From assembly GCA_900617105.1 (NCBI GenBank), contig UYFQ01000648.1, positions 1 through 51,155 of the forward strand: DNA of 51,155 bases, given 5' to 3'. The position numbers were made by a program, and so were the translations under genes. Below the pieces are notes generated by a model, which was not told the DNA's origin, did not search any database, and was given only the letters and a program-made list of their open reading frames with translations. Every line of letters begins with the position of its first letter. Positions within the stretch are counted from its first letter, which is position 1. Shown piece by piece: positions 1-51,155 of the stretch. This DNA is from Hydrurus foetidus (taxonomy: Eukaryota).

Positions 1-57
1 TAAATTATGATGATATTGCAGATAATGCAGCATTCGTTTGGTGGCGACGATGACATC

Positions 58-180
58 TGAAATCCTCGGATCGTAACCTGGGAAACCGAGGCTCCAATTT
101 GAGGATTTCTCAAATCCTCGTGGTTTAGACCGGAGGATTTCTGAAAAGTCGACATTGTGAGGATTTTTTTCTTGTATGGG
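58..180. mobile_element. Probable right end of a foldback/MITE-like DNA element with AATCCTC/GAGGATT subterminal motifs
   Basis: Repeated AATCCTC and GAGGATT motifs. 158-178 (TGAGGATTTTTTTTCTTGTATG) is nearly the reverse complement of the left end of the 42204-42461 element (CATACAAAATAAAAAATCCTCA). Confidence 0.5.
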
Positions 181-250
181 ACGTATGTGAGCGCTTGACA
201 GTGTTTTCTGTTTTCAAGTCAGGTCGAATCTCTGGAATCGAAACAAGAAT

Positions 251-645
251 TGTTGGATATAGCATAGCTATCCCTACGGGGACAATCCCTTTGGGGGAAA
301 TCCCTTTGGGGTAATATCATTCAAGCCCAAGCGGAGGAGCGAGGGTAGCACTTTCGGACCCGAGAACCATCACTCATATGATGTACTGGAAGTTGCAACT
401 GATGATGACTGTGAACAGTCAACTGTAGCTAGTATAGCTAGTCATTAACTGCTTTGTTTTGACACACTGAGCACTTCTAATTAAAAGAGACTATATGGCT
501 GTGTGCCATTATACCTACACTAGAGCGAGCTGTTGGAGCAACTTTGGTCGACTAGCTGAAAGCAAAGTGTGTTCTAAACGAATCACTGCTATCAACCAGG
601 TGCTCTGACTGGATCTAGGATCCACAAGACAGTTTTATTCCAAGA
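251..645 (+). repeat. Copia 5' LTR (395 bp, TGTTGGA...TCCAAGA)
   Basis: Identical to 12596-12990 except one substitution (A at 422 versus T). Confidence 0.97.
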
Positions 646-660
646 TAATTAGAAGTCGCA
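646..660 (+). promoter_or_regulatory. Copia primer-binding site, non-canonical (TAATTAGAAGTCGCA)
   Basis: Lies immediately 3' of the 5' LTR and has no TGG. ATTAGAAGTC is complementary to the tRNA-Arg(UCU) anticodon arm GACTTCTAAT. 646-656 is also complementary to LTR 473-483. Confidence 0.75.
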
Positions 661-671
661 AGCTGCTCAGA

Positions 672-1740
672 ATGAGCCAGCGAGGCGAGAAGGGCGCTGC
701 CCAACCGAGATCCGAGAAGGGTGGAAAGTCCGAAAAATCCACGATCGGAGATGGCGTGAAGCCAGAGAATCTTCCTGAGATAGCCCACAATGGCTGGAAA
801 GAATGGGACGATAACATGCAGATATTGAAAGAGTACATGCGAGTCAACTTTCAAGACCTCGAGTCAATCTGTCCTGACCCCATGATGCTGGCGATAAAAC
901 CTGCATATGAGGTTTACGAATTCGCAGAACCCGACTATGCAAAACTCGAGGCTCTGGACGACACTACTGACCCAAAGGGATTTCGAGCAAAGCTAATGAT
1001 GGCAGACTTGAATAGTGAGAGAGCAGTCGTGACAAAGATGAAAAAGAAGCAAATGGAGGACCGCCGATCAGCATATCGACTGATCCGATCGATGTGTTCA
1101 CCATCGCTAAACGCGATTTTGATAGTGAATGCCAAATTCATTGCTGTCAAATTTGACGACCCACTTGGACTACTTGATGTCAATCAAGCCAGTAGTCACA
1201 TACACACTCACCATGAGTACGGGCGAAGAGATAACGTACGGACGGCGCGCAGTCAAGCTTTTCGACCGACTTGCTGCGACAGGAGTACCAACAGCACAAA
1301 TTCCAGATGCAAAACAACAAGCCATGAGGTTAATCGATGGTCTGAGTAGCACCATGCAGGTCTACCACGACTACAAAAACTACCTCAGCAACTTCCTCGA
1401 GTGCACCGCCATCGACATTTATCCGAAGACTTTGGTGGAGGCCATCAATGGAGCAACCCGATTCCATCGTGGGGGAAGGGTAGCACATTGCAATCAGCGA
1501 TAGCGACTCCCCACACGGCACTGGCGGCGAAGAATCCTGGTAAACAGGGTGGTCCCCCAAAGGGAGAAAAATCGCCTGCCAAAGACAAGGGCAAAAAGAT
1601 CGATGCTGACAAAATTAAGGAGCCGAAAGTGAAATTTGCTAAGGAAGCAAAGGAAGGTTAGTTCAGTGGAACCTGCTACTACTGCAAGAAAGTCGGTCAC
1701 CGCACTAGTGAGTGCAGAAAGAAGGCAACGGATGAGGCCG
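672..1740 (+). pseudogene. gag: Copia gag, frameshifted, with zinc knuckle
   Basis: ORF pieces 672-1349, 1129-1503 and 1401-1661. After an in-frame TAG at 1659-1661 the frame reads FSGTCYYCKKVGHRTSEC (CX2CX4HX4C). Confidence 0.88.
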
Positions 1741-1859
1741 ATTCAGCACCGAAAACTTCATACTCGGCCATAAGACACACCGACGAAGATGACACCAATG
1801 ATGAAGACAATGTATACACAGCTTTTGGCCAAATGTGGGATCAAGAAGTTAACGAGAAT

Positions 1860-3336
1860 CAGTAGTGCCTACCTCACCACCACCTCACCGGTGGAAGTCG
1901 CAACCCTCGGTCCTCGGACCGATTTTTCCGCAAACCAACACATCAACCAACGAAGTATCTCGGAGGCCATCTTCGACACAGGAGCTACTGGCACCATCAT
2001 TACATGTGCAGATGTTCTGACTGACATTGCAACATGCACTCCAACTGTATTCAAAGGCTTGCATGGTTCTCTTACTGTAACTAAAGCAGGAAACCTTCGA
2101 GACATTGGCATTGTTCATTTTGACCCGCGAGCTGAATTATCCATCATCTCGGCATCGGATTGCCTGTTGCAAGGCTTGGGAGTTTCGCCAAGGCTCTGCA
2201 ATAGATCAGAATGCATTTTTGCTCCACACTGATCACAACACCTACAAATTCTAACATCGTGGAGGGCTATACATCGCCGATTTGGCAACACCTCCGGAGC
2301 CGAGATATTCTGACGCCGCACAGCGCAGAAATGGATATGCTCATCCCACGATAGCAAAAACACCATCAGTAAACATATTTTACTCTACGACGCTTGCAAC
2401 AACGCAAGGAATCGAAGCCAAATTCACGAAACGCGAAGTTCAAAGAAGCGTCGATGCACGAAGAGGACGCATTATTAGGCTGAGGCCTATGCCACCACCA
2501 CAACTACCTACAACGGCCCGCAACATTGACGATCAACACATGCATTGTGATGTCATGTTCATAAATCAACACCCATTTCTAGTTTCGATTACTCACCCAC
2601 TGGGTATCGTTTTGGTGGCCTGCGTTGAGAACCTCACAACACCGGTGCTCCGACAGAGCATCTAGCGTATGTTCGGAACCATCGGGTCCCGACGCATATC
2701 CATCGTGAAATTCACAAGTGATAATGAGAGAGGCATCGCGGCACTAGTCAACGACATGAACGCCATGGGCGTCGAGGTCATTACCGTCGGTCCGGGGCAA
2801 CCTAAAGGAGACCATCCGTTGTACCATCTTCAGTCTACCGTACCTCCTACCAGATATACTGATGCCTCACCTTGTCATGAGCTCAGCAAGGAAGCTTCTA
2901 CTGTTTCCCTCATCAACAAGAACAGATAGGATCTCCCCCTTTGAAGCATTCTTTGGAAGGAAGGCCGACACGAAAAAAGATGTCGGACCGCCTTTCGGCT
3001 CATACTGCCAAGTCACCGCAAGGGTGCTTAGCAACAACATGGATCCACGAACCATCGGATGCCTCTACCTGGAACCAAAGATGAATGGCACAGGCACTCA
3101 TTCCTTCATGCGCATCGATACAAGGAGCATCATATCGGCCAACCACTACGTGGTACTACCGATACCTCCACTCGTCACCACCACTATAAATAGGTGGGCA
3201 TCAAAGAATAAAATCCACACATCGCAAGAACCGATATTCACTTTCCATGATAGAGACATCACTGGAGATAGCGACGATGATGTGGTAACAATGGATACAC
3301 TTTCAGAATCGGCACCCACGATCCAATTCCGACACC
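1860..3336 (+). pseudogene. pol: Copia pol 5' part: aspartic protease and integrase, disrupted
   Basis: AIFDTGATGTI protease motif. Integrase pieces MHCDVMFIN, FTSDNERG, SPFEAFFGRK, PFGSYC, PRTIGCLYL. Multiple frameshifts, a stop at 2663-2665 and apparent deletions. Confidence 0.9.
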
Positions 3337-3541
3337 TGTAGTCCGGATAGGAAAGTAGGTCGATAGAGTGGAGGTGTTAGTTAGTTACAGTCTAAGCTAG
3401 AAGCTAGGATAAACTTCTACGAGTAGGCTAGAGCTAGCTAGCAGCTGCGCTAGAGATGTATGTGTACAGTAGGCGGTAGGATCGGATGGATCGGGACTAG
3501 GTCCGGTACGGCCCGTAGGCCCGGTAGCCGGTCCGACCACA
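3337..3541 (-). repeat. Gypsy 3' LTR (205 bp)
   Basis: Matches 9254-9460 apart from a 2-bp indel (CCGGTAGCCG versus CCGGTATAGCCG). Adjacent to the PPT. Confidence 0.95.
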
Positions 3542-3908
3542 TCACCCCCACTTATCTTTTTTCTGAAGAAAAAGAACCTATGACGCGACCACCACGTTTT
3601 GTACAAAAATCTAATAAGGCTAAAACTAACTAAAGGAAGAATAAAGAAAAAGATTACAAATATGTAAATCTAATAATACATTGAAATGTATAAAAATATA
3701 AATTTATACAAATAGACTTGGTGGTGGGTCGGTCAAGGCGATAAGGTGGGTGCCTAGTACCATGTACTTGCGCACGAGACCTCGATACGTAATTATGTCA
3801 GATTTTTACTGACTAAAACCATAAAAACCTCATAGAGGGAAAAATTAGGAAAAATCTTCAAAAGATAATACGTTCGAGATCAGCAACTTAGGCTGATGTC
3901 TCAATGTT

Positions 3909-5420
3909 TCAGGGAATGAAATGTTTCATTTTATTATCCCGTAAATAATCATGGAGTGCTTCACAGAGCCGTAGTGATTTCCACGGCTCCCATGTATTAT
4001 GAGAGTCATCGTAGTTGAGCCATTTAACATGGAACGACATAGTAGTCGGTTTCTTGGTGTCACCAGCGTGACCCAGAACTTTCTCAACCACGAACTCCAT
4101 GTAATCGCGACGAGCAGTGTCAGCAGGTATATCTACCTCTGGGTCATAATTGAATAATTTCAAATTCTTGACGTGAACACTTCGTGTCTTGTGATTTACA
4201 AGATTAGCGAGAACGTACTCGGACCCCTTAAAGGAGACAATACAGTAAGGGCCATGCCACTTAGTATGTAATCGAGTTGGAGGTCGATCAGTGTATCGGC
4301 ATAAGACATATGACCCCACGGGGAACACAGTCGCTGATTCAACTGACGCGGCATTTTTAGCATCCGCTTTTAACAAAGTTTGAACCGCAGTTTCAAGTAC
4401 TTTGTCTTGTACACTTATCAAATCTGATATGTACGTTGATCTTGAATGTGTTCCAACACTTAAGTGTGGAGTGAGAATACCACGATTCAAATCAAGTTTG
4501 TTTCCGAACAATAAATGAGCGGGGCAGACACCTGTGCGTCTATTAACTGAACTGTTAATGATACGTTGCACGAAAGGGATTGACTTAGCATATCCCTCAA
4601 GGGTTTGTTTATCAAAAACTAAACCTCTTAAGTGTCTATTCACCTCTTTGTTGACTCTTTCAACAATTGCATTCTCTTGTTTCGAGTAAGCAAGGGTGAG
4701 ATTATGTGGTGTTCCACAAAGATCTAAGAATTCTTTGATCAATTCATTTGCGAAATGTGATCCTCGATCAGATCTAATCATATTTGGTGATCCAAATCGA
4801 CCAAAATGCGCAAGCAAACAGACAGCTGCTGATTTAGCATCTGCGTCTGCACACCAGAACAATTCTGTCCATCGTGTGAATGTATCGATGATGACTAGGA
4901 TATAACCTTTGTCAGGAAATGGACCAATATAGTCAACATTTAGCGTATCGAAGATAGCATAATTTGAAGTTGCAAAATGAGACGCATTGATCTTAGGATC
5001 TTTTGCTCTCAACTTTTGACAACACGGACAGTTCTGTATGAACGTACGTACATGTTGTTTCATGTGTTTCCATACTTGTTGTAAACTAAACAACCGAGTA
5101 AGGGTACGGTCTACGCCGTTGTGACCGACAATTGCATTGTGACACATTTGAATGTATTCTAACTGATCGTCTGAAGCTGGTTCTATGACCGTCAGAGCTG
5201 ATACAGTGAAAGACGGTGATGAAGTAGGAAGTAATTCCAATTCTTCTGTTCGTAATGGCAGAGCAATTTCTGTCAGATTAGGACAAAGCCTTGACAGTGC
5301 GTCTGCCAAAACATTCGAAGTACCGGGTACGAATACCACGGTAAAATCTAGTTCTTGCATAGCAATGAACCATCTCGCCACCATTGAGGTAAGATTTTGT
5401 TTCATATATGTAATGTTCAA
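3909..5420 (-). CDS. pol: Gypsy pol C-terminal part: end of RNase H, integrase (HHCC, DDE, GPY/F) and chromodomain
   Basis: H..GH..C..CQ zinc finger; VDYIGP, SDRGSHF and IVERVN catalytic motifs; WHGPY; chromodomain FVVEKVL..FHVKWLNYDDSHNTWEPW. Confidence 0.93.
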   Translation of the reverse strand: MNITYMKQNLTSMVARWFIAMQELDFTVVFVPGTSNVLADALSRLCPNLTEIALPLRTEELELLPTSSPSFTVSALTVIEPASDDQLEYIQMCHNAIVGHNGVDRTLTRLFSLQQVWKHMKQHVRTFIQNCPCCQKLRAKDPKINASHFATSNYAIFDTLNVDYIGPFPDKGYILVIIDTFTRWTELFWCADADAKSAAVCLLAHFGRFGSPNMIRSDRGSHFANELIKEFLDLCGTPHNLTLAYSKQENAIVERVNKEVNRHLRGLVFDKQTLEGYAKSIPFVQRIINSSVNRRTGVCPAHLLFGNKLDLNRGILTPHLSVGTHSRSTYISDLISVQDKVLETAVQTLLKADAKNAASVESATVFPVGSYVLCRYTDRPPTRLHTKWHGPYCIVSFKGSEYVLANLVNHKTRSVHVKNLKLFNYDPEVDIPADTARRDYMEFVVEKVLGHAGDTKKPTTMSFHVKWLNYDDSHNTWEPWKSLRLCEALHDYLRDNKMKHFIP

Positions 5421-6383
5421 CTGATCCGTATGGATAGTGAACGTACGATCTCTGATTAGATAATCGAGTTGTATACAACAATAGAAGATAGCGTAAGCCT
5501 CTTTTTGTGTCGTTGACCACTTTATTTGTGTGGGTCTTAACTATTTGCTTGTGAAAGCGATTGCGTGTCTAAAAGTGGTTGGTACTCTTTCGAGTCCATA
5601 AGACAGTGGAGCTCTTTAGAACAGAACGATCTGTCATATTTTACATTGGTTTCAAGTTGTAAAAAACTCTGCTTCACCCTTGCCAGATACAATACAATTG
5701 CCGAGATACATCTCACAACAATGATGTACAAGGCCATAGAGGACCGCCGTTACCATCTGCTCTCGAAAGTAAGAGGGGGCACGCCACGGACCAAAGGGCA
5801 GTTTCGTAAACTGAAATACCCCCGCAAAGCATATGAATGCCGTAAAAATGCGGTGTGCGGGGTGTAACGGTGCTTGATGGTAACCTGCGGTTAAATCCAT
5901 CACACCAAAAATATCCGGTTTTTTATTACCGATCCTCTCAAAGAGGTGTTTGATATTAGGCAACGGGAATGAGGCCGGCTTAAGACACCTATTAAGTGGC
6001 CGGTAATCGATGCAGGTTCGAAATTTACCGGGTGACTTAGTTACTATTACAGGATGACTGTAATAAGCGGCATCTGATCGCTCTATAACCCCTGATGCAA
6101 GCATCTCGTCAAGGTTTTCTTTGAGAGCAACCTCTTTTGTTGATGACTGGGGACGTACCGGCGTACGGTTTTCGTCTTTTTCCCACAACTCAAGTGGGAT
6201 GTTAATCTCAAAGGGTTTAAGTGACGCTGGTTTCTCAGCTAATTGATCACTGAAGATGTCTGAATATTCAGAACAGAGCTCTCGGAGCTTCCTTTGAAAG
6301 CTTTCATCTCCTTCAAAGGTAATCTCTTTGAGGAAATCCTCTGGCCCTTTGGGCAAGTCATCTTGACTAGGTTTCTCCGCCAA
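5421..6383 (-). pseudogene. pol: Gypsy reverse transcriptase (dead, internally deleted) and RNase H fragment
   Basis: RTCIDYRPLN, MDLTAGYHQ, FTKLPFG. The catalytic YxDD is mutated to YLGN and the ORF stops at 5652. An RNase H piece (KWSTTQKEAYAIFY..FTIHTD) follows almost directly, so the RT thumb/connection is missing. Confidence 0.9.
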
Positions 6384-6998
6384 GAAGGGGCAAACGTATC
6401 TATCTTGCCATCGTCAATCTCGTCAACTGAGAGTGCGACACCACTGGGCCATAAAGGCTCAGTGACATAGTCTAAGGTATCAGAGTCCTCAGAAGTGTTT
6501 GTAGGGGTGGGAATCTGGTCGCCACCTAGGTGCGGTGTATCACCCGTACGTTTTGCGAGAATAGTAGTGACACTATTCAGTCGCTCACAACCTACAACAC
6601 CACAGGGATCTTGGGTCATGACTCCCTCGATTTCCATCTGAGTATCGTTACATGTCGACATTGTATGGACACAAGAGACGTTGCTCTTCGAAGAAGATTG
6701 ACCATGCAATATGCTCTTCCTATTCGGATACTCGTACAATCCATATGTTTCTCTCTTATCAGAGGATGGTTTGCCGCCTGGATATTTCAGCTTGTCGTAA
6801 TGAGGTGTAAAAGACTCGACTACGGCTGTATCAGGTTCGGCACCCAACGCTATCATACGACGCGTATATTTGTGTTGAAACAATGGGTCGAGTTTATCCG
6901 ATGCGTATTTCTTATCGAATTCGCATGCGAGCATCACTCTTTCTCATATTCTCAGCGCTAAGCTCAGGAGAAATGCCGAAAGCAAATGGAGTTAACGT

Positions 6999-7600
6999 TT
7001 AAATGTCATACTTATTTACCGTATCACGGCTAAATAATATGCCAATTTCCGTCTTCCGAATAGGTACATGTGGCTGCACTTCGACATGATCATCAGTCAG
7101 ATTAAAGACATCATTATCGAAAGTGACAGCCACGCAGTCCTGGGCAAGGATGTACCTTGGTTTTGTCCCGGCTGAGTGTTGTCTCGGCTGAATAATATGT
7201 TGATATTCGTTTTTGAATAGGTACATGTGGCTGCACTTCGAGATGATCATCAGTCAGATTAAAGACATCATTATCGAAAGTGACAGCCACGCAGTCCTGG
7301 GCAAGGATGTACCTTGGTTTTGTCCCGGCTGAGTGTTGTCTCGGCAAATTAATCTGTCGATATACCCTTATGGGCAGGCTGATGCAATTGCATTCACCAT
7401 TGTAAGAATGAAAAGGATTGTAAAATCGCAAGTTTTATATTGATCGTCGCGACCGCTACACACCGTTATGGCCCTACGGGCAGGATAACAAAGGTGTATA
7501 ACGTTAAGAATTTTTATCATGTAAAATGAAATAAAACCCTTGATGAATTCGCTGTACCCCACACAGATTGATCAGCGGCGCTCTGATGGCTAGCCGGTGT
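6999..7600 (-). pseudogene. Degenerate Gypsy aspartic protease region
   Basis: Positioned upstream of RT. Remnants EFI..ITVCSG..D and IGILFSRDTVNKYD resemble the retropepsin ILGRD C-terminal motif. No intact DTG. Confidence 0.5.
7027..7345. repeat. Tandem duplication, period about 157 bp
   Basis: GAATAGGTACATGTGGCTGCACTTCG...GTGTTGTCTCGGC occurs at about 7058-7188 and 7215-7345. Confidence 0.92.
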
Positions 7601-8384
7601 TGTGTGCAGGCAAAAGGTTGATTGCACTTACGATCACTTTTTCAATCAATGCATAATATTGCATTGCAATAATTTTACTCAGCATAGAGCTGTGTGAGAA
7701 ACGTGATAGCGTGAACGAAAAGAGCGTTTCATACTAACGATCATTTGATTCATGTTGCAAAGCAACAGAACATTTCCAATGTGAGAAATATTACAATGAA
7801 AAAGTTTGGCTTAAAGCTGGAGGAACACTCCTTACTTTTTTTTTTTTTTTTTTTTGAAATGTTTGCAGTCTCAAAATCTTGTAAAGACTTTAAATCTGTT
7901 GTTAAATTATTACAACATGTGTGCCCACATATTGAAAACTAAAAAATAAAAATACGACATTTTCAAATGTACGAAAAGGTGACCCACCCCTACTGGGGCT
8001 CGAACCCCGAACTCAGGATGGTCAGTAATCCTTGGAGGATATTTTCTTTAATCGTCGATATCTCTCTACTGAGAGCGATTCGAGAGATTAGAAGCTTCAG
8101 ATCATGTTTATATGACTGTTAGGCATCTTTCTATAGGTCGTGACCTTTTCTGGGTCAAAACCTGATAAAAATCAGTCGAGAACGACGATGTCGTGCTAAG
8201 TCCATAACTCAGCAGGATGATCTCGAATTCAACCAGAACTCGGTGTAAACGATTCTATAGGATACTAGAGATCATTATCCGAAGGGACAATGATGTCCGC
8301 ATGCGAATTCTCTATGTATCTCTTGTCAAAAGATGAGCAGAAATCGTTTATTCGCTCGAGATATTTCTCCGAAGAAAAATGGCT

Positions 8385-9060
8385 GTATCTCTGTGAAGAG
8401 GTTAGCCCTGCTCAGGAAAATTTTTCCAGAGCTTCGCCTCGTTCACGAACGGGTACTGTAACGTCAGTAACAACGAATGGAGTGATTCTAACCAACTCTT
8501 GAACTGAAAAGTTCTATGGCGTGAAAGCCAAATTTAGAGTGGTAGAAAATGTATGGTACCTTAAAGGTAGAAGACGTTGCTCTACGTCGACGAAAAGAAG
8601 TCTATAGACTAACTTTGTGTCTCTGGTGATGAATCTGTGATTCAATCTACCAGCGGAACAAGTCTTAGATGACTTCTGGGAAGGATAAATCAACTTCGAC
8701 CAAGAATGTCAAGTTTTTGGAAGGTATCTCTGTGAAGAGGTTAGCCCTGCTCAGGAAAATTTTTCCAGAGCTTCGCCTCGTTCACGAACGGGTACTGTAA
8801 CGTCAGTAACAACGAATAAAGAGATTCTAACCAACTCTTGAACTGAAAAGTTCTATGGCGTGAAAGCCAAATTTAGAGTGGTAGAAAATATGGGGTACCT
8901 TTAAGGTAGAAGACGTTGCTCAACGTCGACGAAAAGAAGTCTATAGACTAACTTTGTGTCTCTGGTGACGAATCTGCGATTCAGTCGACCAGCGGAGCAA
9001 GTCTTAATGACTTCTGGGAAGGATAAATCAACTTCTACCAAGAATGTCAAGTTTTGGAAG
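8385..9060. repeat. Tandem duplication, period about 339 bp, in the Gypsy 5' internal region
   Basis: GTATCTCTGTGAAGAGGTTAGCCC...GTTTTGGAAG at 8385-8723 and 8724-9060, with scattered differences. Confidence 0.93.
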
Positions 9061-9243
9061 AGCCCAAGCACGGGGATTCCAAGAAAGCAGGTACTCTGAC
9101 TTTCTCTAACTTAGACTAGGTCTTCTGAGCCAATGGCTGCAGAAGAAAGCGACTCGGAAGTCGTAGAGCTGGTGCTCGGAAGTCTTATCTACAGGTTGGG
9201 ACGAGTAGATGGAAGGAGAGGTAGCAGAGAAAAGATTGGACTA

Positions 9244-9253
9244 ATAGCGCTAT
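9244..9253 (-). promoter_or_regulatory. Palindromic motif ATAGCGCTAT at the Gypsy PBS position
   Basis: Directly follows the 5' LTR end on the minus strand. The same motif follows LTR ends at 11303-11312 and 11665-11674. Confidence 0.75.
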
Positions 9254-9460
9254 TGTAGTCCGGATAGGAAAGTAGGTCGATAGAGTGGAGGTGTTAGTTA
9301 GTTACAGTCTAAGCTAGAAGCTAGGATAAACTTCTACGAGTAGGCTAGAGCTAGCTAGCAGCTGCGCTAGAGATGTATGTGTACAGTAGGCGGTAGGATC
9401 GGATGGATCGGGACTAGGTCCGGTACGGCCCGTAGGCCCGGTATAGCCGGTCCGACCACA
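9254..9460 (-). repeat. Gypsy 5' LTR (207 bp)
   Basis: Near-identical to 3337-3541. Confidence 0.95.
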
Positions 9461-9464
9461 CACC

Positions 9465-12438
9465 CACCTCCCATACAACCGGTGTTCCGGGATGAAACCG
9501 ACACGCCTGATACCGTGATAGAACCTCAAATTACACAAGACCAATTGGAGATTCGGGGTGAAATGGAATCAGTGGTCGATGAAAATAATAGTATGCCCAC
9601 TACTGACGAAGTATCCGGGCAGAAACTAATTTTGAACCGGTATCGGAGGAGCAACCAGAGGCACTACCTACCTCCGTGCGTACGCACGTGCCCAGTGCAC
9701 GTATTGAAATGCGTGAGAAATCGACGAGAATTCGAAAGCCACCTGACAGACTCGACTTAGTAGCTAAGAAACTACCTATTTCAACGTGGAAAGAGGGAAT
9801 TAGGGGTGAGTGGTCATTAATGATAGTAACCCGGGCCCTGAAACTTTTTCCGGACAAGGCCACCGCAGCCATCGAGTCAGAGGTGAAATCACTACTTGCA
9901 AAGGAAACATTTTAGGTTGTACACATGGAACAGCTATCACCTACTCAGAGGCAGAAGATACTGCGTTCTAACATGAATGTTGTGGAGAAATACCTCCCAA
10001 CAGTGAATTCGAATGGTGATCGCCAGATTGACAAGGTCAAGGCACGTTTCTTTGTGGATGGGCGTGCTCAAGTTAGAGAAGACTATGCTGCAGATGAAGT
10101 TGAGTCACCGACAGCGACTATAGCTTCCATCTTTTCAGTTGCACAAATCGCTGCTGTGGAAAACTGTTTCATTATGGTCGGGGACGTTGGGTCCGCGAAA
10201 CTCAACGCCGATATGCCTAAGGAAAAACCGGATAAAATCCTCCATATGTTCATCGATAAGAATGTGGCCGACGCAATCATCAAACAAGACAAATCATTTG
10301 AGTGTTACCGAAGACACTATGGAGGGCTAGTGGTGAGACTGGACAAAGCACTTTACGGGTGTATCGAGTCCGCCAAACTATGGTATAACGAAATAGCCGG
10401 AACACTGGGCGGTAATGGTTTTACGGCCAACCCGCGCGATATTTGCGTCTTTAATAAGGACGTCAAAGGTAACCAATTTACAATCCTAGTCTGCGTAGAC
10501 GATTTGATGATGACGTGTGTGGACAAGAAAGCAGTTTTGGATTTTGAGCAAACTTTGCTGAAAACGTACGGACAATTTCGTACCACTCAAGAGCGTGTCG
10601 TACCGTACCTAGGTTGCAAGTGGGATTTCACCGAGAAAGGTTTTGTAAAGGTCACACAGATCGGAATGATTCAAGATCTGATCTCATCAAGGGAAAAAAG
10701 CCATGCCGAACGCGGTATGAACCTCATTGGGAATCCTCATTGGGAATCCACACCTATTTGAGCGGACCTTGGACTGCAAATTCCTGATTGAGAAAGACGC
10801 TAAAACCTTCCATACAGACGTCGCTACAGCGCTATACCTGGGGAACCGAATGCGCCCAGATATCGTATTAGTGTTAGGTGAACTTTGCAAACGTGTAAAG
10901 GCACCAATATAGTCCAGATAGGAAATAGGTCGATAGAGGAAAGGTGTTAGTTAGTTACAAGGCTACGAGCTAGAAGCTAGGATAACTTCTACGAGTAGGC
11001 TAGAGCTAGCTAGCAGCTGCGCTAGAGATGTATGTGTACAGTAGGCGGTAGGATCGGATGGATCGGGACAAGGTCCGGTACGGCCCGTAGGCCCGGTATA
11101 GCCGGTCCGACCACCGGGCCTACGGGCCGTACCGGACCTTGTCACGATCCACCCGATCCTTCCGCCTACAGTACACATACAGCCCTACCACGACTAGCTA
11201 GCTAGCTGCAGCCTACTCGTAGAAGTTACCTAGCTTCTAGCATAGCCTGTAACCTAAGCACAACCCGCTCTTCTGCCCATCTTCTTTTCCATCAGGACTA
11301 CAATAGCGCTATTATAGTCCAGATAGGAAATAGGTCGATAGAGGAAAGGTGTTAGTTAGTTACAAGGCTACGAGCTAGGTTATTATTAGTTATTATATTT
11401 TTAAACGTGGTGGTCGCGTCATAGATTAGATTTCTCCAAAAAAGAGATAAGTGGGGGAAATGTGGTCGTACCGGGTATACCGGGCCTACGGGCCGTACCG
11501 GACCTTGTCACGATCCACCCGATCCTTCCGCCTACAGTACACATACAGCCCTACCACGACTAGCTAGCTAGCTGCAGCCTACTCGTAGAAGTTACCTAGC
11601 TACTAGCATAGCCTGTAACCTAACACCCGCTCTTCTGCCCATCTTCTTTTCCATCAGGACTACAATAGCGCTATTATAGTCCAGATAGGAAATAGGTCGA
11701 TAGAGGAAAGGTGTTAGTTAGTTACAAGGCTACGAGCTAGAAGCTAGGATAACTTCTACGAGTAGGCTAGAGCTAGCTAGCAGCTGCGCTAGAGATGTAT
11801 GTGTACAGTAGGCGGTAGGATCGGATGGATCGGGACAAGGTCCGGTACGCCCGTAGGCCCGGTATAGCCGGTCCGACCACACCAACAACAGAAGACGACA
11901 AGAAACTCGATAGGCTCATATGCTATCTGAGGGCTACTAGAGACAAGCCCCTACGACTCGGTTGCACTTTACCACTGACAGTTACAGTATCAATTGATGC
12001 TGCATTTGCTAACCGAGATATGATGAAGTCAACCTCAGGAAGGTGTGTCACATTGGGGTGGGATTTTTTATCACGAGTTCCAAGGTCCAAAAGCTCAATT
12101 CCAAGTCAAGTACGGAGTCCGAGATCATCGTAGTTTCCGACGGCATGAACATTCCGCTCTGGCTTGCAGGATTCATTGCATACCAAGGACATCGGGAACT
12201 ACCAGTGAACCTCGAACAAGACAATCAGTCATGCATTGCATTGCTGACAAAGGGTCGGTCTACCGCAGAAACCACCCGCTTTATTGAGGTACGGAAATTC
12301 TGGATACCATACTACATCCGTAACGGTGCCGTAAATTTCATCTACGTGCCAACTGAGGATATGACATCCGATTACTACACTAAGCCGTTGCAAGGAAACG
12401 TTTTTTTAAAGATGGTGAAGAAAATTATGGGAAATTAA
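9465..12438 (+). pseudogene. pol: Copia pol 3' part: reverse transcriptase and RNase H, disrupted and split by the 10908-11881 insert
   Basis: KVKARF, GDVGSA, RLDKALYGCIESAKLWY, CVDDLM, RPDI. RNase H motifs IDAAF, SSTESE, QDNQS, DYYTKPL. Stop at 9913-9915, a short duplication/frameshift near 10730-10752 and a frameshift near 12060. Confidence 0.93.
10908..11881. mobile_element. 974-bp non-coding TRIM-like mini-element of Gypsy-family LTRs in both orientations
   Basis: TSD CCAA at 10904-10907 and 11882-11885. Removal restores the Copia frame (VKAP-TTEDDKKL). Parts: A1(-) 10908-11114, B1(+) about 11113-11302, motif 11303-11312, partial A(-) 11313-11378, 3' UTR and PPT 11379-11460, B2(+) 11461-11664, motif 11665-11674, A2(-) 11675-11881. 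Confidence 0.92.
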
Positions 12439-12595
12439 GTAGTATACATTATTGACTTACAGTTGAGCTATTTTTCAAAATTTTATTAGCAACAATACTT
12501 GTATGATCACTATAGCTAACAGCAGATACAAATACAATTTATGTTTCATTTCCATGAAAAAATACGAATATGCCGCCTGAATGACATTAGGGGTG

Positions 12596-12990
12596 TGTTG
12601 GATATAGCATAGCTATCCCTACGGGGACAATCCCTTTGGGGGAAATCCCTTTGGGGTAATATCATTCAAGCCCAAGCGGAGGAGCGAGGGTAGCACTTTC
12701 GGACCCGAGAACCATCACTCATATGATGTACTGGAAGTTGCAACTGATGATGACTGTGAACAGTCATCTGTAGCTAGTATAGCTAGTCATTAACTGCTTT
12801 GTTTTGACACACTGAGCACTTCTAATTAAAAGAGACTATATGGCTGTGTGCCATTATACCTACACTAGAGCGAGCTGTTGGAGCAACTTTGGTCGACTAG
12901 CTGAAAGCAAAGTGTGTTCTAAACGAATCACTGCTATCAACCAGGTGCTCTGACTGGATCTAGGATCCACAAGACAGTTTTATTCCAAGA
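12596..12990 (+). repeat. Copia 3' LTR (395 bp)
   Basis: Direct repeat of 251-645, followed by TSD AGAAT. Confidence 0.97.
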
Positions 12991-13234
12991 AGAATTGTGG
13001 CCTCATGAATGATTTTTTTTCCCGTTCGTTTATGTTCCGTTCAACGTTCGTTCGTCTTCGCTGTGGTCCCAGCGGGTCAGCGGGTCGATAAATTTTGACC
13101 ATAGAATTTGACGACAGAATACTTCATGGTTTTCAATTAATTCTATCGAATTTCGAATTTTGTTCAAAAAGCGTTTTTTGATCACTCAACTGCCACGTCC
13201 GTCATTTCTGAGCAAACTAGAAACAACTCAATAA

Positions 13235-13403
13235 GGCTACAATTCATGGGAACGCTTAAAAAATTCCCATCTAATTTTTTGCCATAAATTAGGCGGAGAA
13301 AGGGAAACTTTCCCATAAAAAGGGGTAGCTTAGGGTAAACTTCGAACCTTACCATGAAATAATTATATCGGAAAATATTTGAGCGTGCCCATAAATTGTA
13401 GCC
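13235..13403. mobile_element. PIF/Harbinger (Tourist-like) MITE, 169 bp
   Basis: Imperfect TIRs of about 34 bp: GGCTACAATTCATGGGAACGCTTAAAAAATTCCC and GGAAAATATTTGAGCGTGCCCATAAATTGTAGCC. TAA on both flanks (13232-13234, 13404-13406). Confidence 0.8.
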
Positions 13404-14193
13404 TAAAAAAGAGAAATAGAGAAATCTGATCGATGATTAGTATTCGTCTCCTCGAGATCTGCAAGATACTCTGCTCTAAATGGTGTACACTTTCATCGTG
13501 TGGGCGCTGAAAAATTTGGCAAGTTCCACACCCAGGATTGTTGGTTACAGTTCCATATGACAACCGGAAAAGGCCCTAAACTTAGGGGGTCTAAACTACC
13601 AAGATAAAACGGTGCTTAATTAGGATCAATGTGCGTTTTTTGTTCATTTCGGTAAAATAATTCCCGGGTGCAGGTTCATTATACCGTATGTGGTCGTAAA
13701 AGCCGGAAATTTCACTGGAGACGACTCAATAAAGCCGTCGATACGGCGTAATTAAGCCGTTTCCGGTACATTTAGGTCCATTTCCGTTAAAATTTTGAAA
13801 AATTTGGGGCTTAATTCGAATTTTAAAAAAAAGAAACAATATGGAATAGGTCCCCCACTGTATGTAATGCCCCCTGTCCTTTTGATACCCCCTTGCTCCG
13901 ACTCTCTGTTTTGTTTTTTGTCCGAAAGTTTTCAATATTTTACATGTCCAGTGTCCACCATATGTGGCTACCTGTAAAACAAACAACCACCACAGTCGGA
14001 AATTTGACACCTGAATGAAGGCGACACTTCTTCAACTGACTCCCGCTGCTCAGCTCAGTACCTGTATGAAATGTAACATTATGTCACTTCAACTTCATTT
14101 GATTTGGTTATTTGACTTATCGAACTTAGAAATGAGGATCAACGTTGCTATCAACCTCTACAATAGACAACTCTTCAATCAAATGCTCGTAAT

Positions 14194-17100
14194 ATGAAAG
14201 GGGCTGATTCAAAAGCTCCAGATTTGTTTAGCAATGCATCTCTGCTATCGATGCTTTCTCGATCGCATTCCTCAACGCGATCTGGTTTCAAAGGAGCTAC
14301 TTCTTCCAGCCAAGATAAAACACGCAAAAAATCGGACAAGGAGTCTTCTAGCCCGACATTATCAAGTAGAAGATCTCTTCCAATAAATCCAAATGCGAGA
14401 TACAAGCAGAAGGAAATTAACGAAAGGATTTCTAACGGACCGAACATATATGTAGGTGCATTTATATGTCAACGGGACGATTAACCTTTACCGTTACTGA
14501 CATATGTCCTGCATTTCAGCAAATTGGCGCAGAAATTGGACGTGGGGCATTTGCTGTTGTGTTCCAAGCTTTCAATGTCGAGACAGGCGATTTCGTGGCC
14601 GTGAAGAGGTTTCCATTGACAGCTATAGATGACGAATCACTCAGCTCAATTCAAGTGAGTTCACTTTCTCGCAAGCGCCGTTGATTATCATCTTCGCTAC
14701 CGTTTTGACCAAAAATACTTTGAAATATTTAGAGCGAAATTGAGCTGATGCAGAGGCTGAATCATCCAAACATCGTCAAATACATCGATACGATACGAAC
14801 GGAGCGATATCTCTACATCGTCATCGAGTGAGTACCTGATTAAATATGTCCAGCAGTACCAAGTACCTTGATCTTCTTCCGTCTGACCTTCATCATCAAA
14901 TGTTTTCTCATCGGATTTGATTGTCTGCTTTCGCCTTCCTAGGTACATCGAAAATGGCTCTCTATCCACAGTTCTGAAAAAGTTTGGATCATTTTCTGAG
15001 CCTTTAGTAGCTATCTACGTCACTCAAATTCTTCGAGGATTGAAATATCTTCATGAACAAGGAGCATTGCATCGAGATATCAAAGGTGCGAATATCTTGA
15101 CAACTAAAGATGGTCTTGTGAAGCTGGCAGACTTCGGTGTTGCGATAAAGCTATCGGAAGCAAGCAATGTCAAGAAGAAAGGAAATCAGGAAGATTATCA
15201 CGATGTGGTTGGAAGCCCTTATTGGATTGCACCGGAGATTATTGAGATGGCTACTCCAACAGCTGCCTGCGACATTTGGTGAGAGAACTGTCGCAATCCC
15301 TTCCTTCCGAGTCATGTGCTGATGGGTGCTACTGTTTGATCGTTCTTATTCACACCCCCAACTCTTAGACTCACAACACATAATTGATGTGGCCTATATT
15401 TAACTGTCTTGTAGGAGTGTTGGGTGCACAGTTATTGAACTATTGACGGGCAAACCCCCGTACTACAACAGAGCGCCTATGGCTGCTCTTTTCTCCGTAG
15501 TGCAGGATTTGCATCCGCCGCTGCCAGACGGAATATCCCTATCAATAAAGGACTTCTTGCTGCTCTGCTTTCAGAAGGAACCTTCTTTACGCAGCACTGC
15601 TGCTGTTCTGTTGAAACACCCGTGGCTGCAGCAGGCAGCGCAGCAGCAGTCTTTGTATGGCTCTCCTAAGAAAACGTACAACTCCCCCCGGTCGTACGTC
15701 ACCACGAAGAGCAGCTCACCGCTGCTCTCCTCAGAAGACAACTCTCCCGCGCGGTGTTTCAGTCCGATGCAAGAGAGTAGGTGTGCGTCAGCAGAGTCCT
15801 CACCAACTGGTGCAGAGAGGACGGATAGACAGGGGGACAGAGCAGCATACATGGACACAGTCATCAGTCCGAGATACGACACCCTTCCCCGATCCCCTCT
15901 TGCAGTAAAACACGTGGACAGCGGAGAGAGTGTGCCCCGCCCTGTCACAGCAGTAGAGGAAGCAGAACCTTCCTTGCCCCTTCTGCGCTCTAGTCCGGAA
16001 CCCTCCAAAGGTCCAGGGTCCGCTAAGAAGGAACTGAAGTTATCTGATCCCACGTCAATGTCTCCCCTCAAATCTGGTGCTGTGAGTACGTCACTGGTGG
16101 GACTGTTCGATAGCACCCAGGATGCCTGTCCTGTCCCAAGAGGTGTAGCGGTGAGGAGGAACAGCACCAACAGCACCAACTTCAATGACCGCTGCGACCG
16201 TTCCTTTGTGACGCGTATGATGTCCTTCGAGCTCCCTGATGAGAGAGACTACTCCTCTGGTTTCAATAGTCTGGACAGTGTGGACAACGGAAATGTGAGC
16301 GAGTTGGGTCTAGTGCGTATGCTTTCCGAGAAACAAACCTCCTCCATCACCATCAGCACAGCGCCCAGTCGGCCATTGTCCTGGTCCCACTCAGGGTCTA
16401 ACAGCAGTGCCTACGGAGACGATGAGGAAGATATCGACTGCACTAAAGTGCGTGCATCTCGCTCTCTCCCTTTCTTCCGCAACTTCTCCATGCGTTCTCA
16501 GAACGTCGCTTCATCAGTGCACTCTGAAGATCGCACCCTAATGGACCGGGACGAGGAAGCCTTTAATGACATGCGGCTCAGCATAGATGATGAGGTGGAT
16601 GAGAGGAGGGGTCTCTATATACTGAGAAAGGCGCTAAAGAGCAGCAACTTTCTGGACCATGAGGCATCACCGTCTGGTAATGAAGGGGACGGGGACGGAG
16701 ATGAGGACCCTATCAAAACCCTGCGCCCCCCTAAGCTGCGCCTCTCCCTCATCTCACCACATTCTAAAGAGGAGAGGGGACTCAGCAGCTCCTCACTTGA
16801 CGAAGAGCTAAACTTGAGGTTACAGCAGATGGACTCTCGCAGTGTGGGCTCTTATGACGGATTCGACGACATGACCACGGTATGCTACAACATGACTCAC
16901 ACAGCGAGACATGACGTACCCATTATGTCTATGTAACACTGTTATATCCATCATATGTTAATGACCTATACATTCCTGCGACTTGTTGCAGGTGATGGAT
17001 GTGGATGATGACGAGTACTTCGAACGCAGGGACAGCAAAGATGTGCACATGAACAGGTCGAAGGACATCGTGTCTGTCATGAACAAGATCAGCCACAGCT

Positions 17101-20100
17101 GCTGTAAGAAGGAAGTCACGGAGAGCTGCGCCAAGCTGCTCGACATCTTCAGTATGTATCCGGATATAAAGGACCATCTTATCACTCACTTTGGTGTGAC
17201 CCCCATACTGGAGATGTTCGAAGCCACTCAGTCATGCTCGAGATCGGTAAGCAGTCACTCCACTGTACCGCCCTCTTCCATGCAGTACATCTGCATATTT
17301 TTGATACCTCCTTATATTTAGTCTATTTGAAATGCTTAGTATCGCGCCATATATCTGGCTGACCTATTTCTCTTCCTCCCCCATTTCTTTCCATTCCTCA
17401 GCTTGTCCCGCATTTCGAAGATGTTCCGTCAAGATCGCATACACGTAAGCATCACTGCCACCTCATCTTCATAACATCTTATTTCATGTCACACACGCAC
17501 TCCTCTCCTCCCTCGTAATATCTTTTTATCTTTACCTCTTGCAGTGGGTACCGATTCAACCCTGAACAGTGTGTCCAATAGTTCCGAGTTCACTGGTGAC
17601 GTACTCAAGGTGGTGAACAAAATCATGGAGGGCAGCAGGCGGTGCCAAGAGGAACTCACTATGATGGGTGCGCTAATCGTTCTTGCGCTTATCTGCTAAG
17701 GGCTGCACTGCGCTATAATGCATTGCACTGGTCTGCATAGCACTGTATTACACTGGTCTGCATAGCACTGTATTGCACTGGTCTGCATAGCACTGTATTG
17801 CACTGGTCTGCATAGCACTGTATTACACTGGTCTGCATTGCACTGGTCTGTATAGCACTGTATTACACTGCACATCTGATTGATGACGAGCCACTTCATC
17901 GCTATCTTACCTGACTGCACTCCTCAACACACGTAACACAGGTATCCTCCCAGGTGTGATGCGTTTGTTGCAAGAGGCGAGCATCTCGATATCAAGCGTG
18001 AGGGACAGCGAGAGACAGTCGACCTCCCCCAGACACACGTTCTACACGGCTATGGCGCTGTCCTCCTTCTTACCGCAGTCCATGCTATCCTCCCCATTAC
18101 ATCCATACGTGTCGAAGGTAGCCTTCTTTGACGCACCTAAGTGGCATACAGCAGTACACTATCATGTGATTCCACTTTTAATTTATATCTGATCAATCTT
18201 GTTGCACACTTTCTTTCTTTCTTTCTTTCTTTCAGGCTAATTTTCAAATCGACCCCGCTGCGTTGGAAGCTGCTCGATTCGTGCACCTGATATCCTCTTC
18301 GTCATCACTGACGCTGCAGGTGATTAACTATCTTTACTAACTGTCTCTATTGACTCTACCTAATGAATGTCTCTAAATATTGCATACACACGACTGACGT
18401 CCACGTGTACTGACGCATTATCACACCTATAACTATATCCTCCTCTCTTATCTCTTCTAATCGTAACGCACCTTATCATTTGTAAACACTCGTACTATCA
18501 TATCTGCTCTTATCGCACCGTGTCTTATCGCATCTTCTCATATCGTATCGTACCGTGCGTGCCTTACATTGCACAGATCCTAGTCGGTGCGGGCGGTCTG
18601 TCAGCCATCGTGAACATGATCTCATTCTCCTCTCTCATGACAGCTGACAGCGATCTAATGAACAACAAAGTCAGCGTTTCCCCTAAGGTATGCATTCCCA
18701 TAGATACGATTCTACCTCCGTCCCCTGTGTGTCCCGCATTGGGTCTGTGAGAGACCACTCAACTTGATAAGCACTATCGCGCTTTCATCGTGGCAGTGAT
18801 CACCTTTGTGCAATCCTCTCCTCTCCTCCTCCATCTTTTATTTCTTCCTCGTTCACCCCTGTGATGGTGAATGACCACCATCATTCGAGTGCTTGTTTAC
18901 AAGGTGCTAACCCTGCAGTCACACTTCGTTCTACAACACAGGCCAACAGCGATGTCGTCCCTTTGAAAAGCCCTAGGGATGAGTCTCTCACACCGATAAC
19001 CACTTCCTTCCCCCCCGTGCCTCCCCCTATGGATGACGTCAGACTGATGGTCTACATGGGCGTGGACTGCGTCACAGAAATCCTCTTAGACTCCTCAGCG
19101 AGAGCAAGGGATTTCTGTCGATTGTTCGTGAAGATCGGGCTACTGCGGCATATCTCACGTGCGTTCGACTGTACGTACTCTTCCTTGAAGGTGAGCACAC
19201 CGTGTTGCTCCCCTTCATGCCACGCCATGCAGAGGAAGAGATGGAGCGGCACCAACAGCAGCAGATGTCCTAGTCTGCCCTGCCTTAAGGGACATGAGCG
19301 CAAGTCGTCTGACATGTCGGATTTCAGCTACCTCGCCAAGACATCCTCCTCTAACCCCCTCAGCACCGACTGCAACATAGAGTGCGGATACCTAAACAAC
19401 ATCTCCAACATCCTCTTGAAGTTCTCTCGCTCTGACACCGCTGTGGCATTGCACATGGCGAGGGATTCGGAGGTCGTGCAAACCATCATGGGAGCGCTGA
19501 GGGATCCGAGATTCAGTGACCCGCAATGGTCTATTTGCGGCAAGGTGAGTGCATCCAGCACGGGGAGCAAAACAAGCCATGAATCAAGTAGCACGAACAC
19601 TGCGACATCTAATAAGGTCGTGGATAAGAGGCGCCAAGTGGAGTTGGTCGCATCCGGTATATCCCCGTGTAATGTAGACGTCATCGAGACGCTCTTGAAA
19701 TGCCTCAAGAACCTCAGCATGGAATCAGCAGCACTAGCAGACCTAGAGAAGGCGGGTACCATCTCGATTTTAATTCCATTATTGGACGGACCTCTTAGCG
19801 ACAGATGCAAGAATCACATAGTCCCCTGCATATTCAATCTGTGCCGCATCAACAAGAGGAGGCAGGAGGAGGCAGCGGTGCACGGAATTATACCGCACCT
19901 CCAATGCTTCATCCTCAACGACTCACACTTGAAGCAATACGCCCTCCCAATTCTCTGTTCCCTCGCTTACACCTCGTGCGTCACTAGAGCGGAGCTACTT
20001 AAACATGGAGGAGCTGCGCTGTACATCAACTTGTTGAAGGAAGCGTACTGGCAGACATTCGCTTTGAATTCATTAGCTGTGTGGTACGTACGTGCCACCT

Positions 20101-21025
20101 CCTTCTCTCCCTCTTCCTCTCTCTGTACTCATCAATACCCTTCATATCTCATCTTACAGTCATCTTGCAACTCCACCGCACCACTGCCTCTCTAGCCTCA
20201 GCATATTCGCAACTACCACTCTCACAATCTCATACTCGTCCCTCTTCTTAACTCCACCTCTCTCAATTTCTCAGGCTCGCCAATGATACCTGTTACGTGG
20301 AGGAGGTACTGGTCGAGCCCCTACATCTCACGCGCCTAGTGGGTAAGTCTCATTCAATGGCATCACATGATGTCTCATTGATGGAAATGTTGGAGGCAAT
20401 CGATGTATTTATGTTCGAATTACTGTTTACTTACTGATATCGAGTTGAAATGGGTTGCACTGCACTGTGTTGCAGTGGCATCCTCCTTGACTCTGTACCC
20501 CTCTATATCCTACCCTCCTGCCCTTTGGCACTCAAGTCTTCCCTCTCTTATCACAGACACCTTCCATCTGTACTTCAATTTACTTGCTGTGATTTACTCA
20601 ACCACCCTGTCTCCTCTCTAATTCAACCTTCATACACTCTACGGCAATATTACAACATTGTATTTCATAATATTCGCATTGTAGATTTTTTCCGCTCGGC
20701 ATCCCCCCAAATAATCAGAGTACTGCACAAGCCGTTTCTCGACATGATGTCAAAGTCGACTGTATTGTGCAAGGCCCTGTCGAGCTCTGGACTATACGTT
20801 ACGTCTCTTGTGAAGCGACTGAGTACATCTGATGCGATAGTGCTCAGGTCTCTGCTCAAGATGGTGCAGCTGTTGCATACGTGCCACCCCAACCCTAGAC
20901 AGTTTGTGCTTGACAACAACTTGTACAATGTCGCGAAGACTTATGCGCAGTCTGAGGGCCAGGTGTTGGTGCATCAGGTCGCCAACAGGCTACTCGTAGA
21001 CTTTCAAAACTCCACCCTCACTTGA
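14194..21025 (+). CDS. Ser/Thr kinase of the Cdc7(S. pombe)/SepH/MAP3K-epsilon family, multi-exon, with N-terminal kinase and C-terminal ARM-like repeats
   Basis: [43 protein letters not shown]-terminal [31 protein letters not shown] and [13 protein letters not shown] introns, for example 14452-14519. Confidence 0.88.
17720..17872. repeat. Intronic minisatellite, 25-bp unit CACTGGTCTGCATAGCACTGTATT(A/G)
   Basis: About 6 tandem copies are visible. Confidence 0.9.
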
Positions 21026-22332
21026 TTTGATTCAATGCCATTCGATTCAGTGTGATTCGATTTGACATTATAACTTTCCTTCGATTTCCCTACCTGTGCT
21101 GGACTGCATTTACCGTAACGCGCTAAATTCCGTTTTCTCATATTGAGTTCGAACAATACTGAAGAATGATATACTACTGTCAATACAACAATTTTCTACA
21201 AGCACCGCTCATTATTTGATTTTGCATCATACTAGTCTTTCTTCTGTCGCATCAGCGTTTCTTTGATTTCGTTTTAATTATTTCTGTTCAGATCCTTGTC
21301 TCCGTAAATTTGATCCGATCTTCTAAACCTTTCTTTTCTTCTTGAATTACTGGACACTAACTATTAAAAAGTGTTGAGCATCGCACGTACGTACATACCG
21401 TGCCACTTCGCATTTTAGAGCACAGCATCTTCAGAGGACGTGCACCTTTCAATGCTGCTGTAACTGTAAACGACTTATGGGATTGAGGTCGTATTAGAAA
21501 ACGTTCACATGAAGCGATACGAATTGAACAGCTACTGCAGACTGATGCTGCGAGTAATGCTATTCGCTACAGTCGTATACACTGTATATCTGTGATCTAA
21601 AGATCCAATCATGCCTCATTAGAGTGCCCCACCTTTTCTCTTCAATTGGAAGTGGAACGTCACTGTGCCATAGAATTCCTTTTCAGTGCATGAGCTCTCT
21701 GCCTTATTCTGATACACTACAATACAGTGCTCTTATTGTACCCTCGATGCAGATCGATCAGATATCCGTGTGGAGATGTTGAGGTGTCAGATGGACTGAC
21801 AGTGTAACCGTCAAGGACATTGTTCTTGTCTAAATCAGGTAGGGGTTGAGGAGCATGAGAAGTCTGTATGTCCTTTCTCTGCTCTACTCTGCTCTAAATT
21901 AAAGCAAATTTAGTTCATTTAAATCATAAATATCGTTAGTTCTAAAAATGCTCCACTTTCCTTCAGGCGGAGTGACTTGACTCAACCTATAACACGAATA
22001 GGGCTATTGACGCACAGTACAATGCGCCTAGAATAAGAGATGGGAGAGACTCATCCAAATCACCAATATTGGCAAGCACTCACACTTCATCGGTAACATT
22101 CTAACGGAAACGCGGCACACAAGCCAATCTTGTAATAAACAGTCTAGAGAGAGAGAAACAGAAAAATAGAGGGGATAGACAGTACAGTCATAAAACGCGA
22201 AGAAGACTCAATAGCGGGTAGTGCTCTGTTATACAAGATAGGACGGTGTCAGAAATAGTCACAGGAGCGAATATTGCAGTGCTGTGTGACAGACGCGAAG
22301 GGGACACGATTGATTAGACAACCCACTATGTT

Positions 22333-24716
22333 TTATACGGTTTTCAGCAGGATAGTGTCTGATGCCACGGCCATGCCAAGGATAGAATCCGTTGACACGA
22401 GAATGTTATCGGTGATGTCATTCGCGTAGAAGAAGCCGTTGAGTCCGGTATTGGATGCCGTTGTATCTCCGCTACCATAGTATGACCCATCTGTGACCAC
22501 CTGACCCCTGGTGGTGGTGTAGTACGTCTCACCCACAACTAGGCCGGAGAAGCCGGATGCTAGGCCGGAGAGGGTTACGGACACGGTCTGGGCGAGGGGG
22601 GAGACCCCGCTTGAGGTCATCACGCCTACAGGCTTGGGCAGTATCTCCATGAAGGAGAAATCCGTCCTGAGAGTCAGTTAGAAGACATGATCAGATTTGA
22701 TGTGAAGAAAGCTGCCACTATGTGATTTGATGTGACATCGATATCAATAAGTAATGCTAAGTCAGCGATGCATTGTGATGCGATACGACTTCCTACGACA
22801 AGAAACGTAGTGATGTGAGTCACGCAATCTGTCAACTGAAAATGACCATCCAACACACGCTCTGTTTCTCTTTCCCTCTCTTTCACTTACACTGGGACTG
22901 AGGTGCACTTTGCGTCTGTGATGGATGTCATGATGGCCACTCGAGAGTGGTGAGGAGTGGCGGTGCTGACTGCGAGGGAGAGGAAGCTCATACCAGAGCT
23001 AGCGGACGCAATGGCAGCCGAGAGCACATAGTTCGGAGACACGCGCACAAGAGCAGACTTGGTGCTCTGAATTTGGTGTGTGGATTTGACGAGAGGAGGG
23101 ATGTGACGATGTGACGTGCAGTGTAACCAGACGCAACAGAAGTGTCCTTATCTGTCGCAACGCAAATAACATACATGGCATGCAAAGACACGACACGACA
23201 CGACACGACACGATCGGCAGGGAGTGCAGGAGATTGAAACACTACACCATGTCATATCTGTACCTGCACGATGGCCCCGATAGCAGCTTTGCCCACCATG
23301 AGGTCGAAGAACATCACCATGAACTGAGACCCTGTTCCTATGGTCACGAGGGATATTTTAGAATAGGCTACAGCGGATGCACCTACAGTTATGGATAGCT
23401 GGGAGCCGAGAAGCAAAGCTCCAGTGTTCAGATTGACTGCAATAAGAGTGCAAGTAACTCCGGAGTTAGTGTGACCGTCGAGGTAAGCGACAACAACATC
23501 TCCACTGTCGAGAGCAGTCAGTGAGAAGGTCCCAATCACAAAGAAGCCTGAGAATGCTGTTGCTTGAGTAAGCAGTATTGGCTTTCCCGTGCTAGTGGTG
23601 GCCGTAACCAGCACAGCGTACAGGGGTGCTATGGTCGCTGTGTACGGCTGGGTGCAATAAACCAACATGTACTGTGTAGCGGACACTCCGGTGATCGCGA
23701 ATGACAAACCGTACCCTGAATTATCACCGAATAGCAGTGGCGCTGACAGAGTTACTGCAAGTGTTGTTGGATTGACCGTACCTACGATTGTAAAAAAACA
23801 AAAATCAATTAGTAAGGACAACTATTTCAGCGACAATGCGGGGGAAAGAAATTATCTTACCGAATCGAGTAAATGCGGTAACGTTCCCGCCTGTGTAGTA
23901 TGCCACAGCAAAAGTGGTGTTCGATAGCGCAGTGAGAGATGGATCGAAAGAATAGTAACCGTCAGGGGAGTACACTGCCCTCGCTCCGAATTTGACCGCA
24001 AATTTCGAGTCTACACTGCCTGCAAGAATTGCGCCCGAAGGATTTGATGCTGCTTGGGAGATACTCACAAAGAGACCTGTTGCTTTGTTGAGAGTCGCCA
24101 CATGATAGAGGTCGTATATGCTCTGGGTGGTCGAAAGAATCGACGCTTTCATGGAGCTGTCCACTTGCATAACGGAAAGTGATCCCGCAGTAGTGCCTTT
24201 GTCCATAAAGCTGACAAGGAACTTATCCTCAAAAATTGCAGTCCCTGATAAATATTCAGGACATATGTCGGCTGGAATGGCACCGATATTTCTGTATATA
24301 GAGGTTCCCCCTCCAGACTGTACATTGCCACTGGTGGTCATCGAGACACCACCGACCAAGGGAGTGACCGCAGAGCTTATCGTCGTTGAAAACAGGGCGG
24401 CAGCAGTGGTTCCTTGATTGGATGTCTAGTTTTGGAAAGAAACGCCTGGTTTAGATGGATCGATAATGTTTGATAAAGCATAATTTGATACCTGCGAATT
24501 CTTCTGCCTTGCATACAGTGTGAACAGTATCGGTATTGTTACCACAGGAAAGAGAAGCAGAATAACTACGACTGTTGCTAACAGACAAATGCATGTCCGG
24601 CGAGAAGTATCAGCTTTACTGCGTCTGGCCCCCACTTCGATCGGTGCTGCCAATGTTTTGCCTGCTTTTTCCTCGTCACCAGCGGCATACAGGCCAGTCA
24701 CGATTGCTTCACTCAT
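22333..24716 (-). CDS. Uncharacterised type II membrane protein with beta-rich repeats and a phage-structural-like C-terminus (5 predicted exons)
   Basis: Exons at about 24716-24492, 24425-23861, 23781-23264, 23066-22891 and 22667-22333 join in frame across GT-AG introns. N-terminal TM segment CICLLATVVVILLLFPVVTIPILF. Confidence 0.8.
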
Positions 24717-26130
24717 CTTTTCCTTACTCGAGTGAGTAGGATGACTAATATTTTACTACGTGCTTCGGACTCCTCAAATTATTGCTTTCAGCGTCCAGCC
24801 AAAACCTGTAACCATTATGGCACTCTCTCTCGATGGGATGGTTGTAAAAAATTTAACCTTGAAGTCCGCTGTTCAGTTTCAGTGTTTTGGATGATGTGCG
24901 AAATAACGATCAGCTAAAATATAGAGATTCCAACTTTTCTATTGAATTGCAGCTTTTTCCTCGGAATTGTCAACACTATAAATTATAAATTATGAATGAT
25001 GTGAGCGACTAATATTCATATTTTTATTATTTCAGCAACTCAAAAGTTAGAAACAACAGTGCAAAATGTGCGACACCACTAAAAAATGGAGAGAAGTGCT
25101 TCTGTTTATACATATGTTTTTTTTCGAGTCTTCACTTAAAAAATCACGGCGCAAATACCAAGAAGAATATGGCTATTTCTGACATCCACCAACTTTTATA
25201 GATACCACACGAATCAAGTCAATTCCTTAAAATTTCAATTGATTCTACTACTTTCTACCGAACTCAGAAGTAATGAAGGAGCACTTGTGATCGATGAAGA
25301 AGTGTCTGTTACCGTAGCAGTCCATATGCGTTCGCTCAATTGGAGCAGCAACGATGCTTTGCGTCCTTGTCCTAATGCAAGCGGCCTAAGTCCAATTACT
25401 CAGGAGGAGATGTCGAAAGCCCCTCGCCGCCCAAGCATGTGAGATGATGCACTTTGCGATAGACACCCCATCGTATCATGCGACATTCCATAGCTAGAAA
25501 GCAGCTCGCGAGAATTAGTAGCTGAGAAATCTTAAATGCCCTTGCATTAAGTGCTTTTAATTCTACTCCAATAGTTAAAGTTGCAGTTCTAAAAAAAGTT
25601 GTTACTACATCAACTTTTGTTGCGATGACATTACTCTTAGTAGCGATTCTGCGAAGATAGTGTTATCTGCACACTGAAGTGCAGATTATTCATTATATTC
25701 GAAATTCTACAAATATAATTGCAATTGCGTTGAAAAGTACAAAAATATTTACTTCAATTGCTTAATAACAGAAATGGTGGTCAATTTTTTTAGATTCTTG
25801 ATTCCATCAAAAAGTGTTCAATTCCAGGGTTTCATGGTGCGTTACATTTACCCGAATAGCGAATAGCTTTGATGACCAGTATGATGTGCAGCTCCGTAGA
25901 GCATAACTAGAGTACAGTTTTTAGTATTGTACGTACCGTATGCGATATAGTATACAGTGTCCAGTACCGTACGTGTACGTGCCTCATCAAATCTGTCCGT
26001 TATTTTCACGTTTTCTCTTTTCTCCCGCTTCCGACTGTTACTTGCCACTTCATCAACCAGCGGCGGCCATTTTGAAAAGGCGACTCCAGGAGAGAGCATC
26101 AACCAGCCCCCTGCAAATTTGGTCGTGCCA

Positions 26131-29100
26131 ATGGAGGAAATGTCATCTGAAATGGGGAAACCAAAGGGGAAAACAAGACTCATGATCACGAAGATGATAT
26201 TGGAGAACTTCAAATCGTATGCAGGTGCCCAAGAAATAGGTCCATTTCACAAGAGATTTTCGAGCGTAGTTGGTCCGAATGGAAGTGGAAAATCAAATGT
26301 CATTGATGCATTGCTGTTCGTCTTCGGCAAGAGGGCAAAACAACTTCGTCTAAACAAAGTAGCAGAGCTTATTCACAAGTCATCCGGATTCCCCAACTTA
26401 GAGTACGCGAAAGTCTCTGTCCACTTTCAGCTGATTTACGACGATGAAGAAAGTGCCGATGATTTCGAGGTCGTTCCTGGAAGCGAATTCATAGTCTCCC
26501 GAACAGCCGATTTAAAAAGTCAGTCGAAGTACTCCGTAGATGGGAAAGGATCGACGTATACTGAAGTGGGTCTGTTACTCAGGAAACATGGAATCGACCT
26601 CGACAACAACAGATTTCTGATCCTTCAAGGCGAAGTAGAACAGATTGCTATGATGAAGCCGAAGGCACAGAGTGAGCACGAAGAGGGTCTGCTGGAGTAT
26701 CTTGAGGACATCATAGGGTCGAACACGTTTGTTCCACAGATAGAAGAGGTATTCGTGAAAAGAAAAGGAAAAATCATTTTTTTGAGATTTCAGATTAGTA
26801 TCGAGTATTTTAAACATAAAGGTCCATTTGTATCGTGTAGGTTGGTAAGGCACTCGAAGTACTGAATGAGAATAGAGTGGAGAAAGTCAATCGACTTAAA
26901 TCAGCCGAGAAAGACAGGGATGGATTAGCTGGTAAAAAGGCTGAAGTTGAGGCAGTCATAGACAGAGATCAACAGATAAGAAAGCGCCAGAACATCATAT
27001 TTCAACTACAAGAGAGCTCTGCACTTGCGAAAGTGACGAGTTATCAAGTGAAGAGGAACGAGACGAAAGCCCTGCTTGATCAACATTGTACGAAAAAGAA
27101 GGATAGCGAAGAAGAATTGCTGTCCCTTGAGAGAACATACGCATCCAAGAAATCTGAGTATGATATTGTGAAGAAAGAGCTCGACGAAGCACAGTCGGTA
27201 AGAACTGATTGAAGAGAAGAGTAAATCAAATCTAATTGAAGTGACATTGGAGAAGAGACATCTTCCCTTCACAGCCATATCTCCATCAAAGCAATATGGA
27301 GGATCTAATATTCTACTGAAATTTTTTGTTTATAGAATTTCGCTGCGTATGAGAGGAAGGACATGGAACTGCAGGAGAACATGATATTCAGCAGATCGCA
27401 AATAGACAAATTCAAGGTGACTCTTTAATCTATTTATCTGTCTATTCTGTATATCTCAGTACAGAATCTGCTATCAACAATCAATTTTACATGACAATGA
27501 AATGAGTAATAAAGCTAATTATGCGATGAATGGCTGTGATATGGTACGACATAATGTGATGCGATATGATATTAAATGGTGTGATTCAGAACAACGTCTC
27601 GAAAGACCTTCGAAAAGAAGAGGAGTGTCTGAGGGAAGCGGAAGAGGCCATGCAACAAGTCACCACAGCAAAGGCGAAACTCATCGAAATGGAGGCTAGC
27701 AAGGAGGCGGAAGAGAAGAAGTTGGAGGAGATCTTAGAGGGGTTGGAGGGGGCCACACAGGGTCTGAGGGACAATCTTGAAGTGGCTCAGTCGCAGCTGG
27801 CAGACGCGGAGAGAGCAACTGCATCCATACAGGTGCGTTCGTGTGCACGCGTGTTTGTGTACATGCATGCACTGTACTGCATCGCGTATAATGCCAGTGC
27901 GCTTCATGGTGTCTCGGATTCATCACGTCTTGAATATCACTGATATCCGTATTGCATGCTGCCTAATGACAGACCGAAAAAGAAAGTGCTGAGACTGGTC
28001 TCCAGTTGCTCAAGGCACGGTCAGACAGCGCAGTACTAGCGGTGTCTGCCACAGAGACAAAGATCGTCTCTAGCAAAGAGGAAACACAGCGCGTTCTGCA
28101 GAAGAGAGCTGCCCTTGAGGGAGAGAAAGGAGATCTAGAGCGAAGGGGCAAGGCCATGGAAGTGCAGATTGAAAAGACCAGCGCCGAAGAGGTCTCCGTG
28201 CAGGCCAGGTACTGCAATCCATCTATCCATGCACACAGCACAGCCTATCACATAGCATCGTACTGAACTACGCTACACTATGTAGCACGACATCACATCA
28301 TACTACACTACACTACGCTGCTCCGCACCGCACCGCATTATACTACTCGAGAAAATAGCACACGCATTGATGATTGGGGCATACATGCAATATGACACGA
28401 CATCTGATACCCGTAGACTGTCTTGCTGCGGCTGTCCGTTACTCGTAACGTATGACATGAGACATTCGTTGCACTGTCACACAGTATAAGATCCAATAGT
28501 ATTATATTCTATTGTATGCGCTACAATTAAAATTCTCTGTACACACACTCACACCTTCCTTCCCTCCCTAGTATCCGGTCCGCTCTGATCAGTGTCGAAG
28601 ACGCGAAGTCCAGACTACTGCAGCAGCAGCAGAACTCCTCCAAGGGCAGGAGCAAAGAGCTGGACATGCTCATGGCTGCCACTAAGAAAGGGGGACCACT
28701 ACAACATGTGGGATTGAGGGGCAGATTAGGAGACCTCGGAACCATCGATCCCGAGTATGATGTAGCCATCAGGTAGGAGATAATATTCCTGCAGTCTGGT
28801 CAAATTCAGAAATGTAGAATTCTCTATAGTGGCAATGAAGTCAAAATTGAAATTGCAATATGTTGTAGCACTAAGAGTTCTGCGATTGATTGGTAGACTG
28901 ATGTGCTGTGATGGTATGTGATGTATAATGTAACGTACGACACTCTTCGTAGTACGTGCTGCGGAATGCTCGACTATATGGTGGTGGGTACCCCAGAAGA
29001 GGGACAAGCTTGCATTAATTTCCTCCGAGAAACAAATACAGGACGGGCCAATTTCGTTGTTCTGGAACAAGCGGGACAGCACCGCGCTGCTATGGAGAGG

Positions 29101-32100
29101 TCCCAGACCCTCAAGATTCCAGACGGTGCAAGGCGTGTCGTGGACTTAGTGACGTCATCCGATCCCGCTCTCTTGCCTGTGTTCTACATGGCCCTGAGAG
29201 ACACTCTTGTAGCGAAGGATCTAGAGTCAGCAGTGGCTATTGCTTATCAAGGAGGTAAGGCAATGTGGAGGGTTGTCACCACTGATGGCAATCTTATCGA
29301 CATAAGCGGTTCTATGTCGGGAGGGGGCAAGTCAGCCAAATCTGGGGGCATGCGCCTGTCTGGAAAAGCTAATGCTAGAATTAATGTGACAGACTCTGAT
29401 GAGGTAAAATATAATATGATATAATATAATGGGTCCTACTCATCCTCATCCGCAATATTGTATGCGTTATGTGTAGTGTTGTATCTTGTTGTGTGTGCTA
29501 TGATCACATTCAAGCAAACATCAGACTAACATTGTCTCCTCTCTCCTCCACCTTCTACTCTATCCACCACCTTCTCTTCTCCCCATTCTCTTCCCCCTCT
29601 TCTACCCACCCTCTTCTACCCTCCCCATTCTCTCCCCCCTCTTCTACCCTCCCTCTTCTACCCTCTATTCATCAGATTGTTACTCCAGAGCAAATCTCCA
29701 CCCTTGAGGGGAATGTGGCGAGATTGGAGGGGATGCTGTCAGCATGTCGGCTGAACAAAAAGAACGCGCAAATTACAGTCAAAGACAGTATCGCTAGAAT
29801 AAAAGCTATCGACATTGAGGTGAGATACACCGCTCTCAAAGCATCTTCCACCGTTAAATCTATGTCTTTGATATCTGCCATTTCACCGATGATACCTTCA
29901 TCAAGATGAGCATCAGCATCTTTCCCCTCATCCCCCTGCCCCTCTACACGCCTTCCTCCATCTTCCCCTCTGAAACATAAATAGTCCCTTTCCATGCTGG
30001 TTTCTTGCTCCTCCTGTGCTGTCTATTTAAACAAATAAAATGTGCATCTATTTGTTCATCCATGGGCTGTCTGCAGTCGACAAGTAACACTGTACCATGA
30101 TTGTTCTCCTCCTACAGCTCGAGAAGTTGGCCATGGAACTCTCTCGAATTGAAGAGCACAGTGCAACACTGCAAACCCGACTGAGTGAATTGAGAAAGAC
30201 CGTGGATCTGACTCCTGCTGAATTCCAGGAGATGGGGCTGCTGCAGGTAGGGTCAGAAGAAAGAGAGAGCGATAGATAGAAAGAAAAGAAGGGGGGAAGG
30301 TAGGGAGGGAAAGGCGCAGATAGATAGAGAGGGGGGGAGTACAGAGAGAGGAGGGAAGAGCGGGAAGGGAGAGATAAGCATAGCAGTCATTCTCTATTCC
30401 CCTGTACCTCATGAACGTGTTCTGATTAATGGACACCACAATGTAACTACCTGGTCGCTCATACTGCATGAACAGATTCGCATCAAGTCACTTGAAGAAG
30501 ATATATCTCGCACCTCCCCTGACATGCTCACGCTCAAGAGATCGGTTGAAGCGATCAGCAGACAAATAAAAGCGGAAGGCGGACCCAAGCTGGCAAGGGC
30601 TCACGCTAAAGTGGACAGTCTCATAGCCCAATTGCTTATTCTTAATAATACTAAATCCACGAAGGAGGTCTCTGAGAGCAATGCCAAAAAACAGGTGAAT
30701 ACAATGTACAATTGTTTTTTAAACGGTGGATACTTCTTATCTGCACTGATTACCATTTTATGTACGTGCCAGATAAGTACAGTTCTAGTATGATCTAGAC
30801 GGATATTATCATTATTATTGTATTATGTGACATAATGTAAAGTGCAGAAATGTAAATCACTGTTTGGTTGTGATTACATCCAAGATCATTGGATTAATTT
30901 AATCAATTTAATTACGTTTGAATTATTTTTAGGCTGTCAAAGCAGCAGCGTCAAGATCGAAGGGAGAAGTTGATCTTTCAAAAGCCATCGAGAAACTCAG
31001 CGGATATCAAAAGGAACACGCAGAAATGGAAGATGATGCTATGCTGCTCATACAAACTCAGCAATCGGCAGTTGATAGTGAGGCAAAGCAAGGAGAACAA
31101 CTACAAGCACTTGAGAAATCGCACATATCTCTGCAGAAAAACATCAAAGAAATGCGAGAAAATGAATTGAAGTTGGATGAGGAGTATGTGAAGGCTGAGA
31201 GCAGTTTAAAATTTAACAGTGCGCATGCAGTGTCGTGGAGACAGCAGCTGGTCGAAGTGAGGCAGAAGAACACCGAAGAGCAGAGAGAACACAACGCTGA
31301 CGTCAGAGAAGTGTTAATGAATTTGAGAAAAACTCATACAGACCAATCTCAACCTACTGACTTGCAAGATAAAGAAGAAGAGAGGAGGAAGAGGAAGAGG
31401 TTATTGAGTTGCTGCCTGACTTGACACCGGACATGCTGCAATCGGGTCAACAAGACATCGAACACATTCAGGAAGAGATTGATCAGTACGAGAGGGCGAG
31501 GAGCAAACAAGGTCACGTAGACAGAACAGCCCTCATGGACTGGATTAAGAAGAACGGCTTATATCGCATCAAATTAGCTGAACTTGAAGCAATTACGATA
31601 CAGCGCAATGCAGCTCGTAAGGAATACGAGACATTGCGGGGACAGAGACTTGACATGTTCATGGGGGGCTTCGGTATTATCACGTTGAAGTTGAAGGAGA
31701 TGTATCAAATGATCACCCTTGGAGGAGATGCGGAACTCGAGCTCTTAGATTCCTTGGACCCCTTCTCAGAGGGAATTGTGTTCTCAGTCAGACCTCCCAA
31801 GAAAAGTTGGAAGAACATCAGCAATCTGTCAGGAGGGGAGAAGACACTGTCTTCCCTTGCATTGGTGTTTGCGTTGCATCACTACAAACCTACTCCTCTA
31901 TACGTCATGGATGAAATCGATGCTGCTCTGGTACGTACATACGTTGCACCCCATGAATTGCATTGTATTGTACTATACTGAATTGACTCTATTTGACTTT
32001 ATGCAAATTCCCACGGGATAGTTTCTATTTAAGATCCATTGAACAGCCACAACGACACAGTGTGACTGATGCATCAGGACCGATATATCTGAAATACAGT

Positions 32101-33191
32101 GCACAGAGATGTTCAATTAAATCGAATCGAATCGAATCGAAGAAAATCGAATGACATGAATATTGCACTCTGCTGATATCGTGACCAGTCCACACGTACA
32201 CTTTTATCTCCTATCTTACCTTCCTACGCAACGCACTAACTTCAATTTGAACTTGAATTTCGATTATGAAATGTTATGTAGGATTTTAAGAACGTATCCA
32301 TTGTTGCGAACTACATCAAGGAACGTACGAAAAACGCTCAATTCGTGATAATCAGTCTACGGTAAGAAATCTAGATCACGCTGTTTAGTGCTTCAATTAC
32401 TATTACGCTATTTCTCTACCTCACATAAATGCTTTTCGTTATTTCCTTTCCCTATTCCTCTTTATTCTGGCAACCGATATCACTGGATATCTGTACGTCA
32501 TCAGCAATGATCATTTCCACCTAATTAGTGATTACCATCTAATTAGTGATTACCATCTAATTAGTGATTACCATCTAATTAGTGATTTCTGCTCTAACTC
32601 CGCCATCTAATCGATGCTCCACTGTGACGTCACACGATGTCCCTCTCCCTCCTTCCTACACTCAGCCTCGCCTTGCAAGCATTCTAACGGCAGCATTATA
32701 TCAACTGCGTCCAATGCAATACCTTACACATGACAGACACTTCAAATGCTGATTATTAAAATGAAAACGAAAGTGCTGTACAGTATACATCGCATCATCA
32801 TGTTCACGTACGATTATCTTGTGTGGTTTAATATATTTTGATATCGTGGATTTAATTTTCGAGAGAAATACTGCTGATTCTCCCACTAAAACATGATACA
32901 TCTGTACTGAATAGCAACAACATGTTCGAACTGGCTGATCGGTTGGTTGGCATCTACAAGACTCACGACGCCACTAAGAGCGTCACGATTAACCCGAGAA
33001 TGTTCTCTGAAGCCACAGCCATTAAGGGGAAGATGCTCGCATCTGCGAGCAGAGAGAGGGACAGAAGAATTGCTGGTCTGAGTGGTGTGGAGGAGGGAGA
33101 GGAGGAAGGAGAGGGGGAAGAGGGTGTGAGGGGTATAGAAAGGGGCAGTGAAAAGAAGGTTCTTGGAGATGCAACAAACAGAATGAACTGA
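26131..33191 (+). CDS. SMC4: Condensin subunit SMC4, multi-exon; start codon uncertain
   Basis: LENFKSYAG, GPFHKRFSSVVGPNGSGKSNVID, RFLILQGEVEQI; hinge GRLGDLGTID..GSMSGGG; LSGGEKTLSSLAL, YVMDEIDAAL, NAQFVIISLR-NNMFELADRLVGIYKT. Confidence 0.96.
32516..32587. repeat. Intronic 18-bp tandem repeat (CTAATTAGTGATTACCAT) x about 4
   Basis: Direct reading. Confidence 0.9.
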
Positions 33192-34183
33192 GGATTCTGG
33201 AATCAGATCCAGGGTCTGTCTCAATGAATTTGATTTCAATGTCCATTGATCATTTTAGCCGTTTCTCTCCCCCACGTTTGGTGTGTCGTGTCCTGTTGGA
33301 TTGTCACTCTGTCAGTGGATGGCGGGGTGTCATCTACAGTGGCATAAGGGGCTGTACGCACGCACGTACGCGTTAATCTCGTGTACGTACTGTGAACTGT
33401 TTCTGTGCAAATAAGTTCTGTTCCGATACATCAGATTAGACTCACTAATTCAACAATTCAATTATCCAAGGAACCTCATTTTCTTTCATTGTGGTTTTAT
33501 GCATGTTTTATGGTCTCTTTCACCACATTATTCTCCTCTTTTATTTGTTTATACTAGTGAATTGATGTTATTGTCTTCAGAAAATCATGTAACCCTTTTA
33601 ACTAGTAGTTACCATTTTATAATATGGAATTCTTTTGACCCTCATCTTTTCTCTGATTGAACAGCGTTTAGCGGATTAATGGCTACTTTCGAATTGACAG
33701 CACACGATTGTTTGAAGATCATCGATTGTAGGCGAAATAGTAAGATGAGAGTGCCTTCTTCGAGCTTATATCGGATTATGTAGAGACCGGCTGCATGACA
33801 GTCGTTTTTCGTTGTAATGCGGTCACCAAATCATCGAGCCTAGTGGGCGCATTTATCACTGATAGAAAACAAGCGCAAAAAGTTATATGGAGTCCATCAG
33901 TTGGTATATTCGGTATTCCGTATTGTGAAAAGGAGAAAAACAAAATACTGTGGATTATATTAGGTATCGTTTTCTGGAGAAAAGGTAGCACAGTACTATT
34001 TTTCAGTAGAAATGAAGCTGAAGGCTTAAGATCTTCCAGATCATATCATCCCATCACTTCCTTCACAGTTCAAGAGTTCCATCAACCTCCAACAAATAGG
34101 CTACTGGTAAACGGAATTGCGAGTGACAGCTTTCAAAGTATCTTCAAAACCCGTTGTAACTGAAATCGCTAAATAAACTTGAT

Positions 34184-36797
34184 ATGGATCCAACTCCTGT
34201 CGTTGCTGCCTCGGCGGAGCCAGACGATGTTTACTCCATGCAAGCTAAAATAACTAGCCAGCAAAGTGTCATCAAACTTCTGAAGAAAAGCGGCACCGCG
34301 TCGGCACAAGCTATTGCGGACGGTGTTGCAATCCTTCTGGAACTGAGAGCCTCATTAGCTGAAATGCAGAAAACTACGGATCCCGTTGAGGTGTTCAACA
34401 GAAAGTCTTTCGATGAGCTAATTCTTCGCAAGATGTACGTTGTCCCAAGTTTTGAAATTCACAATGGACCTGCTGGACTGTTTGACTACGGACCCCCAGC
34501 TTGTGCGTTGAAATCAAACGTTCTCGCTCTTTGGCGCCAGCATTTTGCGTTGGAGGAGAATATGTTGGAAATGGAATGCACCAACTTGACTCCAAGTGTA
34601 GTGCTGGAGACATCAGGGCATGTAGAGCGCTTTACTGATTTCATGGTCAAAGATGAGAAAACAAGCGAGTGCTTCCGTGCCGACAAATTGCTTGAGGATG
34701 CAATTGATAAACTCTTGGACAGTAACCCTACGATGCCAGTTGAGGAGCAGGAAGCTCACAGAATAATTCAGGTCATGATGATGTGCTTGTCAGACAATTT
34801 TTCAGAATTATCATGCTTTTTTTGCTTACTTCTACGGCCTACTCCTACAATTATTTATCTCCTACTTTCAGAGGCAAGCGGACGCTTTTACTGCAGAAGA
34901 ATTGCACGGCATGCTTAAGAAGTATTCCGTGAAGTCACCTAGCAATCCCGAAAACGAGCTCACCCAGCCATTTCCCTTCAACTTGATGTTCAAAACAACC
35001 ATCGGGCCTGAGGGCACATCTGTGGGATATCTAAGACCTGAGACAGCCCAGGGACTATTCGTCAACTTCAGGTACGATACCATACAGCAACTCATGTGAT
35101 TCCTCGTATTAAGACTTCTCTTCCCAGTCAACACACATTTCTTAAATTCTTTGTATTCACCACTTTACAGGCGTTTGTTAGACTATAATCAGCAGAGGAT
35201 GCCCTTTGCAGCAGCTCAGATCGGATTGGGCTTTCGCAATGAGATCGCTCCTCGTAACGGCCTTCTCCGTGTGAGAGAATTCTGCATGGCAGAAATTGAG
35301 CACTTCGTTAATCCGGACGACAAAACTCACCCTAAATTTCACAAAGTAGCGGACAAGGAGTTGGTGTTGTTTCCATCTGACGCTCAGCTGGGATCAGGAA
35401 GGACTGTCGTGATGACAGCGGGAGAGGCTGTGGAGAGAAAGGTGATCAACAACGAGACTCTCGCGTACTTCATGACAAGGACTCAGATGTGGCTGGAGAA
35501 GATTGGAGTGGACCCAAAGAGAATGAGATTCAGACAGCATCTTAAGAGCGAGATGGCGCACTATGCAGCTGACTGCTGGGACATGGAGATACATCTTTCC
35601 TACGGATGGATTGAGTGTGTCGGACATGCTGATAGAGCTTGCTATGATCTAGACCAGCACGCCAAGAAATCCGGTGTGCCCATGGTGGCAGCTGTGAGAC
35701 TGCCAGAGCCTATCTTAGTGGACAAAATGATAGCAGAGCCGAACAAAAAGCTTCTGGGTCCTCGATTTAAGTTGGATCAGAAGACCGTCATCAACGCCCT
35801 TGAGGCCCTGGAGGGACTCGAAGTGGAGACCTTCAAGGCCACCATCGAAGAAAAGGGGGTGGCCACATTGGCTGGGTTTGAGATCACAAAGGACCTCGTG
35901 ACTTTCAAGACGGAGAAGAAAACGATCGTTGAGACTAAGTACACACCGAGTGTCATCGAGCCTTCATACGGCATCGGACGCATCTTATACGCAGTGCTAG
36001 AACACTCCTTCTCCCAGAGGAGTGGGGACGAGAACAGATGCGTGATGTCCTTCAAGCCCTGTGTGGCACCTATGAAGGTGGGCATCTACAGACTGATCAA
36101 CCACCCGCCCTTCGACTCCATTATCGGCAGGCTGAGGGACTCCTTGCAGGCCTCCAACATAGTGTCCAGGGTAGATAGCTCCTCCGGATCAGTGGGCAGG
36201 AGATATGCCAGAGCTGATGAACTGGGCATTCCATTCGGAGCAACCATCGACTTCCAGACTTTGCTAGACGACTCCGTGACTCTGCGAGATAGAAACACTA
36301 TGGCACAAGTGAGGGTGCCTCTCAGCAGACTGAATGTCCTACTACATCAGCTGATAGCCGAGACCATTTCATGGGATGTGGTCATGATGCGCTTTCCTAT
36401 TGTGCATGCGGGAGGGGAGGAGGCGGACGAGGAGGAGGAATCCTCCAAGTCCACTGCCGCTGCTGCTAGTGCTGTGTCAGTGACTCCAGCTGACATACCC
36501 GCCACTATCGTGCAGAACACGCACAGAGGGATGTTCAGCAGACCTAACCCTCTCTCCTCAGGTGCAGTGTTCACATCCCTTACTGCTGCTGCTGCTTCCA
36601 CTGCTTCTCCTTCTGCTACTGCATCTGCTGCAACTGCATCAACATCAAAGACATCGAAGGCTACTGTCAACATTGCCAAACCTACCCCTACCCCTTCCTC
36701 TGAGAACACTGCATCTGAATTTGCCAATGCACCAGCATCGAAATCCCGAATCATCTTAGTGAAAACTAACAAATACTCCGTTTATGCAATTTATTGA
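34184..36797 (+). CDS. GARS: Glycyl-tRNA synthetase, eukaryotic alpha2 type, with WHEP-like N-terminus (3 exons)
   Basis: GLFDYGP, TSGHVERFTDFMV, YLRPETAQGLF, FRNEIAPRNGLLRVREFCMAEIEHF, VIEPSYGIGRI, GRRYARADELGIP. Introns at 34772-34871 and 35072-35170. Confidence 0.97.
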
Positions 36798-37596
36798 ATC
36801 ATCACAGGATCCGTCTGATATTTTAATCTCAAGAATTTTCCTGGTAACTAAAATCTGATTTGGAACGTTTACCATCATTTACATTTTTGAGATCATATCG
36901 GAAACTGAGAGAATATCGCACGCATTGTTCAGTCTATTGCCGTAGACGCAGGAAAGCTGTTTATAAATTCATTGAAGCGAAGGAAAACAGTTTCAGTTTT
37001 CAGCTCGATTTCTCATACAATACGGTACGACAACCAGATTTCATCCCGCTGATCAAGTAAAGCAGATGAGGTTACAGCGGCATTGCATGATAGACTCAAC
37101 AATCTAAACTCAGTCAAGTCGCGCTGACTGGGCCCGGAACGACTTTCAGACAGACGGACGCACGTGTAGTCAAAATCCACTAAATCGCCGCTATTACATC
37201 AATTGCATGAGTAGTAATCAATTAATTCCAGCCGAGCATCTTTAGCAAATGTAGTTAGAAGCGTCGACTTCATGATGATCTACGACCCAGTAATTTAGTT
37301 TTAGTGTACAGCTTGCTGCCAAATGTCGCAATGTCCCTATCCGACCATTCAGTACCAAGCTCCTCGTATTCAGTGTGACACTCTCCAGGCTCACTGTACT
37401 CTAATGATCTCAACTGTCTGTGAGAGGTGAGAGCTGCCTGCACATTGCAGCGGCTTCTCCGGCCCAGTTCATACTACTGAAAGTCAATCATCAGTTCTTG
37501 CCCCTGCGCGCATCTACAGAACCTCACTCTTTTCATCATTTGTCGCAAAAACCACAAATTGATTGCTAGTACGCAATTGAAAGTCTTAGAAGACAA

Positions 37597-38552
37597 ATGT
37601 TATCAAGTGTAGCTGCAGATCTCATTCACAGCAAGTCATGCTTCCAGGATTCACAGATTTACGGTCAAATTTACCAAGAAATAGTGGCATCGTCATATAA
37701 TGATGATTACGATCGGTCAGACAACGAATATGACTCCCGACAGCCGAAGCGTTACAGCCCGCGAGAGCAATCATTCAGTACGCTCGGTGGACTGTTAAAG
37801 AACCCGAAGCAGATGGGGGCAGGGTTGCTTGGTGTCGGTGCTTTGCTTACAGTAATGGGAGTCATGCTTTTCTTTGAGGGGACCTTACTTCGTTTGGGAA
37901 ATGTGAGTACCAACTAAGGAGCTTCTGAAAGTGACTATTTCAGGTCTGACAACAACATCCTCTCGACACTTCACAGATATGCATTATAGCGGGGATTCCC
38001 TTGCTTATTGGTGTCGACAGAGTGCGTGGCTTCTTCATGAAGGAAAGTCGGATCCAGGCATCGTCAATAACAGCTTTAGGTGCTTTTACAGAACTCAGCT
38101 GCATCTAGATGACATCTCATCCAAGAATTTGGATACAGTGAAACTTAACGAACTTTTGCTATTATCAGGCATTCTACTGGTATTTTATGGGAAGCCACGG
38201 TTGGGAATACTTTGCGAGCTGTTTGGCCTGTTAAGTTTATTTGGGTGAGTCAGTCTCGATAGATTTCGGTATATATAATGTACAGAGGATGAACAGAACT
38301 GTCATTTTATCCGATCTGCTTTACCAATCACTTCTACTGCATGATGACTCCAATTTATTGTCTACGCTTCTACACAGAAACATGTTTCCGCTTCTTTTAT
38401 CTCTGGGTAGAAGACTTCCTGTGGTCGGAGATATAATAGCGGCATTTGACGGAAAATCTGATAGTAAAAAAGGAGACAATAGAGAACGACCGAGACCAGT
38501 GAGGAGAGATGGAGGCAGACCGCCACAGAAGAGATATGACCCTGAATTCTGA
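37597..38552 (+). CDS. GOT1: Got1/Sft2-family vesicle transport membrane protein, multi-exon; 5' end uncertain
   Basis: Spliced translation: GAGLLGVGALLTVMGVMLFFEGTLLRLGN-ICIIAGIPLLIG..FFMKESRI..GILLVFYG..GILCELFGLLSLFG-NMFP..RRLPVVG. Confidence 0.82.
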
Positions 38553-38823
38553 ATCCGTATATGATCAGCGGACTACTGACCGATTCTGAAAGCTTTGTAG
38601 TATTTATTACCAAGTGATATGGCCGATTCTGATGAGATCGAGATGGATGATGCTGTGTGCACAGTACAAAGCACTCTCCATGAATACAATCGCTACCACC
38701 GTGAGATCGTTAGATAGTATCATCCAATCCTATAGTTTGACTTACATAGACGAGTGGGTACACTAGACTTTCTATTATTCAAACCTATGCACTTAGACGA
38801 GGACTTGTGGAGGGAAGGAGACT

Positions 38824-41800
38824 TCATTGATTACTGGTGACTAATGTTAAGACAAGGTCATTCAATATCTCTGTGGACATTTCTACTACATCACCAGGCA
38901 GCAAAGATTTACAAATACATTTTAGTACTGCAGTTAATTTTTTATTTGCTGAGAGAACGTTCAATCTTTTACTCATCGCAAACATCAAATCCGCCAGGGG
39001 AGTGAATAAATTGCCATTTATTATTTGGAAAAATGTAGGGTCCATTAGTCCAACGTCCCCACCACACAACAGTCGAAGGAACTTGAACTCCTGATTCCAT
39101 TTCTCAGATTTATCACTGTTCAGAATTGAGGGGATGTGTGTAGTGCGTGCGGCCACTTCGACAGCGAAATTGACATGTTGCATGCAGACTTGTAGTCGAG
39201 TCCATTCATTGATGAAAGTCAGAGATAACTGTTCTCTCTGCTGAGCTTCAGAGGGAATCAGAAGTAGACTCTCTCGAATCCTATCACACACAGTCAGAGC
39301 TGCTTCACCTTCGCCTTTATCTGCATCTATTTTTGTGTCTGCATTTGTATGTCCGAGTTCTGCATGTCCCAGAGAGCAGCTGCGATGAGTTGAGAGTAGG
39401 ACCATGAAGGAGGACACGATGTATGCGGCCGCTGCAGCAGTAGAAGAGACGTTGTCGAATTGCCCTACATGCGCTGCAACACATGTACGTACTGGCAGAT
39501 CGATACTGAGGAATAGATGAGCTGTCATCGTTAAGAAGAACACTTGATCTCTGACATAATCTATTTGATGTGCATATGAGAGCGACTCCAACTTCAATGA
39601 CATCGGGTTAGTCACGCGGAGTGTCAAGGAAGGTCCGCGATCTCCTAACAACAGACAAGCAGTACTTCTCATCAAACGATCTCTCGTGCAACTGACAGCG
39701 GGTGGCGTCTCAAGAGCATGCAGTGCGTTGTCTCTGTCGTGTGGTAGTAGGAGTGATCTCTTCTCTAGATGGGGTGACGCATTCTTCTTGAATATTTCTG
39801 TGATGTACGTGCTATTACTACTGCTGCTGCTGCTGCTGTTCGAGCCGCCATCGCCACTTACTGAAAATAGACAAGAATATATCCTAGCCCTCAAGGGCTG
39901 CAGCAACAGGTAGTCAGCTGTATCCCTGCATTCTGTGACATCCGTTACACCTGCAACTGCACCTCTCTCACTCTCACTCTCATCCTGTCTCTCTCGACTG
40001 TCAGATGGCAGGGTGACTTCCCCCCTTAAGGGAGTGAGAATGCGAGACGGTCCGGTGACACCGATACGCAGTGAACAAGGAGTGCGACCGATGAAGAGTT
40101 TGGAAGTGAGCACCTGATCCATGTCCGGTGACAGTCGAATGCCTTTAGGATGAAGGTGACGGCGATGATGGCTACGATGCAAATGTTCCGATGTACTGTC
40201 CTCTGTCCGCCCCTCTGAGCGAAGATCAAGATGAAGTGATTGAGCTCCTTCCGCTTCCTCTTCTCTTCCTCCTTGTCTTTCCTCTTGCCCTTTTGTTTCC
40301 TCTTCATCTTTTCTTCGCCCTTTGTCTTTCCTGTCACCTTCCAGGAGTGCTAACAAGGCCCCTGTCTGCACCTGAGCACAGGATGGTGAGCAGCAACAGC
40401 ATCGGAAACAGCATCTAATTCGAGATCTCTTCTCTGCTCTGCTCTTAGTATGAGACAGATTGGGTGGAGATGAAATTGTGTCATTGCTATTCAGATTCAC
40501 TGATGAGATGCGATATCTCTCAAGTGAGTCCTCCAAGGCAGCATTGAAAGAACAGCATAGAGATGGCACCTTCTTCAACCCCTGCATTTGATTTTCACTA
40601 TTTGTTGTATCTTGTGCTGTAGCACACCTCGTCCCTACCGCTATATGCGATATAACTTCCTCCTCTGATATCCCCATCAAACCGGATGTTACCGTTATAG
40701 CTGTTAGTGACGTGCTAAATCCTAAGATTTTTCTGCTTTTTTCCAATTCACGCAGTAATTCTGCTGCAGCTTTCACGGTTTTCAGTCCTGATTCTCCGTA
40801 TACCCAGGAACATTCTTTGCTTTTGCTAGATTGGATCTCAGACACTGCGTCGGAGTCATTCTGGACGGTCACATCTACAGTGAGATCGCAAGAAGGTGCT
40901 ATCGGACTTAGAGATATGCTTGCACTAGAGTCAGAGTGTTTCATGCGGCTTGCTTTCCTCCTGTTTTCTTCTTCTATTTTGTTTGCCCTTCGTCTGCTCT
41001 TCAGTCTGTCAGCGGCTGACATAGAAGCGTCACTGCGCTTACACTTAGACTTGCATAATTTCTGCCGCTTTCCGTCAGTTTCATCCAAGTTATCGTGATC
41101 TGTTGTGTTTGTGAGATCTAGTTTATCCAGTGTCAAGATACTCTCGCCTCTCATCCGGTTTTTCAAGGTCTTGAAACCCTCAAAAAGTATTTGGTGCATA
41201 TGATAGCAGGTCTCCATAGATGTGAAATCGTTCCCGACAAGGGCTGCGAGCAGTGGAAGATTACTTTCTGATATGCCCATCAAATTTGACAGCTTTCTGC
41301 GCTTGATGATGAATGCATTTAGACTGCCATCGTTTGCAAAACCGAATCCCCAAAATGGTATGAAGCCCACATTCGAAGTCTCATAGATAAGCATATCAGA
41401 ATCATTGCTCATAATGGCTGTGGCGTTGATAGCAATTGCGACTTCCACAATATTCTTATCTGCCTCACCATCTGCATAAAATGCCCGAGTCCATTTTGAT
41501 TGCTGAGTTCCACTTGACTGCAAGGCTCGTATTGCGTTTATGATACAGCTGATAGCCAGAAGAGGGGGTGTTGACTGTATTCTCATTCCACAACTATTAC
41601 TATTTGAATCTTCATGTCTATTCTGAATTGATTGAGCATCATTCGAAGGAGTTTTCTGATCTCTATCACCAAGATTATCATGGCGACTGTCCATTGGCTG
41701 CTGCGATAGAGCTGAGTTCATATTCGCAGATTGTTTGCACAAACGATCGAGTCGACACTTCAGCTTATCGGTTTCAGTTGCACCATCAAAAACGAAAAAG

Positions 41801-42087
41801 CAGTTAACATTGCTTGTATGGCACTTGATTATCCATGAAGTGACATGCTTTTTTAGCATTCTATAATTTGTGTTCAAAGAGGGCGCAGTGCCAAAACATT
41901 CCAAACAGAACCAGTGAGAGAACGCGTTGCCGTCGATAACAATATCATGACGAGAGGAGGATGATGCTACCTCAGTCTTGAGGCTCTCAGTATGGTTACC
42001 ATCAGCATTCGAAGACAGATCAACATGGTCTGAGATACTGCCTAGACTTCCCTCCTTCAAAAACGCAGTCAAGCCGCGGATACCCAT
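38824..42087 (-). CDS. Asteroid/XPG-like PIN-domain protein (FEN1 superfamily), single 1087-aa ORF
   Basis: MGIRGLTAFL, IVIDGNAF, FVFDGA, GEAD, MSNDSDMLIY and LPLLAALVGNDF motifs. Confidence 0.85.
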   Translation of the reverse strand: MGIRGLTAFLKEGSLGSISDHVDLSSNADGNHTESLKTEVASSSSRHDIVIDGNAFSHWFCLECFGTAPSLNTNYRMLKKHVTSWIIKCHTSNVNCFFVFDGATETDKLKCRLDRLCKQSANMNSALSQQPMDSRHDNLGDRDQKTPSNDAQSIQNRHEDSNSNSCGMRIQSTPPLLAISCIINAIRALQSSGTQQSKWTRAFYADGEADKNIVEVAIAINATAIMSNDSDMLIYETSNVGFIPFWGFGFANDGSLNAFIIKRRKLSNLMGISESNLPLLAALVGNDFTSMETCYHMHQILFEGFKTLKNRMRGESILTLDKLDLTNTTDHDNLDETDGKRQKLCKSKCKRSDASMSAADRLKSRRRANKIEEENRRKASRMKHSDSSASISLSPIAPSCDLTVDVTVQNDSDAVSEIQSSKSKECSWVYGESGLKTVKAAAELLRELEKSRKILGFSTSLTAITVTSGLMGISEEEVISHIAVGTRCATAQDTTNSENQMQGLKKVPSLCCSFNAALEDSLERYRISSVNLNSNDTISSPPNLSHTKSRAEKRSRIRCCFRCCCCSPSCAQVQTGALLALLEGDRKDKGRRKDEEETKGQEERQGGREEEAEGAQSLHLDLRSEGRTEDSTSEHLHRSHHRRHLHPKGIRLSPDMDQVLTSKLFIGRTPCSLRIGVTGPSRILTPLRGEVTLPSDSRERQDESESERGAVAGVTDVTECRDTADYLLLQPLRARIYSCLFSVSGDGGSNSSSSSSSNSTYITEIFKKNASPHLEKRSLLLPHDRDNALHALETPPAVSCTRDRLMRSTACLLLGDRGPSLTLRVTNPMSLKLESLSYAHQIDYVRDQVFFLTMTAHLFLSIDLPVRTCVAAHVGQFDNVSSTAAAAAYIVSSFMVLLSTHRSCSLGHAELGHTNADTKIDADKGEGEAALTVCDRIRESLLLIPSEAQQREQLSLTFINEWTRLQVCMQHVNFAVEVAARTTHIPSILNSDKSEKWNQEFKFLRLLCGGDVGLMDPTFFQIINGNLFTPLADLMFAMSKRLNVLSANKKLTAVLKCICKSLLPGDVVEMSTEILNDLVLTLVTSNQ

Positions 42088-42203
42088 AGCAAATACTCTC
42101 CTACCGCATCTCTCTGACTCTCAAGCGCCTCCAGAAGTTCTAAATATGTAGATCTCAGTTCAGTGCTTGACTCTGTACTGCCTCATGCCTCAGTCCTGAC
42201 AGT

Positions 42204-42461
42204 CGAAACATACAAAATAAAAAATCCTCAAAACACGGGTTTTCCGAAAATCCTCGGCCCTTTTGGACCCAAGACCTCGTGTTTTTTTGGATTCCTCGTT
42301 TTGAATTCCTCGATCCGAGGGCTTCAAAACGAGGAATTTTAAAAAACCTCAAAACTCAAAATTACGAAAAAGTGGCTGGTTCGGTTTCACCGATTTGAGG
42401 AATTCAGGAAACCCGTGTTTTGAGGATTCGAGGATTGAGGTTTCGTTTTTTGTATGTTTCG
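42204..42461. mobile_element. Foldback/MITE-like element (258 bp) in the divergent promoter between the PIN gene and SF3A1
   Basis: Terminal IR CGAAACATACAAAA / TTTTGTATGTTTCG. Inner IR AATCCTCAAAACACGGGTTT / AAACCCGTGTTTTGAGGATT. Many CCTC/GAGG motifs. No clear TSD. Confidence 0.75.
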
Positions 42462-42725
42462 CATGTGAGAGGAAGGAGGCAACCAGCCGTAACAAACCGA
42501 ATATTCGTATTCCATATTCCGGTATACCGTATTACGGGAAATCGTTACGATGGATCGGTGATCGATGCGTCTGGCGTCTGCCGCTGCTAGTGGCTGCTGT
42601 TGCTAACACTAACCATACTGCGTTGGTCTGAAGGACAAAGATCAAAATTTCTTCGACCTTTTCGCCACCGATGGTTTGAATTGCATTGTATATAGGTGGT
42701 TCGTCAAACACATCTCAAAATTGTA

Positions 42726-45254
42726 ATGGAGGTTCAGAACAATGAAACAGCTCCTGTTGATGAAGATGTCCGGAAAGCGAAACAGGGGAAAGTTACCGGT
42801 GTAATCATACCACCACCAGACATTCGCGCTGTTGTCGATAAAACAGCCCAATTTGTTGCTCGTAATGGTAAAAGTTTTGAGCAAAGAATCCTTAGCAGTG
42901 GTGAGGGGAAAACTGCGAAATTTAATTTCATGAAACAGTTTGATCCCTACCACGCATACTACGAACAAAAAATTCGGTGAGTTGCAAGTATCATTAGAAT
43001 TCGACCCTCATTGTGATAGGATGTCGTTGATCTCATAGGGATTGTTTAGCTTATGAAAACATCTTTACGTTAACAGAGAACATGAGGATGAAAAAAATGG
43101 TATTACTGTTGAGCCTGTAAAGGATGCTGGTGCAGCATCAGAAGAGACGAAACTAGCCGAAGTTGCTGTGGCACCAGCTGTTGTTCAAAGCGTATCTACT
43201 TCAGCGAAGGCATCAATAACGACTCCTATTGCAAGATTTGCTATGAACAAGCCAGCTACTGCGCCTCATCCTTTTGAGTTTACCGTTGAGCACCCCTCTG
43301 GACTGAGCGCCCTTGATGTGGATATCATCAAACTGACAGCTCAGTATACAGTCGCTAATGGGAAAGAATTTTTGCTGGGCTTAGCTGTAAGGGAACAGCG
43401 CAATCCGCAATTTGACTTTCTGAAACCAACGCATATGTTGTTCAGTTACTTCACAACTTTAGTTGATGCATATGCGAAGGTGTTGCAACCAAGTGAAGAA
43501 CAAATTGAACGTCTGAAAAGCAAGAAGGATCGGATGAAAGCGTTGGAGTGCTCAGTGCACAGATGGGAATGGAACAGATCAGAAGAGGAGAGGAAAAAGA
43601 ATGAAACTGTTCATGTTGACGAAGAGCGGTCCGCCTTTCAATCCATTGATTGGTTTGATTTTACTGTAGTGGAAACGATTGATTTTGCTGATGATGAGTT
43701 GTATGAGCAACCTGGTGCATCAAAGCCGATGGCTGTTGTGCATGAAGAAGATGATGACATGGACACCGACATGGACGAGGATGACGACCATAAGATGACC
43801 CAGGGGGCGATGATACCACCACCGCCTACAATGGCATCCATGAATAATTCTTATCAGCACCCTATTCCGTCATCCTCTAGCGCGATGGATGTCACTTATT
43901 CTGCACCAAATGGCAGTCAAAATGATGCCAGTAAATACGGAGGTGGTGGTGACATGGAGATGGACACGGAAGCAGAAATGGATCTTAACGTTGTCACGGA
44001 CTATGCACCCCGTGTAGCTGGTAGCGGCCCATCAGGACCACTTACCATGGTGGACCCTATATCAGGCAAGATTATTCCTGTGGACGAAATGGGGGAGCAC
44101 ATGAGAGTACAGCTGATGGATCCGAGATGGCGTATCGAGCAGAAGCGGTTTCAAGATAAGCAGAGAGAAACGGGGTATGCAGAAGGAGGATCCATTGCAG
44201 ATAGTCTGAAGCTCTTCGCCAAGAAGAGAGGAGACATCTTCGGAGAGAAAGGCTCTGGCAACACAGATGGGGAGGAAAAGAAAGGTCCTGAATCCGTACA
44301 GTGGGACGGACACATGGCCTCCATCCCTCAAATGCAGCAGTTGAAGAATGAGATGGCAGCGAGAGCTCCTCAAGTAGTCGTCACCGCTGCATCAGTGCTG
44401 CCTGCCATCGGTCCAACCATACCGGGTCTCGGTCCCCAGGCACCTAGGGTGATACAAGCCCCTGTCCCAGTCCCTGTCATGGTGGCCCCCACCCCTATGT
44501 CTGTGCCCCCCCCACCAGCCCCCATGCTGGTCATGCCCCTCCCCCCCTCCATAGCAATAGCACCAAATTATCCGGTTGCATCCTTCCCTCCACCGCCCGC
44601 TCCTTTGGCTTCCCTTATAGCCCCTCCTCCATTCCCCTCTACATTTGAAGCACCACCCCCTTTCCCGCCAACATTAAATGCATCCGCCGCATTCAACGGA
44701 TGGCCGGTCCCTGCTCCTGCCCCTTACCCCACAGAGCCTGAGCGCGAGATGCCTGCAGTGAAGAAACCTCGCACTGACGTCAGTGCGCCATCTCAGTCAA
44801 TAGGTGCGTACTTTATTTTAAGTGAATATTTCTTTTTAAATTAGTACTCCTTTTTTAAATTTGTTTTAACCATTGATGAACTCGTTTTAGATTACTTCCT
44901 CCCTTAAATTTCCCTTTTGTCGACTCTTCAGCATTTATTCCCGCAGCGGAATTCGCATCTCAGTTCCCTGGACCGATAACTGTGCTGGCAATTACCCCCG
45001 TGGACGGGTCCGTCCCGGCCTGGGGACTGGGGGGTCAGTCGGTTAGCGTGACTGTGTCCGTGACCTGCACTGTGAAGCAGTTCAAAGAGTCTTTGTCAGC
45101 TCTGCTTGGTGGGATGCCTGCGGCTAAGCAGCAATTAAAGGCAGTGGCAGGTGGAGCTTTTTTCAAGGACAGTCAGACTCTGGCGGAGTTGAATGTAGGC
45201 GATGGTGTATCAATTGATCTGAGCGTTAAGACAAGAGGAGGTGCGAAGAAGTAG
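42726..45254 (+). CDS. SF3A1: Splicing factor 3A subunit 1 (Prp21), 3 exons
   Basis: Two SURP domains (IIPPPDIRAVVDKTAQFVARNG; DIIKLTAQY..NPQFDFL), IDWFDFTVVETIDF, EHMRVQLMDPRW, a Pro-rich region and a C-terminal ubiquitin-like domain. Introns at 42977-43076 and 44804-44931. Confidence 0.96.
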
Positions 45255-46232
45255 TGATGTGACGCACACACGATATGTTGGGACAGAAACATAGAGTGTG
45301 GGTGTGAGTGTGAGGAGTACTGCAGTGCCATGTCATGCGACATCATGTCATGTGGTATCATGTCATGTCATGTCATGTCATGTGCTTCTCTCTTAGCAGC
45401 ACTGCCTCTGTGTGTTGCGCTGTATTCGAGCTGCTTCGAAGCAGCAAGGGTATAGTGCACCCTCTCGAAATTATTCTTTTGAGGAACTTGAACTCCTTGA
45501 TTCCATGGAACAGAATACTAATGAAAGCGAGCTGTCTTCGGTTTAGTGTTTTGTACAGTCTTCGTACGGGTGCTCTACCGCCTATTTATTCCATTTCAGC
45601 AGAAGGGATGTGGGAGAGACGGGACGGGACGGGACGGGTGCTGACCTGCACCACGAAGTTTATAGCGCTGATACCAACAGGAAGGAGATAATTTCACTTG
45701 ACAAAATCTGTGAATGAAAAGACGGCGTCCAAAATGTTTCAATGCCATGAGTGCTGTGGAATGCAGCACTATTCAAAATAGCGAATGGCTTCTCTGTCCG
45801 AGCGTTTTCTGCAGCTTGAACTTTATGAACAGCTTATTTCACTCACTCCCACATTTTAAAGCGATAATAGGAGTGGAGGAGCTGAAAGCAGATAATCATG
45901 GCTAGATTTGTAAATGTCGTGAAAATTCAAGAGTGGACAATGGAACGGATAGTTTCTACGACAGAAAAAATGAGTTCATTTTCTATGGCTTTTAGGTGTG
46001 ACATTAAAAGCCGTTTCATAAACATCAAGCAGCAACGCTCAAAGCTCGATGCTCATTCTGTAGCAATCTGATCAGTACTTGGTATTTGGTATATGAGTTA
46101 GTTATTTCTTGTCCTATGTCAACCAATTCTCATCGATAATTTCTATCGGACTCGATTTTGATGTCAAAATCAAACCATTCCGCTGTAGAATGAATCATCA
46201 TAAAGCTCCAAGAAACTAGTATTCCTTCAGCT

Positions 46233-49200
46233 ATGCTTTTATCATTCATTGAAGGCGACAGCCATGAGCACTATCGTCTTCTGATTCACTCATTGACTCA
46301 TGAGCACGCTCAAAGTCATGGAGAGAGACATCTTCTTATTTTGCAAAAGTGGATGCGAGATAATCATGACGGGTATGTTATGACTGCGTGAACGAACTGA
46401 AATGATATAGAAGGCTGTCCATCCCTGATAATGTCAATCGCACCTTTGCCACATAGCATTATTTTACAGGATTTAGAGCATGTCACAGAAATTTTGAGGA
46501 TCGTCAAGGGCTTCCTGTCCTCCAACGCAAAAACATTCAAACCGATAGTGCAGCTGATACTAGCTCTCTGTTGTAAGGTAAGGATCGTTACGCGGTGATA
46601 ATATGCAGCAGTGATATTCATATAGAGAGGTGCTGACTTTTGGTTATTTATGGAATTCAATTGCTGTAGCCTCTGCTCGAGTCAAAAGCTAATGAAAGGC
46701 TCCGTCCTAAAGGAATGGCAGACATGAAGTTATTCTACAAAGCAATTGCTGCATTTTGCATAGATGCCGATAATGAATTGAAGAGGGCGGTTGTGCACTG
46801 CTTTCGGTGCATAGTTGGTGGTGGAAATGATCCACTGGTACTTCATGTAGAAGCTGTAGCTTCAAAAGTGAAGAAGAACAAGGTGGCTGTAACTGACATC
46901 GCATTTCTCCAATCCCTCATCAGAGATTCAGCGATAATAGACTTCATAGTACTTGAGTTCCTCGAATCAGTTGATATTCTAGAGAAGGACTTCAAGGACT
47001 TCACGGAATCTTCTTTGCTATTCTCGCGTGGTCCTCGACAGAGTAGTGGAACAACGAAACAGAAATCATTACGGGAAACTCTTAGGGAGTACGGAATACC
47101 TGATGACTATAAAGCGGAGGAATGTTCTGAAGAAGAGAAGTTCCTATACATAGAAAAAGGCAACGAGGATGATGTTATTCTTGTAGATGACTGTGGGATT
47201 GAGAAACGTACAGAAGGTGTGGTTGTAACACTTCCTATGATAAATGCACAGAAATCCGCTGTAAGTCAGAGAGAACAATTAACAGCTGATATAGTGGAAC
47301 TCTGTGCAGAATTGGCACGTGATGACGTCAGTGCCGGAATAATGAGTTCAATGAGAACATGCGATGGTGTCATCAAATTCCTAAATTTTCTTAGGAAAGA
47401 AAATATGAGGGATAAAAGAATAAACTCTTTAATTGATTTGCTGTGGACACTTCTGGAGTCATTCTTGCATCAACTAAAAGATAATCACGATGCAAACAGC
47501 ATGCATGACAACACCTCTGCAGTAATTGATTTCAGTGGTATCATAGATCAAGAACCTGCGGTTCAAGTTCTGCACGGTTTAATTATTTCGTACGCACAAG
47601 AAGGATTTAGAAATTCGGATAAAGAATGTCGAAACGAAGTTCTGAATGTTCTCACACTTCTTGCAGAATCTTCTTCTTCACATTCTGCATTCTTGGAAAT
47701 AGGATTATTCAATGACGTACTTTATTTTGCATGTTACGCAGAATGTTCTTCGTTCTCTGGAATGTTCCCTGAGTGGCTAGATCAGCATCCTCAATCGTCA
47801 TCCAATCCTAGGAACTTCGGAACAAATAGTGAGATTGATTTACAATTTAAGCGAGGACTCTGGATCCTGATTTCAGATCTCTTACAACACGACAATCTTG
47901 CCGCGCTATCATGTGTCAGCCAATCGCCTCTCTTACTCTCCCTTCTTCTCTACCTCGAATTCGACACTCTTCCCCTCATCAACCAGAGGGTACACACACC
48001 TGCTGGTAGTACCCAAGGGGATTTTATCGACTTAGGGGGAGCGGGGGTAGGGGCTGGGTCGGACACATTCCGGGCCAGTGGGATCCTATTCGAATCGTGC
48101 GTACATACATGCACCTGCTGATATGTGCAACTGACATTCACATTGCGCAGCTTATTTGTTTGTTAGGAAGTCTGTAACCTTTCTAAATTCTTCTTGATTT
48201 TTTTCTGCTCAATTTTATTTTATTCTATTTGGTATTAATGGCTATATATGCTCCACTGCACTGCACTCTCACTGCTCTGTCCCTCCCCTCTTGAACTGTT
48301 CCTATCTAAGCACATAGCATCATATCTTCTCCCCTCACCATTCCATCTCTTCGTATCCGAGATAGAGCATCCCGCTGTTCTGCACTCGCATACCTCATCA
48401 CCATTACCATCCACTGCATTGCATTACTTCACTCCATGATTTCATTTTACACCTTCACTTCACAATCTCCTCTTACCCCTATTAACATTTTAGAGTGTCC
48501 CGTCAGAGATCGGATACAGCTGATAGTGAGGACCAAGAAGGACGAGCTCTGTCCCCAGAGGGTCCAGAAGAGGAACCATTCCCGGATAGATTCTCTCTCA
48601 CCAGAGAGTCAGAAGACACGTACAAAAATAAACGCGTACGTACAACGGGCAAGACATTTACAAGTGATGTGAAGAATTTTACCGGTGGTATCGTAGAGGA
48701 CCGGTCTTTTTTGGCGGGTATACCGTTGGTGCAGATGTTACAGTTACAGGTATTAGCCGTGACTTTACTAGCCGATATCGGATCGAAATTAGTGGACGCT
48801 TTTATGTCCATTGATGGACCTTTACGAGTGTATGACGTGGCGATGCACTACTGCAATTCTGACGTGGAGGGGCATGTCAACGTGGTGGGTACCGTGCTGA
48901 TACTGCTTAACAGACTGCTAGTTGTGTCTGATGCTGTGAGGGGTGTGCTGGAGACACAAGACACTGTGCAGCTGTGTCTATACGCCTTTGAGAGGAGTGA
49001 AGAGGACCACACAAAAGCACAGGCAATACGGTCCATCTCTCTGCTCTGTACCTCCACCCTCTGTCAGTCCAGACTGAGGGAATTAGAGGGAATTCAGTTC
49101 CTAGTTCTCGCCCTCAAAAGATGTGTGACGTCTAGGAGGGTGTTAGTGGGGTTGAAGGCGGGTATCAAGATTGCAGATAAACACACACTTGACAAGGTGG

Positions 49201-51155
49201 GGTACATCTGTCTTAGTACATACTATGTGATGTTGCCTGGTCTACTCCTGTAATGTATACTCATGTTATGTCATGCCATGTTACATGATCTGTCATATTA
49301 TGTCACCTGTTGTCCTTTTCTTTTCTTGTATAGAATTTTCTTTTCCTGCGTCATCTTGTCTCATCATATCTAGGCTCCGTTTACATTGGTGGAGTCACTG
49401 GATTCTCAATCTTAGTGTACTTTCTTTTCTTCCTCATTGAATAGCGCTATCTGCAAGAGTAACAATAGTAGCCTCTTCGATGCATCTTTTACCACCATTT
49501 TCTCGCTCTCCTCTCCCCTCGTCTCCTCTCCTTCTTCTCTGCATCTGCTCTTCATTCCCCTCTATTTCCCTCCAGAACGATCCATGTTTGCTGCCCTTGG
49601 CGGGTGACGTCAGTGACTACGTGGTGGCTCTGCTGGACTGCTTGTCAAAAGCTGTCGTAGGTGAGGGACAGACGGACACATGATATGCAGTGAGAGGGCA
49701 TGGCATAATTAAATAGACATACATATGTGCTGTGCTGTGCTGTGCTGTGCTATCTTGTGATATCTTGTGCTACGCTGTGATTTGATATGCTATGCTGTGA
49801 AATGATGTGATGTGCTTTTCTGTGCTATGCTGTGCTGATTCACCAACGTATTCCCATCTCACCCCCTCCCTCTACCGCCACCACCCACACCTCTCCCTCT
49901 CTGTAATTAGGTAACCGTTTATCACAGAGCCAGTTGGCCAAGGATGACGGCATAGACGTACTGTTGGAACTGCTGGAAGTGTCACCGTACGTACTCAGAC
50001 TGCCCGTACTGCGCCTGCTCTCTGATCTGCTGGACAATACTGAACTAGCAGGGTATGCGAGGTACGTCCATTCCCTTTCCTAGAGCTAGGGCAGTACGCA
50101 GGAGGATTGAGGTGCATGCGTGATGTGTGGTGTAATGCACCGCTGTGATTCTGATGCGGATGACCACGTCAGCATTATAGTAACAGTGTTGACGTTGCCT
50201 AGAAGACAGTGGCATCTACGTGTATTGACTGGGGAGTCTTTCATGATCAGCATGTATCATATTAATAATCAATGCTGTATCATAACGGGCCTACCGTATC
50301 TTACCGTTACAGGGCATGGAAATCTCCACGAACTATGCGGTCAGCGGTACAGCTCGCTACTCACTGTTGGCTTGATGAAGAAGTGAGACTAGGGGGAGTG
50401 CGCTCCAACGGCATCATCTCTAACATACTGGACCCGCTCGGAAGCCACAACGACAACGACCCATCCCCAGGAGTAGGAACGGGGACGGTGGTGGGGACGG
50501 GGGTAGGAATAAGTATGGAACTAATCCCTTTACCGAATATGTCCGTGTCTACGGCCAGTTCCGGTACGGAGACCTCCCGGTCGCTCGCAGTGTCCCGGCT
50601 GAGTGCGGCTATTCTACAGAGTAGGTTCTCTGACTCCATCCCTTTGGGGAACGTTCCGCTGAATATGAGACACTCCGCGCTGGAAAATGATACCAGGTGT
50701 GTGGAAACAATGGGATGGGATGGGATGGGATGGGATGGGATGGGATGGGATGGGATGGGATGGGATGGGATGGGATGGGATGGGATGGGATGGGATGGGA
50801 TGGGATGAGATGTCATGTGAAGGATGGATGGATGTATGTATGTATGTACGTGCGTTCGTCTGAATGATTCGTTGACTCGCCGTCCTTTCCTATATTTTTA
50901 TTCTTCTTCCTCTCAACTCTTTCTATCTGTTCTTTTCCTCTGTCCCTCTTTCCTGTCTGGTCCCTTCCTGCCCTGTCCTGCTCTCCCTGTCCCTTCCTGC
51001 TCTGCTCTGCTCTCCCTTTCCTGCTCTGCTCTGTCCTGCCCTACCCTGTCCTGCTCTGCCCTTTCCTGCTCTGCTCTGCCTGTCCTGTCCTGCCCTGCTC
51101 AGCTCCGTCCTGTCCTGCCCTGCTCAGCTCTGTCCTGTCCTGCCCTGCTCAGCTC
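46233..51155 (+). CDS. CFAP69: Cilia- and flagella-associated protein 69-like ARM-repeat protein, multi-exon, runs off the window
   Basis: Exon 1 MLLSF..ERHLLILQKW..G-IILQDLEHV; LIDLLWTLLE, EGFRNSDKECRNEVL, DLQFKRGLW, DGIDVLLELLE..LLSDLLDN, LATHCWLDEE. The last visible exon ends near 50696. Family recognised from memory. Confidence 0.75.
50709..50807. repeat. (ATGGG)n microsatellite in an intron
   Basis: About 19 perfect copies. Confidence 0.97.
50935..51155. repeat. Degenerate pyrimidine-rich pentamer repeat (CTGTC/CTGCC/CTGCT)
   Basis: Direct reading; intronic. Confidence 0.9.

Follow-up and report, generated by a model that had tools for sequence, protein, structure and literature searches.

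A Copia retrotransposon of a likely golden alga and most of its readable distant relatives carry post-LTR sites complementary to their own LTRs, pointing to self-primed reverse transcription

The Copia element at positions 251–12990 (+ strand) of the window, i.e., the whole stretch of 51,155 nucleotides analyzed, raises the question from which primer its reverse transcription is started, as the putative primer-binding site (PBS) behind its 5′ LTR begins with TAA, whereas a Copia PBS for a full tRNA would begin with TGG. The element is delimited by a 5′ LTR (251–645, + strand) and a 3′ LTR (12596–12990, + strand) of 395 bp each, identical at 394 of 395 positions, and is flanked by a 5-bp target site duplication (AGAAT at 246–250 and 12991–12995). 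Translation and tblastn assign the region 672–3336 (+ strand) to the gag-protease-integrase part of the polyprotein and the region 9465–12438 (+ strand) to reverse transcriptase (RT) and RNase H, the latter part being broken and additionally interrupted by an insertion at about 10908–11881; in the tblastn comparison, the alignments of full-length relatives begin with the ATG at 672 and extend over gag, protease, integrase, RT, and RNase H. A Pfam RVT_2 match on 9916–10758 (E 3.4e-17, at merely 63 bits) identifies the RT as Copia-type, and the resulting domain order Gag-PR-IN-RT-RH is that of Ty1/Copia elements, with the PR, IN, and RH motifs being those which we take to be typical of these domains. 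Ahead of the 3′ LTR lies a polypurine-tract-like stretch (12586–12595, + strand), and similar G-rich tracts also precede the LTR in relatives. Ty1/Copia LTRs usually, not universally, have TG…CA termini. Here, both LTRs start with TG and end with GA instead of CA, reading TCCAAGA (639–645 and 12984–12990) where TCCAACA would be expected as the mirror of TGTTGGA; position 644 is without variant in the sequencing runs X3–X5 described below, and the GA end appears to be family-wide in these runs, unusual as it is for an integrase substrate. This copy is dead due to stops and frameshifts, present also in the gag-protease-integrase part, and two nested insertions. The LTRs are 99.7% identical although the coding region is disrupted in so many places, and this combination possibly reflects a defective RNA mobilized in trans or assembly indels.

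One of the nested insertions is a Gypsy chromovirus on the − strand (3337–9460; Pfam Chromo, rve, RVT_1); the PR-RT-RH-IN order and the chromodomain that characterize Gypsy chromoviruses are not found in the Copia element. The post-LTR site of the nested Gypsy element (9238–9253) bears a perfect 10-nt palindrome, ATAGCGCTAT, which sits within a larger inverted repeat involving the Gypsy LTR end and recalls the hairpin site of the fungal GalEa elements discussed below; neither TGG nor an LTR complement of at least 6 nt was found at this site. The second insertion, at about 10908–11881, shows LTRs related to those of the nested Gypsy element and internal inverted LTR pieces, has no coding part, and is possibly a small non-autonomous element. 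The same window encodes a glycyl-tRNA synthetase (35100–36797). Among the 120 matches listed, the named ones are Ochromonadaceae (66%), Ochromonas (65%), and Chromulina (62%), besides one other label, “archaeon”, while metagenome matches show 80–88% identity. Since these named matches are chrysophytes, a golden alga is the likely host. A tRNA gene was not found in the 51,155-nt window.

The predicted PBS, TAATTAGAAGT (646–656, + strand), follows the LTR without a gap and is a perfect reverse complement of positions 473–483 in the 5′ LTR, as sequence comparison established in agreement with the preliminary description. The complementary LTR arm (473–483, + strand; core 474–483) would correspond to the first 11 nt of the element’s RNA and is the predicted self-primer, with a second copy of its sequence at 12818–12828 in the 3′ LTR. 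Against the definition of self-priming given in PMC6317226 (an LTR complement of at least 10 bp, 0–5 nt past the 5′ LTR), the element shows 11 bp at an offset of 0.

Folding predictions favor this helix. The ten pairs 474–483/646–655 have a predicted probability of 0.8–0.99 at all four start points tried, while the outer pair 473/656 reaches only 0.19–0.26. A second pairing, of 467–472 with 665–670, had been proposed in addition; it holds as complementary letters, but its predicted probability is at most 0.01, because 665–669 instead pairs with 673–677 in a small hairpin around the gag ATG at 672 (665–677, + strand; pair probability 0.5–1.0). With position 467 being mostly A in X3–X5 and the segment 467–472 lying upstream of the predicted transcription start, this second helix was rejected. 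Between the two arms of the primer-PBS helix lies a predicted long R/U5 hairpin (528–612, + strand), to which variants lend weak support: six to seven of ten variants at likely paired positions preserve pairing, and one X1 contig has 536A together with 605T. The fold of 473–680 as a whole is unremarkable (z-score −1.35), and an Rfam search of 200–900 gave a single match at chance level (15 bits, E 0.44).

Variation within the family was followed in assembled contigs from the RNA runs X1 and X2, with a small word share of 0.07 and 0.05, respectively, and from X3–X5, three runs of one study on organism A with word shares of 0.29–0.43 and many divergent copies, applying a variant threshold of 6% of the summed contig depth to the latter. 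Contigs departing from the reference at 645 (four in X3, seven in X4) back this position as the LTR end. At this threshold, no substitution is present in 468–503 or 634–655 in X3–X5, and the only variant of any kind within 468–503 is a deletion of one A in the 483–486 run in X5. Position 656, by contrast to these constant columns, reads C in 58–77% of the summed depth, so the core helix of the family comprises 10 bp; likewise, position 467 reads A in 65–92%, and the helix 467–472/665–670 is consequently unconserved within the family. Given 21 variable places in 206, the invariance of the 20 paired columns has a P of 0.10, which is non-significant alone; the pattern is compatible with the helix, consistent with it but not proof.

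A search of JGI metagenomes with 21 aligned relatives gave 138 confirmed loci, 80 of which were kept; 53 were readable from the pol stop to the gag ATG, many of them once contigs whose ends overlap had been closed, and the 27 lacking this stretch were dropped. All relatives compared at the DNA level are distant (RT identity of at most 40%), with the close clade P0001–P0035 lying outside this comparison. When the LTR end was picked blind, by terminal motifs only, 28 of the 53 relatives showed a perfect complement of at least 10 bp, always at offset 0, compared to 6 of 212 positional controls, and several of the misses are due to mis-called LTR ends. In a free search accepting any CA, TA, or GA up to 160 nt from the gag ATG as LTR end, perfect pairing of at least 10 bp between post-LTR sequence and own LTR was found in 40 of 53 relatives, versus a mean of 1.05 and a maximum of 3 in 40 whole-region shuffles; a complement of at least 12 bp is present in 29 relatives versus 0.075 in shuffles. 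LTR ends read AACA in 34 of the 40 positive relatives. A chance match of an AT-rich word, suggested by the 73% A+T of the window’s TAATTAGAAGT, can hence be regarded as extremely unlikely, considering the base-composition expectation of only 1.6e-4 per LTR for such an 11-mer complement and the recurrence in relatives far beyond the roughly one case in shuffles.

The positives are spread over the lineage: when the 52 rows with an RT (window included) are clustered at 80% identity, positives occur in 33 of 43 clusters, and at 50% in 17 of 21 (window included). Among them are 35 distinct PBS 10-mers. The compensatory change between PBS and LTR arm that had been proposed as a check is thus seen in the relatives, with the complement being kept while its letters differ. 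At close range, loci L076 and L078 differ from the near-identical L077 by a single two-sided change in arm and PBS. The remaining 13 of 53 relatives do not reach 10 perfect bp; roughly six of these have duplexes of 9–12 nt, scores that are reachable by shuffles, and three of the latter contain G-U or one mismatch. The RT of one negative locus, L071, is nearly the same as that of the positive L072. In predicted transcripts of relatives, the helix has a probability of at least 0.5 in 25 of 32 cases. Relatives were found in none of 27 stretches of the viral contigs searched.

Complementarity to the own LTR might also accompany priming by a half-tRNA, i.e., a tRNA cut in the anticodon stem (here with an Arg-UCU-like loop) would bind the PBS and the LTR copy would be a decoy gating the reaction. 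The reverse complement of 646–656 indeed fits what we take to be the anticodon-loop pattern, Y-U-NNN-R-N, with TCT as anticodon and the 3′ end at position 41. Moreover, half-tRNA primers are used by the Copia lineages Osser, Bryco, and Bianca, as described in PMC6317226. Across the relatives, however, this pattern is fitted by 16 of 41 positives compared to 12.7 (maximum 24) for shuffled PBSs, several of the implied anticodons (TTA, CTA, TCA) would read stop codons, and 35 different 10-mers each follow their own LTR; in the window’s family, the common 656C would be a mismatch inside the tRNA duplex. Half-tRNA priming is therefore improbable, yet it is the foremost alternative for the window’s family, and the related suggestion in the preliminary description of a tRNA-mimicking gate is disfavored across the lineage, if not for this one family. 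As for full tRNAs, TGG occurs within the first six bases in one of 54 called post-LTR sites.

Long-range pairings of the 5′ end are common in retroelement leaders. From this general knowledge, the helix might as well serve packaging, dimerization, or translation control, with priming using something else. Yet the 3′ end of the arm meets the first post-LTR base in all 28 blind positives, a register that only a primer needs, and an alternative primer site is not apparent in the called sites, making such a non-priming role very unlikely.

The position of the LTR arm provides a link to transcription initiation. In the window, the arm begins within the initiator-like sequence GCACTTC (471–477, + strand), which matches the oomycete initiator YCAYTYY at six of seven positions, G471 being the mismatch to the strict motif; in oomycetes, transcription starts map near this motif, according to the sections on it in PMC3599244. 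The same is seen in relatives: for 32 of the 40 positives, compared to 4.8 expected, the arm starts with the A of a CA dinucleotide or one base past it, and position −2 is T in 23 of 33 cases, position +2 a pyrimidine in 31 of 33, a context resembling the initiator of oomycetes, i.e., of another stramenopile group. The start of the LTR arm at an initiator-like CA points to an RNA start at 473, and from the sequence context and by analogy we infer transcription from A473 and use of an oomycete-type initiator by a chrysophyte. The primers implied for the relatives would be 10–16 nt long and located 88–266 nt (in one case 570 nt) from the LTR end, compared to 11 nt and 173 nt in the window.

In single contigs of X3 and X4 (one of 332 and one of 309, respectively; depth of about 140), position 472 is joined to 656 in opposite strands through the 11-mer. 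This joint is a hint that primer site and LTR arm interact, and originates either from copying of a 5′-extended primer or from a DNA template switch. It also bears on a variant of self-priming in which the 11-mer is provided by another copy, either that of the 3′ LTR part (12818–12828) or a second RNA, so that the primer carries U3 sequence at its 5′ side: read through the joint, the PBS is followed by the complement of U3, as this variant predicts. Similarly, locus L004 has a perfect leader-LTR complement of 33 bp, far longer than in any other relative, which extends beyond any start motif. On the other hand, the joint is rare and was found in one study only, a template switch at the 11-bp inverted repeat would give it as well, and the ending of the complement at the CA motif in 32 of 40 relatives is what is expected if the 5′ ends of primer and RNA coincide. 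Priming from another copy is accordingly considered quite improbable.

Taken together, the lineage probably primes reverse transcription in the manner of Tf1, with the first 10–16 nt of its own RNA. This reading, already proposed in the preliminary description for the single element, gains from the retention of the complement across distant relatives with changing letters and from arms starting at CA. RNA polymerase II would initiate at position 473, the A in the initiator-like CA, whereupon RNA bases 1–11, with the +1 A often unpaired, would anneal to 646–656 across the folded R-U5 loop. Cleavage after the last paired base, 483, by the element’s RNase H, as assumed by analogy with Tf1, would free a 3′-OH exactly at the LTR end, from which RT could copy U5 and R to give minus strong-stop DNA. 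In plus-strand synthesis, the retained primer would be copied in turn, and the PBS would be rewritten from the RNA 5′ end in every cycle. Such rewriting would explain perfect complementarity despite freely drifting letters.

In Tf1 of Schizosaccharomyces pombe, the PBS is paired with the first 11 RNA bases, and RNase H cleaves the RNA between bases 11 and 12 (as outlined in PMC7175516), about half of the cDNAs still carry a PBS copy, single-stranded, at their 3′ end (results given in PMC11042837), and Tf1/sushi RNAs form two further duplexes beside the PBS, resulting in a three-duplex “pretzel” (as presented in bioRxiv 10.1101/2022.12.06.519325). This mechanism has been shown experimentally, whereas the one outlined here derives from sequence. 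Tf1 and Tf2 are furthermore Ty3/Gypsy chromoviruses of the Tf1/sushi group, in contrast to the Copia order, the RVT_2 RT, and the missing chromodomain of the present element, and differ from it and its relatives in the predicted primer length of 10–16 nt, the often unpaired +1 A, and the GA end of the LTR in the window’s family. The two flanking duplexes of the pretzel are likewise without excess over shuffles here, both for the Tf1-type leader-LTR duplex (3.25 versus 3.61 pairs in shuffled sequences, p 0.30) and for that at the U5 end (4.36 versus 4.10 pairs, p 0.59) in a thermodynamic test with n = 32. In the window, a leader-LTR duplex of about 9 bp forms only when the ATG hairpin (665–677) is left out.

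Contrary to the statement in the preliminary description that self-priming is known only in Gypsy lineages, Copia elements with this trait have been proposed before, since it has been predicted for 89% of 203 elements of the plant lineage TAR (Houba, Osr-1) in the survey reported in PMC6317226. The present lineage resembles TAR in being Copia with self-priming predicted by the same definition, and differs from its land-plant-hosted elements by a host that is chrysophyte-like and by having diatom elements among its relatives. In an unrooted RT tree, named Copia proteins of diatoms (Nitzschia, Fistulifera, Fragilaria) are placed within the set of self-complementary loci, while the window’s RT, 30–32% identical to these proteins, forms its own long branch (SH-aLRT 100); atlas neighbors of the element are mostly Bacillariophyta clusters. 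The protein search that found these named relatives gave no named CoDi or TAR reference among its matches. Hence, diatom Copia RTs share the tree with the positives, but none is a named reference of the diatom groups CoDiI and CoDiII (Maumus 2009), and the main text of PMC2806351 on these groups does not mention tRNA or primer binding. The fungal GalEa Copia elements also have no tRNA PBS and bear an AT-rich Conserved Hairpin Site (CHS) right after the LTR, for which, according to the pertinent part of PMC5445492, no complementary LTR sequence was found. The algal elements are alike in the missing tRNA PBS and the AT-rich post-LTR motif, but differ in that the LTR complement is present and defining. 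In PMC1940013 (rice, Houba) and PMC12477816 (Ectocarpus), PBS or priming terms do not occur, and the literature on self-priming in Copia, diatoms, and stramenopiles yielded no report for algal Copia elements, with subscription journals and Repbase/GyDB being outside the scope of this search.

A broader evolutionary reading can be put forward tentatively, at somewhat less than even probability: golden algae and diatoms may share an old Copia lineage whose tRNA-free priming arose separately from that of Tf1 and plant TAR. In this minimal form, the promoter initiator would double as the primer, a pretzel scaffold would be unnecessary, and rewriting of the PBS from the RNA 5′ end in each cycle would make primer and PBS drift in step. 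In the family represented by the element at 251–12990, the AT-rich primer resembling an anticodon loop may then record a half-tRNA origin. To our knowledge, experiments have demonstrated self-priming in Gypsy elements of fission yeast alone, and for Copia there has been only a prediction, in one plant lineage. With its shared geometry, changing letters, and link to the initiator, the algal lineage can serve for testing whether a Copia RT/RNase H cuts and uses a self-primer, how many times priming without tRNA has originated, and whether such priming can do without the Tf1 scaffold. Annotation tools demanding a tRNA PBS would miss or misjudge such abundant elements of algae.
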